This document shows, piece after piece, positions 1 to 64,000 of a stretch of 64,000 nt of DNA. How positions within the stretch are numbered: the first letter of the stretch is position 1; every line of letters begins with the position of its first letter. The notes beneath the pieces are model-generated. The model worked only from the letters and a program-made list of their open reading frames with translations. It made no database searches and had not been told where the DNA came from. The stretch is from contig CAWEDJ010000071.1 in the NCBI GenBank assembly GCA_963807635.1, forward strand, positions 32,001 to 96,000. Direction: 5' to 3'. The DNA comes from an uncultured cyanobacterium (GTDB lineage Bacteria; Cyanobacteriota; Cyanobacteriia; Cyanobacteriales; Microcystaceae). The translations under genes and the position numbers were made by a program.

Positions 1-283
1 GATTATCTGCATAACCGTCATCAAAGGTGACAACCACTGCTCGATCTGGAAGTTTATTCTCTCGCAGAGCTTCTACCAATTGCTGAAGGCTAAGGGGACG
101 ATAGTATTTTTGTAAAACTTCTAGATGTTCGGCAAAATGTGATGGTGTCACACATAAAGACCAAGGATTTATCTCTACCTCAGCGACACGATGGTACATC
201 AAAATCAATCCTTTGGAAGAAGCTAGTTTTTTCTGTAGCCGTGTTAATATTCGCTGTAATTTGTCTCTTCTAAAAATTTTCAT
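1..283 (-). CDS. Polysaccharide deacetylase (NodB/CE4), partial, runs off the left edge
   Basis: Manual translation from the ATG at 283 (overlapping the upstream stop, TAATG): MKIFRRDKLQ...LILMYHRV...AVVVTFDDGYADN, with CE4 motifs YH and TFDDG. Confidence 0.85.
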   Translation of the reverse strand, partial: MKIFRRDKLQRILTRLQKKLASSKGLILMYHRVAEVEINPWSLCVTPSHFAEHLEVLQKYYRPLSLQQLVEALRENKLPDRAVVVTFDDGYADN

Positions 284-1065
284 TAACTAACCTTAGGTTT
301 CACTGCTCTAACGGTTATCAAGACTTGATAGCTAGGATCACGATAATTCAACTCTTTTGAATTGAGTTCCTGGCTAGATAATCCCTGCAAAAAAGCTGTA
401 GCTGTCAACACATTTCCATAGGTCTCTACTTGAATATTCTCCTTGGGAAATGCTTCTAAAAAAAGTCGTTGGGTAGAGGCTGTTGTAAAACCCCAATACC
501 AACAAGATGAACCCCAACTTTTATCATCTTTTCCAGGATCTAATATTGGAGTAAGATTCGGAAGAGTTGCCAACAAAACTCCGCCAGGTTTTAAAATGCG
601 ATAAATTGTTTTCACTGCGCTTCGCACATCATAGAGATATTGCAGTGTTTGAGTCAGGATAAAGCAGTCAAAGGTATCAGATGGAATTTGAGGAGCATTA
701 GTGAGGTCTCCAACTATCGTGGCTTTTGGGTTGTCTTCTATCGCATGAAGCACATCGCTTTTAGTGACGCGATCGCCCCCATATTTATTGGTATAAGAGC
801 TATCTCCAATTTCCAAGACACGCCCTTTAATCTCATCAGAATGACTGGCAAGAAAATTCTCAATATAGTAGCGATCAATTGGTTGTCCTCGTTCTATCCC
901 CCAATTATTGCTAATCGGTTTTAATCGTCGCAGATCTCCCATGCGGACACGATCCAACGGAGGATCGAGTTTAAGTACTTGCCATTGAGTTTTAATCCAG
1001 TGGAAAACAGAAGATGGCAATGTTTGTTGTGCTATTAACTTTAATTGCTGGTTATTGATCATCAT
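283..1065 (-). CDS. Class I SAM-dependent methyltransferase (polysaccharide-cluster type)
   Basis: VLEIGD, FDCFILTQTLQY and RILKPGG motifs. Confidence 0.8.
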   Translation of the reverse strand: MMINNQQLKLIAQQTLPSSVFHWIKTQWQVLKLDPPLDRVRMGDLRRLKPISNNWGIERGQPIDRYYIENFLASHSDEIKGRVLEIGDSSYTNKYGGDRVTKSDVLHAIEDNPKATIVGDLTNAPQIPSDTFDCFILTQTLQYLYDVRSAVKTIYRILKPGGVLLATLPNLTPILDPGKDDKSWGSSCWYWGFTTASTQRLFLEAFPKENIQVETYGNVLTATAFLQGLSSQELNSKELNYRDPSYQVLITVRAVKPKVS

Positions 1066-1123
1066 TGCTTCTATTTGTTCTTGTAGGCGAAAAAATATAT
1101 TTAGCGAATTAATTGAGTTGCCT

Positions 1124-2277
1124 TCAGTCTATTTGGACAATTTGTTCAAACTTTTCATAAAAAGTTTGCCAAGCTTTTTCAAAAGAAAGATTGGTCTGAC
1201 AAAAATTTAGGCATCTATCACTATACTCTTTGCGGTTATTCATAAGTTCAGTTACAGCAGCAGGTATTTCAGATGGATTGTTAACCAATACACCTAATTG
1301 ATAATCTTTGACAAACGATAAGTAAAACATAGGGTCTTTTGAAGCGATAACAGGTGAACCACAAGCTAGACTGCGCAGTAACTTTCCCGATGAAAACCCC
1401 AGATATTCAATGGGTTTACCAAAATTGCGATACAGTGCAAAATTCCCTGCACAATATGAAACTAGAGAGTTAAGGTGTCCTTCTGACATTGGTTCATAGC
1501 TCCAAATAACTTTGCCTGGAACTTCAAGATGGGATAATTGTTGGCGGTATTTTTCTACTTTTTGGTGATAGGCACTATGTAATATTAAGACAGCTTTTTC
1601 GGCCAATAAGGCAGAGTAGATAAGAGTTCAGGAGTTTGTGCCCAATCGGCTATTGAACCTGCATATAAAAAAGGAATACAATCGCTTGAAAGTTCTAATC
1701 TTTCATGCCAATTTATTTCTTCAAGCGGATGATTAATAATTGCCATATTAGGCAACACAGCGTAGGGTTTGTTCGCAATATCTAATTCTTCGCACAAAGG
1801 CACAAAACGTTTTTCGTCAAGAACTACAACCATCGCCGCATTTTTGACTGCTTGTCGTTCAAGTCGTGTCCAACGACTGTAAGCAAATGCGCAAGGAAAC
1901 TCATCATTTAAGTAAATAAAGGGACATTGACTAGATTTCGCAATGATGTCTGCAATATAAGCACCAATTTGACCTAAACCAAAAACACAACAGTAATTTG
2001 TCTGCCATTGAAACTGCCATTGAAACTGCAAAGGTCGCCAGATCGGCTTTAGTCGGTTAAACCGTAATGGCTCCCTAAACTCTTTGATAGTGACTGTATC
2101 TGGCAATAAATTTTTATAATTGTCAGAAGGTTCTTCCCAAAGATAAAGATCTATCTGCCAGCCCATTTTTGCTAGGAATATAATCGAATTGAGTGCAAAT
2201 GGCATTGATTCTAAACGTCTTAAGTTTGGGTCTTGGGGATGATAAATAAAAGCAATTTTTTTTGGTTTCATATACAA
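1124..2277 (-). CDS. Glycosyltransferase (GT-B/GT4-like), split by a frameshift near 1600
   Basis: ORFs 1585..2277 and 1124..1606 join into one protein (FLYAGSI...SSGKL...LACGSPVIAS); the break is at a GGCC site. Confidence 0.7.
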
Positions 2278-2360
2278 AAAACTGGTCTGGTAATGTGAAT
2301 GTTACTTATCCTCGGTAAGGGGTTCCGCTTGTAATTTATATTGCACTGAAAGGCGAATTA

Positions 2361-3128
2361 CTAAGCTTCTCCCACAAAATACACTCCCCAAGTATTAAAA
2401 TTTGGTTGACGGCCTGTCATCCATTCACCACAATCAACAATCTTTAATCCAAATAAATTCATAAATAAATTTAATTCTTGTTGGAAGAGATAACGCATTT
2501 GATGGGTTTCTTGAAGTTCATGAACTGAACAACTATTCTTATCTTTAATAAAGACTTGATAATTAACATCAACTAAATTGTCATTGGGATATATTTCAGG
2601 CTCGGCAATTCGAGTGATTTGGACTTCTTCATTTTCTAGCCTTTTAATACGAACTGTGGGAGATTCACTTAATACGGCAGGGCCATACCAACAGTCGAAA
2701 ATAAATACTCCGCCAGGTTTGAGATGTTCTTTAACCGTTGCAAAGGCCGCTTGTAAATCTTCATTTGTTGTTTGATAACTAATTACATGAAACAAAGAAA
2801 GAATAACATCAAATTTTTGATTAAGCCTAACTTGGCGTATATCTCCTTGCCTAAAAGTAAGATTTGAAGCTAAATTAGTAGGAAGGTTCGATAAGCGATC
2901 GCGGGCTTGTTGTAACATTTCCTCACTTAAATCAATCCCATGAATGCTGTAGCCTTCTTTAGCGAGGAGCATTGCATGATTACCAGTCCCGCAGCCTAAC
3001 TCAAGAATTGATTGACCATTGGGTGCATGATTCTGAATAAGCCGATGAATAAATTTTGCTTCTCCAATATAATCTTTATCTCGATAGAGCAAATCATAAT
3101 ATCGGGAGTAGTTGCCAAAAACAGTCAT
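2361..3128 (-). CDS. Class I SAM-dependent methyltransferase (sugar methyltransferase-like)
   Basis: ILELGCGTG, GIDLSEEML and HLKPGGVFIFD motifs. Confidence 0.85.
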   Translation of the reverse strand: MTVFGNYSRYYDLLYRDKDYIGEAKFIHRLIQNHAPNGQSILELGCGTGNHAMLLAKEGYSIHGIDLSEEMLQQARDRLSNLPTNLASNLTFRQGDIRQVRLNQKFDVILSLFHVISYQTTNEDLQAAFATVKEHLKPGGVFIFDCWYGPAVLSESPTVRIKRLENEEVQITRIAEPEIYPNDNLVDVNYQVFIKDKNSCSVHELQETHQMRYLFQQELNLFMNLFGLKIVDCGEWMTGRQPNFNTWGVYFVGEA

Positions 3129-3379
3129 AATTCATCTCTCTAAAATATCTAAAATTAATTAAATCTGGACTTTTGTATTTTAAAAAATATTATGTATAAC
3201 CAATACGAACATAGTATAGAATTATAAAACACTGCTTTTTTTGCCTATTTAGAAGAGAAAGAATTCAAGGAATTATCTTATTTTTATTAGTGTACAAATT
3301 CAAAAAACGTCAAAACCCATAATTTCTGATTTTTCACAATAAATAAACTTAATTTTTCCATAAGTAACTTATATAAGTA

Positions 3380-4267
3380 TTAATTTTTTTGAAAAATTAA
3401 ATATTTTGTCCCATCTTTACTAAAAAAACTGCCAACAAATATAAACTCTCTTTTAGTAAAGAAATTTATCGCGTATATTTCACCAAAAAAACAGGGATAA
3501 TTGTAATCAGAATCTAGCCAATATTTGACCTTTTCATCATCTAAACAATCTTCTGTAAAAATATCAAAAACTACATATCCTAGTTCTTGGTGACTCGAAC
3601 TATTTCGAGAAGATATCTATAAATTATAAGAAATGGTAAGTAAACAAATACGCCATGAGCTGTAACTAAATCAATAGAAGAATCTGATGTATAACTTAGA
3701 GATTTTCCATCAGTAGGATGAGAAACTATTTTATATTTTTCAGTTAGCCATTTTGCCCAATCGTCATCAGGTTCATAACTTTCATAACGAGCTGGTTGAC
3801 ATAAATTGATAGTTTGCTCAACATATAGACCAGCTCCCGTTCCAATTTCACAGATATTTTGAATTGTTTGATTTAAAATGTCGAATTCTTTTAGTTGATT
3901 AATAACAATTTCCCTGTTATAGCCAATCTAAATGGGATGTGAACAGGCAAAAGATGAAATCTTTTAATTACCCAAAGCTCAATTAGCTTCTCTCCATGAC
4001 TTCTGTTAGAAATAAGGAATCAGTAAAAAGAGCTTCAAGTTTTCACAATTGGTTTAGGCTCGCTATATCATTGTGATTCCATATTTTATCCAAATAATCA
4101 GGAACAGAAAGATTACTTTGAGAAGCCGCATAAATCGTCTCCTTAGCAGATACATACCCTAACGCATTTCGATTATTAGCTACTTTGCTAATCTCTATCC
4201 CCAAAGATCTAGTTAAGCTTAGTACAGTTTTTTTAACAGATTTTTTCACTTTTTGTTGGAATTTCAT
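3380..4267 (-). pseudogene. SAM-dependent methyltransferase interrupted by a MITE
   Basis: Removing 3918-4067 and keeping one TA restores the frame: KIWNHND-NREIVINQL...ICEIGTGAG...IDLVTAHGVF...; a second shift near 3580 leads to GYVVFD and the stop at 3380. Confidence 0.8.
3918..4067. mobile_element. MITE with 26-bp imperfect TIRs and TA target duplication (IS630/Tc1-mariner-like ends)
   Basis: Left end TATAGCcaatCTAAAtgggaTGTGAA; right end (reverse complement) TATAGCgagcCTAAAccaatTGTGAA; excision restores the host reading frame. Confidence 0.85.
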
Positions 4268-5383
4268 TTATCTAATTACCTCATATAAAGCCAGAGAAAC
4301 TTGTTGAATTTGCTCATCAGTTAAAGCCATTCCACTCGGAATATAAAAACCTCGACGAGCATTTTTTTCCGCAATAGGATAAGATTCTCCTAAAAATAAT
4401 CCCATTTTTTGAAAAACAGGTTGTTCGTGCATTCCCCAGAAAAAAGGACGAGTCCCAATTTTCAATTCTCCTAAACGACGCATGGCTTCTTTGGCATCAA
4501 AATTTACCTCATCTTTAAGGACAATTCCATAAACCCAATAAATATTATTAGCATAATCAGTTTTAGCTAAGGGTAATTGCAAACAAGATAAATCAGAAAG
4601 CAACTCCGTATATTGTTTACCTATATTTCGTTTCCGAACAACAAATTCATCCAGACGCTCTAATTGGGCAATCCCTAAAGCCGCTTGTAAATTAGTCATA
4701 CGGAAGTTCCAACCCAACTCATAATGGACAAAACGTTGCTGGGGTTGAAAACATAAATTGCGGAGAGATAAGCACCGCTCTGCTAACAGTTGATTATCTG
4801 TAACAATCATGCCACCTTCACCCGTTGTAATGTGTTTATTGGGGTAAAAACTAAAGGTGCTAATCGTGCCAAAACTACCACAGGGTTTATCGCAATAGGT
4901 TTGACCGTGCATTTCGGCGGCATCTTCAATAATCTGTAAACCATATTTTTCTGCTAAAGCCAAAATAGGGTTTATATCCACTGGTAAACCGTAAATATGC
5001 ACCACCATAATGGCTTTAGTACGAGGCGTTATTCTGTCCTCAATTTGGTTTATGTCCATATTCCAGGTCAGGCGATCGCAGTCCACCAGAACAGGAGTCG
5101 CCCCTGCCCGAACAACTGCCGTCGCACAGGAGATAATGGTGAAGGTAGGCATAATCACTTCATCTCCCTTGCCAATATCCAAAGCGGCAACAGCAACATC
5201 TAGGGCAACAGAGCCATTACAGACCGCAATGCCGTATTTACGACCAACACGAGCCGCCATTTGCTCTTCAAACTGTTTAACAAATGGCCCTTCCGAAGAA
5301 ATCCAACCCGTATCAATACACTGATTCAGATATTTCTTTTCGTTACCATTAAGCAACGGTTCATTAACAGGAATAGGTTTCAT
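4268..5383 (-). CDS. DegT/DnrJ/EryC1/StrS PLP aminotransferase, perosamine-synthase-like
   Basis: GWISSEG, IIEDAAE, SFYPNKHITTGEGG (PLP lysine), NFRMTNLQAA. Confidence 0.9.
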   Translation of the reverse strand: MKPIPVNEPLLNGNEKKYLNQCIDTGWISSEGPFVKQFEEQMAARVGRKYGIAVCNGSVALDVAVAALDIGKGDEVIMPTFTIISCATAVVRAGATPVLVDCDRLTWNMDINQIEDRITPRTKAIMVVHIYGLPVDINPILALAEKYGLQIIEDAAEMHGQTYCDKPCGSFGTISTFSFYPNKHITTGEGGMIVTDNQLLAERCLSLRNLCFQPQQRFVHYELGWNFRMTNLQAALGIAQLERLDEFVVRKRNIGKQYTELLSDLSCLQLPLAKTDYANNIYWVYGIVLKDEVNFDAKEAMRRLGELKIGTRPFFWGMHEQPVFQKMGLFLGESYPIAEKNARRGFYIPSGMALTDEQIQQVSLALYEVIR

Positions 5384-5386
5384 AAA

Positions 5387-5827
5387 TTAAGGATTTAAAG
5401 TCAAAATTTGAGCTTGTTTATCAGTAATACCTTGAAAACGAGTTTTGTCCTTTTCTCCGACATAGGGGCCCTGTTTAACTTCGATCATTTCGATCTCTTC
5501 AACGACTTCAAAACCGTGACCCCCAGTGACCAATAAAATGACATCTCCTGCTTCTAACAAACGACTTTCTAAATATTCTTGATGATTGTTGTAAAAATCG
5601 ACTCGTAATCGACCCTTTTTAATAAAAAGAACTTCCTGGGTATATTCAACTTCACGAGGTACGGGATTATGAACATGGGGCTGAATAATTTTTCCCGTAG
5701 GATGACGCATATAAGCTAATTGTTGGGAAAGATCATCGGGTGAAAAGAAATGAATTCCTGGTTTATTAAATTGATGGGAAACAATCAAAGCTAATAATTG
5801 ATGGTGATAAGTAATTTTTTCAATCAT
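5387..5827 (-). CDS. Cupin-fold protein of sugar-nucleotide clusters
   Basis: HVH...QE...GGHGF...EVKQGPY cupin-like metal motif; lies 3 bp upstream of the aminotransferase. Confidence 0.65.
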   Translation of the reverse strand: MIEKITYHHQLLALIVSHQFNKPGIHFFSPDDLSQQLAYMRHPTGKIIQPHVHNPVPREVEYTQEVLFIKKGRLRVDFYNNHQEYLESRLLEAGDVILLVTGGHGFEVVEEIEMIEVKQGPYVGEKDKTRFQGITDKQAQILTLNP

Positions 5828-5850
5828 TTTTGTAATTCTTGGAATTTATT

Positions 5851-5945
5851 TATAGCGGTATTCAGTCGTATGAGGGGCAATAGAATTCTCGAAAAGCTTA
5901 CTGTACAAGACTGCAATACACCTCACTCATGCGATTACCGCTATA
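5851..5945. mobile_element. 95-bp MITE-like element (TATAGC...GCTATA family)
   Basis: TIRs TATAGCGGTAttcagtcgtaTGAGG and (reverse complement) TATAGCGGTAatcgcatgagTGAGG; TA at both ends. Confidence 0.75.
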
Positions 5946-6073
5946 AAAGTTTTTAATTGTTATATAGCAATAAAAAAGAGCTTAAAATTGCTCTTCAAAA
6001 TTACATATTTTGATATTTTTCACTGTTTTTTACTTTAGAATTTATGAAAAATTCAGAAAATCAAACCTGATTA

Positions 6074-7039
6074 CTACTCTAAAAGCCAATTATCTTTTAA
6101 TACTAGATCTTTCCATGACTGATTAATTATTAATCTATAATCATATTTAATCCTGTTTAAATAATAAAATATATATGCATATTTGATATGCCATTCAATT
6201 TTACCTTGGATTATATAAATAAAAGATTTTAATAATGATAGTACTATTTTAGATAAATATTTTATTGTATTTTTTAAAAGTGAGAAGTTTGAATAATGAT
6301 ATTTTCTAAAATCTGTATAACTATCACAATTCCCCTGATTTGCTAGTCGTTTATTCAGATAGGATTGCGTCATTCTTTGGGGCGGAATAAGATGATAGAT
6401 AATACTGGCTCCAGTATAACCAAATTTATATCCAAGTTCCTTAATTTTAATATTTAAGCCAGTTTCATTGTCACCAATCCACTCGCCTTCTATGATATCT
6501 GGGTTAAAGCCACCACTTTGCAAAAAAATATCTCTTAAAATTGCTTGATGACAACTGAAAATATTACAATCATTTTTAGAAATGATAAAATCTTCAGGTG
6601 GATCATTAAGGCTAAGTAAGCCATTAAAACATAACTTAATAATCCAATCTGGCGGTTTTATTTCCCATTTGGGTAAGACTTTTCCTGTTACGGAAGCAAC
6701 TTTTGGATCAAATTCAAATACTTTAATGATTTCCCTTAAAAGATTATTTTCTGCAATCATATCATCATCGGTGAAATAGAGTATTTCTCCATTAGCTATT
6801 TTTGCCGCAGAATTTCTCGCAAAATGAGATCCTTGACGAGACTCTTTAATATACTTAATTCTATTAGGATAATCTTTTATATAGCTATTAATTAACTCTT
6901 CAGTTGAATCTGTGGAGTTATTATTAGATACGATAATTTCATATAAATCTTTATCATAGGATTGATGTAAAAAACTATTAATTGTAAGTCCCAAGGTTTT
7001 TGCTCTGTTGTAAGTAGGTATTATGATAGAAATTTTCAT
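6074..7039 (-). CDS. Glycosyltransferase family 2
   Basis: ISIIIPTYNR, NNSTDST, ARN, FTDDD motifs. Confidence 0.9.
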   Translation of the reverse strand: MKISIIIPTYNRAKTLGLTINSFLHQSYDKDLYEIIVSNNNSTDSTEELINSYIKDYPNRIKYIKESRQGSHFARNSAAKIANGEILYFTDDDMIAENNLLREIIKVFEFDPKVASVTGKVLPKWEIKPPDWIIKLCFNGLLSLNDPPEDFIISKNDCNIFSCHQAILRDIFLQSGGFNPDIIEGEWIGDNETGLNIKIKELGYKFGYTGASIIYHLIPPQRMTQSYLNKRLANQGNCDSYTDFRKYHYSNFSLLKNTIKYLSKIVLSLLKSFIYIIQGKIEWHIKYAYIFYYLNRIKYDYRLIINQSWKDLVLKDNWLLE

Positions 7040-7063
7040 TTTTTTTGATCAACTATAGTTTGA

Positions 7064-8191
7064 TTAATTCCCTAAACCAAAAGCAAATTTTATCCAATGC
7101 TTTGTTCTTTGACATCCCTCAGAAAAAGAAATTAATGGTTGATATCCTAATGATTTTTTAGCTTTGGTAATTGGTAATACGTATTGACATTGCTGTAAGC
7201 TAATAATTTCTTGATCTAAGTTGGACAATAAAGTATAAATATTATCTATTTTTTTCTCACCTAAATTTGGTGCAGAAACAATTTGTAAAAACCTATTTTC
7301 TATGGTATCTATTACCTTGGCTTCTACAAGCTTTTTAACAACACGAATAAATCGAGAATAAGCAAGTTTTTTAATTATTTCTTGCCGTTTCAGGATTCGG
7401 TCAAATTCTGGCAATAATTGCTTTTTTAGTGTAGGAACAGTTGTTATATCTACATTGATCGCGTCCGCTACAGCACTGTATAAATCTCGCCAGGTGACCC
7501 TTTCTCCGTCTGTAATAATAAAATCTTGATTGGCCGCTTCTATTGTCATTGCACCTTTCCACATGGCGGTTACTAAATTATCCACGTAAACAGTGTTACA
7601 AATCCCTGATCCTTCATCAACTAGATAGGCTTTTCTATTGAATAAGTCAGAGGCGATTTGAGTAGTAAACCACTGGGAGCGGGGGCCAAAAACAATGGAT
7701 GGACGCAAAGTAACTACTTCAACCGCGCCATCTTGACGAAGCCGACGCAGTAAGTGTTCTGACATAACTTTGCTGACGTTGTATTCAAAAGGTTGTTTAG
7801 CAATGAGTTCACTGTCATCGTGGGTTCCCTGTATGGGATTATGTCCATGTACCACTGCACTACTCAAATAAACCAATCTTCTTACGCCTGCTTGAGCAGA
7901 TGCCCGATACGCCGCTTCTGCACTTTTAAGAATTGTTTGGCGATCGCCGACAACACAATGAAACAATATTTCACAGCCTTGTAGTTGAGATGCCAAGTTG
8001 TCTGTCAAAGTTGCATCAGCAATTCGACAATTTAATGTATCTAAATCTAATGTGATCAATTTAGCCAAACTTGAAAGCGATCGGACAATAGGTCTTACAT
8101 TCGCTAACTGATTAAGGGTAAGCCATTCTACTAGACGAAAACCAACAAATCCATTAGCTCCTAAAACAGCAACCATTGGTATTTTAGCCAT
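7064..8191 (-). CDS. NAD-dependent epimerase/dehydratase (extended SDR)
   Basis: GANGFVG, YLSS, YNVSK (YxxxK), LRPSIVFGP. Confidence 0.85.
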   Translation of the reverse strand: MAKIPMVAVLGANGFVGFRLVEWLTLNQLANVRPIVRSLSSLAKLITLDLDTLNCRIADATLTDNLASQLQGCEILFHCVVGDRQTILKSAEAAYRASAQAGVRRLVYLSSAVVHGHNPIQGTHDDSELIAKQPFEYNVSKVMSEHLLRRLRQDGAVEVVTLRPSIVFGPRSQWFTTQIASDLFNRKAYLVDEGSGICNTVYVDNLVTAMWKGAMTIEAANQDFIITDGERVTWRDLYSAVADAINVDITTVPTLKKQLLPEFDRILKRQEIIKKLAYSRFIRVVKKLVEAKVIDTIENRFLQIVSAPNLGEKKIDNIYTLLSNLDQEIISLQQCQYVLPITKAKKSLGYQPLISFSEGCQRTKHWIKFAFGLGN

Positions 8192-8251
8192 AAAAATTTC
8201 TTACACTTTTGATTGATTTTTTACGGGTTACAACTGCAACTCAATCACAGA

Positions 8252-9472
8252 TTATTTTGCCCAATCCATCGGCTCAATTGGCTCAAATGTTGTTGTTAAA
8301 TGAACAGTTGATCCTATATGAAATGCTTGATGAATGGCAATAACTAATTCATTATTATGTAATGCAAAATCAGCAGATAAACGATTAGGCCGTTGTTCAG
8401 TGATAGACGCTGCCATTTCTGCTACACCTCGACTTAAGTCCATCTGCATACCGCTATCTTCGTACCATTTTGATTTTGGAGGTTTTCGTACTAACGGATA
8501 AATCATCTTGGTTTGTTGTTTCATTAAAATTTTAGTCTGAATACGCTTCGCATAACTAAAGAATTTTTCTGCAAGAACAATGCTTTTTTTAAAAATATTA
8601 AATTCTGTTGAGTTAGTTAATGAAGATTTCTCTCTATATTCAACATATATAGGAGCATCATAAAACCAGCACTCTTCAGTTTCTAAAATGCCATGATCAC
8701 CAATAATTTTCAGCGAATGATTATGGGGGGCAACAATACTACAAGTAAGTCTTGCTACGACTCCAGACTTGAATTTGATACACGCTACTGAGAAATCGGG
8801 AGTATCAGGTGGTTCTAGTAACTCATCGCTAACTTTATTAGGAATTAAACAAGAAGCAAAGGCCGTAACTGATTCTGCTGGGCCAAAAAATGCAGTTAAC
8901 CAAGTAACGTAATAACCTGCATGTTCAAGGGTACAACCTATTTCAAATTCATCTTGATACGGCCAAGGAATACCCGATACGCTTAACCAGGTTTTATAAG
9001 AAGATTTATGTATCATTCCGTCGTCTATTTCAGCATAGACTAAACGCACTTTACCAACGGCATTTTCACGAACAGCTTTCCAGAGAGTCTGTGCTGTTTC
9101 ACCGAGAAGACTACAGGGAGCCGAAGTAATCTGTAAGCCTTGTTGATTGGCTAAGGCAACCAGATTTTTGCTCTCTGAAATCGTCATGGCTATTGGCTTT
9201 TCAGAATAAACGTGCTTACCTGCCTCTAAGCAAGCCTTAGAAACTTCATAATGGCTTCGAGGATTGGTTAGGTTTAAAACAATATCAACGTTACTATCCG
9301 TGAGTAGTTCATCCAGTGTTTCATAAAAAGGAATTGAGTGATATTGGGAAAATTTAACAGCGCGATCGCGAATTGTGTCCATCACTCCTACCAATTCCAA
9401 CTCAGGATGTTCAGGTAGTGTCTGAACATAGTAATCAGCAATATGACCACATCCAACAATAGCAATTTTCAT
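8252..9472 (-). CDS. Gfo/Idh/MocA family oxidoreductase
   Basis: IAIVGCGHIA and AGKHVYSEKP motifs. Confidence 0.9.
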   Translation of the reverse strand: MKIAIVGCGHIADYYVQTLPEHPELELVGVMDTIRDRAVKFSQYHSIPFYETLDELLTDSNVDIVLNLTNPRSHYEVSKACLEAGKHVYSEKPIAMTISESKNLVALANQQGLQITSAPCSLLGETAQTLWKAVRENAVGKVRLVYAEIDDGMIHKSSYKTWLSVSGIPWPYQDEFEIGCTLEHAGYYVTWLTAFFGPAESVTAFASCLIPNKVSDELLEPPDTPDFSVACIKFKSGVVARLTCSIVAPHNHSLKIIGDHGILETEECWFYDAPIYVEYREKSSLTNSTEFNIFKKSIVLAEKFFSYAKRIQTKILMKQQTKMIYPLVRKPPKSKWYEDSGMQMDLSRGVAEMAASITEQRPNRLSADFALHNNELVIAIHQAFHIGSTVHLTTTFEPIEPMDWAK

Positions 9473-9610
9473 TAATGTTATCCTTTTTATCTGAAGATTT
9501 ATGCGAAGATTTTCAGGGTTGAAAAATTGTAGATTGCTCTCAAAACGATAGATTTATTAATTACTGCCTGAATACTTACTTTTTTGAAATAAAAATTATT
9601 GATTTTTTTG

Positions 9611-12327
9611 CTAGGTTTTAGACAAAATTTTATCTATTTCAGTCTTGATTTTTTCAGCTAACACTTGAATATTAGGAGTTTCTAACATGGTATAGTGATC
9701 ACCAGGCACTTGATGAATATCCAAATCCATATCTCTTAAATTTAGCCACGCCCTCTCAGGTGCTTCATAGGTATAGTATATATTAGGGACTTTATCAATT
9801 TCTAACTCTCCATTTTTGAATTTTACCCATCTCTCATCAGATGGATTAAGGATCAATGACGAAGAAAATTCTATAAAAGAGTTAGCCTTATAAAAAGTTA
9901 CCTTGCCTGGGTAAGATTTAGGAGTATAATACTCCAATATATGTGTACCGTAGCCATTATCAATATGTGCAAAATAGCCATCAGAAAAGGAAAAGTGATT
10001 AGAAGAATGTAATTTTGTTGATACTTGAGACTTGATTTTTTTCAAAATTTTAGTAGGTCTCAATTTTGAAGTTTTATAGAGTCTTTTAATTATTGACTTG
10101 TTCTTTACCCAAATATCAAGAAGTAAAAAATTCAATATGTTATAGACTCTTTGATGGATGGGAAACGCTATTTTGTTTTTTTCTAGATACGTATCACTTA
10201 AAGCGAGTAAGCCTACCTGTTGACCTTGCTCAGTTAGTTGTTGAGCTATCTCATAGGCAATCACACCACCAAAAGAATGACCGACTAAAAAGTAAGGCCC
10301 CTCTGGCTGAAGCGATCGCATTTCCTCAATATAGTGAGTAGCCAAATTCTCCAGCTTAGGTAAAGATAATTCAGTATCTACAGGGCCTCCTATCCCATAA
10401 CGTAATCCATAAAAAGGTTGCTCTAGTCCTAGACAATTGGACAATTCTTTATAGACAAGAAAATGTATTCCAAATAAAGGAGGACGAGAACCCTGGGGTT
10501 GAATCGGAACCAGGGAATACCAGGAAGGTAACTCCACCTGAGAGGATACAACTTTAGCCAACTTCTTGATAGTGGGGGCTAAAAAGATAGTTGAGAGGGG
10601 AAAACTTTTATTAAAAGCTTTTTCCATTTGAGACAAAACCTGAGTGGCTAAAAGCGAATAGCCTCCTAATGCAAAAAAATTATCATCAATGCCAATTGGT
10701 TCGACCTGCAAGACTTCAGACCAGATTTTAACCAATTTTTCTTCTAAAGGTGTTACTGGCTCTTTGTACTCAGATTTTGCTTCCGTTGCAGGATCGATAG
10801 GAGTTAATCCTAATTTTTCAGCTAATCCTATACGTTGCAACTTTCCCGTTGGGCCTGTCGGTATTTTGTCAAGAAATAAAACAACACGGGGTACTTTAAA
10901 ATCAGCGAGTCGTTTTGTCGCAAACTCCTTAATTTCTTGTTCTGTTGTAGATGCTCCTTCCTTAAGAATCACCGCAACAGCCACATCTTCGCCTAACAGA
11001 GTGTGGGAGGCGGCAAACGTAACAACCTGTTTAATGGCGGGATGATCTAGTAATACTTCATCCACTTCACGGGGAGAAATTTTTTCACCACCACGATTAA
11101 TAATTTCCTTAATACGCCCTTTGAGAAAGAGATAATTGTCCCCATCTAAATAACCCAGATCACCCGTTCTAAACCAACCGTTAGTAAAAGCCGTTTGATT
11201 CGCTAGAGGATTATTTTCATAGCCTTGGGTAACATTCGCTCCTTGAATCGCGACTTCACCCACTTCACCCGAAGGAAGTATATTCCCAACGTCATCCAGA
11301 ATAGTGACTTTTGGGCCAGCCGCTAGTCCGACCGAACCAGGTTTGCGTTGTCCTGGGGGTAAAGGATTGCTGGCCATTTGGTGAGCCGCTTCAGTCATTC
11401 CATAGGCTTCAATAACAGGAGCATTAAAAACCTGTTCTAGTTCATCCATAACTTGGGGAGGCAAGGAGGCAGAAGAAGAACGGATAAACCGTAGTGACTG
11501 AATGTTAGACATTTTAGCGGGATTCGTTTTAGCCTTTTCCAAAATCATCTGGTGCATGGTCGGAACGGCACTGTACCAGGTCGGTTGAAATTCTTCTAAA
11601 TAATCTAAGAATTTAGGCGCATCAAAACCTGCGGTACAGACAACACTAGCACTAACATTTAAGGATGATAAAAGAACTGCCACTAATCCATGTATATGGA
11701 ATAATGGCATCACATTCAAACAGCGATCGCTTTGACTTAAAGCTAAAGTCTGACTAATTGTTTGGGCGGAGGTCAACAAATTTGTGTGGGTTAGAGGCAC
11801 TATTTTGGGACGCGAAGTTGTTCCTGAAGTATGCAGAACGAGAGCAACATCATCAGTCTGAGCAAAGCCTTTATTCGCTGTGTACTGAGGTTCACCTCCA
11901 GTCAGCGCAAATATTCCTGCTTCGGCGGTTAAAACAGGCGTGAGTTCGATGATGGAATATTTCGTTCTTTAGCAATCGTTCTAGCGGCCTCAGCAAAATC
12001 TTTTTGTACGATTAACGCTTTTGCATTTAGATCCGATAGATAAAAATCAAATTCCCCAGCGAGGTAAGCAGGATTCAGAGGCGCACAGGTAGCACAAGAT
12101 GCGACGGCTAAAAAGGCGACTGCTGTTTCTGGCCCATTGGGTAAAACAAGAGCAACTCTGTCTGTTCGACCGATGCCGATCGCATTCAGTTTGGCTACCA
12201 CTTGCTCAACCTGTGACAACAAGCTTTTATAGGTCAAGGGTTGACGACCAGGAGCATGGATGGCGATCGCATCAGGAATATTCTTAGTTTGAATAGATAG
12301 CCAATGATAGATATCAAAATTACTCAT
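9611..12327 (-). CDS. Stand-alone adenylation-PCP-thioesterase (A-T-TE) protein with an oxalate-CoA-ligase-like A domain; one frameshift near 11955
   Basis: Adding one base at ATTCC|ATC joins the two ORFs (~905 aa). A domain: LHTSGTTSRPK, PLFHIHGL, FIRSSSASL, EAYGMTEAAHQM, FRTGDLG, TGKLQR. PCP: DNFFALGGYSLLA. TE: GHSFGG...PGDH. Confidence 0.85.
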
Positions 12328-12381
12328 TTTACTGATTGCTTAAAATTGCTTAGATGCTAGTTTTTGGCTCAAAGTTATCGC

Positions 12382-13236
12382 TTATTTGGAGTGAACATAG
12401 GAAGCGTCATAGCGACTGGCCAAATTCATAATGAGATGCTCATTACATTCTGCTAGTCCTACTTGTTTCTTCTCTAGCCAGCCATCATTGTCTTTTAAAA
12501 AGGCGATTTCCTGTTCAATGGCCGCCTGAGCCGCAAACAAACAAGGAGTACTGTAATTGACCAGTCGCACTCCTGCTTCTTGTAATTGTTGGAGATTACA
12601 AGCAGGAGATTTCCCCCCTGCAATTTGATTAAATACTAGTGGGATGTGTATTTCTTCTTTAAGAACCCTGATCGTTTCCAGATCCTTAATTCCATCTGCC
12701 AAAATAGCATCAGCTCCTGCATTCACAAATGCTTTTGCTCTTCTGACAACTTCTTCAAGTTCCCCCGCATCTGTACGGGCAACAACAAATATATCTTTGC
12801 GAGTTGCTAATACTTTCTCTAGTTTCCTTAAATAATCATCCAAGTCCAAGAGTTGTTTCCCATCAAGATGGCCACATCGTCTGGGACGTTTTTGATCTTC
12901 CATAATCACACCCGCTACTCCCATTGTTTCTAATAAAGTCACAACATGGGATGCCACTTCTATATCGACATATCCATCATCGATATCAACTAATAGATAA
13001 TGATTGGGTAATATCGTTCTGACTCGGTGGACAAAACCTAGTATATCTGACCAACTGATAAAGCCAATATCTGGTAAACCATAATGACTAGCGGCAAAAC
13101 CAAATCCACTGATAAAAATTCCCTCGAAATACTTAGCCGCTATAGAGGCTGAAAAGACATCATATACACCGATAAAAGGAAATATATCGTCCTGTTTGAT
13201 TTTTTCACGAAAGAGGTTTGTTAAATTTTCTGACAT
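12382..13236 (-). CDS. Isocitrate lyase/PEP mutase superfamily C-C lyase, probable oxaloacetate acetylhydrolase
   Basis: ISGFG, GLPDIG, DIDDGY, EDQKRPRRCGH (lyase-branch loop), VARTDA, and LVNYSTP with Ser at the OAH marker position. Confidence 0.7.
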   Translation of the reverse strand: MSENLTNLFREKIKQDDIFPFIGVYDVFSASIAAKYFEGIFISGFGFAASHYGLPDIGFISWSDILGFVHRVRTILPNHYLLVDIDDGYVDIEVASHVVTLLETMGVAGVIMEDQKRPRRCGHLDGKQLLDLDDYLRKLEKVLATRKDIFVVARTDAGELEEVVRRAKAFVNAGADAILADGIKDLETIRVLKEEIHIPLVFNQIAGGKSPACNLQQLQEAGVRLVNYSTPCLFAAQAAIEQEIAFLKDNDGWLEKKQVGLAECNEHLIMNLASRYDASYVHSK

Positions 13237-13289
13237 GGTAATTTTTCTTTTTTGTTGAATGTTTTGAATAACAATTTTATAGAGGCTTA

Positions 13290-13320
13290 AAGCCTCCCAG
13301 AATTGGGGTTTGAGGAGGCA
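13290..13320. repeat. Degenerate short cyanobacterial dispersed repeat (CCCCCAGAATTGGGGG type)
   Basis: aagcctcccagaattggggtttgaggaggc, a GC-rich hairpin-like stretch in an AT-rich intergenic region. Confidence 0.4.
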
Positions 13321-13579
13321 ACCTTCTGTCTAATGAAAATTACTAATAGATTTTTCTCTAGACAATTTTTTTAGACTTAACCTTTGCAATGTAAAATTAA
13401 GTCTATGGGTTGTATATTGAAATTTTTACCAGCGAAAAACAAAAAATTGTGATGTTCGTAATGTTTGTTTTGTAATTGAATTTACCTTTTTCTGGGTCAT
13501 ATAAAAATCAATAATTCGTATTTAGATAACATTAATTATCGATTAGTATTTTTTTCTGAATCTAGGCTTTAGAGGAAAT

Positions 13580-14842
13580 TTACGTTGGTGTTTTCCATCG
13601 ATGTGGTATAAAAACACTACCAAATGAATCTAATACAGGACGATTTCGTATTTGTTTTCCTTCAACCTGAAAGGATGCCGCGTACTCCACATAATCAACG
13701 ACTTTTCCTTCTTCACTACTCCAAAGTCCCGCATTAATCCTATAACGACCAGGTAGAAGTAACAGTTCGTCAATTTCACAAATAAACTTGCTTTCCTTTG
13801 TTGAAATGATCATATCTTCTCGACTATATGCAGAAGAATCAAATAGAGTAACTGGCTGACTATGTTGATTATAGATTGAAAAAAAGCAGACTAATCCTGG
13901 ATATATCTTGGTAGCATAAAAAACGAAAATAGCAGAAGAACCTACTATTAATGTATCAGATAAATCACTTTCCGCACCATTGAATTTCATGTCAATGAGT
14001 CGTGATTCACCACTCCCATTACGATCTGCTCGTTCTGAAAGATTTTGAGATGATGCTTTTTCTAAACTTCTAATGTAACTTTCTACTACTTTATTAGCCG
14101 TGTCATTAGCTAAAATAGTTCCTTTTCCAAGGAGAATACCATGAGTGCAAAGTGATTGTAATATTCCCAAGTTATGACTAACAAATAATATTGTTCTTCC
14201 CTCTTTACCAACCTCTTCCATTTTTCCTAAGCACTTCTTCTGAAACTGAGCATCTCCAACGGCTAAAACTTCATCCACAATCAAAATTTCAGGTTCCAAA
14301 TGGACTGCCACAGCAAATGCCAACCGCACATACATACCCGAAGAATAATGCTTCACTGGTGTATCTAAAAATTTCTCTACCTCAGCAAAATCGACAATTT
14401 CATCAAATTTTCTCGTTATTTCTGCTTTGCTCATTCCTAAAATTGCACCGTTAAGATAGGTATTTTCTCTTCCTGTCAACTCAGGATGAAAACCCGTACC
14501 TACTTCTAATAAACTAGCGACTCTTCCCTTAATTGAGATTCGGCCAGATGTTGGCTCAGTAATTCGACTTAAAATTTTCAATAGTGTTGATTTACCTGCA
14601 CCATTACGTCCGATAATACCAACGCGATCGCCTTGTTTGATTTCAAAAGAGATATCTTTCAACGCCCAGAAATCTTCTTTTTGTGAGTTTTGTACCTTGA
14701 ATTTTTGATTGTGTATATTTTTTAAGAAAGATATGCTTTTATTCGTTATAACATCTCTTAAAGCAGTATATCTTTCTTGCTTTTGATGTTTAATAATATA
14801 CCTTTTACTTAAATTTTCAACTTGAATAATGGTATCAGACAT
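13580..14842 (-). CDS. wzt: Polysaccharide ABC exporter ATP-binding subunit with C-terminal Wzt_C carbohydrate-binding domain
   Basis: GRNGAGKST, YSSGMYVRLAF, ILIVDEVLAVGD, plus a ~150-aa C-terminal extension (LLPGRYRI). Confidence 0.92.
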   Translation of the reverse strand: MSDTIIQVENLSKRYIIKHQKQERYTALRDVITNKSISFLKNIHNQKFKVQNSQKEDFWALKDISFEIKQGDRVGIIGRNGAGKSTLLKILSRITEPTSGRISIKGRVASLLEVGTGFHPELTGRENTYLNGAILGMSKAEITRKFDEIVDFAEVEKFLDTPVKHYSSGMYVRLAFAVAVHLEPEILIVDEVLAVGDAQFQKKCLGKMEEVGKEGRTILFVSHNLGILQSLCTHGILLGKGTILANDTANKVVESYIRSLEKASSQNLSERADRNGSGESRLIDMKFNGAESDLSDTLIVGSSAIFVFYATKIYPGLVCFFSIYNQHSQPVTLFDSSAYSREDMIISTKESKFICEIDELLLLPGRYRINAGLWSSEEGKVVDYVEYAASFQVEGKQIRNRPVLDSFGSVFIPHRWKTPT

Positions 14843-14928
14843 AATTAATTTGTTAAAATATTATTTAGATATTAGATTAAAATGGTTTTTAATATTAGTA
14901 CTACTGAGTTACTTAGCACAATTTCAGA

Positions 14929-15870
14929 CTATATACCCAACAATTCGGCATAACACCAATTGGCATAAACTTGGACACCCCGCTCTAAAGATACAAAATC
15001 AGTTATTCCTAGATTTCCTAATTTTGTAACATCAGCTTGCCAATTAAGAGGCATTCCCACAGGAACGATTCCATCAAATTCAACACTTCCTTTGTAATCT
15101 AAGGATTTAAACACCATATTCGTTAGTTCTGAAACAGTGATTTCTCTTCCACTTGCAATATTATATGCCTCTCCTTGCATGGGAGCAGAAGTTGCCACTA
15201 CCATTAAAGCCTTGGCAATATCAAGTGCATGAATAAAATCACGACTTTCTCGACCCGATCCCTGTAAATTAACGATAAATTGATAAATTGCTTGTCGGCA
15301 AATATCCCAAAGCACTTGACGGCGTAAACCTGGACCATAAGCGGAAAAAATTCGTACACTTGCAGTTTGTAAGTCATAAATCTTGCTAAATTCTAAACAT
15401 AGTTGTTCGCTTTGCAATTTATGAAAGCCATAAGGAGAGATGGGGTTACAGCCTTGAGTTTCTCCAATGGGTAATGACTCAGGATTTCCATAAACGGCTG
15501 CAGTAGAAAGAAAAATAAATCGACAACTAGGAACGTTAATTCGTAACGCATTTAAAACTTCAAACGTTAAAGCTGCGTTAGATTGGAAGTCAATATCGGG
15601 ATCAATTACCGACAATCCAACAGAAGCGCGCCCTGCACAATGAATACAAACATTAGGAGAATATTCCTTTAATAAATTATTAAAAGACGGATCTGGTAAT
15701 CTGACACGATGATAGGTAGTTAAGTTGTGAAGAGGAGCATTTTCAGGAGGCGAATCACCAATACCAATTACAGACCAACCTTGCTCTGAGAAATGTCGAG
15801 CAATATAACGGCCAATAAATCCTGCTACCCCAGTAACTAAAACCGATTGTAAGTTAGTATTCATTTCCAT
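14929..15870 (-). CDS. NAD-dependent epimerase/dehydratase
   Basis: TGVAGFIG, SPYGFHK, RDFIH motifs. Confidence 0.9.
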   Translation of the reverse strand: MEMNTNLQSVLVTGVAGFIGRYIARHFSEQGWSVIGIGDSPPENAPLHNLTTYHRVRLPDPSFNNLLKEYSPNVCIHCAGRASVGLSVIDPDIDFQSNAALTFEVLNALRINVPSCRFIFLSTAAVYGNPESLPIGETQGCNPISPYGFHKLQSEQLCLEFSKIYDLQTASVRIFSAYGPGLRRQVLWDICRQAIYQFIVNLQGSGRESRDFIHALDIAKALMVVATSAPMQGEAYNIASGREITVSELTNMVFKSLDYKGSVEFDGIVPVGMPLNWQADVTKLGNLGITDFVSLERGVQVYANWCYAELLGI

Positions 15871-15953
15871 TATGTTGTAAGAATAATTTTACACCAAAAA
15901 ATAAATAAATTTTTGAAAATAATTTTATGTTTTTAAAACTTTAGCTTAAAAAT

Positions 15954-17201
15954 TTAGATTTCTAAAATAGCTTTTTTCCACCAACCTTTTCGAGTTTTAT
16001 TAAAATTAAAAGCATCTTCTAAAATTTGCTTATTTAATTTTTCTAAGACTTCTTTTTTAGATAAAGCGTCACAAATATAAGCGGCTGCTTCATGGGGTTT
16101 ATTCATCTCTAAAATTGGTAAACCAGATAAATAGGGCAAAGCATTTAAGCAAGGCTGTGTTGCAAAGAATGGTAGTCCATAGGAAACACATTCAACTACT
16201 TTCATTTTGACAGAAAAATCATTATCAATAGGGCAGATAAACATATCGGAAGTCTGAAACAAATTTTCAAGCTGCTCTTGAGGAATAAAACCAGGAATAT
16301 GGACGTTATTTTTAATAGTCCAATCTTTTGGCATATCATTATAATTTGTACCAGTAATGACAATTTTTATTTGATTATTTAATCTTAATAATCTGGGAGA
16401 TAATTCACTAAGTAACCATTTTACGGCTAAAAAATTAAAATAATAATTAATATTGCCTGCAAAGAAAACTGTTTGTGAATTCGTATAATGCCAACCGACA
16501 ATTTTAGGTGGTATAACTTGTGAGTTAACCAATACTTTCTTATTAGATAGCAAATAGTTAGGAATATCTGCTTCGGACATAAATATACATTTATTAGCGA
16601 ATTGACAGACTTTTTTTTCAAAGTTTTTTATTCTTAAAAAACTAATCAGGATATGAAATTTAGATTCATGGTAATAATGTGGAGCAAGGGCTTTATAAAA
16701 TTCAGCTTCTTTATCAGTTGCAAGATAAACTTTTTTTTGTTTAAGATCAAGAAAATTTTTAAACCATAAAATACTATATAATTGTTCAACAATAACAACT
16801 CCAATGGAGAGTTGATCGCAAAGATCAGTTAAATATTTAGAAACGTTTTTCACTTGATCCTGATTATTACAAAGTGTTTTGCTTGCCTGCCAAAGGCTAA
16901 AGTGCAAAAAAAAAGATCGTATTTTAAGGTTTATACGTTGTAATAATAAGGATAATTTAGTCGGAAAAATTTGCGGTTTTGTTGAAGGAGATGGTGGCGT
17001 AGCAAAGTAATATTTTACTTGCAGTTTATCTAATTGAATACTAGCTCTCAATTGATTTTTTTCTTCACAAATAATGGCAACATAAAAATTGATATTTTCT
17101 ATTTTTGACAATTGAAAAATATCATTTAAAATTGCCATTGCACCACCATCATTATTATACAAAGGATAACTTGTGAAATAAAGAATATTTTGCTTTTCCA
17201 T
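15954..17201 (-). CDS. Glycosyltransferase (GT4-like), paralogue 1
   Basis: FFAGNINY, GFIP, SVKMKVVECVSYGLPF donor-binding domain. Confidence 0.8.
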   Translation of the reverse strand: MEKQNILYFTSYPLYNNDGGAMAILNDIFQLSKIENINFYVAIICEEKNQLRASIQLDKLQVKYYFATPPSPSTKPQIFPTKLSLLLQRINLKIRSFFLHFSLWQASKTLCNNQDQVKNVSKYLTDLCDQLSIGVVIVEQLYSILWFKNFLDLKQKKVYLATDKEAEFYKALAPHYYHESKFHILISFLRIKNFEKKVCQFANKCIFMSEADIPNYLLSNKKVLVNSQVIPPKIVGWHYTNSQTVFFAGNINYYFNFLAVKWLLSELSPRLLRLNNQIKIVITGTNYNDMPKDWTIKNNVHIPGFIPQEQLENLFQTSDMFICPIDNDFSVKMKVVECVSYGLPFFATQPCLNALPYLSGLPILEMNKPHEAAAYICDALSKKEVLEKLNKQILEDAFNFNKTRKGWWKKAILEI

Positions 17202-17393
17202 ATCTTCTCTCTAGAGCTATTTTGATATTAATACCTTTTAATACGTTGATATTTATATTTCATTAGAGGAATATGAAGAATATCTTAAGTATTAGTAATT
17301 TCTTCTCTTTTGTTTGATACTCCCGTATAAATATTTTTAGGTAAGATAACCCAAGTTTGTTAGTTTGTAGATCAATATTTATTGATTTAATAT

Positions 17394-18614
17394 TTAAGCA
17401 TCTAAAATAGATTTTTCCCACCAATCTTTTTGAGTTTTATTAAAATTAAAAGCATCCTCTAAAATTTGCTTATTTAATTTTTCTAAGACTTCTTTTTTAG
17501 ATAAAGTGTCACAAATATAAGCGGCTGCTTCATCGGGTTTATTCATCTCTAAAATTGGTAAACCAGATAAATAGGGCAAAGCATTTAAGCAAGGCTGTGT
17601 TGCAAAGAATGGTAGTCCATAGGAAACACATTCAACTAATTTCATTTTTACGGAAAAATCATTATCAATAGGACAGATAAACATATCGGAAGTCTGAAAC
17701 AAATTTTCAAGCTGTTCTTGAGGAATAAAACCAGGAATATGGACGTTATTTTCAATAGTCCAATCTTTTGGCATATCATCATAATTTGTACCAGTAATGA
17801 CAATTTTTATTTGATTATTTAATCTTAATAATCTGGGAGATAATTCACTGAGTAACCATTTTACGGCTAAAAAATTGGGATGATAATCAATATTGCCTGC
17901 AAAGAAAACTGTCTGTGAATTTGTATAATACCAGCCAACCAGTTTAGGTGGAAGTATTGGGGAATTAATTAATACTTTTTCATTAGCTAGTAAATAATTA
18001 GGAATATCTGCTTTGGACATAAATATACATCTATCAGCTAATTCACAGACTCTTTTTTCAAAATTTCTTAGTCTTAAAGATTTAATAAAATTAAAAAACT
18101 TGGAAAATTTAGAACTATCATATTTCGTAAGATACTTGAATAGTTCTGCTTCTTTATCAAATGCAAGATAGATTTTTTTCTGTTTAAAACCAAGAAAATT
18201 TTCAAACCATAAAATACTATATAATTGTTCAACAATAATAACCTGAATCAAATATTTCTCGCAAAAATCAGTTAAATAGTTAGAAATACTTTTGACTTGA
18301 TTATGATTGTAAAATCGTATTTCCATTTCATACCAAAAACCAAAATATGATTGTATTTTATAAAATATTTTTTTTAAGAAGTTCTTTGTTTTTTTTGTTG
18401 GTATTGTTGGCGAAAAAAAGTGATATTTTATACCGAGTTTATCCAATTTTGCACTGATTTTCGATTTACTATTTTCTTGACAGCAAATAATAACATAAAG
18501 ATTAATTTCTTCTATGTGAGATATCCTAAAAATATTGTTTAAAATCTCCATGCTACCACCATCATTAAGGTCTAATGGATAGCTTGTGAAATAAAGAATA
18601 TTACGCTTTTTCAT
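17394..18614 (-). CDS. Glycosyltransferase (GT4-like), paralogue 2
   Basis: Same motifs; C-terminal half near-identical to 15954..17201 at an offset of 1440 bp. Confidence 0.8.
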   Translation of the reverse strand: MKKRNILYFTSYPLDLNDGGSMEILNNIFRISHIEEINLYVIICCQENSKSKISAKLDKLGIKYHFFSPTIPTKKTKNFLKKIFYKIQSYFGFWYEMEIRFYNHNQVKSISNYLTDFCEKYLIQVIIVEQLYSILWFENFLGFKQKKIYLAFDKEAELFKYLTKYDSSKFSKFFNFIKSLRLRNFEKRVCELADRCIFMSKADIPNYLLANEKVLINSPILPPKLVGWYYTNSQTVFFAGNIDYHPNFLAVKWLLSELSPRLLRLNNQIKIVITGTNYDDMPKDWTIENNVHIPGFIPQEQLENLFQTSDMFICPIDNDFSVKMKLVECVSYGLPFFATQPCLNALPYLSGLPILEMNKPDEAAAYICDTLSKKEVLEKLNKQILEDAFNFNKTQKDWWEKSILDA

Positions 18615-18729
18615 GTCTATTTTATTAAAATTAATTTTCAGTTTTTTCTAAATAGAGAAACAATAAGAAAGAAAAATTCAGATCTAAATTTTTTAGGATA
18701 TAACTTCAAAATAAAGCCCAAAAATCACT

Positions 18730-18825
18730 TATAGCGATATTCATAAAAGTGAGGTATAGCCAAAGCTTGATTAACAAGGGGCTTAAGCCCCTTGCCTGTA
18801 CCTCATAGGACTGCACACCGCTATA
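18730..18825. mobile_element. 96-bp MITE-like element (same family as 5851-5945) with an internal palindrome
   Basis: TATAGCGatattcataaaagTGAGGTA and (reverse complement) TATAGCGgtgtgcagtcctaTGAGGTA; contains CAAGGGGCTTAAGCCCCTTG. Confidence 0.75.
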
Positions 18826-18894
18826 TCTTTTTGAAATCAAAAGATATAGTATGGTTCGTCATTTTAATGTTTTATTTGGGAAAAATTGAATAAA

Positions 18895-19723
18895 CTAAAT
18901 CACATCTGCAAAGGTTCGTTCGGTTTTACGGAAATACCAAATTCCCGTAATCATAAAAAAGGCAACTATAAATAAAGATAAAAGAAAGCCAGGTAAATAG
19001 ATATTATATTGTGTTCCTAAAATTGCCCATCGAAACCCATCGATTACCCCAACCATCGGATTTAAGGAGTACAGCAAACGCCACTTTTGAGGAACGATAT
19101 TACTACTGAAACCGACGGGAGAAATATAGAGTCCAAACTGAACAATAAAGGGAACAATATAACGAAAATCACGATATTTTACATTCAGTGAAGCCAACCA
19201 TAAACCTGCTCCCATTGAAGCGGCAAAGGCGAATCGCGATAAAAAAGGGTAAAGTCAGAATACGCCAACTGGGAACAAAGTTGTACCAAGCCATTAAGCC
19301 CAATAAAATCATGCCTGAGACGAGAAAATCTACGAAACTCACGACGACGGCACTGGTGGGAATAATTAATCGAGGAAAATAAATTTTAGAAATCAGGTTG
19401 GAATTGGTAATTAAACTATTACTACATTCAGTCAATGAATTAGAAAAAAATTGCCAAGGTAACATGGCTGAAAATACCAAAATGGGGTAGGGAACGCCCT
19501 GGGAAGGTAGTTTGGCGATACTTCCAAACACCACAGTAAAAACAATCATTGTCAGAAGAGGACGAATTAATGCCCAAGCAATGCCAATGAAGGTTTGTTT
19601 ATAACGGACTAAAATATCACGCCAAGCGAGAAAATAGAAAAGCTCTCGATATTTCCAAATATCTTGCCAATACTGTTTTTCAGTTCGTTCAGCTTCGATA
19701 ATAATAGTCGATTTAGCAGTCAT
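18895..19723 (-). CDS. wzm: Polysaccharide ABC exporter permease; frameshift near 19232
   Basis: LAWRDILVRYKQT, KIYFPR, NVKYRDF, LNPM; an extra base inside a HIP1 site (GCGAATCGC at 19229-19237). Confidence 0.9.
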
Positions 19724-19782
19724 GTTAAAAGAGTCTAAATAATTTAATTCGTAAGGTTTTGGACAATTGGTTGTCTGGAATT

Positions 19783-22021
19783 TTAATCTACATTGTTGAC
19801 AATAATTCCTGCTATTTGGCTTTGATTTGTTCTCAGGTTTTCTAGGGTATCCAGGATGATCGCCCGCTCGGCACGTTTTAAATCAACAACAAATGCGACT
19901 TCATCCACTTTGGGAATAATGCTTTGGGCATCGGCTAATTCGGAAATTGCGGAAGTATCTATCAAAATATAATCATACACTTGTCGCCATTGTTCTAGCA
20001 TGAGATTCATTTTGGGAGAAACTAACCACAAAAAGGAGCTAGTGATTTCGGGGCCTGCCGTCAGGACATCGGGATAACCTTGATGAACGGGGGGAGTTTC
20101 TGCCATTGTGAGAACCGAAGCCTTGGTTAAAACCGAACCCGATAGAGCATTGGAGTTAGGTCTTGCACCATTAGTCGAATTTTCCGGAGAAAAATCGAAA
20201 TTATCCCCAGTATAGAGAGATTCCTCTCTTTCTTGGGGGGCCGTTGATTGAACTAAGCTTTGCCAAGTTAAATCGGTCGCGATCGCGGTGCTGAGACCTT
20301 GGGAGTTGGGCAGGGAAAAAACTTGATGAATTTTAGGATCTGCAAGATTAGCATCCACAATCAAGACTCGTTTTCCTAGTTCAGCTAATACCCGTCCCAA
20401 GTTACAAGTCATGGTTGTTGTGCCTTCTCCCGTTGTGGCCGCCTGCAATCGCGATAGCCTGACCAATCCGATGAGAAGTTTGCAGAGAGAGAGAGAGAGC
20501 TAAAGAACGAATCGCCTCAGTAAAAGCATTAGATTTATTTACTAGACCTGACTGGGAATTTTTGAAAACAGAAACCTGCCCTTGGGCTTTAGGAATTAAT
20601 CCCAAGATAGGCAAAGGAATCATTTGTTTGAGTTCCTGAAGATTTCTAAAACGTTGCTCAATTTTGTCTAGCCAAACAGCCATCGCTGCACCAGAGATAA
20701 TCCCCGCCAACAAAGCCAATATTAGGCCGCGATTGCGATTTTTATCCACAGGCATAGAAGATAACATCGGTGGTTCAATTACCTTCCAAGATGACGTTTC
20801 CTGAGCTTCCATGATGCGGAGTTCCTGGAGTTTTTTCTTAAAGGCATCAACAGTTTGCATATTGTCGGCTTCACGACGCTGGAGAGTTTTATAGGTCTGT
20901 TGTAATTTAAGTAGGCGATCAAGGTCTAAATTAGCCAATTTTTCCTGCTGACGCAGTTGGGGTAACTGTTTTTCCTGAGTTGACAAGCTAATCTGAAGTT
21001 GAGATAATTGACTTCCTAATGCTTGTAAAATTTCTCCATTTTCAATGTTTTTGGAGGCTATGAGAGAATTCTGTGTCCCAATCACCTGCTGACTAGACTT
21101 GCTTAATAACTGATTGAGTTCATCAATTTGTTCTTTCAATAACTTCAAGCGGGGATGGTCGGGCGTATAAAGAGCCTTTTCCGATTGGTATTGAATATTT
21201 AGAATTTGTAATTGCTTGACAATAGACTGATAGGTACTATCTTGGCTTAAAACAGCATCAGCCAATAGGGTTTTAGCATTTTGTTGGAGAGACCTGATTT
21301 GACTTTGTAAAGCTTGGTATTGTTGTTGGGTTTGATAAAGAGTTAATTCAGCCTCTGCAATCTTGACTCGAAGATTTTCTTTTTGAGAATAGGCTAAATT
21401 GATTCCCGCTTCCCCGTCGCCCAGATTGTTACGAATCCGAAAATTAGTCAATTCACGGGACGATTTTTCTAACTCCGCTTGGGCTTGGGGTAATTTTTTC
21501 TCAATAAACCGAACCGCATTGGTAACTGGCGATCGCTGGGTATCCCGTCCATACTCCAAATAGGTAGCGACTAAGGCATCTAAAACAGCCTTCGCTTGGA
21601 GAGGATTCTCATCTTCATAGGAGATAGAAAGAACCGTCGTATCTTCGGGTTGGATCAGCCGTAAATTTTTAGCCAGTAATTCCAAAGAAATTCTTCGATA
21701 GCGAGCATCCAATTTGTTGATCGCCTTACTGAGTAGAGATTGACTTCTGAGGACTTCAATCTCCGTAGGCAAATTAGCCACTTTATCCTTAGAGGAAGTC
21801 GAACCCGATTCTTCCGATTGAACAACTGGCACTGAGACCTTATTCCCCACTAAAATCAAGGATTGGGTTTGGTATAACGGTTTACGGAGAACGAGATATC
21901 CTACTCCCCCCAGAACCACTAGGGCGGTAATACTTGCAGGTAGCCAATGTCGCCTAACCGCAGTCCACCAACTAGTATTAGAGGAGGCGAAATCCGAAAC
22001 CATCATCTTCATATTTTCCAT
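19783..22021 (-). CDS. wzc: Polysaccharide co-polymerase (Wzc/GumC) with a degenerate BY-kinase domain; frameshift near 20445
   Basis: N-terminal TM, EIEVLRS, coiled coil, YTPDHP, second TM, LGLIP, FTEAIRSL, then a kinase-like domain GEGTTT...LIVDAN...ILIDT. Confidence 0.85.
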
Positions 22022-22068
22022 AAAGCATCAAATGAAATTACTGATCTGCTATCTTGACCCGAAAAATT

Positions 22069-23349
22069 TTACGGAAGAGTTACAATTTGAACCTGGGCTT
22101 GGGATTGCGGGAATTCCTCACCAATATTTAAAGCCGTTGCATACTGCTGGGCAATGATATCTAGGGTACATTGGGAAATTAAATAGTTTCGTCCCGCTTC
22201 ACCCATACTTTTTGCCAACTCAGGATTAAAAGAAATCTGTAAAATAAAGTCGGCTAAACCCTGACTATTTTTATTCTTAAAAGTCACTCCACACTGAGTT
22301 TTTTCGACTAATTCATTTAAGTAACATTGCTGGTCACAAATCACTGCGATCGGTCTACCCGTTGCCAACAAACTATAAAATTTACTAGGTGCAACAATCC
22401 CCCCCATTCCCTCCTCTATACTCACCAATGTTAAGTCACAAGCAGTTAGAGAATAGGGTAAAATGTCTTTATCCTGATAGGGTAAAAATAAACAATTATC
22501 CAACCCATAGGTTTGAACAAAATTTCCTGAAGACCGATATTTTGGCCCACCACCAATAAAAACAAATTGAACAGGATATCCCTGCAACAAACGCGCGGCA
22601 TTGAGAATCGTCTGAATATCATGACAGCGACCCATATTGCCAGAATAAAGAATCGTAAATTTTTCAGTTAGATGATATTTTTGGGCAAACCAATTATCTT
22701 TCTTAGCAATGGGGACTATCCAGTTTGGATCAGACCAATTTGATATCACAGAAATCTTATGACCGAGCTTAGGCTGTTTTTTTAAGATTTGCTGTTTCAT
22801 AGAAGTGCTTAGAACAATAACTTTTTTAGCCTTTTGCCAGGTCAGCTCATTCAAACGATTCCACAGTTTAATGATCCAGTTTTCTGAAGATAAAACCCCT
22901 AACTTTTCTGCAACGTCGGGATATAAATCATAAATCAAACAAACATAATTAGAACCTTTCGCAAGATGAAGCAAATATCCAATAAAAGGTAAAAATGGTG
23001 GTGCTGTTGTCAAGAGTAGAATATCGTCTTTTTTAAGATTTCTAAGAAGATGAAGAATTGCACGAACTGTAAATAGAAATCCATGAAAAGCTTTTCCTCG
23101 AATGTTATGAATAGATACCTGAGTTGCTCTAGTACGACGAATAACAACATTATTATGGATTTCTAGGGGTAAGGCACTGACATCGTTAAAAGCGTAGGCA
23201 GGAAGTCCCGTAAAAACCTTAATTGGAGTGCCGTTATCTCCCAAATGGGAAACTAATTCATTAATTAGCTGTCCAGTGGGAGCGAAATCAGGCGGAAAAA
23301 ATTGATTAACAACAAATAATTTTTTACCCTTGCGGAGGAGTTTTTTCAT
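22069..23349 (-). CDS. Glycosyltransferase family 4 (WcaI-like)
   Basis: NQFFPPD, IYDLYPD, LYSGNMG, APSKFY motifs. Confidence 0.9.
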   Translation of the reverse strand: MKKLLRKGKKLFVVNQFFPPDFAPTGQLINELVSHLGDNGTPIKVFTGLPAYAFNDVSALPLEIHNNVVIRRTRATQVSIHNIRGKAFHGFLFTVRAILHLLRNLKKDDILLLTTAPPFLPFIGYLLHLAKGSNYVCLIYDLYPDVAEKLGVLSSENWIIKLWNRLNELTWQKAKKVIVLSTSMKQQILKKQPKLGHKISVISNWSDPNWIVPIAKKDNWFAQKYHLTEKFTILYSGNMGRCHDIQTILNAARLLQGYPVQFVFIGGGPKYRSSGNFVQTYGLDNCLFLPYQDKDILPYSLTACDLTLVSIEEGMGGIVAPSKFYSLLATGRPIAVICDQQCYLNELVEKTQCGVTFKNKNSQGLADFILQISFNPELAKSMGEAGRNYLISQCTLDIIAQQYATALNIGEEFPQSQAQVQIVTLP

Positions 23350-24620
23350 ATTATTTAACTCTCATCAATCCAAATATTGATCAAAATATTGATGTATCAA
23401 GCTTTTTTTCCATCCACCCACTCGCCATTAGGATCAAAAACTTAAGATAGGCACTTTATTGTTTACTTAAAGTAGATTAACAACAGAATCTACTATGTTT
23501 CATAAAATAAATAATTTTGACAATAAATCTCCTCTCTCTGAGAATCTTGGAGTGCACTCAATCGGTGTCTTCTCTTAGGATTCTTGGCAAGCAAAAGCTA
23601 GCCACACAGGTGGTTTGATTTTTCTAAAAATAAATAGAAACCCAACTCAGATTTAGGAGAAATATTAGTTGGAGCGATTTATTTTAAATAAGTCGGTATC
23701 AAAAAAATAGATCGTCAAAAATAAGAAATAAGATATGCTCTATTTACTTTTTGACCTTAAAAACCTTGCAAAAACCTGTCAGCAAAAGAAACATTGCTAA
23801 ACGATGGGAATTAGTTTAAATAAGAATCTACAACTCTACTGATATCGATCAGTACTAGCAGAACTCTTGATATTCAAGGGGAGATGAACAAAATAAGGCT
23901 TCATCCCATAGGTCAAGTTTGGTAAAACTGATGATTTTAAAAAAGTAGGAAAAAGAATTTTCTTAAAAAAATGACAGAACAAAGAATCAATTCAATTGCT
24001 TTCACCAATGAGCTGGAGAATAGTTAAAACGATAGAATGCTTTCCCAATAAATCAGGTAGATCAATAAGCTGAAGTCTTTTTACCGATCGCCTAAGCGAA
24101 TAATTTTTTGTTGATTATGACTTCATACAAGAGTTATCGCCTAAAGAGTAGCTTCTTTCATCAAGTATAAAAAAAGAGCAACGAAAAGGCTGAACCCTAG
24201 TTGAAATCTATCTTCGACAAAAGAGAAGATCATTCTAAAGACAAAACTATTCTGAGAAGGTCAATGGAGGGAATATTCTTTTATTGACTGAGATAATGAA
24301 ATTTTATGATTGATTTTCATAGAGGTATAAAAAAATGGATGTTAAAAAGGATTGGTTTTAAAAGGTGAAAAAAAGGTTTTAATAAAAAGCAACAGTAAAT
24401 TCATTAGTCTGTTTTTTCTGTGCTTCCTGAATGATATACGCAAAATCACGGAGGTGCAAGTTTTTTTTGTATTTTCTTTGCGTGGACTGTTTGGCTTCGG
24501 GCTTAAAGCCTTGCTAGCAAAGACTTTTTGTGCTTCTTGTCTTAGGAATTTTGACAGAAGGTTTGCGTAAGTTCACTCTTCAGCGATGAATTAAGTATAT
24601 CTTGGACTAAATCCACATAC

Positions 24621-24659
24621 TGTGATCCAGATCTTTATTTTTGTGTGATCTGAATCACA
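24621..24659. promoter_or_regulatory. CRP (SyCrp1)-type binding site(s)
   Basis: Perfect TGTGA-N6-TCACA at 24644-24659 (TGTGATCTGAATCACA); partial site TGTGATCCAGATCTTT at 24621-24636; minus-strand TATACT at 24594-24599. Confidence 0.6.
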
Positions 24660-24697
24660 GCACGAATTCTTTCCAGTTTTAAAAGTCTGATGGTCAG

Positions 24698-24799
24698 TAA
24701 GCTATTAATTGTCTAAAACGCATACAGACAAAGGGATTAAGCCTCTTGTTAGAAGATTTTCAGCAGAATCATGATGCAATCTAAATTCGTGACAGCTTA
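24698..24799. mobile_element. 102-bp dispersed repeat/MITE, copy 1 (TAAGCT...AGCTTA ends)
   Basis: Colinear with 51584-51685, about 15 mismatches by hand alignment. Confidence 0.8.
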
Positions 24800-24875
24800 T
24801 TTAGACAAAATCAAGGGTAAATGTCCATTCAAGTTGTTTTTTAAGCCTGAACGGGCATTCTTCCTAAATCCCTGA

Positions 24876-25591
24876 TTATTTGGCTTTGATTGCTCTCCAA
24901 ATATAAAAAAGCAACACGGCGGAAAGAAGAGACCCTAGATTCCACTTGACGGATTTTTTGAGTAACTCTAATCGAACATCCCGAAGAGACTGAGCTTGCT
25001 CCTTAAGCTTGACTTCTCCATCGGTCATCACAGTGGTTAGTCGATTTTTGAGGGTTTTGACCTGTTCGGGGTTCTCTAGCTTAGGGATGGGACCGTTATT
25101 GCCGAGGTCACGGGAGAGAATTTGTTGTAGTTCAGATTGGGTCTTGGTCGTTTTTAAGTTAGTCTGGGCTTTTTTGACCTGGGCGATTTGGATATCTAGC
25201 TGGAGGAGTTGTTGATGATTGAGGGTGAGTAATCGGTTGGTATTGATGATGCCAATGGGGATCATCAGTAGATAGATCAGTCCGAGGATAAGGGCTAACC
25301 AAGTAATCAGAGATAATAAAAATTGTTCTAAACGTTTGCGTCCAAAATTTGGCCCAGGTAAATCATGGCATAGGCTAAAAATAGAACAGGAACTTTTTCG
25401 ACTAAGGCTCCAAAAGTCTGAAATTCCCAATTGGGATTGGTCAAGCGGAGTGGGATCAGGGTATCGATAAAATCAAAGAGGAAAAAGGCGAGAAAAACGT
25501 AACCAATGACTCGTATAAGAGCTAAAGTCCATAGAGTAGAGGTATTGGTCATAATAGGGTGGTTATGAACGTTACTTTCGTGAAAATTCAT
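24876..25591 (-). CDS. HpsJ-like membrane protein (cyanoexosortase A-associated); frameshift near 25350
   Basis: LIPLRLTNPNWEFQTFGALVEKVPV...LLKKSVKWNLGSLLS; several TM segments. Confidence 0.75.
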
Positions 25592-25764
25592 TGTTTTGTT
25601 GGTTTAAATTAAGGTAAGTTATTGCGATATTAAAAACAGTCATTGAGCTGATCGCTGACATGATGAATGACTCCATAATAATAAGGAGTAGGGTGAAAGG
25701 AAAAGATTTCTAAAAGGCGATCGCTAAGAAGTAAATGAGGACAATAGGAACACAATATGTCGGT

Positions 25765-26427
25765 TTAATCGGAGGACGGATAATGGGAAACCCACCACTT
25801 AAACCAAGATTGCCCCGCGTTTTGGAGTATTTTTTGAGAGTTGTGATTTTCTGACGGTGTGGATAGGGTTAAATGCGACCAGAGACAGCGTTGATCCAGT
25901 AGATTGGATTTTCCCCAGAGCCACCCCAAGAAACCGTTTAAAGTTTTTCCTGTAACTAATTTCGTCCGTAGGAATTGATCCGCCGTCACCGTACTCGACC
26001 CCTGGGGATTGATGCAGGCACTCAAATAGGAACGATTCTGATGATTTCCTAAGGCGATCGCGCCCATCCCCTCTTGATGAGTTATCTGAGAAATAGAAGT
26101 ATCTCCAATATATTTACGCAAGAGATTAGGAATGTCCGCTTCTGCCGTATTCAAATAACGCATTTGAATATTTAGCGTCAAACCATCGGGCGAGAGGTAT
26201 TGATAGGAGCGGCTGGCAATAGGGGTTAACTCATTGGAGCTAGGGAACTCTAAGGTATGACTCCTAACTTGTTTCCAGCCTGATAGAGGAACTTTTTCAG
26301 GAAAAGAAAAAGGCGCGACGGTCGGACGGGAAAGTAAGGGAGTTTTGATGCCCCAAAGAGAGCTGACTATTGTTCCACCCAGGGCGATCGCTAAAACAGA
26401 GGGACGATAGAAATTCCAATGTTTCAT
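25765..26427 (-). CDS. Cyanoexosortase A system-associated protein
   Basis: N-terminal TM, FPEKVPLSGW, YLSACINPQGSSTVT, DQRCLW; overlaps the exosortase gene. Confidence 0.8.
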   Translation of the reverse strand: MKHWNFYRPSVLAIALGGTIVSSLWGIKTPLLSRPTVAPFSFPEKVPLSGWKQVRSHTLEFPSSNELTPIASRSYQYLSPDGLTLNIQMRYLNTAEADIPNLLRKYIGDTSISQITHQEGMGAIALGNHQNRSYLSACINPQGSSTVTADQFLRTKLVTGKTLNGFLGWLWGKSNLLDQRCLWSHLTLSTPSENHNSQKILQNAGQSWFKWWVSHYPSSD

Positions 26428-27315
26428 TCTGTTTCCTCTTGCTCAGATCCTAAAGGATTAGGTGACTGGATGAGAAAATAAATCACAGTACAAAGGAGAG
26501 ACATAGACATCATTGAAAACAAAAGAGAGCCTTCTCCAGAGTGCCAATACTCAAAACCAACTCGATTATGGTAGGCAACAATTACCGCTAAAAGTGCGAC
26601 TCGGATACTATTCATGATAAAACCGATCAAAATTGCCGTAACGGGTAAAATGAACTTGGTTTTCCAATTACTCGGAAACATGAGAAAAAATAATAGGCTT
26701 AAACTCAACAAATCGAGCATAGAAGCTAGTCCTGAACATCCAGGATAAACCTCAACTCCATTAGAAGAACCTGCAAAATAGAGATTAACGCCCTCTCGAA
26801 CGGTTTCAAAACCCGAATACCAAAGCAAATAGCCCGCCAATTTAGCCGTTAGAGGGGAGGGATCGAGGTTGCCTAACAAGGACGTTAGAGGAGTAACTGC
26901 GCATAAAAATAAATAAAATCAAAAATTCGCGTTTGTATTGCCCTAAACCCTGAAACCCAGAAGCCAAAAGGGTCAAGGAAAAAAAAGCTATCAGGGGAAA
27001 GAGATATAAACTAGAGCTACTCTGGGTAATTAAAAAAACACTTTTGATTAATAACGGGAGCAAAAGTGCGATCGCAAAGCAACTAGAAAAGATGCTACTC
27101 TTCAGTTGCAAGGTCTCTCGTTTATCCCAAATCAAAGCGGCGACCGCCGACCAAAAGACCACACTAAGCCCAAAAAAACTTAAAGCCCCTACTCGCCAAA
27201 TCATACTGAGATGAACCAAGCAAAGGCTAATTCCCAAGGAAGCCAACAACATTTTTGTTGTATCGACAAGTCGAGGCCTATTTGCCCATTTTTTGAAAAA
27301 TTGGTCAATATCCAT
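26424..27315 (-). CDS. crtA: Cyanoexosortase A; frameshift near 26890
   Basis: Multi-TM protein with the exosortase triad: Cys (VYPGCSGL), Arg (NSIRV), His (YWHSGEG). Confidence 0.85.
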
Positions 27316-27751
27316 TATTTAAAAAAAGAAATTTTCTAAAAGATCATTAAACAACAAGCTTTTTTGTGACTAAAAAGCAGAAAATTTAGGCTGTTCGTAA
27401 TCTAAACTTCAGAATTGATCGATGCCCCAAAAAGAGCTTCAAAATCAAGATTGACAGTTAAAATGACGAAACAAACCAAGCAGACATAACAGGTAAGTCG
27501 AGGTAAATCGGACTTTGTCAGTTGGCACGTGGTATTGATTGGATGTTAATAATTTGTTTTTGTTCTTAAAGTTGTTAAATGAGAATTTAAAAAAATTTTA
27601 GTATTATAAACGTTCCCTTAATGCGAATTATATCAGTAATAATGCGCATTGCCAAGGGTGAAAGGAAAAAAGCAAGTGTTATCACTGATGCTTCTATTGC
27701 TATCACCCCTGAACAGAGGTCGCGATCGCGCCCCATTCTTAGATCGAACAC

Positions 27752-28177
27752 TTATTCATAAAACCGTTGAAAAGCCTGTCCATTAGTCCGTCGGCTCATA
27801 CGAAGCGTAAATTCACTAACCGATGGATTGGGCTTATCGGGGTGGGGAGTCTTGGTACTACGTTTCCAATCATGCTGGGATGCTAATTTTGCTTCCACCA
27901 CTTGATCCTCTGTTTTTTTCAACTTCATCCACATTTTCCCGTGATCATTACAGAAAAATTCCTCTAACCAAGCTCGGCGGTCAACGACAGCACTGAATTG
28001 GGCTTGTCCTGTGACCAAACTTGCTTTTTTGTGACTCAGATTCATTTCTTGTTGAATTTCACTGGTTTCAGTATAAAAAACGTAATGTTTTTCGCCGTCC
28101 ATGCGCCATAAACGCCGTTCACAATACGGACATTGCACTTTCAGAGTTTGTTTTCTGCGACTTCTTTTGTTTGGCAT
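27752..28177 (-). CDS. Hypothetical protein with CxxC and CxxH motifs
   Basis: CPYC...WLEEFFCNDHG...NPSVSEFT; clean 141-aa ORF. Confidence 0.6.
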   Translation of the reverse strand: MPNKRSRRKQTLKVQCPYCERRLWRMDGEKHYVFYTETSEIQQEMNLSHKKASLVTGQAQFSAVVDRRAWLEEFFCNDHGKMWMKLKKTEDQVVEAKLASQHDWKRSTKTPHPDKPNPSVSEFTLRMSRRTNGQAFQRFYE

Positions 28178-28243
28178 AGCAAATGAGAAATGTGAATAAA
28201 GAGTATGAAGTGAAATTGAGGGACTAAAATTGATGGTTACATT

Positions 28244-28829
28244 TTAGGGTACTGGGAGACGTATTGGCTCAGATTGATGGGACAAATCAGAAACGAGGTT
28301 ACGTTGCTTGACGGGCTGGGCGGGATTTCCTGAATAAATTGTCATGGGTTTGAGAGACCGAGAGGCCACCGATCCCAACCCTAAAATTGCCCCTCGTCCG
28401 ACCGTGACCCCTGTGCCGACCACAGAACGAGCCGCAATCCAACTTCCTTCCTCTATACAAATTTCTCCTGTGAGTAATTTAAAATTGCGATCGTGCCAAT
28501 CGTGATTGCCTGTACAGAGGTAAACATCCTGGAAACACAAACATGATCTTTAATGATGACGGGGGCAATGTTATCAATCCAGACATTTTCCCCAATCCAA
28601 ACGTGATCTCCCACTTTTAATCGCCAGGGAAATTTAACCTTAACACCAGGCTCTGATCACTACTCCTGTACCAATTTGGTCCAAAAGCTCGTAATAAAAA
28701 AACTTTGAAAGCCTTAATGGGGACAAGATGAGTCCGAAACAAAAAGTCACCTAAAAAAAACCAAAAAAGTTGTTTAAGAGTCGATGCACCAGGACTATAA
28801 CCGCTAGGTTTGTAATTATTGAGGTACAT
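28244..28829 (-). CDS. WcaF/HpsU-like hexapeptide-repeat polysaccharide acetyltransferase; several frameshifts
   Basis: Fragments YKPSGYSPGA...LLRAFG, KFP, VGDHVWIGENVWIDNIAP, LCTGNHDW, GSWIAA, YSGNPA. Confidence 0.8.
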
Positions 28830-29211
28830 GATAATTAATTTAAAAAAAATTTCAAAAAAGTATTTAAAAGTGTTTAATAATTTTTCTCTTATTTACTGAC
28901 AAACTTTACTTTCAAAGCTCTCAATATACATTGTTATCCCAAATTCTACTGTGATACTCGTAAGTTCAATCAGAATAATCAGAATACGGTAAATATAGAA
29001 AAAACTTGTGAATATTCTGTGAGTAAAATTCGATTACTAAAACGTTAAATATTACCCGCCGTTTAAAGTTGATCTTCCGTTAAGTAGGCGATCGCGGAAT
29101 CTTTGCCCATAATTGTCCAGAAAACAATAAAGGAGACAAAACTACGATCAAATAGTCTTAATCTCCCTAAAAAAAGCAATTATTATTATTTTTGATTAAT
29201 ATGTCAGAAAA

Positions 29212-29483
29212 TCAGCCTTCAGAAAAAATCATTTTTTTTAACATAGAAGTTTCCATAACGTCATCAAAAATGGTTAGATTCTTGGGTTTACAGCGTTTAA
29301 CTTGCACCTGAATCCCCTGGGCTCCTTCTCCTAATAAATCTTCCAGATAACCCTCTTTTGCACTCTCAGCCTCAGATTTAGCCAAAAAAGGGCCAAGTAA
29401 GTACATCGCGGAACCGTTGTTCCAATCTCCACCCAAAAGGCTAAACCGAGTAAATCTAGTAGCTGTAAAAATTTTTCTTTCAT
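29212..29483 (-). CDS. DUF1816-type small cyanobacterial protein; frameshift near 29395
   Basis: LGLAFWVEI...PRCTY / GPF...GYLEDL..EGAQGI..VKRCKP..LTI. Confidence 0.75.
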
Positions 29484-29584
29484 GTTTGTATTCCCAATGA
29501 TGTTAGTCGAGTTGTTATTGTAACCTGAGTTCCGAAACATTTCGTAAAACTCCCAGCTAACGTCTTTAGTTATACTTCCGAATC

Positions 29585-30703
29585 CTAAATAGGGAAAGTC
29601 TTTGATGATACAGATATTGCGGTTGTCATATTTAATTTTTGGGAGCCTCGCTGACGATAGACTTCATAGAGCGTAATTCCCGCCGCAACGGACGCATTCA
29701 AACTAGGGGTTTTGCCCGCTAGGGGAATCTCCATCAACTGATCGCAATGACGTTGGGTTAAAAGACTCAGACCGTCTCCTTCCGAACCAATCACCAGGCA
29801 AACAGGCCCCCGTAAATCTAAATCATGAATAGATTTGCCCTGTCCTGCGGCAGTTCCGTAGATCCAAAAGCCCTCAGTTTTTAGGGTTTCTAGGCATCGA
29901 CTCAGATTGACGACCCGTGCGACCGAAAAATGCTCCAAGGCACCCGCCGCCACTTTCATGACCGCAGAGGTAATGCCAACTGCGCGACGTTGGGGAATGA
30001 CTAGACCTTGCGCCCCAAAAGCTTCGGCTGTGCGGATAATCGCGCCCAAATTATGAGGATCGGTGATGCTATCTAAAACGATAATCACAGGATCGGTTCG
30101 TTGGGCTTTGGCCTGTTGAATTAAGTCTTCTAATTCTTTGTAGGTATAGGGGGCAACCTGGGCGACGACTCCCTGGTGATTCGCTCCCTGGGTCAGTTGG
30201 TTTAAGCGTAAATTTTCAACTTCATCAATAATCGCGCCATTGGCTTTGGCTTCTACTAGTAGGGAATGGAAACGGGGATCGTAGTGTAATTTGGCCGTAA
30301 TTCAAATGCGATTCAGTTGGCGATTACTTTTCATGGCGGCAATCACGGGATGACGACCGTAGATCAGATCGTTATCTTCTTCGCTTTCCGATTCTTCCCT
30401 AGTATTTCCCTCCGAGGCGATCGCGTTAAGAGACGGTACAAACTTTCGTGTTTTTTCCTCCCGACCAGCCCTATCGATATCGGGGATCACTTTTTTATCA
30501 GCTCTGGGAATTCTCGGTGTAATCTGCTCCGATGGGGAGTCACTGCGATCGGCCCGATTAATTCTCGGTTTATCCGTATTAAATTGGGGTTTATTCTCGC
30601 GGTTAAATCTAGGTTTTGGCGATCGGCTTGAGCTGGGTTGGTCGCCATCTTTACGGAACGGTTTGCGGCCAGCCTTCTGCCCTCTACGGGGTTTGTCTAT
30701 CAT
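29585..30703 (-). CDS. rlmB: 23S rRNA (G2251-2'-O)-methyltransferase; in-frame TGA at 30302-30304 where Trp is expected
   Basis: [40 protein letters not shown]; both parts lie in the same frame. Confidence 0.9.
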
Positions 30704-30888
30704 GGAAATTTTAGTATTAGGATGAATTAGGAATTAGCAATAATTTATTCAGAAAAACACGCTTGTCGTATTTCCCTTCCGTTCAATATTTATCTCTTTT
30801 AGAGGGAATTCAGGGGAGATTTTTAAAACACGATAAGCTTAAACAACATAGGCACAAAAAATCAACAATCAATTAAATATATTCAGCC

Positions 30889-31236
30889 TTAAACAATAAT
30901 ATTCAGATATTCTAACAACTCTTGTAAGCGGGTAGGATCGTTGATATAAAGATAACCTAACAATGTTTCCAAACTCGTTGCCTTTTGATACACTTTCGGA
31001 GACAACCGACGAGGACACCCCGACGCTGCATTTCTTCCACGCCGTAAAATATCTTTTTCTGTTTCCGTTAAATAAGGCTCTAAAAGCTTGAGAGACTCGG
31101 CCTGACTTTCGGCTCGAACGGTGGAAACCACTTGATCATGATAATCTGAGACTCGCTTGGGCGGAAAGAGAAAATGAGTGCGGACATAAAGTTCATAAAC
31201 AGCATCTCCCAAATAGGCTAACGAACTGGGAGACAA
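30889..31236 (-). CDS. mrnC: Mini-ribonuclease III (true start probably further upstream)
   Basis: LAYLGDAVYEL, RRGRNA, YQKATSLETLLGYLY. Confidence 0.85.
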   Translation of the reverse strand: MSPSSLAYLGDAVYELYVRTHFLFPPKRVSDYHDQVVSTVRAESQAESLKLLEPYLTETEKDILRRGRNAASGCPRRLSPKVYQKATSLETLLGYLYINDPTRLQELLEYLNIIV

Positions 31237-31369
31237 TTGCCCAGATGACCTGGTTTCTTTTGCTCATGGGTTTTCATCTCCGCTAGATTTGCTTCAAAAA
31301 TAAGCTCTGAAGCATCCCCTTGTCCCTCTGACAAATCCGAAGCCTTGTTTTCAATTACAACATTCGTCA

Positions 31370-31750
31370 TCACTTTTTAGATGGCTTGGATGGCAAGGCC
31401 GCGATCGCATCATTGAGGGTGGCGTGCAGAGGCAAAAATTTCTCTAATCGAACTAACTTAACGGTTTGAGTAACGCGAGAATTAGTAACAATATGAAGAT
31501 TTCCCTCTTGATTTTTAGCTTGTTTAGCTAATTGTACCAATGCGCCCAAGCCAGAACTGTCTAGAAAATCAATGCTAGAAAGATCGAGAATCACGTTAAC
31601 AGGGCCTTTGCCCATCGCATCTCCCAGAACTTTGCGGAAAGTCGGCTCTGAAAAGGCATCTAATAAACCTGTTAGCCGAAAAATCTGATAGGTATCCTGT
31701 ACATCGAGAGTTCCCCGCAAACTCACGGTCAGGTTTAGTGCTTCAGGAAT
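31370..31750 (-). CDS. STAS-domain anti-sigma factor antagonist, probable ATT start
   Basis: LDLSSIDFLDSSGLGALV; the frame extends to ATT at 31750 preceded by AAGGGGGAAG. Confidence 0.85.
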   Translation of the reverse strand: MPEALNLTVSLRGTLDVQDTYQIFRLTGLLDAFSEPTFRKVLGDAMGKGPVNVILDLSSIDFLDSSGLGALVQLAKQAKNQEGNLHIVTNSRVTQTVKLVRLEKFLPLHATLNDAIAALPSKPSKK

Positions 31751-31948
31751 AACTTCCCCCTTAATAACTGAGTATTAATAAATTAGGTCAATAGGTCATT
31801 GTATATCATTCTGTCGGTCATGGGTTAATCAATTTTCCTTGGAACCAGTCTTTCCTCCAGGCAGACCCATCCTAGATCTGAATTTTTCCAAATTTTTCCA
31901 AAATAGTTTTTCAGGATAGTTTGTCGAGTTAGAAGGCGATCGCAAAAA

Positions 31949-31981
31949 AAATACAAGCAAAACAAACGTCTGCTTGTATTT
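31949..31981 (-). terminator. Intrinsic terminator-like hairpin after gap2
   Basis: AAATACAAGCA-loop-TGCTTGTATTT with a T-run on the minus strand. Confidence 0.55.
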
Positions 31982-32062
31982 ATGCCATGAAACTTAACAG
32001 AAAAAATCGACCTAAAAACGAAAAACAGGGATCAATTCATTCATTACCTTTAAAATGGAGAC

Positions 32063-33075
32063 TTATTTCCATTTTGTCGCAATTAATTCAGCTAAATCAA
32101 CAACCCGTTGGGAATAGCCCCACTCATTGTCATACCAAGCGATGACCTTAACCATGTCGCCGCCCATCACCATCGTTAAACTACCATCAACAGTAGAAGA
32201 ACAATCTGTTCCCTTAAAATCACTAGAAACCAAAGGAAGTTCGGTATAATCTAAAATTCCTTTTAAATAAGTATCAGAAGCTTCTTTTAAGACCTGATTC
32301 ACCTGTTCAGTAATCGTTCCTTTTTCCACCTGAACCACAAGATCGACCACAGACACATTCGGCGTGGGAACCCGAAGAGCAATCCCATTTAATTTTCCTT
32401 TCATTTCAGGAATAACCAAAGCCACCGCCTTAGCCGCTCCCGTAGAAGTCGGAACAATATTTACCGCCGCCGCTCTTGCCCGACGGAGATCCCGATGGCT
32501 AGCATCCAAAATCCGTTGATCCCCTGTATAGCTGTGGGTGGTCGTCATTGTGCCTTTGATAATGCCAAAATTCTCATGAATAACCTTGACCACGGGGGCT
32601 AAACAATTAGTGGTGCAACTGGCATTGCTGATCACGTTATATTCATCGTGCTGATAGTCTTCATGGTTAACACCCATGACAAAAGTTCCAATGTTTCGCC
32701 TTTACCTGGTGCTGTAATCAGAACTTTTTTGGCTCCAGCAGTGATATGTTTGGACGCACCTTCATTATCAATAAATACCCCTGTGGCTTCGATGATCAGG
32801 TCAACTCCCCAATCCGCCCAGGGTAAATTCAAAGGATTACGATCAGACACACACTTGATCGTTTTACCATTAACCATAATGGAATTCTCATCCGCGCTAA
32901 TATCGGCATCGAATTTGCCTAGCATGGAGTCATATCTCAACAAGTGGGCATTGGTACTGGGATCGGATGTGTCATTAATTCCAACAACTTCGATGTTGCT
33001 GTTCGTCCGTCCTAGCCAGCATCGTAAAAAATTGCGCCCAATCCGTCCAAATCCGTTGATAGCTACTCTAGTCAC
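32063..33075 (-). CDS. gap2: NAD(P)-dependent glyceraldehyde-3-phosphate dehydrogenase; frameshift near 32695
   Basis: GTG start with [54 protein letters not shown]. Confidence 0.93.
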
Positions 33076-33415
33076 TGCTTGTTCCCCTCGTGGTCTTACT
33101 AAATACATTAAAAGGTTATTAATGAGACTAATCATATCCTGAAGACAGAACACTTCGATCCCCAACTTTATAATTTCTCATAAATTTTCTTTTGTGTCGG
33201 GAAATTTAGGGACTAGGACGCTTTCCTGGGTAGTCGTCTTTTGGATGGTTGTCAAAAATGGGTCTGAGACATACTGTATTGAATGGGTAAATACCTATTC
33301 ATTTAGGAATAGCTTCTGGTACGATAGCGTGTAGTGTCTTACTATAAATAGCGCGTAGGGAGTGAGAGCCGCCTCCAATTAGTGACTACGTGCCGAATTT
33401 GAGGAGTGTTCGATA

Positions 33416-34946
33416 ATGAAAACCGTTGATTTTGAGGGTATTCCCTTCCATTTTATTGGAATTGGGGGAATTGGTATGTCTGCCTTGGCCTACGTTTTAG
33501 CCAAGCGTCAACTGCCCGTGTCGGGGTCTGATGTTCGTCCTAGTCATATTACCGAGCGTTTACAGTCCGTTGGGGTTAAAATTTTTAATCAGCAAATTGC
33601 TAGTAATCTAGAAATTTTTCAGTCTGTCAATGGTTCAGTACCAGAAAAGTTGGCGGTGGGTCAGGGAGTGATAGAACCCCACAATGCTCCTAATCATTCA
33701 GTTTCAGAACATAATGACACCAATGGAAAGGGAGATCATCCCTCAGAACGATTACCCAGGTCATTTGTTCAACGGCGATTAGTCATAAAAATGAGGAATA
33801 CCAGGCGGCTTTGGAAAAAGGTTGCCCCATTTATCACCGTTCCGATGTTTTAGCGGCTCTCATCCAAGATTATTACGGTATAGGCGTGGCGGGGACTCAT
33901 GGAAAAACCACGACAAGTAGTTTAATTGGTTATGTTTTGTTGGAAGCAGGATTAGACCCCACGATTATTGTTGGCGGCGAAGTTGATGCCTGGGATGGCA
34001 ATGCCCGCTTAGGTCTGGGGAAATACCTGGTCGCGGAAACCGATGAATCCGATGGTTCCCTCACTAAGCACCTCCCGAAAATTGGGATTGTCACCAATAT
34101 CGAACTAGACCACCCCGATCATTACCAGAGTCTAGAGCAGGTTGTGGGAATTTTTCAGACTTTTGAGTCGAATTGTGAGACCCTGATCGGTTGCGCTGAT
34201 TGCGAAGTGGTGATGTCTGCTTTAAAACCCCAGATTACCTATAGTTTACATCCTGAAAAACAGGCGGACTACACCATTAAAAATATTTCCTATGCTTCTG
34301 GCCATAGTTCCGTTGAAGTGTGGGAACGGGGTCAATGTTTAGGGACGATGCAGGTTAGTTTGCCAGGAGATCACAATATTAGTAATGCGTTGGCCGCCGT
34401 TGCAGTGGGTCGGCTCTTAGCGGTGAATTTTGAAACTATTGCGCCGCGATCGCGAGCTTTGGGGGAGCAAAACGACGGTTTGAACTAAAAGGAGTTTGTA
34501 ATGGGATCACCTTTATTGATGACTATGCCCACCATCCCAGTGAACTGTTAGCAACCCTGGCGGCCACCCGTCAGAAAGTCACTCACGGAGTTGACAAGCT
34601 CACCACAAGCGGTCAATATACGCGGATTGTTGCTATTTTCCAGCCCCATCGTTATAGTCGTACCAGTATTTTTTTAGAAGAATTTGCCACTTCTTTTAAA
34701 GATGCCGATTTAGTGATCTTGACCGATATTTATGGAGCGGGAGAAACCAATACCATGAATATTCAAGGAGAAGACCTGGTGAAAGCTGTCCGTAAGCATC
34801 ACAAAAATGTGATTTACCAGCCTTCTTTGGTAGAACTTACTGAATTTTTAGGTAAAACTTTACAATCAGGAGATTTGACCCTATTCTTAGGGGCAGGCAA
34901 TTTGAATCAAATTATTCCCGATGTGTTAGCAAACTGTTCCCCATAG
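33416..34946 (+). CDS. murC: UDP-N-acetylmuramate-L-alanine ligase; frameshifts near 33757 and 34443
   Basis: HFIGIGGIGMS, GTHGKTTT, ETDESDGS, DDYAHHP, FQPHRYSRT, LGAG. Confidence 0.92.
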
Positions 34947-35135
34947 TCTTTATTAATCTTGAATATTGATTTTCATGACAGATTTTAATTTATCAGGAAC
35001 CATGCCTTAAATGATGAGTCTAGGGCTTCAAATAGGTTCTAAAATCTTTATCGCCCCTTTTCTTCCAGTTAACTTACTCCTTTCCTAAACCTTCTTTTTT
35101 AACGCCTGACTTGCCGCAAAATTTCTAAACGCATC

Positions 35136-36074
35136 ATGACTTTTTCTACCCTTTCCCGTCCTCTCTCGGCTCCTATTCAATTAGCACAGACCCAAACCCT
35201 CATTCATGCAAATACATCCCTAGCAGATTACACCTCCTATCGAGTGGGGGGGCGGACCAATGGTATACCGCACCTCGGACTCGTAATGATCTGTATGCAA
35301 TTTTTGATTGGTTCGAGAAACAAGATTTACCCCTAACTTTATTGGGGGCGGGTTCAAATCTTCTGATTAGTGATCAAGGTATCCCAGGGTTAGTTCTCAG
35401 CACTCGTTACCTTCGTCAGAGCAAATTAGACATAGAGACAGGAAGGATTACGGCATCAGCAGGGGAGCCGATCGCCAAAGTTGCCTGGCAAGCGGCAAAA
35501 CAGGGATGGTTGGGTTTAGAGTGGGCAGTGGGAATTCCAGGCACAGTGGGGGGCGCAGTGGTAATGAATGCAGGAGCGCATAATCAATCAACCTCTGATT
35601 GTTTAATTAATGCTGTGGTGCTATCCCCCGATGGAACCTTAGAAACCTTGACGGCGGAAGAATTGGGTTTCAGTTATCGCACCTCTAATCTACAGGGCGA
35701 TCGCCGATTGGTGATTGAAGCAACTTTTCAGCTAAAAATGGGATTTGATCGTCAAGAAGTGATGGCCCAAACCAGTCATAATTTACATCACCGAAAAAAC
35801 TCCCAACCCTACGACAAACCCAGTTGTGGCAGTGTTTTTCGCAACCCCACGCCCCAGTATGCCGCTCGGATTATTGAACAATTGGGATTAAAAGGTCATC
35901 GTATCGGTGGTGCAGAGGTTTCCCATCGTCACGCTAATTTTATCCTTAATGCGGGAAATGCCAAGGCCACAGGATATTTTTCATTTGATCTGTCATGTTC
36001 AGGAACAGGTACAGGCCCATTGCTCCCTATTGTTGGAACCCGAAGTCAGAATTATGGGAGACTTTTCTCTTTAA
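35136..36074 (+). CDS. murB: UDP-N-acetylenolpyruvoylglucosamine reductase; frameshifts near 35255 and 35969
   Basis: YTSYRVGG, GAGSNLL, GIPGTVGGAVVMNAGA, SCGSVFRNP, HANFI, LEPEVRI. Confidence 0.92.
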
Positions 36075-36173
36075 AAAAGTTTAAGTTTCTTCAGGACAAA
36101 AATTGCCCACAAAAAAAGCAGGAAGTCATAGTACTTTCTGCCTTAGATTCCAACCTATCATTCAGGTGATTAT

Positions 36174-36818
36174 CTATGCTTTCTCGGCCTTTGCTTTGCC
36201 AGCCTTTGCTATCCTTCGTTTGAAGCCAATACCAAATCCTGCGGCGGTCATTGCTCCCAACATCGTTAGGGGTTCGGGGACAGCCTGGTAGGTGTTAGAA
36301 ACAGAAGTTAGGGAACCATTAGCGTTTACTGTGATAGTATCTGTAACGTAGAATTCATTCAGAGGAGGGACAATAAAACCTAAATAGGCAGAATCATTAC
36401 TAACGATAGGAAACCCTGCAATATCAGCTCCACCAGGCGTTAAAGAAATGCTTTTCAGAGAAGAAGTCAGCTCAGCGTTCTGGTTTACAGTAACGCCGCC
36501 TATTGGCTCGCCAGTTTTTGTGACTTTGTAGGTAATGTTGTAGGAACCTGCTCCAACGGTAACAGGGCCAGTAGCGACGGACAATTGCGGGCCTTTTGGT
36601 GCTGAAGAAGCGGTAATTACGTAATCAAGCCAATTCAAATTGGTGGTGGTGGTACTAAAGTCAGAGAAAGTCGTAGATCCAACGGTAAGAGAGTTAGATC
36701 CAATTGAGCCAATCGTGAACGCATTGGCAGAGGGAGCCAGTAGTGCTGATCCAGAGATTACTCCTAGCGTAGCGATCCCCATCACTAGAGATTGATATTT
36801 ATTAGATGGAATGGTCAT
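36174..36818 (-). CDS. PEP-CTERM (cyano-type) surface protein
   Basis: Signal peptide ending PSANA, Ser/Thr-rich body, C-terminal VPEPLTMLG-TM-FKRR. Confidence 0.9.
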   Translation of the reverse strand: MTIPSNKYQSLVMGIATLGVISGSALLAPSANAFTIGSIGSNSLTVGSTTFSDFSTTTTNLNWLDYVITASSAPKGPQLSVATGPVTVGAGSYNITYKVTKTGEPIGGVTVNQNAELTSSLKSISLTPGGADIAGFPIVSNDSAYLGFIVPPLNEFYVTDTITVNANGSLTSVSNTYQAVPEPLTMLGAMTAAGFGIGFKRRIAKAGKAKAEKA

Positions 36819-37243
36819 AATGGTATCGTGATCCAGAGAATAAAATTGTGTCAATAGTGTTTTGTGTCCAAGTTGATTATGAATTATGTCATCCAAGGAC
36901 ATTTTATCAAGTCAACTAAAGGGATTAGGGAGACAGTCTCAAATTTTAAGAAATTTCCTAATCAGAGAAGCTAAATACAGATTTTACCATAAAAAAATGA
37001 CCTGTCAAGCTTCAAAAAAATTAGAGAACTAAAATAAATTTTTTATCAAGAAAGATTCAAGCAATTACTACTTAGGAGAAAGAGTCTTTGGCACAGTTAT
37101 TTGACCATGATTTACTTGCTGCTATTTTTGTAATTTTGTATCCAAAGTTATCGATTAACGCGAGAAGACTTAACCGTAAAAAGAGAGAGAGATTATTTAA
37201 GAGATTGTTTAATTGTCATGGGCAGATAAAAAACAATATTTGC

Positions 37244-38133
37244 CTAGTGACCAAATCGACAAACGACCCGAAAACCAATGTCATACAAGGAAGCATGGGG
37301 ATCAAAGCGATCGCGTCTAGCGGAACGACATTTTTGGGGGCCTGACGTTCCAAGAACCTCCCCGAATCACCCGTTTACTATCATCTCCGTTTATCTGCCA
37401 AATACTGCCATCAGTGGGCGCATTGGTATAATTACGATGCCAGGGATCGGCACACCATTCTCGAATATTACCGTGTAAATCAGACAGTCCAAAGGTATTT
37501 CCTACTGCAAAATGATTCACAGGTGTGGTTTCTCGGCGATCGCACCCCAAGAGGCCCCGCACCATAGGCTCCTTTACTGCAAATTTTTGCTTGATATTCC
37601 CAATCTACCCCTGAATAGTTAGCGAGATCGGTGGTAAGGGTTTCCCCAAAGTGGAAAGGGGTTTGAGTATTTCCACGACAGGCATATTCCCATTCCGCTT
37701 CACTGGGTAAGCCATATTTTTTATTGGTTAATTGGGACAATCTCGCACAAAACTCCATCGCTTCATACCAGGAAACTTGCTCGACGGGACGATCAGCTCC
37801 CCGAAAATGAGCGCATTCTGGATCAAGAGATTCGGCAATTTTAGGGAGGCTTGCCACCACTGCCCACTGAGCCTGGGTAATCGGATATCGACTCATCCAA
37901 AAGTTGGGAATACTAACTCGATGTTGAGGCCCTTGGGAAGAGTGATAGCCTTCTTCGGTGTCAGGGGAACCCATCAGGAATTGCCCAGGGGGAATCGATA
38001 CCATGTCCAAGAAAATTTCGTCTTTTAGTGGCTCTAAATAATGCTGGCTTGTTAGGCATTCCTTTTTAAGAAGTTTGCCCTCGGCATCAACCGTAATAGC
38101 TTCAAATTCAAAGAGAGAGGAATCTGTGATCAT
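37244..38133 (-). CDS. Formylglycine-generating-enzyme (SUMF1/FGE-sulfatase) domain protein; two frameshifts
   Basis: FLMGS, PVEQVSW, LPSEAEWEYACR, GLSDLHGNIREWC, RGGSW, IGFRVV. Confidence 0.85.
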
Positions 38134-38615
38134 GCCTATTATTATCAGCTAGAAGGTTCGCGATCGCAACGACTCCAACGATCATTGGTCAACCATAATC
38201 CTTTCCATGACTAAAAATTGAATTTAAAATCTTGGCAAAATCACAGATGTGAGTTAAGATTAACCAGCCTCAAATTTTAATCCTCTTGATTTATTATTGT
38301 TTTATAAAATTAAGTCATCCTAAACGTTGAGTCAGTCGTTTACTGACTGGTAAAACCTTAAGGAAATTGATGGCTTTCTTGCCCTATGAAAATATATAGC
38401 CGCAATCATTATTGTCTATAATATCAATTATTACTATCTATGATACTTTGATGTAAGACAAGTTTTATGGGAACGGTAAACTGGTCGTAACAATACAAAT
38501 GTTACCTAAATCATAGAATAAAGTCATTGATCATGATTGATTAAATCAAGTGATTTGTTAAAAAATTTGTTATTGTTAATTTCCCTTAGCGTTAATAATC
38601 GCCCCTATTGTATAG

Positions 38616-40040
38616 ATGACTGCTTTACCCAATCCCCGTCAGTCTTCTCCCCAATCCTATGCTGCAACTAGCCATCTTCCAGCCGAAACCTCTCCTATGT
38701 TGGCCTTGAAGGAACTTGTGGCGAGTTTGTATCGAGAACAGGGCAAGGTTCAAAATTTATTAAGTTCCCTCGGATTTGCCCTCAGAAGTTTTAATAATCT
38801 CAATCAATTTTTAGAACTCGCTCCTTTGATGGCCGCGAGAGTGACTGATGCGGAGGCGAGTGCCTTAATTTTATTCAAAACGAAGGCACAAATTACCCTA
38901 GAACAAATTCATGGTCAACCCCAACAATTGACCCAGGAAATTCGTCAAGCCTTAGAAGGGGTTCTCAAAACCTTTAATGATGATAGCAACGCACAGGATC
39001 AAAAAACGTCGTTGACGAGTTTGGATGAACAAATTCGGTCTTGTTTAGGCTCTCGTATTCGACTGTATAACACGCCGATTTTAGTCAAAAATGAAGAACG
39101 GGGTAAGCTTTATGTTTTTAGTGTGGATTCCCAATATCTCTGGACTCAAACGCGACGGAAACTATTACAACTTGTTGCGGATCAAACGGCTGTCGCGATC
39201 GCCAATAGTGAATTAACGTCTGAATTGCGGGCTAAAGAAAGACAAGACCGAGAACTGGAAATCGCGTCAGAAATTCAAGACCGACTCTTGCCGAGACAAT
39301 GTCCCCAAATTCAAGGATTAGACTTGGCGGCTCGTTGTGTGACGGCCAACCGTGTGGGGGGAGATTACTATGACTTTATTCCGACTAATTACGACCAATT
39401 ACGCCAAGATGGGAAAAATGCCAAAAATGAATCCACGCCTTCTGTTCCCTGGAGTATTGTCATTGGGGATGTTATGGGAAAAGGCGTGCCAGCAGGCTTG
39501 ATTATGACTATGACGCGGGGGATGTTACGGGCTGAAGTCCTCAACCGCCATAGTCCTGCCCAAATTCTCCACCACCTGAATCGCGTTATGTACGCCGATT
39601 TAGAAAACTCCCATCGGTTTGTCACGCTTTTTTATTCGGAATATGATCCTGACACCCGTGTTTTGTCTTTTAGTAATGCGGCCCATAATCCCCCGTTACT
39701 GTGGAAATCAACTCAAGATCTCATCGGTTCTCTGGATACAGAAGGCTCTCTGATTGGATTAGATGGAGACTCCCAATACGAAGATGCCCAGGTTCAACTC
39801 ACCCCTGGAGATGTTTTGATTTATTACACCGATGGCCTGACGGATGCGGTCAACAATAACGGAGATCGCTTTGATGAGGGGAACTTAAAACGGGTTTTTC
39901 GGGAAGGGTGTGAACGGGGAACAACGGCCCAGGCTATCCTAGATTACATTTTTGATCGGATTCAGGACTTTATTGGGTCAGGAAATAATCATCAAGATGA
40001 TATGACCCTGGTCATTATGCGGGTAAAATCATCGGAGTAA
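38616..40040 (+). CDS. GAF + PP2C/SpoIIE serine phosphatase (RsbU-like)
   Basis: VGGDYYDF, IGDVMGKG, YTDGLTDA, DDMTLV. Confidence 0.9.
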   Translation: MTALPNPRQSSPQSYAATSHLPAETSPMLALKELVASLYREQGKVQNLLSSLGFALRSFNNLNQFLELAPLMAARVTDAEASALILFKTKAQITLEQIHGQPQQLTQEIRQALEGVLKTFNDDSNAQDQKTSLTSLDEQIRSCLGSRIRLYNTPILVKNEERGKLYVFSVDSQYLWTQTRRKLLQLVADQTAVAIANSELTSELRAKERQDRELEIASEIQDRLLPRQCPQIQGLDLAARCVTANRVGGDYYDFIPTNYDQLRQDGKNAKNESTPSVPWSIVIGDVMGKGVPAGLIMTMTRGMLRAEVLNRHSPAQILHHLNRVMYADLENSHRFVTLFYSEYDPDTRVLSFSNAAHNPPLLWKSTQDLIGSLDTEGSLIGLDGDSQYEDAQVQLTPGDVLIYYTDGLTDAVNNNGDRFDEGNLKRVFREGCERGTTAQAILDYIFDRIQDFIGSGNNHQDDMTLVIMRVKSSE

Positions 40041-40065
40041 GACTTTATAATCTAGGATAAATGAA

Positions 40066-40328
40066 ATGCTTCTTGTAAATATGGTAGATATCTCAACCCT
40101 CAGCTTAAGTGGTATTGATACCCTCTTCGATCATCACAGCATTTCTCTCCTGGGTCATCAATTCTCTGACTTGACAACTCTGCTTGCCCAAAATGCAGCA
40201 GACTTGAAAAAAATAGATATTATCGGCGATTTTCAAAAATCTTTCCAAAATTTTATCAAAACGGGTCAAGTCTGGCCCTGGGTATTGGCCTAGTTATTGG
40301 TTGGCTACTCAAGGGGTTTCTCGGTTAG
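40066..40328 (+). CDS. Small membrane protein; frameshift near 40275
   Basis: FQNFIKTGQVW then ALGIGLVIGWLLKGFLG after frame correction. Confidence 0.6.
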
Positions 40329-40386
40329 TTTATTAACCCCAAGTCAGTCCTACTAATTCATTATTTACAATTTACAGGGTTTTATC

Positions 40387-41776
40387 GTGACAACAGCAAA
40401 AAAAACGTGGAGCGATCGCTTTGAAGGGTCATTGCACCCCGCCATTGTGCTTTTTAATGCCAGTATCGGCTTTGATATTGAACTGATCGAGTATGACTTA
40501 AGCGGATCAGTCGCCCACGCCAAAATGTTAGGCCATACGGGGATTATTTCACCCACAGAGGCCGATCAATTGGTCGAAGGATTAGAAACCATCCGCCAGG
40601 AATATCGGGACGGTAAATTCACCCCAGGCATTGATCAAGAAGATGTGCATTTTGCAGTAGAACGACGACTCACGGAATTAGTAGGGGATGTGGGCAAAAA
40701 ACTCCATACAGCCCGTTCTCGTAATGATCAGGTCGGAACCGATGTTCGGCTTTATCTCCGCGCAGAAATAGACCAGATTCGGGATTATCTTCGAGATTTT
40801 CAACGGGTTCTGGTGACGATCGCCGATAAAAATGTCGAAACCCTGATCCCAGGCTATACCCATCTCCAACGCGCCCAACCCGTTAGCCTCGCCCATCACT
40901 TTTTGGCGTATTTTCAGATGGCACAGCGAGATTGGCAACGCCTCGGAGAAATTCGCGCCCGTACTAATATTTCTCCCCTCGGATCGGGAGCCTTAGCAGG
41001 AACCACCTTTCCCATTGATCGCCATTATAGTGCTAATTTACTCGGTTTTGAAGGGGTTTATGCCAATAGCTTAGATGGAGTCAGCGATCGCGACTTTGCC
41101 ATTGAATTTCTCAATGCGGCGAGCCTAATCATGGTACATCTCAGCCGTCTGAGTGAAGAAATGATTCTCTGGGCTTCCCAGGAATTTAGCTTTATTAGCC
41201 TAACCGATAGCTGTGCAACGGGTTCTAGCATCATGCCCCAAAAGAAAAATCCTGATGTTCCCGAACTGATTCGCGGTAAAGCAGGACGAGTCATTCGGCC
41301 ATCTTCAGGGAATGTTGGTTTTGATGAAGGGTTTACCCTTGGCCTATAACAAAGACCTCCAGGAAGATAAAGAAGCTCTCTTTGATGCGGTTAAAACTGT
41401 TAAAGTTTCCCTCGAAGCCATGACGGTTTTACTAGAAGAAGGGATTATTTTCCGTCAAGAAAGACTGGCAGAAGCGGTTTCTGAAGATTTTTCTAATGCC
41501 ACCGATGTGGCAGATTATTTAGCAGCTAAGGGTGTGCCTTTCCGAGAAGCCTACAATTTAGTCGGAAAAGTGGTCAAAAGTAGTCTTGCGATCGGGAAAT
41601 TACTCAAGGATCTCAGCCTAGAGGAGTGGAAAGCCTTACATCCTGCCTTTGAAAGCGATATTTATGATGCGATCGCTCCTCGACAGGTGGTTGCCGCCCG
41701 CAATAGCTATGGTGGCACAGGATTTGAGCAAGTCCGACTAGCCCTTGCATCAGCCAAAGCAGAAATTGGGCAATAG
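40387..41776 (+). CDS. argH: Argininosuccinate lyase; frameshift near 41293
   Basis: [43 protein letters not shown]. Confidence 0.95.
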
Positions 41777-41813
41777 GGTGACCATACTGGACTGAATCAG
41801 CCCTAGAAAACGA

Positions 41814-42110
41814 CTAAGGATTAGAAAGGAATAACTTCGCTGTAATGCCCAAAAGCGCACCAGCAACAATGACAATCAGTGACCAGAGTTGATTTTTCTG
41901 GGTTCCGCCCAATTCTCTGACTTGACCTTCTAGCCCCGTCAATTTGGTTTCGACGGTTGCCAATTTGATGTTAGTTTGGTTGATTTCTTGGGTAAGTTTA
42001 TCCAACTTCTCATCCGTCTTTTCAAAACGAGCATCTAATTTATCAAAACGCTCATTTATTGTATTTAGGATTTCCCTTAAGTCAGTCTCAACGGTCACTG
42101 GGCTTGGCAT
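41814..42110 (-). CDS. Small coiled-coil protein with a C-terminal TM helix
   Basis: Heptads RFDKLDARFEKTDEKLDKL and a terminal hydrophobic helix. Confidence 0.65.
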   Translation of the reverse strand: MPSPVTVETDLREILNTINERFDKLDARFEKTDEKLDKLTQEINQTNIKLATVETKLTGLEGQVRELGGTQKNQLWSLIVIVAGALLGITAKLFLSNP

Positions 42111-42224
42111 GGCTTAAACATCCTCGTACTGAAAAAGTTTATCAATGCCATTCTAACCCATGCTCTGATGAAAAAAAAGCATTTATGAGATAACCTGAAA
42201 TTATTCTTTTTTAAATGCTTTTTT

Positions 42225-42680
42225 ATGCAACAAATTTGGCGATACCTCAAAACTTTTTTAAAAGTTGCCTTCCGTCACCCTGTCACGGGGGTCACAATTG
42301 TCCCTATTTTGCCCGATGGACGCATCGCTCTAATCCAACGACGAGACTCTGGACAATGGGGTTTACCTGGCGGATTAGTCGATTACGGAGAAGATATTCC
42401 GACGACGGTAAGAAGGGAACTCACGGAAGAAACGGGACTAAATTTACTCAAAATTAGGCGTTTAGTAGGCGTTTATTCCCATCCCGATCGCGATCCACGA
42501 ATGCACTCCATCACCGTCTTAGTAGAAGCCGAAGTTGCAGGGAATTTAGCCACAAACGATACCCTAGAAGTATTAGATGTCAAAGCTTTTACTTTGGAAG
42601 AATTACCCCTGGGCGATTTGAGCCATGATCACGATCGCCACCTGAATGATTTTTTACAAGGGTTAACGATTATTGCCTAA
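42225..42680 (+). CDS. NUDIX hydrolase
   Basis: GGLVDYGE..TVRRELTEETG Nudix box. Confidence 0.9.
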   Translation: MQQIWRYLKTFLKVAFRHPVTGVTIVPILPDGRIALIQRRDSGQWGLPGGLVDYGEDIPTTVRRELTEETGLNLLKIRRLVGVYSHPDRDPRMHSITVLVEAEVAGNLATNDTLEVLDVKAFTLEELPLGDLSHDHDRHLNDFLQGLTIIA

Positions 42681-42702
42681 ATAATCTGATTTTTACTGTA
42701 AA

Positions 42703-42748
42703 ATAGAAATCTGTCAAATTTGATAGATTTCTATCTTTAAGATATAAT
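42703..42748 (+). promoter_or_regulatory. Sigma70-type promoter overlapped by a 32-bp palindrome
   Basis: TTGATA (42720-42725), 17 bp spacer, TATAAT (42743-42748); palindrome ATAGAAATCTGTCAAA|TTTGATAGATTTCTAT (42703-42734, one mismatch). Confidence 0.6.
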
Positions 42749-42854
42749 CATTTTCAGAATTTCAGACTAAAATCATTGTTTGTGATTATTGTCAATTTTT
42801 GCAACAAAGGACTATACCCCCTCACAACTAAATTGGATTTAAATTGAAATAATT

Positions 42855-43187
42855 ATGAAGAAATCACCAGTTAATCCACGCTTAACATTTGATTATGTGA
42901 AAAGTAGTCTATTTCGCACAATTCATGCTGATGGCGTAGTAGGAAGTATTACTCCAGCATCTAACATTTATATTGCTTTTTTTAATGAACGTTTTGCAAT
43001 TCCCCAACAATTAGTATTTGAGATTCAACCTGATGGAGAAATCGGAGATGAAATTTTAGAATCTCGACGTTCCAGAGATTCGGTACTAAGAGAAATGGAG
43101 GTAGGAGTGACCATGAGTATTGATGCCGCAGAGTTTCTTCTGGAATCCTTACAAGAAATTATTAAGGAAGCAAAAGAACAAATGTAA
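42855..43187 (+). CDS. Hypothetical protein, beta-strands plus C-terminal helix (DUF3467-like); gene 1 of a three-gene cassette
   Basis: FRTIHADGVVGSITP...IAFFNER...REMEVGVTMSIDAAEFL; the family call is by pattern only. Confidence 0.6.
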   Translation: MKKSPVNPRLTFDYVKSSLFRTIHADGVVGSITPASNIYIAFFNERFAIPQQLVFEIQPDGEIGDEILESRRSRDSVLREMEVGVTMSIDAAEFLLESLQEIIKEAKEQM

Positions 43188-43252
43188 GGAGACTAACATT
43201 TGTTTAAATTGTTAATCATCAACTTTAAAGATTCAACTAAGACAAAGCAATT

Positions 43253-43750
43253 ATGGCAACCACTTATCATAAGCCCAAAATTGAGAGTGTTTCGTCTGGG
43301 CGAATATATCGCACAAGATCTTTTCACGCAAGTAAGTATAGTCATTTCACTATTTCTAATAATATTGATTCTTTATGGAAAATTCAACCCGCGTTAGATA
43401 ATTTAGAAAAACTCTCCCTCTTGCCAAACAATTGGGACTCTTATGGTGCTGAATGTCCATCAACATTGGCCGTGGAGAATGCTCGTTCGTTTTTGTTTAA
43501 GTTGCCATCTTATTTTTCTTATTTATCGCCCCACGAAATTAATCCTTTTACAATAGTTCCAGTTTGTGATGGAGGGATTCAAATAGAATGGCGTAATAAA
43601 TATGCAGAAATTGAATTAGAAGTCGAATCTGATGGTAAATTTTCCTACTTACTTATTGATAAATCTCAAAAAGAAAGAGTTTTTCTAGAGAAACATGGAG
43701 TAGTTCCTTCAGATATAATTAAATTACTTGAAAAAGTATTTTATCATTGA
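43253..43750 (+). CDS. Hypothetical protein, putative antitoxin; gene 2 of the cassette
   Basis: LEKLSLLPNNWDSYGA...PVCDGGIQIEW...ELEVESDG. Confidence 0.6.
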   Translation: MATTYHKPKIESVSSGRIYRTRSFHASKYSHFTISNNIDSLWKIQPALDNLEKLSLLPNNWDSYGAECPSTLAVENARSFLFKLPSYFSYLSPHEINPFTIVPVCDGGIQIEWRNKYAEIELEVESDGKFSYLLIDKSQKERVFLEKHGVVPSDIIKLLEKVFYH

Positions 43751-43779
43751 TTTTAAGTATCTTTTAGCTTCAATATTAA

Positions 43780-44163
43780 ATGTTAGAAAGAATTTTAGAC
43801 GAAGATGAGCTTTATCGGAGGCTACCTCTTATTTCTTTAAATAGTGACGGTACTGTTAATTCTGCGGCCTTTAAGCTTAGGGGTAAGCCAGATCCTAATA
43901 TTTCCGTAGATCTCGCTAGATTGACAACTCCTCAAGAGAGTTTAAATAGAGTAGTAAATCCTAATAATTTTAGATTAGGAGCATTCCTTGCCAATACTCC
44001 ACGAAATCTTGGATTGACAGTAATTCATGATCCTCTTAATGATAATTATGCTCATTCGCTCATTCAAGATAATGAAAACACACAAAATAGTAAAGTTATA
44101 TGTCGTCTTCTTGCGGAATCTACCAAAGTTATTTTTCCTCCCGATGAGGTGATCGCAGATTAA
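43780..44163 (+). CDS. Hypothetical protein, putative ADP-ribosyltransferase-fold toxin; gene 3 of the cassette
   Basis: ELYRR...AFK...ISVD...HDP...NYAHSLI: R-S-H spacing typical of small ART-like domains. Confidence 0.55.
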   Translation: MLERILDEDELYRRLPLISLNSDGTVNSAAFKLRGKPDPNISVDLARLTTPQESLNRVVNPNNFRLGAFLANTPRNLGLTVIHDPLNDNYAHSLIQDNENTQNSKVICRLLAESTKVIFPPDEVIAD

Positions 44164-44373
44164 ATGAAGTTTAGGTTACTCAGAATATTTTAATGGGAGT
44201 AAGTCTTGCTAATCTAAAGGATTTTCTTGAGAATATCTACAATATTTTCGTTATAAATTGGTCTTAAAATCCAGCTTAAGTAATAATTATAATCTGAGAA
44301 AAATTAACATTAATATCCTGATTCGGTGCATCTATTTTTGAACTAATTTTTTCCGTAATTCGGTTTTAATACC

Positions 44374-45909
44374 ATGAATTTTTCCCAACTTATCCAAGCA
44401 ATGCAGGGGTCGAATTTTTATCCCCATTCAGTACACCCTGAAATTCGAGTTATTCAGACCCATTGCTCCATTGTCTTTTTAACTGGAAACTATGCCTATA
44501 AAATCAAAAAAAATGTTGATTTTGGCTTTCTAGATTACTCGACTCTCGCAAAGCGTCATTATTTTCTGCAACAGGAATTGGAGATGAATCAAGCGATCGC
44601 TCCTGAGATCTATCTGGAAGTTTTGCCGATTAGTGAGATCGATACTTCTTTGGTTTTAGGAAGTTATAAAAACGTGGTGGAATACGTGCTTAAAATGGCT
44701 GAGTTTCCCCAGTCTGCTCTTTTAATTAGTTTGTTTGAAAGAGAGGAATTACAAGAATTCCATCTACGAGAATTGGGAGAAGTCGTTGCTAATTTTCACC
44801 AAAAAACCCATACAAATGATTATATTAAAAGTTTTGGAAACGTTGAAGTCATCAAAAAATCCATTGATGATAATTATCAAGCGACCCAAAAATATATTGG
44901 GATTACTCAAACTCTGGAACAGTATCAGGAAACTCGACAATTTACCGATAATTTTTTAACTCAAAAAAAAGCTATTTTTGAATCCCGTTGTATCAATAAT
45001 AAAATTCGGGAATGTCACGGAGATTTACACCTTAGAAATATTTGTTACTGGCACAATCAAATCCAACTCTTTGATCGCATTGAATTTAATGAACCCTTTC
45101 GCTTTGTGGATGTGATGTATGATATCGCCTTTACAGTGATGGATTTGGAGGCAAAGGGAAGAAAAGATTTAGGGAATATTTTTCTGAATACCTATTTAGA
45201 AAAAACAGGAGATTGGGAAGGATTACAAGTATTGCCGTTTTATTTGTGTCGTCAAGCCTATGTGCGAGCTAAGGTGACTTCTTTGTTATTAGATGATCAA
45301 AATATTACTGAATCAGAGAAAGAAAATGTGAAACAAATTGCGAAAAATTATTACCATTTAGCCTGGCAATATACCCAGAGTTCCCAAGGAAAAATGATTG
45401 TCATGTCGGGCTTGTCGGGTTCGGGGAAAAGTACCGTCGCCAAATATCTTGCGCCGAAAATAAATGCCATTCATCTGCGCTCTGATGCGGTGCGAAAACA
45501 TTTAGCGGGAATTCCCCTAGATCAAGCTGGAGATGATAACTTATATAGTCCAGAAATGAATGAGAAAACCTATCAATTTCTGTTAGAGTTAGGGCTTTTA
45601 TTAATCAGTCAAGGATTTTCAGTGATTCTAGATGCGAAATATGACCGTCATCAATGGCGATCGCCTATTGTAAACGCGGCGGAAAAGGGTGATTTTTGCT
45701 TAAAAATTTTGTATTGTCAGGCTTCAATGGAAACCTTAACCACTCGGTTACAAACCAGGAAAGGTGATATTTCTGATGCAACCCCTGATTTACTCGTTCA
45801 ACAACAGGCAAATACTGATATTTTTAATGAAACGGAAAAAAAATACGCGATCGCAGTAAATACCGAGTCTGAGAATTGGCAATCAGGTCTTGACTCTTGG
45901 TTAAACTAG
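44374..45909 (+). CDS. Aminoglycoside-phosphotransferase-like + AAA_33 P-loop kinase fusion
   Basis: IQTH, RECHGDLHLRNI, FDRIEFN, GLSGSGKST, SDA motifs. Confidence 0.88.
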   Translation: MNFSQLIQAMQGSNFYPHSVHPEIRVIQTHCSIVFLTGNYAYKIKKNVDFGFLDYSTLAKRHYFLQQELEMNQAIAPEIYLEVLPISEIDTSLVLGSYKNVVEYVLKMAEFPQSALLISLFEREELQEFHLRELGEVVANFHQKTHTNDYIKSFGNVEVIKKSIDDNYQATQKYIGITQTLEQYQETRQFTDNFLTQKKAIFESRCINNKIRECHGDLHLRNICYWHNQIQLFDRIEFNEPFRFVDVMYDIAFTVMDLEAKGRKDLGNIFLNTYLEKTGDWEGLQVLPFYLCRQAYVRAKVTSLLLDDQNITESEKENVKQIAKNYYHLAWQYTQSSQGKMIVMSGLSGSGKSTVAKYLAPKINAIHLRSDAVRKHLAGIPLDQAGDDNLYSPEMNEKTYQFLLELGLLLISQGFSVILDAKYDRHQWRSPIVNAAEKGDFCLKILYCQASMETLTTRLQTRKGDISDATPDLLVQQQANTDIFNETEKKYAIAVNTESENWQSGLDSWLN

Positions 45910-45969
45910 AAAAAATCCATCCTATTGAACTCTTGTTATAGTGGGCAATGCTACTAGTTAAATTCTTTC

Positions 45970-47406
45970 ATGACAACTCAATTTTTAAATAATCGTTATC
46001 AAATTGTGGCAACTCTCGGTAGAGGAGGGTTTGGGGAAACCTTTTTGGCGACCGATACCCATATGCCTTCAGCCCGAAAGTGCGTCATTAAACTGCTCAA
46101 ACCCCTCGTCGAAGATCCAGAAATTCCCCAATGGCTGAAGGAGCGGTTTCAACGGGAAGCGGCAATTCTAGAAGATTTGGGCGAAAATCATCCCCAAATT
46201 CCCCGATTGTATGCTTATTTTACTGAAAAAAATAATTTTTATTTAGTACAGGAATGGGTCGAAGGCTTTACGCTGACTCAAAAGCACGAACAACAGGGAA
46301 ATTTTTCCTCTGAACAAATTCAGGAGTTACTGATTGGTTTGCTGCCTGTTTTGGCTTTTATCCATGAACGCCGCATTATTCACCGAGATATCAAACCCGA
46401 TAACATTATTCTTCGTAATAGTGATGGCAAGCCTGTTCTGATTGATTTTGGCATTATCAAGGAAGCGATGGGAACGGTGGTTAATCCCGATGGTCGGAGT
46501 GCCTATTCCATTGCTTTGGGAACCCCTGGTTATATGTCCTCAGAGCAAGCCGCAGGTCGTCCTGTGTATTCCAGTGATCTGTATAGTTTGGGATTAACGG
46601 CAATTTTTTTATTAACGGGCAAAACGCCCCAATATTTAGAGTCTGATTCTCGCACAGGGGAAATTCTCTGGCGCAAAGAGGCTCCCCAGGTTTCTGCTCA
46701 ACTGGCCAATGTCTTAGATAAAAGTATTCATTTCCATCCCCGCGATCGCTTTACCTCGGCAGAAGAAATGTTAATGGCGTTGGTGAGTCGTCTGCCCAAT
46801 AAGACCCAGAGTAGTTTTCAGAGCCATACCGAAGCGACCGTTGCTGTTGGTTCCAATCCCAAACGCCGCTCCAGTCGTCCCGTGACTAACCCCACCATTG
46901 AAATAGAAGAAGAAGAAACCGAAGAAAAGGGGAATCCTTGGATCGCTTGGATTGTCATGCCCTTAATTTTCCTCGTCATTATTGTCAGTGGATTAGCAGT
47001 GGGCTTTTTAATGGCGACGAAAAAACGGATGGAACCGCCCCAACCGTCTCCCACCGAAAGCATTGAACCCGCGCAACCAGAATCATTCCCGACTCCTACT
47101 CCTTTAGTGATTCCCACCGTCAGACCCACTCCTGTACCGACCCCAATTCCGACCCCTGTGCCGACTCCGATTCCCACTCCTGAAGTTTCTCCGAGTCTCG
47201 CTCCTGAAGTGAATCCCGAAAATCCCATTCCCCCCTTAACCCCGATTCCCAATCCAACCCCCTCGGCCAAGTCCACTCCTATTTTTGTGCCGACTCCTGT
47301 CCCTGAAGCAAAACCGAGTCCCGTCTCAACGCCGACTCCTGAGATTAAACCGCTTCCAGAAAATGCTCCCCCCGCACCGCCTATTGAGGAAAAACCTGTT
47401 AATTAG
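45970..47406 (+). CDS. Hanks-type Ser/Thr protein kinase with TM and Pro/Thr-rich tail
   Basis: LGRGGFG, VIK, HRDIKPDN, DFG, GTPGY; TM WIAWIVMPLIFLVIIV; PTP repeats. Confidence 0.92.
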   Translation: MTTQFLNNRYQIVATLGRGGFGETFLATDTHMPSARKCVIKLLKPLVEDPEIPQWLKERFQREAAILEDLGENHPQIPRLYAYFTEKNNFYLVQEWVEGFTLTQKHEQQGNFSSEQIQELLIGLLPVLAFIHERRIIHRDIKPDNIILRNSDGKPVLIDFGIIKEAMGTVVNPDGRSAYSIALGTPGYMSSEQAAGRPVYSSDLYSLGLTAIFLLTGKTPQYLESDSRTGEILWRKEAPQVSAQLANVLDKSIHFHPRDRFTSAEEMLMALVSRLPNKTQSSFQSHTEATVAVGSNPKRRSSRPVTNPTIEIEEEETEEKGNPWIAWIVMPLIFLVIIVSGLAVGFLMATKKRMEPPQPSPTESIEPAQPESFPTPTPLVIPTVRPTPVPTPIPTPVPTPIPTPEVSPSLAPEVNPENPIPPLTPIPNPTPSAKSTPIFVPTPVPEAKPSPVSTPTPEIKPLPENAPPAPPIEEKPVN

Positions 47407-47538
47407 GGCTTGCTGAAAAAGACAGAAAAAACGGAAAACCTGCCGAAGTAGGGCAGAAAGATTGATCTGATTTTTTCTGTTAAGTTTGAAAACGAGGATA
47501 GAGCAAGGGTTTCAAGTTTTTAGTTTTTTCAATAAGTT
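47405..47538. mobile_element. Possible decayed MITE with an IS-like left end
   Basis: AGGGCTTGCTGAAAAAG at the kinase stop; only a weak inverted match (TTTTTTCAATAAGTT) near 47524-47538. Confidence 0.35.
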
Positions 47539-47675
47539 GGTCTTAATAATAATAACTGACGACAGAATAGGGCTTTACATATTAACCTATTAAAGATAGA
47601 GCCTTCCTCAATGACGGGATTTTAGACTCATTTTTCTGATAAACTAGACAATAATCGCAATAAAAAGAATTTTTT

Positions 47676-48110
47676 ATGATAATACGAGCCATTGTCAGCA
47701 TTTGTTTAGCTTGTGTCCTGTCTCTCGGCAGTTTACTCATCTCTCCCTCCGCGATCGCCCTCACCGAAATTCCCCTCATTGATATTTCCTACAAAGAATG
47801 TCCCTCCGAATTAGCAGAAGGAGGCGTGGGGAGTGGTTCTAGTGATCCTGTCAGTTGTTTTCTGGTAACAGGAAAAACCAAAAATACCACAGGAAAAACC
47901 GTCTATGATGCCGATGTTTTTGGCTGGATTTATGATGCGAATAATGAACCTGCTATGCAGAATCGCAATCGCGTTGGATCTATCGCCGAAATTGAGCCTG
48001 GTATCCATGACTTTGAAGTACGAATTAGTGTACCCGCCAATCAACCGACTCCTTTAAAACTCGAAAAATTTAAAGCCTCTGGATTTACAGGAAAGGTTCG
48101 GAAATATTAG
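47676..48110 (+). CDS. Secreted hypothetical protein
   Basis: Signal peptide ending PSAIA; YDADVFGWIYDANNEPAMQNR, LEKFKASGF. Confidence 0.65.
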   Translation: MIIRAIVSICLACVLSLGSLLISPSAIALTEIPLIDISYKECPSELAEGGVGSGSSDPVSCFLVTGKTKNTTGKTVYDADVFGWIYDANNEPAMQNRNRVGSIAEIEPGIHDFEVRISVPANQPTPLKLEKFKASGFTGKVRKY

Positions 48111-48197
48111 ATTTTAGCTAAAAATCATAGTAGGGGAAATTCGTTTAGTAGAGGCATCTTCTCTCTTTTCCCTATTTTCTTACTCCTTATCACTACA

Positions 48198-49258
48198 ATG
48201 AAAAATCGACAAAAATTCATGTTAGATTATTGTCTTAAAGTTCCCGTGGTTGGCTTTTTTCTGCTTAACTTAAATGCTTGCGACTGGATTAGTCAGCGAT
48301 TTTTCCCCTCTACCCAATTTACAGCTCGCAACTTGGGAGTAATTGTCAATACGGCTGATCCTCTGAGTGTGCAAATTGCGGAATATTATCAACGACAACG
48401 GAAAATTCCTCAGCAAAATATTATTAAAATTTCCTTTCCTGCTAATCGTTCTGAACTTTCGTCGGAAGAATTTTTAGCCTTACAAAGGAAGGTTAAAGCC
48501 CAAACACCGAGCCAAGTGGAAGGTTATGCTCTTACCTGGGCTGCCCCCTACCGAGTCGGTTGTATGTCGATTACCAGTGCCTTTGCCTTTGGCTATGACC
48601 AGTCTTATTGTGCCAATGGCTGTCAGCCGACTGCCGTGAATCCCTATTTCAATCAGGAAACGATTCATCCCTATCAAGATTTTAAAATGCGTCCGACTAT
48701 GATGATCGCCGCGACGAATTTTACTGAAGCGAAGGGATTAATCGATCGCGGGGTGGCTTCGGATGCGACCTATCCCCCAGGACGGCCTATCTAATGGATA
48801 CCAGTGATAAGGCTCGTAATGTGCGATCGCAGTTTTATCCTGCTGTGATCAATTATCTGGGTTCTCGTTTGCGGATTGTGACTCCTAAAAGTGATGCCCT
48901 GGAAAATAAGACTGATGTGATGTTTTATATTACGGGACGCGCCCAGGTTAACAAAATTAAAACCAATCAATTCAGACCAGGTGCGATCGCCGATCACCTC
49001 ACTTCCCTGGGCGGACAACTCACCGATAGCTCCCAAATGAGTAGCCTACGTTGGCTAGAAGCAGGAGTAACGGGTAGTTATGGGGCAGTAGTCGAACCCT
49101 GCAACTTTTTGCAAAAATTTCCCCATCCAGGCGTAGTCATCCAATCCTATCTCAATGGAGCAACGCTATTAGAAAGTTATTGGCGAAGTGTGGCGTGGCC
49201 AGGCCAGGGCGTATTTATTGGAGAACCCCTAGCGCGTCCCTATGGTCAAAAATCTTAA
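48198..49258 (+). CDS. TIGR03790-family protein (exosortase-associated distribution); frameshift near 48781
   Basis: LGVIVNTADPLSVQIAEYY, PYRVGCMSITSAF, GAIADHLTS, GAVVEPC, GEPLARP. Confidence 0.75.
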
Positions 49259-49888
49259 ACAATCCCTGATCGCAGGGCAATCACTGCGGCTTGAACCCGA
49301 TCATCAACGGATAACTTATTCATAATGCCCCGTACATGGGTTTTGATGGTATTGGTACTCAGATAAAGCACTTCACCGATTTCGTTATTACTTTTCCCCT
49401 CCACAATTAACTTTAAAACGTCCATTTCCCGTTCTGACAGATTCGCGACTCCCGAATCGGTTTGTTGGAAGGTGGGTTTGAGATTATCGACGACTAAACG
49501 GGCAATTTGGGGATCTAAATAGGTTGCTCCGTCTTTTGCCGCCGCGATCGCGGCCAATAATCTATCTAAACTTGCTCCTTTGACGCAATAGGCATCGGCT
49601 CCACTGGATAGGGCCGCAACGACTTCTGTTTGTAGGGTGTGGGAAGTGAGCATAACAATATGTACCTTCGGCAATTTTTCCTTAATTTGCTTGGTAGCCG
49701 CAATCCCATCTAAACGGGGCAGACCAATATCCATAATGATCAAATCAGGCTGAAGTGCGATCGCCTGTTGCACTGCCGTATAACCATCTTCGGCTTGTCC
49801 AATGATCGTAAAGCCAGGTTGTTCACTCAGGGCTTGTTCCAGGCCCTAATTGCATGAGCGGATCATCTTCGACAATTAAAATTCGCAT
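49255..49888 (-). CDS. NarL/LuxR-type response regulator; frameshift near 49845
   Basis: MRILIVEDD, IMDIGLP, LSEREMDVL...GKSNNEIG...TIKTHV. Confidence 0.9.
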
Positions 49889-50075
49889 AAAGTTCGTACC
49901 CCATAGTTCGGTCATTGACGAGCGGAGAACCGTTTCACCCATTCGGGGGAAGTGCAACAATTACTAGTTTAGGCAATCTTTAGATAGAGTGAATCGATTT
50001 CGGTTAAATTCTTTGCAATTATTTCACTTTTCTGGAAATATATGGGCAAAATTAGGTTCATTCTTAGGAAAATCT

Positions 50076-51577
50076 ATGATTTCTTTTCTTTCTAAGAAAT
50101 ACAAAAACCCTTGGCTTCTGCTTTTATTCATCGCGATCGCCTATGGAGGAATTGATTTCTTTTTTCTCCAGTACCAGCACTCACCCCAGGCTTTTTGGGT
50201 ACTCCAGGCGTTTATGATAGTTACTGCCACAACAACCGTGCTTTTAGTCGTCGCGATCGCCAAACGTCAACGGATTGAACAGCAATTACGCCATACCCTA
50301 GAACGGGATCGACTGCTTGCAGAAGTTGCCCTGAAAATTCGACAATCTTTGGAATTAGGAGAAATTTGTCAAACCACCGTGACAGAAGTGCGGGAATTAT
50401 TGCAGGTGGATCGGGTCTATATCGGCTTTGTACAAGAGCAAACCTTTCGGGTGGTAGCCGAAGCGATCGCCCCTGATCAAATATCTCTTTTAGATTGGCA
50501 AGAGCAAGTCCCCAGTTATGAAGAAATCGCGCCTTTTATTCCTCAAAAAGTGATTATTGCTGATAATATTGCTGACTTGGATATACTCAAACCGTTAAAA
50601 ACCTATTATCAACATTACCAAATTAAATCTCTCCTCGCCGTTCCCTGGTGACCCAGGATCAAACCCTCGGCTTACTGGTTGCCCATCAATGTTCTCGATT
50701 TCGACATTGGCAAAAGGGAGAAGTCCGTTTATTAGAACAATTAGGGACTCAAGTGGCGATCGCGGTGCAACAGGCCCAACTCTATCAACAGGTGCAAATT
50801 CTTAACAGTAATTTAGAAAAACAGGTGCGATCGCGTACTTTGGAACTCGAAGATCGAATGCTGGAACTCGAAGAGCTACAGGAAATGAAAGCCGTCTTTT
50901 TGCAAGCCGTTTCCCACGATCTCCGCACTTCTATGATGGGTTTATTGATGTTATTGAAAAATCTACAAAATCGACCTGGCGACAATATAAGCCTTTCCCG
51001 TTCCATCCTCGACCGTCTGATCCAAAGCGGCGATCGGCAACTTACCCTATTAAATGCTCTCTCTGAAAATCACTTTGCAGAAAATCGTCCCCTCCTCTTA
51101 AATCGTCAACCCATTAATTTGAGTAACTTTTTAGATCAAATTTTGCAAGAATGGCGATCGCCTTTTTCCCAAAATCAAGTCAGTATCACCCATAAAATTC
51201 CCGACACATTTCCCCCTATCTTTGCCGATGTTCAATTTTTAAAACAAGTGTTTGATAATCTCTTAACCAATGCTCTCAAACACAATCCGCCTGGAATTCA
51301 ATTGGCGATCAAAGCCCATATCGAAGGAAACATGATGCGTTGTCTGCTTATTGATAATGGTGTCGGCATGGATCAACAGCAATGTGAAAAATTATTTCAT
51401 CTTTATCTCAGAAGTTTACATAATCAACGACTCACGGGAATTGGTCTGGGATGTTATCAATGTCGGCAAATTATTGAAGCACATGGGGGACAAATCGGGG
51501 TTTCCAGTATTCTCCAAAAAGGCAGTCAATTTTGGTTTACCTTACCCCTAGCTCAATCGGCAAAAACAGCTATTTGA
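50076..51577 (+). CDS. Membrane GAF-domain sensor histidine kinase; frameshift near 50646
   Basis: Two TMs, GAF (IRQSLEL...DRV...GLLVAHQC), AVSHDLRT, NLLTNALKH, DNGVG, GIGLG. Confidence 0.88.
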
Positions 51578-51583
51578 AACCTG

Positions 51584-51685
51584 TAAGCTGTTAATTATCT
51601 AAAATACATACAGGCAAGGGGCTTAAGCCCCTTGTTAAAAGACTTTCAAGAAAATCATTATGCAATCTAAATTTGTGACAGCTTA
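51584..51685. mobile_element. 102-bp dispersed repeat/MITE, copy 2
   Basis: TAAGCTGT...ACAGCTTA ends, internal palindrome CAAGGGGCTTAAGCCCCTTG, colinear with 24698-24799. Confidence 0.8.
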
Positions 51686-51737
51686 TCTTTTTATAAGCAA
51701 CTCTAGCCAATTATTTTAACTAAAAAAATCAGACTAT

Positions 51738-52832
51738 TTATGCCTCTAAAGGTTTAATAGCAACCCAGTATTTGCTGACTAAATGATTTTCTATTTGTAC
51801 TGTCCTAAAACCACATTCCTCTAGACGAATTACCAAATCATCTGTGATGTAATGACGATAATAGGGTTCATGGAAAAGCAGTGGAAAATTTTCCATCACA
51901 GGTTGAAAATCGGGAGAATCGATCACCTGAATCGAATCACAAATCACAAAGACTCCGCCAGGTTGGAGAACTCGAAAAGCTTCTTGAATAACATTTTGTC
52001 GAGCTTCGGGAGGTAATTCATGGAACAAAAAAACACTAGTAACCGCCGAAAAATAGTTATCTAAATAGGGTAACGTTTCTGCATTGGCTCGGATTAACTG
52101 GGGTAATTCTCCCAACTCTTGAGACAACATCTGATTGGCTTTTCGCAGATAGGTCGGGGACAAATCCACTCCAAACAAAGATGCTTTCGGAAAAGTTGCC
52201 CGCAACATTTTCAGCGATCGCCCCGTTCCGCAGGCCACATCTAAAATTTTTGAAGATTGATCAGAAAATTCGGCAACAGTAGGTAAATTTTCCTTAACCA
52301 GTTTCAAAATCCGACGACGCATCCCATCCGCCGCCCCATTGAAGAGAATTTCTACTTGTAAATCGTAGAGATTAGCCGACATTTCCCCCAAATAGCCGTC
52401 CGTTTGATAGTGGAAATTTTGCAAATAATAGGCGGGATAGCCTTCTAGATCAATATCTGGGGAAAAGTTTTGATATTTTTTTTGCTTGACTCTTTGCCAA
52501 ACATTTGGTAGATCCAGCCATAAAGCAGGATAATAACGCAAAAAATTCTCCCATTCATGATCAAATAACAAACTCACGGGATATACCCCCGCCTGGGCAT
52601 CTTGCCATTCAACGGCGAATAGTTCCTTCCTGAGAGTTTGGAGTTTCGCCGTCAATTCCGCCGAGAGAGGAGTCGTCTTTTTTTGGCAATCGGGCAGAAA
52701 TAAATCCGTTAATCGATTCTTAAGCGTCTTATCAAGGAGTCCAAAGGCGGCCTTTCCATCCTGGAGGGTTTGATAGGCTAATTGAGTCCAATCGGATGGA
52801 ATTAACTGGTCTAAATTTGGGAATGATTGCAT
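51738..52832 (-). CDS. Class I SAM-dependent methyltransferase (conserved cyanobacterial type)
   Basis: YYLQNFHYQTDGYL, ILDVACGTG, VFLFHELP. Confidence 0.88.
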   Translation of the reverse strand: MQSFPNLDQLIPSDWTQLAYQTLQDGKAAFGLLDKTLKNRLTDLFLPDCQKKTTPLSAELTAKLQTLRKELFAVEWQDAQAGVYPVSLLFDHEWENFLRYYPALWLDLPNVWQRVKQKKYQNFSPDIDLEGYPAYYLQNFHYQTDGYLGEMSANLYDLQVEILFNGAADGMRRRILKLVKENLPTVAEFSDQSSKILDVACGTGRSLKMLRATFPKASLFGVDLSPTYLRKANQMLSQELGELPQLIRANAETLPYLDNYFSAVTSVFLFHELPPEARQNVIQEAFRVLQPGGVFVICDSIQVIDSPDFQPVMENFPLLFHEPYYRHYITDDLVIRLEECGFRTVQIENHLVSKYWVAIKPLEA

Positions 52833-52882
52833 TTTTTCAAATTATTTTAAGTGAATCTAAATTAATGACTCGATATCAATTT

Positions 52883-53230
52883 CTATAGACCTCTAGATTT
52901 CAGTAGATCAGTTAGATACTGAAATAACTCATGCGCAGTAAAGTACTGTTCTTCTTCCGATGCCTTAACTATCACATACCAAGGTTTGGGTGAAACTTGT
53001 GTCAAAACAGTAGTTGTGTCATTTGACTTGCTGAAATCTAAGGTAGGATAAGGTACTAATTCACCACAGGAATATACCAGTTTGGCTTCAACGGCACGAG
53101 TACACAAATCTAGTAATTTTTCTCTAGCTCCCAGAGAAGTGCCATCTCTTCGGTAAGGCATAACTTGACTGCCAGAAGGTTTTGGCGGATACTCTGGAAC
53201 AGATGATGGATGTTGAGGAATACGAGTCAT
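52883..53230 (-). CDS. Hypothetical protein (uncertain)
   Basis: 115-aa ORF from ATG at 53230 with a Pro-rich N-terminus; no recognised motif. Confidence 0.35.
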   Translation of the reverse strand: MTRIPQHPSSVPEYPPKPSGSQVMPYRRDGTSLGAREKLLDLCTRAVEAKLVYSCGELVPYPTLDFSKSNDTTTVLTQVSPKPWYVIVKASEEEQYFTAHELFQYLTDLLKSRGL

Positions 53231-53774
53231 GGCAGAATTAGATGAAGAATCTAGCGATGTTAATAATCTTAACAATTCGACTAACAATCTGGATTTAATT
53301 TATGAATACACTGCCTCTATTCTGAAAGCTTTCGACGAAGATACAAAGGCTATTAATGCGAAATTAGGGACTATAATTGCTTTTAATGGAGTTCTTATCC
53401 GAATTTCAATGGATTTGCCAGATCAATTAACGAAAATCAGAGGGATACCCTGTTATTCCTGTTTGATTATCAAGATTGTAATTTTTTTCCTACTGATCTG
53501 CTCAATTTGGATTAGTATTACTGGATTAAAAACTCGTCCCTCTTATTCGATAGTCAGACCAGGTGAACTATTGGATAATTGGTATGCGGTAGATAGTGAA
53601 ATATGCAAAATTTTTATTGTTAAGGGTTTACGAGAGGCTGTAGAAGGAGTCGATAGAGAAAGAGCGGAAAAATCCAATCAACTTAATCGTTCTTTGACAT
53701 CATTAGCTATTGCAGTGACTTTATATGGATTTGGCGCATTATTTCCTAATCTTGTTCACGTCATCACTAACTGA
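53229..53774 (+). CDS. Three-TM membrane protein, loosely Pycsar-effector-like
   Basis: INAKLGTIIAFNGVL (TM1), CLIIKIVIFFLLICSIWISI..RP (TM2), EKSNQLNRS then TM3. Confidence 0.55.
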   Translation: MAELDEESSDVNNLNNSTNNLDLIYEYTASILKAFDEDTKAINAKLGTIIAFNGVLIRISMDLPDQLTKIRGIPCYSCLIIKIVIFFLLICSIWISITGLKTRPSYSIVRPGELLDNWYAVDSEICKIFIVKGLREAVEGVDRERAEKSNQLNRSLTSLAIAVTLYGFGALFPNLVHVITN

Positions 53775-53889
53775 GAACGACTGAAATATATTTACCGAAA
53801 TTTAATAATTTGCTCAATAAAGTTTATTTTCTTGCTGAAGACGAATGATTTGAGTAAAATCTAATCACCGTAAACTTTCCTCGAATCCT

Positions 53890-54662
53890 ATGACCTCTGA
53901 TCGCGATCGCACCATTCTTTCTGCCCATAACCTTTGTAAAAATTTTGGTGGACTCAAAGCCGTCAATAACGCCAATATTTCAGTCAAAGAAGGCAGTATC
54001 ACAGGATTAATTGGCCCTAATGGCGCAGGAAAGACCACGATGTTCAACTTACTCTCCAATTTCATCCATCCCGATGAAGGCCAAGTCATTTTTAATGGCA
54101 ATCCCATTCAAGACCTGACTCCCCATAAAATTGCGCGAGAAGGCTGTATCCGCACCTTTCAAGTGGCCAGAGTGCTTTCTCGTTTAACGGTACTGGAAAA
54201 TATGTTATTAGCAAATCAACAGCAAACAGGAGAAAATTTCCTCAAATTGTGGATCAACCAGGGAAAAGTCAAACAGGAAGAAAGAAAAAATAAAGAACAA
54301 GCCTTATCAATTTTAGAATCCGTAGGATTAATTGAAAAAGCCCAGGATTATGCAGGAGCCTTATCAGGGGGACAGCGAAAATTACTGGAAATGGCAGAAC
54401 GCTGATGACTAATCCAAAGTTAATCCTACTAGATGAACCCGCCGCAGGCGTTAATCCGACCCTCATTGGTCAAATTTGTGAACATATCATCAATTGGAAT
54501 AAACAGGGAATTTCATTTTTGATTATTGAACATAACATGGACGTGATCATGTCTCTGTGTCATCACGTCTGGGTTTTGGCCGAGGGAACCAATTTAGCCG
54601 ATGGTACACCCGAACAAATCCAGCAAAGTCCCCAGGTACTGGAAGCTTATTTGGGAGAATAG
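53890..54662 (+). CDS. Branched-chain/neutral amino acid ABC transporter ATP-binding subunit (LivG/NatA-like); frameshift near 54397
   Basis: GLIGPNGAGKTT, RTFQ, LSGGQRKLLE, LLDEPAAG, IEHNM, VLEAYLG. Confidence 0.9.
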
Positions 54663-54725
54663 AAAAAATAGAGTACAATAGTAGTTTTGGGAAAGTAATC
54701 CATCAGATAGGAGAAAAACGCTTAT

Positions 54726-55334
54726 ATGTCTCGTTATAGAGGCCCACGCCTTCGTATTACCCGACGCTTAGGAGAATTACCAGGTTTATCCCGTAAAACT
54801 GCCCGTCGTGCCTACCCCCCTGGTCAACATGGGCAAAACCGTAAAAAACGTTCCGAGTATGCGGTTCGTCTTGAAGAAAAACAAAAACTGCGTTTCAACT
54901 ACGGTATTACCGAGACTCAGTTGATTCGTTACGTGAAAAAAGCTCGTCGTGCGACAGGTTCTACGGGAGAAGCTCTGTTGCAATTGCTAGAAATGCGTCT
55001 AGACAATACCATTTTTCGCTTAGGAATGTCTGGTACGATTCCTGCGGCTCGTCAATTGGTCAGTCATGGTCACATTTTGGTGAATGGTCGAGTTGTTGAT
55101 ATTCCGAGTTATCAATGCCGTCCTGGGGATGTCATTGGGGTGAAGAACAGAGAACGCTCTCGTCAATTGGTGCAAACCAACATGGAGTATCCAGGTCTTG
55201 CTAACCTGCCCACCCATCTGGAGTTTGATAAAAACGCCCTGGTTGGTAAGGTGAATAGTGTGATTGATCGTGAATGGGTTGCGCTACAAATTAACGAACT
55301 GCTGGTCGTTGAGTTTTACTCTCGGAAAGCTTAG
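54726..55334 (+). CDS. rpsD: 30S ribosomal protein S4
   Basis: [39 protein letters not shown]. Confidence 0.98.
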
Positions 55335-55346
55335 GTTTTGGGATTC

Positions 55347-55385
55347 GGAATTGGGAAGAATATTTAGTTCCCAGTTCCTTGTTTT
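55347..55385 (+). terminator. Intrinsic terminator after rpsD
   Basis: GGAATTGGGAA-loop-TTCCCAGTTCC followed by TTGTTTT. Confidence 0.6.
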
Positions 55386-55394
55386 CCCAAGGGT

Positions 55395-56018
55395 TTGATC
55401 TTTATCCGTTATTTTGTTGTGTTAGCTAACACTGTATCGACTATTAAATTGCTCAAAAGCGCGACCCAATCGGCTTGGATTGACCAGGCAATCGCGAATT
55501 TGGATGTTATTTTATTAGACCATTCCCACTGTGAACGAAAGGCGGCGGGCGTGGCCTTAAATTTTTTGTTTCGCTATCCTGCCCATGAATTGTTAGTCCG
55601 TCGGTTAACGGCGATCGCCCAGGAAGAATTAGAACATTTTGAACAGGTTAATCAGTGGTTAGAAAAGCGGGGCATTCCCTTGGCTCCCTTGACTCCTTCT
55701 CCCTACGGCGGAAAATTAAAGGGACAAGTCCGACGGGATGAACCTGAGCATTTACTCGATTCTTTGCTGGTTGCGGCTCTCATTGAAGCCCGTTCCCACG
55801 AACGTCTGGGTTTGCTCGCCGATCATTGCCCTGAGCCTGCTTTAGCCCAATTTTATCGAGGATTAATGGCTTCAGAAGCTCGCCATTACGGTATTTACTG
55901 GGTTTTAGCGGACACCTATTTTGAACGGGAAGCAATACAATCTCGTTTGGAAGAATTATCGATATTTGAGAGTGAAATTTTGGTTTCCCTACATTCCCAA
56001 CCTCGCATTCATAGTTAA
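55395..56018 (+). CDS. miaE: tRNA-(ms2io6A37) hydroxylase (start may be GTG at 55419)
   Basis: DHSHCERKAA, EELEHF, IEARSHER, SEARHY, PRIHS. Confidence 0.9.
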   Translation: MIFIRYFVVLANTVSTIKLLKSATQSAWIDQAIANLDVILLDHSHCERKAAGVALNFLFRYPAHELLVRRLTAIAQEELEHFEQVNQWLEKRGIPLAPLTPSPYGGKLKGQVRRDEPEHLLDSLLVAALIEARSHERLGLLADHCPEPALAQFYRGLMASEARHYGIYWVLADTYFEREAIQSRLEELSIFESEILVSLHSQPRIHS

Positions 56019-56326
56019 CGAGGTGATTGAGCGTTTAAAGCTAATTTTGAAAACGTAGGTTTCCAATCTAAACTGGATATGGGATCAAATAGGATGTTTG
56101 GATCAAAATTGATGATCTACCTGATCAATATCCTAAGAGGTTCGGAGATCTACCCAGAAAAAGCGTTATTCTACGGTGTATTATCAAACTTGATGAGTCG
56201 GAGTAGTCCCCTGCGATCGCGCTCAGTGAGAGTCTATTCCCCATCGCTAAGATAAGCCAAAAAGTCTAATTTTTAGCGAAACCCCCCTTTCCTTTAGCCA
56301 AAGCATTTTTTAAGTCTAAGTGTCCT

Positions 56327-57062
56327 ATGAATGAAGAGCAAATTCCCGTCGAAACCTCCAACGAGTCTATGGAAAATATTACGGCAGAAGTGCCAGCTCC
56401 CTCGGGCACAGAAACCAGCGCAGAGGTTGAGGTAATGCCCGAAAATCTGGAGGATTCATCTCCCCAATCTGAAAAATCCCCAGAATCGACTCCAGTGATT
56501 TCTCCTGAAGAGGCGATCGCCGAATTACAGCAAAAAATAGCCAGTCATCAGCAAGAAATTGTCCAACAGGCAGAAGAACTAGATGGTTACAAAAAACGCT
56601 ATATCACCCTAGCCGCTGAATTCGATAATTATCGCAAACGTACTCAAAGAGAGCAAAAAGATCTGGAACATCAGGTCAAACGCAAAACCATCACTGAATT
56701 ATTGTCAGTGGTTGATAACTTTGAGCGGCCAGAACCCAACTCAAACCCAGTAGTGACGGTGAAATGGAAATTCACAAAAGCTACCAGAGTGTTTATAAAA
56801 GCTTTGCTGATAGCCTAAAACGCCTCGGAGTCTCGCCCATGCGCCCCGAAGGTCAATTATTTGACCCCAACTACCATGAAGCCATGTTGCGGGAATACAC
56901 CAACGATCACCCTGAAGGAACGATTCTTGAGGAATTAGTGCGGGGTTATTTGCTCGGCGATCAAGTCCTGCGGCACTCAATGGTCAAAGTTGCGGCCCCC
57001 AGGAAACCGTTACACCCGCCGAAGAAGAAGCAACGGAATCTCCCGAAAACAACGAGTCCTAA
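56327..57062 (+). CDS. grpE: Nucleotide exchange factor GrpE; frameshifts near 56727 and 56998
   Basis: [38 protein letters not shown]. Confidence 0.92.
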
Positions 57063-57153
57063 AATTAAGCGGTTGAAATGGTTGCCCTTCGACTTTTTTT
57101 GGGCAAACTTGTAAATGAACCCGCAGAAAGACCATCTTTTTTTAATCGTTTAA

Positions 57154-59209
<2,056 letters not shown>

Positions 59210-59291
59210 TGATGTTTTGCCAGGAGTTTGCTACAGTAAACACTAAGCCGATGTAAACTAATCTTAACAAGAACAATCAGAGTAAGGCCCT

Positions 59292-60425
59292 ATGGCAGCG
59301 GACTATTACGAAATCCTTGGCGTTTCCAGAGACGCAAGCAAAGAAGACCTGAAACGTGCCTATCGTCGTTTGGCGCGGAAATATCATCCTGACGTAAATA
59401 AGGAAGCAGGGGCAGAAGACCGCTTTAAAGAGGTGAATCGTGCCTACGAAGTGCTTTCAGAACCAGAAACTCGTGCGCGTTACGACCAATTTGGAGAAGC
59501 AGGAGTGAGTGGTGCGGCGGGGGCATCAGGTTTTGAATATGGGGATATGGGCGGATTTGCTGATATCTTTGAAACAATTTTTGGCGGATTTGGGGGCGCG
59601 GCAGCAGGAGCAGGCTCGGCTAGACGACGGACAGGACCTACTCGTGGAGATGATCTGCGGTTAGATCTCAGACTCAATTTTCGAGAAGCGATTTTTGGGG
59701 GAGAAAAGGAAATTCGTATTCCCCATTTAGAATCCTGTCAAGCCTGTCAAGGTTCGGGGGCAAAGGCGGGTACGGGATCGCGCACTTGTGCCACTTGTAA
59801 TGGGGCGGGTCAAGTTAGACGGGCGACTCGGACTCCCTTTGGTAGTTTTGCTCAGGTTTCTGCCTGTCCTACCTGTAATGGGGCAGGAGAGGTGATTGAG
59901 GAGAAATGTGAGGTTTGTAATGGCGTGGGTCGGAAGCAAGAAACTAAAAAATTAAAAATCTCTATTCCCCCTGGCGTGGATGATGGGACTCGGTTGCGGG
60001 TTTCACGGGAAGGGGATGCGGGACTCCGAGGCGGGCCTGCGGGAGATTTGTATGTCTATCTCATGGTGGAGGCGGATCGAGAGTTTACCCGTGAGGGAAT
60101 TAATATCCGCTCTGAAATTACCATTAGCTATTTACAGGCTATTCTGGGTTGCCGTTTAACGGTTAATACGGTTGATCGGCCCGATGAATTGACGATTCCT
60201 TCTGGAACCCAACCGAATACGGTCTTAACGCTAGAAAATAAAGGCGTGCCTAAGTTGGGCAATGCGACCCTCCGAGGCGATCACCTAATTACGGTGAAGA
60301 TCAATATTCCCACCCGTATTAATTCGGAAGAGCGGGAGTTATTGGAAAAATTAGCGGGTATTAAGGGAGAAGGTCACGGAAAAGGTGGTTTGGAAGGATT
60401 TATTGGAGGATTTTTCCATAAATGA
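59292..60425 (+). CDS. dnaJ: Chaperone DnaJ (class A)
   Basis: HPD, G/F region, four CxxCxGxG motifs. Confidence 0.96.
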
Positions 60426-60691
60426 CGAGTTTGCCAGAAACAGAAACCAGTCCAATACCTGCTAAGGTTCTGCTCGATCTCAGGGGAACGCCCTGTCCGA
60501 TTAATTTTGTGCGGACGAAATTAAAACTCGCGCAAATGTCGGCGGGGGAAGTCTTGGAAGTTTGGTTAGATGCGGGTGAACCCATTGAACAGGTTCCCCA
60601 TAGTTTGGCAATGGAAGGTTATACGGAGCAAGCTATCCTTGAGCAGGACACGTTTTTTAAAATGACGATTCGCGTTCCTGCTGATCTATAG
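60422..60691 (+). CDS. TusA/SirA-family sulfurtransferase
   Basis: LDLRGTPCP motif. Confidence 0.85.
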
Positions 60692-60708
60692 CCGATGGTT
60701 CTCCTATC

Positions 60709-61777
60709 GTGAATAAGGCTGAATACGGAACTGTTATTGCGATCCAGGCGAATTATTATCAAGTCCGTTTGGAGAATTTTTCTGATGAGTTGTTACTCTG
60801 TACCCGTCGATCGCGTCTCAAGAAAATTGGTCAGTCGGTGATGGTGGGCGATCGCGTTTGGGTAGAGGATGTGGATCATCTCAATCAACAAGGGGCGATC
60901 GGGTCGGTGGAACCCCGTAGAAATGAGTTATCTCGTCCGCCGATGGCCAATGCGGATCAAATTTTGTTGGTTTTTTCCTTAGCCGATCCTCCTCTAGAGA
61001 CTTGGCAATTAAGTCGTTTTTTAGTCAAGGCAGAATCAGCCGATCTGGAACTGTGTCTTTGCCTCAACAAACGGGATTTAGTCAGCCAAGAGGAGCAAAA
61101 ACAATGGCAAGAAAGACTGATCCAATGGGGTTATCAGCCGCTATTGATTAGTGTGGATACCCAAGAAGGCATAGACCAACTGCGCCAGCAATTAAATCAA
61201 AAAATTACCTTGATGGCTGGCCCTTCTGGGGTGGGGAAATCTAGTTTGATTAATACTTTAGTGCCAGGGGTTGCTCAACGGGTGAACCAGGTTTCAGGAA
61301 AATTACACAGGGGTCGTCATACCACTCGTCACGTAGAACTTTTTGAATTACCGACGGGGGGACTGTTGGCCGATACTCCTGGCTTTAATCAACCTGATTT
61401 AGAAATAGAAGCGGCTCAGTTGATTTTTCATTTTCCTGAAGCGAGAAGACAACTGGAAACGGGTCTTTGTCAATTTAATGATTGCTCCCATCGGGAAGAA
61501 CCGAATTGTGTGGTTCGAGGCAATTGGGAACGCTATGAGCATTATTTGAAATTTTTAGAGGAAGCTATGGAAGAGGCGATCGCCCAACAAGCGAGGGGAG
61601 AAGAGGAGTCTGGTTTAAAATTAATGACGAAAGAGTCGGGAAAGCAGGAATATGAACCCAAATTAGCGAAGAAAAAAGTATCGTCAAACGTCCCGTCGCA
61701 TTAAGCATCAACAATTGCATGAACTGTATCATGAACAATCTGCACGGTCTGAAGATGAAGATGAGCTTGAGGAGTAA
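60709..61777 (+). CDS. rsgA: Small ribosomal subunit biogenesis GTPase; frameshift near 61675
   Basis: NKRD, GPSGVGKSS, GRHTT, DTPG, CQFNDCSHREEPNC; the tail KKYRQTSRR...EE* continues in another frame. Confidence 0.93.
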
Positions 61778-61873
61778 GCATTATGGGCGATTTTTTTCCA
61801 GAAAATCCTTTGATACTGATGGAGTGAGCCAATTGACTCCTATGAGATAGAGTGTCTCTGCCCATCGGAAACG

Positions 61874-61912
61874 ATCGGTTATTTAATCGGTTATTTAATC
61901 GGTTATTTAATC
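61874..61912. repeat. Perfect 12-bp tandem repeat (ATCGGTTATTTA)x3.25
   Basis: Read directly; intergenic, upstream of minC. Confidence 0.9.
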
Positions 61913-62044
61913 AGTACCGCTAAACGGCAGAATATCGGTTAGAAAGCTGACTCAGAAACCGTTTTATGTCATTAAATCAGCGTTAAAATTGGGATACGAC
62001 CGAGCAGATGGTGGTAAGGTAATAGTCTGAAATTAGAAATTTTT

Positions 62045-62779
62045 ATGATCGATCAGATGGCTTCTGATAATCCCATTCCCCCGACTGTCCAAATCCAATT
62101 GCAATCAGCGTTGGATAAACTCCTGCTGATTTTGCCTCCGCCCTCCAAGGCCGACCTCCCCAGTGATTGGCCGATTTTGGAACACGCCCTCAAAACTTTT
62201 ATCAAAGCCAAAGAAGGATCTTGGCAGCCTGAAGTCCCCGTTCATCTGATTGTGGAAGACCGACTGTTGGATGTACGTCAATTACAAGCGATCGCCGAAA
62301 TTCTGGAATCTGTTCATCTCAATCTACGTTGGCTACAAACCACCCGTCGGCAAACCGCGATCGCTGCTGTGACCTTGGGTTATTCTGTAGATCAATCTCC
62401 GCGAATCCCCACCCTCCTGATTCCCGACCCTCCCCTCGCTCCCCCGTTATATCTCACCAGTCCCGTGCGGTCTGGGACAGAAATTCAACACCCAGGCAAT
62501 ATTATTCTGGTAGGAGATGTCAATCCTGGCGGCAACCTAATTGCCAATGGCGATATTCTGATTTGGGGAACCCTAAGAGGCACAGCCCACGCAGGAGCCG
62601 AGGGAAACCAGGATGCCATTATTATGATTTTGAAGTTGGGCGCGAGTCAGTTACGCATTGCGGATCTGGTGGCTAGGGTCTCCCCCGAAGCGGCTGATCA
62701 AGGAGAACCCGAAGTGGCGTATATTACTCCTGACGGTATTCGGTTGGCTTCTGCTCGTAGTTTTAAAAAAATCAAGTAA
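62045..62779 (+). CDS. minC: Septum site-determining protein MinC
   Basis: VRSG, GDVNPGG, WGTLRGTAHAGA, QLRIAD. Confidence 0.93.
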   Translation: MIDQMASDNPIPPTVQIQLQSALDKLLLILPPPSKADLPSDWPILEHALKTFIKAKEGSWQPEVPVHLIVEDRLLDVRQLQAIAEILESVHLNLRWLQTTRRQTAIAAVTLGYSVDQSPRIPTLLIPDPPLAPPLYLTSPVRSGTEIQHPGNIILVGDVNPGGNLIANGDILIWGTLRGTAHAGAEGNQDAIIMILKLGASQLRIADLVARVSPEAADQGEPEVAYITPDGIRLASARSFKKIK

Positions 62780-62848
62780 AATTCAGAAGACCCGTGATGT
62801 ATTTGCTAACGACTAACCCTAAAAGAAAAAACCATTGATTATTGAACT

Positions 62849-63652
62849 ATGACTCGTATTATTGTTATAACTTCTGGAAAAGGTGGTGTAGGGAAAACGA
62901 CCACTACGGCCAACTTAGGAGCATCCCTGGCGCGTTTAGGCAAAAAAGTTGCCCTGATTGATGCGGATTTCGGACTGCGGAATTTGGATCTCCTTTTGGG
63001 GCTGGAACAACGCATTGTCTATACGGCGATCGATGTTTTATCGGGGGATTGCACCATTGATAAGGCCCTGGTCAAAGATAAACGGCTACCCAATTTAGTC
63101 CTCTTACCCGCCGCCCAAAATCGTTCAAAAGATGCGATTAACGCCGAACAAATGCAATCCCTGGTGGATCAACTGACGAAAAAGTTTGATTACGTTATTA
63201 TTGATTGTCCCGCAGGTATTGAATCAGGTTTTCGGAATGCCGTTATTCCTGCCAAGGAAGCGATTATTGTCACCACCCCTGAAATGTCGGCGGTAAGGGA
63301 TGCCGATCGCGTGATTGGTTTATTAGAAGCCGAAAATATTGATCGCATTAGTGTCATCATTAATCGATTACGCCCTGAAATGATCCAGCTTAATCAGATG
63401 ATTAGCGTAGAAGATATTTTAGAACTGCTGGCGATTCCTTTGTTGGGTATTGTTCCTGATGATCAAAAAATCATTATTTCCACCAATAAGGGTGAACCCC
63501 TAGTTTTAGAAGAAAAACTATCCATTCCTGGTTTAGCGTTCCAAAATATTTCTCGACGCTTAGAAGGCCAAGATATTCCTTTTTTAGACTTTATGGCGGC
63601 CCATAATAGTTTATTGAATCGTATCCGTCGCCGTCTGTTAGGGCCTTTATGA
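62849..63652 (+). CDS. minD: Septum site-determining ATPase MinD
   Basis: SGKGGVGKTT, GLRNLDLLLGLE, DCPAGIE, AVRDADR. Confidence 0.97.
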   Translation: MTRIIVITSGKGGVGKTTTTANLGASLARLGKKVALIDADFGLRNLDLLLGLEQRIVYTAIDVLSGDCTIDKALVKDKRLPNLVLLPAAQNRSKDAINAEQMQSLVDQLTKKFDYVIIDCPAGIESGFRNAVIPAKEAIIVTTPEMSAVRDADRVIGLLEAENIDRISVIINRLRPEMIQLNQMISVEDILELLAIPLLGIVPDDQKIIISTNKGEPLVLEEKLSIPGLAFQNISRRLEGQDIPFLDFMAAHNSLLNRIRRRLLGPL

Positions 63653-63705
63653 GGGAGATTTTACGGGGTTAATGCTGATCAAATTAAGTTTTCATGGGGT
63701 TGAAA

Positions 63706-63981
63706 ATGATACTAGAACTGATTGAACGTCTTTTTGGACGGAACAATAGTAGTGGAGTTGACGCAAAAAGGCGACTAAAATTGGTCATTGCCAACGATCG
63801 CTCTGGTTTGAGTCAGGAAATGCTGGAAATGATGCGTCGGGATATTCTCGAAGTGGTTAGTCGCTATGTGGAAATCGATTCTGAGGAAATGGAACTTTCT
63901 CTAGAAAGCGATCAACGGATGACGGCTTTGATTGCCAATTTGCCTGTACGAAGAGTGAAAAGGAAAAGAACCGCTCCCTAA
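63706..63981 (+). CDS. minE: Cell division topological specificity factor MinE
   Basis: [30 protein letters not shown]. Confidence 0.95.
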
Positions 63982-64000
63982 CTGTTTTTTGAGCGTCGGT

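Follow-up and report, generated by a model that had tools for sequence, protein, structure and literature searches.

The window, i.e. the whole stretch of 64,000 nucleotides analysed here, comes from an uncultured cyanobacterium and contains two minus-strand genes separated by 54 bp. One encodes a lyase and the other an adenylation-carrier-thioesterase (A-T-TE) protein, and both lie in a polysaccharide cluster of ~37 kb that extends past the left end of the window. The features are as follows.

4268..5827, minus strand: cupin and DegT-family sugar aminotransferase, a possible source of an amino-sugar acceptor
8252..9472, minus strand: Gfo/Idh/MocA oxidoreductase (Pfam), directly downstream of the A-T-TE gene
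9587..9607, no strand: left arm of an imperfect 21-bp inverted repeat (19/21), whose arms lie on either side of the gene pair
9611..10516, minus strand: type I thioesterase (TE) domain, Ser of GHSFG at 10274-10276, Asp (LSDT), His (PGDH)
10550..10741, minus strand: carrier (PCP/T) domain (Pfam), intact Ser of GGYSLL at 10655-10657
10796..11952, minus strand: remainder of the adenylation (A) domain, oxalate-CoA-ligase type (PDB matches, pocket residues)
11950..11960, minus strand: one change of frame compared with intact homologues, probably due to an indel error in the assembly
11953..12327, minus strand: first 125 residues of the A domain (Pfam), 5' of the frame change
12382..13236, minus strand: ICL/PEPM-superfamily lyase, predicted oxaloacetate hydrolase (Pfam PEP_mutase, alignments)
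13503..13523, no strand: right arm of the inverted repeat (21 bp, 19/21)
13580..14842, minus strand: Wzt ABC ATPase with Wzt_C domain (Pfam), directly upstream of the gene pair
18895..19723, minus strand: Wzm permease, split in the assembly (cluster context)
19783..22021, minus strand: Wzc-like chain-length protein/tyrosine kinase, split in the assembly (cluster context)

The two genes are co-oriented within the run of glycan genes. An earlier reading made from the letters alone (the sequence-only reading) had placed them in a Wzm/Wzt cluster; this was correct, and Wzc-like and cyanoexosortase A genes can now be added to it. The second gene consists of 125 aa in one frame and 780 aa in another (~905 aa, one frame change). 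A Pfam scan matched AMP-binding, AMP-binding_C, PP-binding and Thioesterase, and detected no Condensation domain; the gap, protein length, lack of a condensation domain and all motifs quoted earlier were confirmed. Neither intergenic region flanking the pair contained terminator-like sites, and a promoter scan performed at chance level (12 found, 12.0 expected). The window was said to lack a PPTase gene, which holds for the scanned ORFs up to 41349; the genome's PPTase gene is located on contig C64. HIP1 sites occur at 10312, 11723 (previously given as 11724) and 12263. They had been read as a sign of long cyanobacterial residence, but three sites (0.83/kb vs. 1.18/kb genome-wide) are too few for such dating, which was dropped.

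The lyase (284 aa) carries the catalytic loop RRCGH at 12868-12882 (within EDQKRPRRCGH), a lyase-type CGH gating loop, and lacks the PEP-mutase motif EDK-x5-NS; Pfam and motif inspection bear out its assignment to the ICL/PEPM family. Ser229 (VNYSTP, codon 12550-12552) had been proposed as the marker of oxaloacetate acetylhydrolases (OAH), and it does align with the Ser of OAH (3LYE, IFSF) and of petal death protein (AHSL), in a column that is Pro in DMML (IFPF) and in the 4IQD enzyme (IYPV). We take this column to be the published position 281. Passages of PMC8537180 and PMC3256194 state that this Ser marks OAH. The marker Ser was present in 81 of 82 rows at ≥50% identity (the window's own copy counted; the remaining row stops short of the column) and in 0/6 more distant homologues. 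PrpB, CPEP mutase and PEP mutase were rejected as identities, with NCBIfam scores of 170, 125 and 81 bits vs. cut-offs of 354, 420 and 320, and with disagreeing motifs. Compared with characterised OAH and DMML and with the PrpB and CPEP models, the enzyme sides with the OAH marker. Orthology with fungal OAH was not found: 3LYE ranks ninth among the PDB matches, behind 4IQD, PDP, DMML and MICLs, identity to any characterised member is ~30%, and the broad-specificity petal death protein has the same Ser. The lyase belongs to an unannotated bacterial clade of at least 524 relatives with a YSTPC motif. We infer from these residues that it would cleave oxaloacetate to oxalate and acetate.

When the PDB was searched with the A domain, four oxalate-CoA ligase sequences led (E 6.5e-110 to 3e-79; next match 2.4e-63). 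Its pocket (I-H, S-S, G-M, H, K) is identical at 5/8 residues to that of AtAAE3 (V215-H216, C288-S289, A313-M314, H319, K500), the changes being V215I, C288S and A313G. The residues in direct contact with oxalate, S289, H319 and K500 (PMC8905533), are all retained. The suggested closeness to AAE3/Pcs60 is upheld, in a comparison that consists of alignments with PDB sequences. Free-standing cyanobacterial ligases have the pocket IHSSSMHK (VHSSSMHK in L150) vs. IHSSGMHK in the window's A domain, and PanE/ApbA-family reductase genes adjoin five of them. The A domain nests among A-T starters of NRPSs. Pocket residues and architecture suggest that it forms oxalyl-AMP and loads its own carrier.

The carrier Ser and the GHSFG and His of the TE were intact as described earlier, and an Asp is also present; the triad positions were ≥90% conserved among 47 aligned sequences. 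The TE model (mean pLDDT 83; 40 for the single-sequence fold) has an alpha/beta hydrolase fold; its N-terminal loop is short, as is usual in the subfamily, and ~29 residues are inserted ahead of the His strand. The missing Gly-rich loop does not mark the TE as dead, because short loops occur throughout its subfamily, terminal NRPS TEs included. Nor does the basic lid point to a membrane-bound acceptor (subfamily median +7 vs. +10 here). The top Foldseek match was the Pks13 TE, at 19% identity and with other TEs scoring close, and it is not diagnostic of sugar transfer. No glycan-specific TE family was found; the TE relatives terminate NRPS/PKS lines, and a glycosyltransferase was nearby in 1/5 loci of the subfamily. 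The domain derives from an ordinary cyanobacterial NRPS/PKS terminal-TE subfamily.

The A-T-TE protein is accordingly a shuffled chimera and not a glycan-specialised family, and the gene pair goes back to a cassette (lyase + A-T) that primes NRPSs with an oxalate starter in other cyanobacteria. This cassette is found at seven of the nine closest lyase loci, and the lyase clade occurs together with this A-carrier clade in 8/9 cyanobacterial loci. Among 60 oxalate A-carrier loci, 17 contained the lyase (none of the 14 A-T-TE rows), and there was neither a second lyase + A-T-TE locus nor another such pair inside a Wzm/Wzt cluster. As to a partner NRPS, the 94% complete genome yielded only two weak A matches elsewhere and nothing further that closely matched the A, carrier or TE domain. 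The lyase was not found in 5/5 same-genus genomes nor, at E≤1e-50, in 400 sampled genomes of the phylum. Searches beyond cyanobacteria scored 5/251 genomes in one phylum and 0/201 in another; four plasmid records matched, and the one examined had no glycan context. Conserved linkage to the adjacent Gfo/Idh/MocA gene was rejected for the module, which occurred in 0/16 loci with a Gfo orthologue.

Oxalate A-carrier genes are enriched beside glycan genes. Glycosyltransferase or DegT genes lay at most two ORFs away in 14/60 loci and in 6/14 A-T-TE rows, vs. a background of ~5.5% (159/2881 genes of the own genome, 8/142 in random windows), an enrichment that kinship inflates since the 14 loci represent about seven arrangements in related organisms. 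The glycan-gene profiles were built partly from those same flanking genes, and the control of non-oxalate NRPS/A-T-TE loci comprised only 10. At 46/60 loci, many of which end at contig edges, and in 8/14 A-T-TE rows no glycan gene was found within two ORFs. The co-occurrence with glycan genes expected earlier was thus seen for oxalate A-carrier genes, but not for the lyase + A-T-TE pair.

We propose that the lyase would split oxaloacetate into oxalate and acetate, and that the A domain would then convert oxalate to oxalyl-AMP and load oxalate onto its own carrier, at a phosphopantetheine arm that the PPTase encoded elsewhere in the genome would attach in trans. The marker residues and the recurrent coupling of lyase and A-carrier genes support these two steps well, as the sequence-only reading had them, and we consider such an oxalyl-carrier likely to form. 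In a third step, suggested by gene context, the TE Ser would accept the oxalyl group and hand it to a cytoplasmic sugar acceptor from the surrounding cluster, either a nucleotide sugar or a lipid-linked chain prior to Wzm/Wzt export. A TE performing hydrolysis alone would close an ATP-burning loop, and a non-water acceptor is therefore expected. Sugar acylation is within the reach of type I TEs, because that of Pks13 releases its product onto polyols, with trehalose preferred (PMC9210659). The module may have arisen when the NRPS starter cassette acquired a terminal TE and then entered a polysaccharide operon. Transacylation onto glycan, the last claim of the earlier reading, is plausible and gains from the enrichment described above; a dedicated glycan role is doubted, because the TE is generic, the closest pairs prime NRPSs and the module is in 0/16 Gfo loci. 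A nearby methyltransferase, presumably TylM1-like, could claim the DegT amine, which also counts against glycan transfer. The complete scheme, with its predicted activities, is hence advanced tentatively, as a possibility somewhat short of an even chance.

The oxalyl-carrier might instead form and be released by the TE onto a small non-glycan nucleophile (an amine, amino acid or polyol), so that an oxalamide or ester would be secreted and the cassette would be a passenger in a variable polysaccharide locus. This is doubtful, though the NRPS-priming relatives, the generic release TE and the A-T-TE rows without a glycan neighbour agree with it. So does the inverted repeat, which brackets exactly the two genes and whose 19/21 match was reached in 1/2000 shuffles and 5/2000 real intergenic pairs; however, the repeat was spotted post hoc and has no evident target duplication. 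Moreover, the cassette contains no small-molecule tailoring, exporter or transporter gene, and glycan neighbours are enriched across several independent arrangements.

A dead or decaying A-T-TE gene, left over from a collapsed NRPS and with a real frameshift, is improbable. The frame change noted earlier near 11955 is present in the assembly, at ~11953, and the chimeric origin, odd TE insertion and patchy distribution would suit a relic. However, the frame change is probably an assembly error, because 14/67 conserved genes of the assembly, housekeeping genes among them, show one; gap, murC and others are also split within the window. Elsewhere the gene has no stop codon and has lost no catalytic residue, and pieces from related populations are ~97-99% alike, with 8/12 listed differences synonymous. 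None of the listed public contigs of these populations bridged 11953, and no RNA dataset among the public runs listed carried the locus.

Equally hard to favour is a module that works as proposed but on a different small acid, be it glyoxylate, pyruvate or the 2-oxo acid released by alkylmalate cleavage, whether for glycan or small molecule. The marker Ser is shared with petal death protein, which cleaves alpha-keto and alpha-hydroxy acids according to a title cited in PMC7609661; the A313 column is Gly across the carrier-fused A clade, and LsOCS has low activity toward glyoxylate. Against this, oxalyl-CoA synthetases are reportedly the only enzymes in which S289 and H319 are conserved, and two independent enzymes indicate the same metabolite. 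Finally, it is very unlikely that the lyase supplies free oxalate for chelation or secretion while the A-T-TE protein only buffers or hydrolyses: this A clade is in 0/65 actinobacterial lyase loci, an SBF-like transporter gene is within 27/80 lyase loci and the TE lacks the Gly-rich loop of many TEs, but ATP would be wasted in such a cycle, terminal NRPS TEs have the short loop too and the cassette has no transporter gene.

Returning to oxalyl transfer onto glycan, a broader reading, unlikely as it stands, is that cyanobacteria put the oxalyl-carrier starter module to use on glycans on several occasions: here as an A-T-TE that oxalylates, in the cytoplasm, a polysaccharide exported by Wzm/Wzt, and elsewhere as short NRPSs that are primed with oxalyl and linked to glycosyltransferases and DegT enzymes. 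Oxalyl would then possibly be a chain cap recognised by Wzt_C. If true, bacterial surface glycans would have in oxalate a new anionic substituent that binds calcium and metals and is put in place by a thioesterase. Should the glycan step hold, cyanobacterial EPS/LPS would gain a new acyl decoration that directly concerns how they bind calcium and metals, and the two proteins would make a compact tool for oxalyl transfer. Should it not, the unannotated lyase clade and a large oxalate-type A-T(-TE) family have still gained a testable function. In the open-access literature we found no description of carrier-bound oxalate in bacteria or of oxalyl groups on bacterial polysaccharide, in line with the earlier statement that no such pathway is known from cyanobacteria. 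Each part has a known relative.

The lyase shares the ICL/PEPM fold family, CGH loop and marker Ser with fungal OAH (3LYE) and carnation petal death protein (1ZLP); it differs in its ~30% identity, separate bacterial YSTPC clade, scores under all NCBIfam cut-offs and coupling to a ligase-carrier. The A domain resembles AtAAE3 (5IE0-5IE3), LsOCS (6QJZ) and the yeast enzyme 8AFF, which we take to be Pcs60, as its best PDB matches with S289/H319/K500 kept. Unlike these free-standing, CoA-using and detoxifying ligases, it is fused to a carrier and TE, its acceptor thiol would be its own phosphopantetheine, and its proposed role is anabolic. A canonical NRPS differs from the window's A-T-TE, which has neither a Condensation domain in cis nor a partner NRPS. 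Enzymes of the TdiA/AtrA type are also A-T-TE proteins without a C domain that use a 2-oxo-acid-like substrate, and their TEs dimerise aryl-pyruvates; the window's A domain, in contrast, is of the CoA-ligase clade. The Dlt system adenylates D-alanine and loads it on a carrier for teichoic acid, likewise a small acid destined for a surface polymer. The earlier likening to Dlt is loose, as the module here would add negative instead of positive charge from the cytoplasm, and neither a DltB-type MBOAT nor DltD was found at the locus (no MBOAT match in the scanned cluster ORFs; a 429-aa ORF and a few small ORFs had no assignment). The wbeK-O proteins of Vibrio cholerae O1 include ligase and carrier roles. 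These tetronate genes, as presented in passages of PMC3441752, are acyl genes within an O-antigen cluster, and their products acylate the nitrogen of an amino sugar that is later exported by an ABC system, similar to the arrangement proposed here; they encode separate proteins, use another acid and have no TE. Mycobacterial Pks13 also has a type I TE that releases onto sugar (PMC9210659), in a PKS context, with a very long acyl chain and at 19% identity. The beta-ODAP (dencichine) route, with OAH, oxalyl-CoA synthetase and a BAHD transferase (passages of PMC9485241), follows the same logic: it also runs from oxaloacetate to oxalate, activated oxalyl and acceptor, but is CoA-based, uses a BAHD transferase and an amino-acid acceptor, and where OAH is coupled to it the pathway is one engineered in E. 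coli.

The positions given by the sequence-only reading hold for both genes; they are on the minus strand and, as it had noted, 54 bp apart. The second encodes adenylation (A), carrier (T) and thioesterase (TE) domains, and an inverted repeat surrounds the two:

12382..13236, minus strand: PEP_mutase/ICL-family lyase of 284 aa (Pfam family match), upstream gene of the pair
9611..~12327, minus strand: A-T-TE gene, ~905 codons long (125 + 780, in two different frames)
9587-9607 and 13503-13523: 21-bp imperfect inverted repeat (19/21) bracketing both genes

The lyase scored below every NCBIfam cut-off (PrpB, 170 against 354 bits; CPEP mutase, 125 against 420; PEP mutase, 81 against 320). In the alignment its Ser229 column, which we take to be the published marker position of oxaloacetate acetylhydrolases (OAH), holds Ser in OAH (3LYE) and the petal death protein and Pro in dimethylmalate lyase. 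Excerpts of PMC8537180 and PMC3256194 describe one position as always Ser in OAH and use it as a marker. This Ser was present in 81 of 82 lyase rows at ≥50% identity, a count that includes the window's own copy and one row ending short of the column, and in none of six more distant cyanobacterial homologues. Orthology with fungal OAH was rejected, as fungal OAH ranked only ninth among the matches. The lyase belongs to a separate bacterial clade of at least 524 members. This clade is rare in cyanobacteria, with no match in five genomes of the same genus and none at E≤1e-50 in 400 genomes of the phylum.

Pfam recognized AMP-binding, carrier and thioesterase domains in the A-T-TE gene and no condensation (C) domain, and every motif quoted earlier was found. 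Full-length oxalate-CoA ligase chains headed the PDB matches of the A domain, with a lead of over 40 orders of magnitude in E-value. Its pocket (I-H, S-S, G-M, H, K, for V215-H216, C288-S289, A313-M314, H319 and K500 of the oxalate-CoA ligase AtAAE3) keeps all three oxalate contacts (S289, H319, K500) and five of eight residues, in agreement with the kinship first read from the motifs. This code was the most frequent among 171 aligned A domains; free cyanobacterial ligases have S for the window protein's G (Ala313 position) in an otherwise matching pocket, with V also at 215 in L150. The TE retains the Ser, Asp and His of the catalytic triad in the alignment, and its confidently predicted fold matches type I TEs, Pks13 being first by a small margin. 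Ahead of the His strand, TE residues 212-254 (window about 9750-9880) include ~29 additional residues; the segment measures 43 residues against a median of 14 and a maximum of 23 in 46 relatives, and resembles a copy, since diverged, of the stretch preceding the catalytic His, as if by internal duplication. No close A, carrier or TE match was found elsewhere in the genome (93.7% complete), where a PPTase gene is present. The lyase would split oxaloacetate to give oxalate, which the A domain would adenylate and the carrier would tether as an oxalyl thioester, and we consider this route to an oxalyl-carrier quite probable.

Eight of the nine closest cyanobacterial lyase loci contain this A clade, and the remaining one sits at the start of a contig; seven of them run on into condensation modules of an NRPS, in many cases with a formyltransferase domain inside. 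The clade occurs in one of six other MAG lyase loci and in none of 65 actinobacterial ones (L016-L080), whose commonest real neighbour is a transporter gene. An SBF-like transporter gene was seen in 27 of 80 lyase loci, and with an actinobacterial lyase it possibly forms a pair for oxalate production and export. In a FastTree phylogeny of the 171 A domains, that of the window nests in a 30-member clade consisting almost entirely of A-T starter proteins (support 0.86). The TE is nearest to terminal TEs of cyanobacterial NRPS/PKS lines (as much as 72% over the N-terminal half), and the carrier scores higher against pre-TE than against starter carriers (median 78 vs. 70 bits). By these affinities, the protein is a product of shuffling that joined the A domain of a starter to a terminal T-TE.

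A-T-TE proteins of the oxalate type that stand alone are common (the majority of the top 120 matches; 109 rows in the A-domain tree), and the lyase was absent from all 14 readable loci of this kind. Two A-T-TE paralogues of one genome (L144:8876-11533 and L145:7949-10594) have altered pockets with His319 replaced; the family has therefore diversified beyond oxalate. Oxalate-starter NRPS clusters were observed at L001, L002, L003, L004, L008, L009, L082, L084, L179, L182, L186 and L204, and in such NRPSs an internal formyltransferase domain is frequent between C and A of the first elongation module. At L006, L102, L196 and L200 oxalate-type A(-T) genes adjoin TPP enzymes, with a TPP-thioesterase fusion in L200. 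Free oxalate-CoA-ligase-like genes at L150, L151, L154, L156, L158 and L199 (cyanobacteria and one other genome) adjoin PanE/ApbA-family reductases; the five cyanobacterial cases resemble an oxalate assimilation pair, and assimilation is the likely role of these genes.

The pair is flanked by wzt and a Gfo/Idh/MocA gene within a co-oriented run of ~37 kb that holds Wzc-like, Wzm/Wzt and many glycosyltransferase (GT), epimerase, methyltransferase, DegT and polysaccharide-deacetylase genes. This run stands behind cyanoexosortase A genes; HpsJ-like, cyanoexosortase A-associated and crtA genes lie at its head (window 24876-27315). Among the scanned cluster ORFs no acyltransferase was recognizable, the one weak match being to GDSL (E 0.005).

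An association of the pair with glycan clusters in other genomes, raised by the sequence-only reading, was borne out in part, for oxalate A-carrier genes. The downstream Gfo orthologue occurs in 16 of 400 genomes, and none of the 16 fetched loci contained the module. A GT or DegT gene stood within two ORFs of the cassette in 14 of 60 oxalate A-carrier loci (among them 6 of the 14 A-T-TE rows), of which L002 and L190 are the same record and four A-T-TE rows are near-identical, leaving about seven distinct arrangements; many of the 60 loci stop at a contig edge, and the glycan profiles derive partly from the same flanking genes, most being confirmed by Pfam and the remaining family grouping with GT4-like proteins in the Atlas. 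As background, 159 of 2881 genes had such a neighbour across the genome itself and 8 of 142 did in 16 random windows; glycan neighbours occurred in 0 of 18 rows for free ligases and 1 of 10 for other NRPS loci. The arrangements were as follows:

L081, L177, L178: A-T-TE divergent from GT2
L002/L190, L003, L182, L191: oxalyl-NRPS, then a GT4-like gene without Pfam match and, where the contig reaches, DegT (L003:18868-20825, L182:14382-16676, L191:4861-7110, L190:1-883)
L183, L188: operon of GT25/GT10/GT2 fusion, oxalate A-T, C-A-T-TE, DUF6270/sulfotransferase and GT2; another A-T-TE and an ACBP-carrier protein precede it
L192: lyase and A-T-C-A-T, then four GT4
L148: A-T-TE, sulfotransferase, DegT
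L099, L101: single GT neighbours

The GT4-like and DegT genes after oxalyl-primed NRPSs suggest glycosylated oxalyl-peptides. At L096, outside the count of 14, wzt lies immediately ahead of a truncated oxalate A domain. Within this sample the enrichment is real, although moderate in size; by itself it does not tell which acceptor the TE acylates.

ABC-dependent polysaccharide chains are finished in the cytoplasm, and no export features were noticed in the A-T-TE protein; a nucleotide sugar or nascent chain is therefore within reach. The TE would pass the oxalyl group to one of these, and DegT and the deacetylase could furnish amines. The interpretation given by the sequence-only reading divides here: oxalate made, adenylated and tethered stands as probable, and the oxalylated glycan stays in play as a hypothesis, moderately supported by context but replicated at no other locus. 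The full scheme is tentative, at somewhat under an even chance.

Release of the oxalyl group onto a non-glycan small molecule is unlikely, in our estimate. The inverted repeat, which was equalled in 1 of 2000 shuffles and 5 of 2000 real intergenic pairs, hints that the two genes arrived as one unit; each arm is single-copy in the genome with up to one mismatch allowed, and no target-site duplication is evident at the repeat. Such an arrival is compatible with a small-molecule product and fits the glycan scheme as well.

That the A-T-TE gene is a dead relic is improbable. Five intact homologues aligned to it in two frames meeting at about 11953. Frame switches were found in 14 of 67 conserved genes of the assembly (tblastn, 78 kb; the A-T-TE gene included); within the window, splits also affect gap, murC, wzm, wzc and crtA. 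The break is very probably an assembly artefact, because at this rate we calculate a chance of ~40% for a spurious break in a 2.7-kb gene. Given the high indel error rate, split genes in this assembly should not be taken for pseudogenes unless reads support it. No contig piece among those listed from four public runs spans 11953, while pieces of both genes were covered. Eight of the 12 listed differences within the gene are synonymous (best-supported subset; 191 further rows lie outside), a weak sign of purifying selection. Loading of another acid instead of oxalate is doubtful to a similar degree. Absence of any transfer is very unlikely: hydrolysis of the oxalyl-carrier by the TE alone would be futile, and another acceptor is therefore expected.

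Mostly open-access literature on oxalyl with NRPS, cyanobacteria and oxaloacetate, on OAH tied to adenylation domains or gene clusters (titles and abstract starts), on Streptomyces OAH and on oxalyl in O-antigen gave no description of such a module; among the best 20 of 9,335 matches on an oxalate-CoA ligase combined with a carrier, a thioesterase or a polysaccharide, none was relevant. The module is real and unusual, known catalytic parts being combined in an arrangement without a description in that literature. At L010:6801-10855, in a Verrucomicrobiae MAG, the same lyase clade follows in tight coupling on a gene resembling MBOAT, an AMP ligase of another kind and a carrier, an arrangement that is Dlt-like; the Atlas marks its score for this assignment as weak evidence. 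For the glycan step of our scheme, excerpts of PMC9210659 offer Pks13, a type I TE acylating a sugar, as a precedent, and excerpts of PMC3441752 offer Vibrio cholerae O1, with acyl-group genes within an ABC-type O-antigen cluster.

What the first reader, a model, noticed from the sequence alone, without database searches (positions are those of the whole stretch)
42855..44163. Uncharacterised three-gene cassette resembling a tripartite toxin-antitoxin / anti-phage system with an ART-like effector
Seen: three small co-oriented genes (110, 165 and 127 aa), AT-rich, with no perfect HIP1 site, between core genes and with their own promoter. Gene 3 has LYRR...ISVD...NYAH, gene 2 has LxxLPNNWDSYGA...DGGIQIEW and an extended N-terminus, and gene 1 is a DUF3467-like beta/helix protein. 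Known: ART folds use a strand-1 Arg and strand-2 Ser, and ART toxins occur in three-component toxin-antitoxin-chaperone defence systems such as CmdTAC. Inference: gene 3 is the toxin, gene 2 the antitoxin and gene 1 a chaperone or sensor, in an order and with families unlike the TAC systems I know. A strong SD (AAGGAG, 43186) precedes a TTG at 43200 in another frame, so the gene 2 start is uncertain.
Basis: partly seen in the sequence, partly recalled or inferred. Interest (0 to 1): 0.75.

Follow-up and report, generated by a model that had tools for sequence, protein, structure and literature searches.

The report
ADP-ribosylating toxin cassette with swappable partner
This is a real three-gene insertion whose last two proteins are predicted to form a toxin-antitoxin pair built on an ADP-ribose-transfer enzyme fold; its first gene occupies a slot that unrelated genes fill in other bacteria, and likely acts as an exchangeable trigger or chaperone in an untested defence system.

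Summary
The three genes are real and form a clean 1.67-kb AT-rich insertion between a Nudix and a kinase gene; congeners and some metagenomes carry the empty site.

Gene 3 models confidently as an ADP-ribosyltransferase (ART)-superfamily fold with conserved R13/S42/H92, not CmdT's H-Y-[EDQ] set. Gene 2 lies directly upstream of gene-3 relatives in 100 of 106 other loci and is predicted to bind gene 3 beside those residues (ipSAE 0.88, best control 0.17). Genes 2 and 3 are distant relatives of PADLOC candidate PDC-M32A (C-terminal domain only) and PDC-M32B.

Gene 1 is weakly DUF3467-like and models as PC4/PUR/COMM-like; no SecB was listed. Its family precedes the same gene 2-ART core in other phyla, and also other toxin-antitoxin-like pairs. 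Conversely, the slot before gene 2 is filled by several families (TIGR04255, SDH Clp-fold protease, DUF6941 and others), and gene 2's N-terminal tail is longer when a partner is present.

Best reading: a type II ART toxin-antitoxin core with an exchangeable, non-SecB third component, analogous to toxin-antitoxin-chaperone (TAC) systems but reversed in order. Toxicity, substrate, gene 1's role and phage defence are untested.

The parts
42681..44353 (.). Accessory insertion. The left junction is right after the Nudix stop codon (42680); the right junction lies between 44353 and 44372, just before the kinase gene ATG (44374). It replaces a 50-60 bp intergenic spacer.
   Evidence: Congeners G065 and G068 join 42680 to 44354/44365; joints 42680 to 44365/44372/44373 in runs X1, X8, X4
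42703..42734 (.). 32-bp palindrome (16-bp arms, one mismatch) overlapping the -35 box; candidate operator or RNA hairpin
   Evidence: 0 of 2000 shuffles of the 174-bp intergenic region reach it (max 13); single copy in the genome. Variants in runs X4 and X6 break several pairs
42720..42748 (+). Sigma-70-like promoter consensus TTGATA-N17-TATAAT
   Evidence: 11 of 12 match; consensus only
42855..43187 (+). Gene 1 (110 aa): weakly DUF3467-like, predicted PC4/PUR/COMM-like beta-sheet plus helix; exchangeable third component
   Evidence: 1480 family representatives; DUF3467 in 15 of 123 members at E<=0.1, best 0.0011; model pLDDT 95; COMMD Z 5.4, Pur-alpha 4.1, PC4 3.9
43186..43397 (+). AAGGAG plus out-of-frame TTG ORF (43200-43397, 65 aa); in some natural alleles this frame is a 16-aa N-terminal extension of gene 2
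43253..43750 (+). Gene 2 (165 aa): about 40-aa variable N-terminal tail plus conserved WDSYG/GGxQxEW domain; predicted antitoxin; homologous to the C-terminal domain of PDC-M32A
   Evidence: PADLOC E 1.9e-8, profile 263-347 of 375; adjacency 100 of 106; predicted complex
43780..44163 (+). Gene 3 (127 aa): predicted minimal ART-superfamily domain with R13(R14)-S42-H92; predicted toxin; distant PDC-M32B relative
   Evidence: Model pLDDT 90.5; fold hits; conservation; PADLOC E 1.7e-4
44152..44273 (.). Degenerate dispersed repeat of about 110 bp just after gene 3
   Evidence: 5 other copies at 73-77% identity in this genome; copies also in G065 and G068

Best explanation
The insertion likely encodes a type II toxin-antitoxin pair plus an exchangeable third protein: gene 3 is predicted to be an NAD+-using ADP-ribosyltransferase-fold toxin, gene 2 is predicted to bind and block it, and gene 1 likely holds or senses through gene 2's variable N-terminal tail. 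Shown: the insertion, the tight gene 2-gene 3 linkage, the swapping of the upstream slot among several families, and gene 1's recurrence before different gene pairs. Predicted: the ART fold, and docking of gene 2's conserved WDSY loop and beta-sheet on gene-3 residues 14-34, 41-42 and 104-109, next to R13/R14 and S42. Inferred by analogy to SecB toxin-antitoxin-chaperone systems: gene 1 stabilises the tailed antitoxin; a phage protein or stress displaces it; the antitoxin is lost; the freed toxin modifies a nucleic acid or translation target, or degrades NAD+, and aborts infection. In relatives the same slot can hold a Clp-fold protease that would cut the tail directly.
For: Fold: the top VIA-align rows are ART-superfamily members (HopF2/AvrPphF Z 7.3, rmsd 3.5, 93 aligned; KptA/Tpt1 Z 7.2; Tse2 5.4; DarT 4.7; TreX 4.6; TreTu 4.3), and Foldseek agrees (KptA prob 0.97, E 0.05). 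R13 112 of 113, R14 112 of 113, S42 113 of 113, H92 112 of 113, on or at model strands 10-16, 40-45 and 92-96. Linkage: gene-2 homologue directly upstream in 100 of 106 other loci; 4 lacked upstream DNA, 2 were not adjacent. Complex: ipSAE 0.88 against a best control of 0.17; this mark was reached by 116 of 157 solved and 2 of 215 mismatched pairs; runs agree in at least 89% of contacts; partner pLDDT at least 78. The interface uses gene 2's most conserved residues (L57, W61-Y64, P103, Q110, E112). Two-gene versions carry VapB (E 4e-12), UPF0175 (6e-7) or DUF433 (1e-11) domains in place of the tail. Upstream slot: 63 of 102 loci fall in 8 classes, scattered on the ART tree (18 changes, minimum 8). 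Tail length: median 82 aa (55-160) in 29 partner-bearing lineages against 48 (24-155) in 15 without, one-sided p=0.007. L007 (no partner, 27 aa) and L003-L005 (DUF3467-like partner, 79-93 aa) share one ART cluster. The gene 1 family precedes a gene-2 homologue in 4 of 15 loci from two other phyla, and other pairs in 6 more.
Against: No experiment. All fold Z-scores are under 8 and Foldseek E-values above 0.001, so each match alone is middling. The canonical catalytic Glu is absent (His92 instead), so gene 3 may be an NADase or have other chemistry. No physical link between gene 1 and gene 2 was tested. Gene 1 shows no toxin-antitoxin-like pair downstream in 5 of 15 loci, and many gene 2-ART pairs have no third gene. 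The tail statistic is not phylogenetically independent, weakens to p=0.03 with maximal open frames, dropped 7 lineages with short upstream DNA, and used class profiles seeded from the same loci. The cassette lies between housekeeping-type genes, not in a defence island, and the close-family pattern found no viral contig.
Confidence: 0.5

Rival explanations
1. Genes 2 and 3 are a toxin-antitoxin pair, but gene 1 is a nucleic-acid-binding regulator or sensor (PC4/PUR-like). It replaces the DNA-binding domain that two-gene versions fuse to the antitoxin, for example by binding the promoter palindrome or phage single-stranded DNA.
For: PC4/Pur-alpha fold hits; a significant palindrome over the -35 box; none of the three proteins had an HTH or RHH family hit; VapB, UPF0175 and DUF433 fusions were seen only in partner-less loci; conserved basic residues K16, R21, R46, R79.
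Against: The best fold hits are COMM domains, which are protein scaffolds. Other occupants of the slot include a Clp-fold protease. The palindrome is disrupted in the X4 and X6 alleles. The long tails would be unexplained.
Confidence: 0.2
2. The functional unit is only the two-gene PDC-M32-like pair; gene 1 and the other upstream genes are passengers that accumulate in the same accessory cassettes.
For: 22 of 51 lineages have no recognised partner; gene 1 has no such pair downstream in 5 of 15 loci.
Against: The same three-family order recurs in distant phyla; partners abut or overlap gene 2; tail sequences are class-specific and longer with partners.
Confidence: 0.17
3. Gene 3 is an ART-fold enzyme that is not a toxin (a signalling transferase or NADase), and gene 2 is its dedicated substrate or activator rather than an inhibitor.
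For: A predicted contact beside the active site fits a substrate as well as an inhibitor; no canonical Glu. CmdT needs CmdA to fold (PMC11618068, passages), so a partner can also be a helper.
Against: Fusions of gene 2 to known antitoxin domains; patchy presence/absence (2 of 89 family genomes; empty and filled sites in one sample); homology to a defence-embedded candidate.
Confidence: 0.13

Closest known systems
PDC-M32 (PADLOC phage defence candidate; Payne et al., bioRxiv 10.1101/2024.01.29.577857)
   Same: Gene 2 matches the C-terminal ~85 positions of PDC-M32A (E 1.9e-8) and gene 3 matches PDC-M32B (E 1.7e-4), in the same order. Relatives score better, e.g. L002 gene 3 at E 5e-9.
   Different: PDC-M32A is ~375 aa; its N-terminal ~260 aa are absent here, replaced by a short tail and a separate gene 1. 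PDCs are computational candidates; M32 is not named in the main text (supplementary tables not visible).
CmdTAC and other SecB toxin-antitoxin-chaperone systems (PMC11618068; bioRxiv 10.1101/2024.02.24.581848)
   Same: Three small genes with an ART-fold effector, an antitoxin with a variable tail, and a third gene that recurs with different toxin-antitoxin pairs.
   Different: CmdT has the H-Y-[EDQ] triad; here it is R-S-H. CmdA is two helices plus a disordered C-terminal tail; gene 2 has a conserved C-terminal domain and an N-terminal tail. TAC chaperones are SecB-like and come last; gene 1 comes first, models as PC4/COMM-like and is exchangeable. No CmdTAC model was hit in PADLOC.
Minimal ART-superfamily domains: HopF2/AvrPphF-ORF2, KptA/Tpt1, Tse2, RES, TreTu/TreX, DarT
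   Same: Split beta-sheet ART-like fold, Z 4.3-7.3; strand-1 Arg and strand-2 Ser as in the R-S-E clade (definition read in passages of bioRxiv 10.1101/2020.07.21.169896).
   Different: No sequence-level hit to Pfam or PDB; His in place of the strand-5 Glu. That Tse2 uses an R-S-H set is recalled, and one search did not confirm it.
DUF3467 (PF11950) and PC4/PUR/COMM-like domains
   Same: 15 of 123 gene-1 family members hit DUF3467 weakly; beta-sheet plus C-terminal helix fold.
   Different: Gene 1 itself does not hit DUF3467; fold Z at most 5.4; no role in toxin-antitoxin systems turned up in the searches.

Membership tests
ART superfamily | Split beta-sheet ART fold | tested here: met
   Model pLDDT 90.5; the top VIA rows are ART-like, best Z 7.3, rmsd 3.5, 93 aligned. 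Each match is middling but the list is consistent.
ART superfamily, R-S-E clade | Arg on strand 1 and Ser/Thr on strand 2 | tested here: met
   R13 112 of 113, S42 113 of 113
ART superfamily, R-S-E clade | Catalytic Glu on strand 5 | tested here: not met
   Strand 92-96 carries H92 (112 of 113); no conserved Glu among the nearly invariant columns
ART superfamily | NAD+-dependent ADP-ribose transfer | not testable with these tools
   Needs biochemistry
CmdTAC | Toxin with H-Y-[EDQ] triad | tested here: not met
   Conserved set is R-S-H; CmdT triad from PMC11618068 passages
SecB toxin-antitoxin-chaperone (TAC) systems | Third gene is a SecB-like chaperone | tested here: inconclusive
   No SecB hit in Pfam and none listed in fold searches; listed hits are COMM/PUR/PC4
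SecB toxin-antitoxin-chaperone (TAC) systems | Toxin-antitoxin genes followed by the chaperone gene; C-terminal ChAD tail on the antitoxin | tested here: not met
   The third gene is first and the variable tail is N-terminal; definition
PDC-M32 | PDC-M32B homologue preceded by a PDC-M32A homologue | tested here: met
   Both hit, adjacent and in order, at weak E-values
PDC-M32 | Full-length (~375 aa) PDC-M32A | tested here: not met
   Only profile 263-347 of 375 matched; gene 1 has no PDC-M32A hit. A 377-aa form with the domain at its C-terminus exists in L109.
Type II toxin-antitoxin | Direct protein-protein complex of the two products | tested here: inconclusive
   Prediction passes (0.88 against control 0.17), which supports but does not show binding
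Type II toxin-antitoxin | Toxicity and rescue | not testable with these tools
   Needs expression tests

The most novel reading that the evidence does not exclude
Gene 1 founds a second, non-SecB class of tripartite toxin-antitoxin immunity. A PC4/COMM-like protein placed in front of diverse toxin-antitoxin pairs controls antitoxins through N-terminal 'addiction' tails, and the R-S-H ART core plugs into at least seven interchangeable trigger modules (DUF3467-like, TIGR04255 types, SDH Clp-fold protease, DUF6941, a 90-aa beta protein). This would assign a common role to several families of unknown function.
Probability: 0.35. Interest if true: 0.85.

Novelty: new variant of a known kind. Interest (0 to 1): 0.68.

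Why it matters
The tripartite toxin-antitoxin defence systems in the papers I read use SecB-like chaperones as phage sensors. A core whose regulatory slot is swapped among unrelated folds, including a protease, would show that the sensing module is general and exchangeable. It would give testable functions to TIGR04255, DUF3467-like and DUF6941 proteins, and supply the fold and probable mechanism of the unannotated PADLOC candidate PDC-M32. The 127-aa R-S-H ART-fold family has no Pfam model and an unknown substrate. The cassette is small enough to test directly, and it is present or absent among strains of a cyanobacterium found in lake and other aquatic metagenomes.

Tried and rejected
Searches that found nothing useful: Pfam, NCBIfam and PHROGs gave no significant hit for any of the three proteins. 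PDB sequence searches with all three family profiles were empty or chance-level. SecB was not listed for gene 1 in either fold search; this is not proof of absence. The ESM Atlas gave no answer, so gene 2 has no stand-alone fold assignment. The viral-contig scan with the gene-3 pattern found nothing. Gene 1 had no phage match and matched no other of 400 sampled genomes of this phylum. No RNA holder was listed. A search for long fusions of gene 2 returned one 316-aa long-tailed protein. Five look-ups of earlier findings returned nothing relevant.

Ideas rejected or left open: HIP1 absence as evidence of foreign origin was rejected. An assembly frameshift at the gene-2 start was rejected. HicB/HicA identity of the pairs after gene 1 in L133, L134 and L138 is a by-eye recollection that Pfam and PDB did not confirm. 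Homology of the two TIGR04255-like classes to TIGR04255 was not shown (hhalign probability 2% and 0.1%), nor of gene 1 to the L003-L005 upstream protein (E 0.06). No transposase, integrase or target duplication was seen at the junctions.

Literature: ten searches found no description of this architecture. The library lacks most subscription papers and bioRxiv supplements.

Full report
1. Observation. The three ORFs, their sizes and motifs are as described. They lie between a Nudix gene (42225-42680; PF00293 E 1e-22) and a 511-aa AAA_33 kinase gene (44374-45909). The genome is HIP1-rich (4738 sites), which by established knowledge indicates a cyanobacterium. In two congeners at 90-93% identity the Nudix stop is joined to the kinase gene by 50-60 bp, so 42681-44353 is an insertion. 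Runs X1, X4 and X8 hold joints across it, and X1 and X4 also hold the filled form, X4 in a single 2091-bp contig. The gene-3 profile matched 2 of 89 genomes of the family, including this one, and 0 of 5 congeners. Low GC is significant (0.32; lowest 2% of windows). The lack of HIP1 is not (377 of 2353 windows have none). No mobility gene flanks it; exchange by homologous recombination in the flanking genes is my inference.

2. Gene 3. A word-based search gave 182 relatives among 194 candidates, none of the 120 listed with a Pfam domain. I aligned 113 of the 120 listed. The AlphaFold2 model has pLDDT 90.5 and pTM 0.83. VIA-align ranks HopF2/AvrPphF-ORF2 (Z 7.3, rmsd 3.5, 93 aligned), KptA (7.2), Tse2 (5.4), Tpt1, DarT, TreX, diphtheria toxin, TreTu and other ART-like chains at the top. 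Foldseek independently ranks KptA/Tpt1, AvrPphF and RES, without E<=0.001. Single scores are middling, but the agreement of the list makes the fold assignment firm. R13, R14 and H92 are kept in 112 of 113 sequences and S42 in all. The R...S...H pattern is also visible by eye in distant relatives not found by the S42-containing pattern (L108, L109, L112, L127, L128, L140). In the clade scheme read in passages of 10.1101/2020.07.21.169896 this is R-S-E-like with His for Glu. CmdT is H-Y-[EDQ] (PMC11618068, passages).

3. Gene 2. Of 106 other loci carrying a gene-3 relative (not dereplicated), 100 have a gene-2 homologue directly upstream (one, L097, in the same frame), 4 lack upstream DNA and 2 do not. 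Hosts named in record titles include cyanobacteria, Chloroflexota, Acidobacteria, Bacteroidota and Hydrogenedentota. The complex prediction scored 0.88 against a best control of 0.17. This mark was reached by 116 of 157 solved and 2 of 215 mismatched pairs (counts hold only roughly with my alignments); runs agree in at least 89% of contacts and partner pLDDT is at least 78. The interface joins gene-2 residues 53-64, 99-112, 121-146 to gene-3 residues 14-34, 41-42, 57-64, 104-109, that is the conserved WDSY loop and sheet against the face bearing R14 and S42. In three partner-less loci the domain is fused to VapB, UPF0175 or DUF433; that the last two are antitoxin-associated is recalled. PADLOC links the domain to the PDC-M32A C-terminus and gene 3 to PDC-M32B. 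The PDC preprint (passages) presents PDCs as predicted from embedding in BREX, DISARM and RM systems; M32 is not in its main text, and its supplements, which I could not see, may annotate it. The only paper holding 'PDC-M32' reports PADLOC hits in a Sinorhizobium prophage (PMC12429752, passages).

4. Start codon. Nine cluster members aligned share MATT at the ATG (9 of 15 listed). Three longer ones read the TTG frame in register, adding 13-16 aa. Eight laid runs list no frame-restoring indel, and all eight have G at 43242. The out-of-frame state is therefore a common natural allele and ATG 43253 the likely start.

5. The upstream slot. Among 102 loci with a gene-2 hit, 63 have a recurrent upstream family: TIGR04255 class 18, a 250-aa class A 15, SDH Clp-fold protease 10, a 90-aa beta protein 7, class B 5, DUF6941 4, DUF3467-like by eye 3, this gene 1 once (profiles seeded from these loci). 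On a 48-row ART tree the labels need 18 changes (minimum 8, shuffled mean 25.8; bootstrap not fully settled), so partners are clustered but were swapped repeatedly. From 85 loci with a complete 5' end, 51 lineages remained at 75% ART identity: 29 with partner, 22 without, 7 of the latter dropped for having under 450 nt upstream. Residues before the WDSY Trp: median 82 (55-160) against 48 (24-155), one-sided p=0.007 by first ATG, 0.011 by any start, 0.034 by maximal frame. Lineages are not independent. Tails are Ser/Thr-rich (20% against 11% in the domain) and class-specific. The window's value, 60, is near the low end of the partner class. Further contexts: TIGR04255-gene 2-ART in a Peduoviridae phage record, DUF4209-gene 2-ART on two Hymenobacter plasmids, and a 377-aa PDC-M32A-sized form in Rhodococcus.

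6. Gene 1. The family is large (1480 representatives at E<=0.001). 15 of 123 aligned members hit DUF3467 below its cut-off. The model (pLDDT 95, pTM 0.69) matches COMM domains (Z 5.4, rmsd 2.9, 59 aligned; a bacterial COMMD-like protein 5.0), Pur-alpha (4.1) and PC4 (3.9) (Foldseek PC4 probability 0.75). These are scores of a common arrangement. The COMMD paper has no hit for operon, defence or phage (PMC13392464, term search). The profile matched only this genome among 401 of its phylum, but 10 of 351 and 4 of 135 genomes of two other phyla. In those 15 loci a gene-2 homologue follows in 4 (L127, L137, L140, L141; E 3e-5 to 1e-9). An ART relative then follows in L127 and L137 (E 0.005, 0.03) and L140 (hhalign E 2e-4); none was seen in L141, whose gene 1 has internal stops. 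L128 looks the same by eye (E 0.004, probability 9%). Five more precede other two-gene units: DUF5678-like (below cut-off) plus aspartyl protease (L131), an unknown plus DUF7689 (L139), and three pairs that look HicB/HicA-like by recollection only. Five show no such pair. This promiscuity is what SecB-like chaperones show in TAC systems (10.1101/2024.02.24.581848, abstract, introduction and start of results read).

7. Mechanism. Shown: insertion, linkage, slot swapping, recurrence of the three-family order. Predicted: ART fold and gene 2-gene 3 binding (I put the toxin-antitoxin core at about 0.75). Inferred: gene 1 acts on the antitoxin tail (about 0.45), and the purpose is phage defence (about 0.55). 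The main rival is that gene 1 is a PC4-like nucleic-acid-binding regulator; a 16-bp-arm palindrome over the -35 box (0 of 2000 shuffles) keeps this open.

8. Novelty. It works like a TAC system but fails TAC membership on gene order and tail position, and CmdTAC membership on the catalytic triad. It shares its core with the uncharacterised candidate PDC-M32 but lacks most of PDC-M32A. Ten literature searches and term searches in PMC10440598 and PMC13069673 (passages) found no description of the architecture, within a library that lacks most subscription papers. Verdict: new variant of a known kind, interest 0.68; 0.85 if the exchangeable non-SecB trigger model holds (probability 0.35).

Noticed in passing
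window 42703-42734: 32-bp palindrome overlapping the cassette's -35 box, unique in the genome; it could be an operator or a hairpin ending the Nudix transcript.
   Followed up: partly
window 44152-44273: Degenerate ~110-bp repeat with 5 other copies in this genome and copies in congeners; unclassified.
   Followed up: partly
L012, L028, L039, L045, L049, L056, L062, L063, L067, L069: SDH-family Clp-fold serine protease directly upstream of gene 2-ART: a candidate protease-triggered ART toxin system.
   Followed up: partly
L111:2920-4225 (Acetobacter plasmid NZ_CP014688.1): A protein with apparently two tandem gene-2-like domains, followed by a gene annotated as ClpXP adaptor SspB and with no ART hit; another link of this domain to proteolysis.
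   Followed up: no
L112:194-2061 (phage record ON170239.1): TIGR04255-gene 2-ART cassette near the end of a Peduoviridae phage record, next to a PAAR-like gene (by eye).
   Followed up: partly
L108:947-3743 and L110: DUF4209-containing 618-aa protein before gene 2-ART on Hymenobacter plasmids; the ART gene is not in the L108 annotation table, and a HipA pair follows.
   Followed up: partly
L057, L068, L074, L075, L082, L083, L089: A ~90-aa beta-rich family with no Pfam hit fills the upstream slot.
   Followed up: partly
L097:365-1033: Gene 2 and a truncated ART in one reading frame; may be a fusion or a frameshift artefact.
   Followed up: no
L131, L139, L133, L134, L138: Gene-1 family in front of DUF5678-like/aspartyl protease, unknown/DUF7689 and HicBA-looking pairs; possible further tripartite systems.
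   Followed up: partly
window 40387-41776, 48198-49258, 49989-51577: Several housekeeping-type genes appear split across two frames (argH-like by eye, a 198+154-aa pair, a sensor kinase), suggesting single-base assembly errors or pseudogenisation in this contig.
   Followed up: no
window 36174-36902 (-): 242-aa ORF ending in a VPEP...hydrophobic...KRR motif typical of PEP-CTERM proteins (recalled).
   Followed up: no
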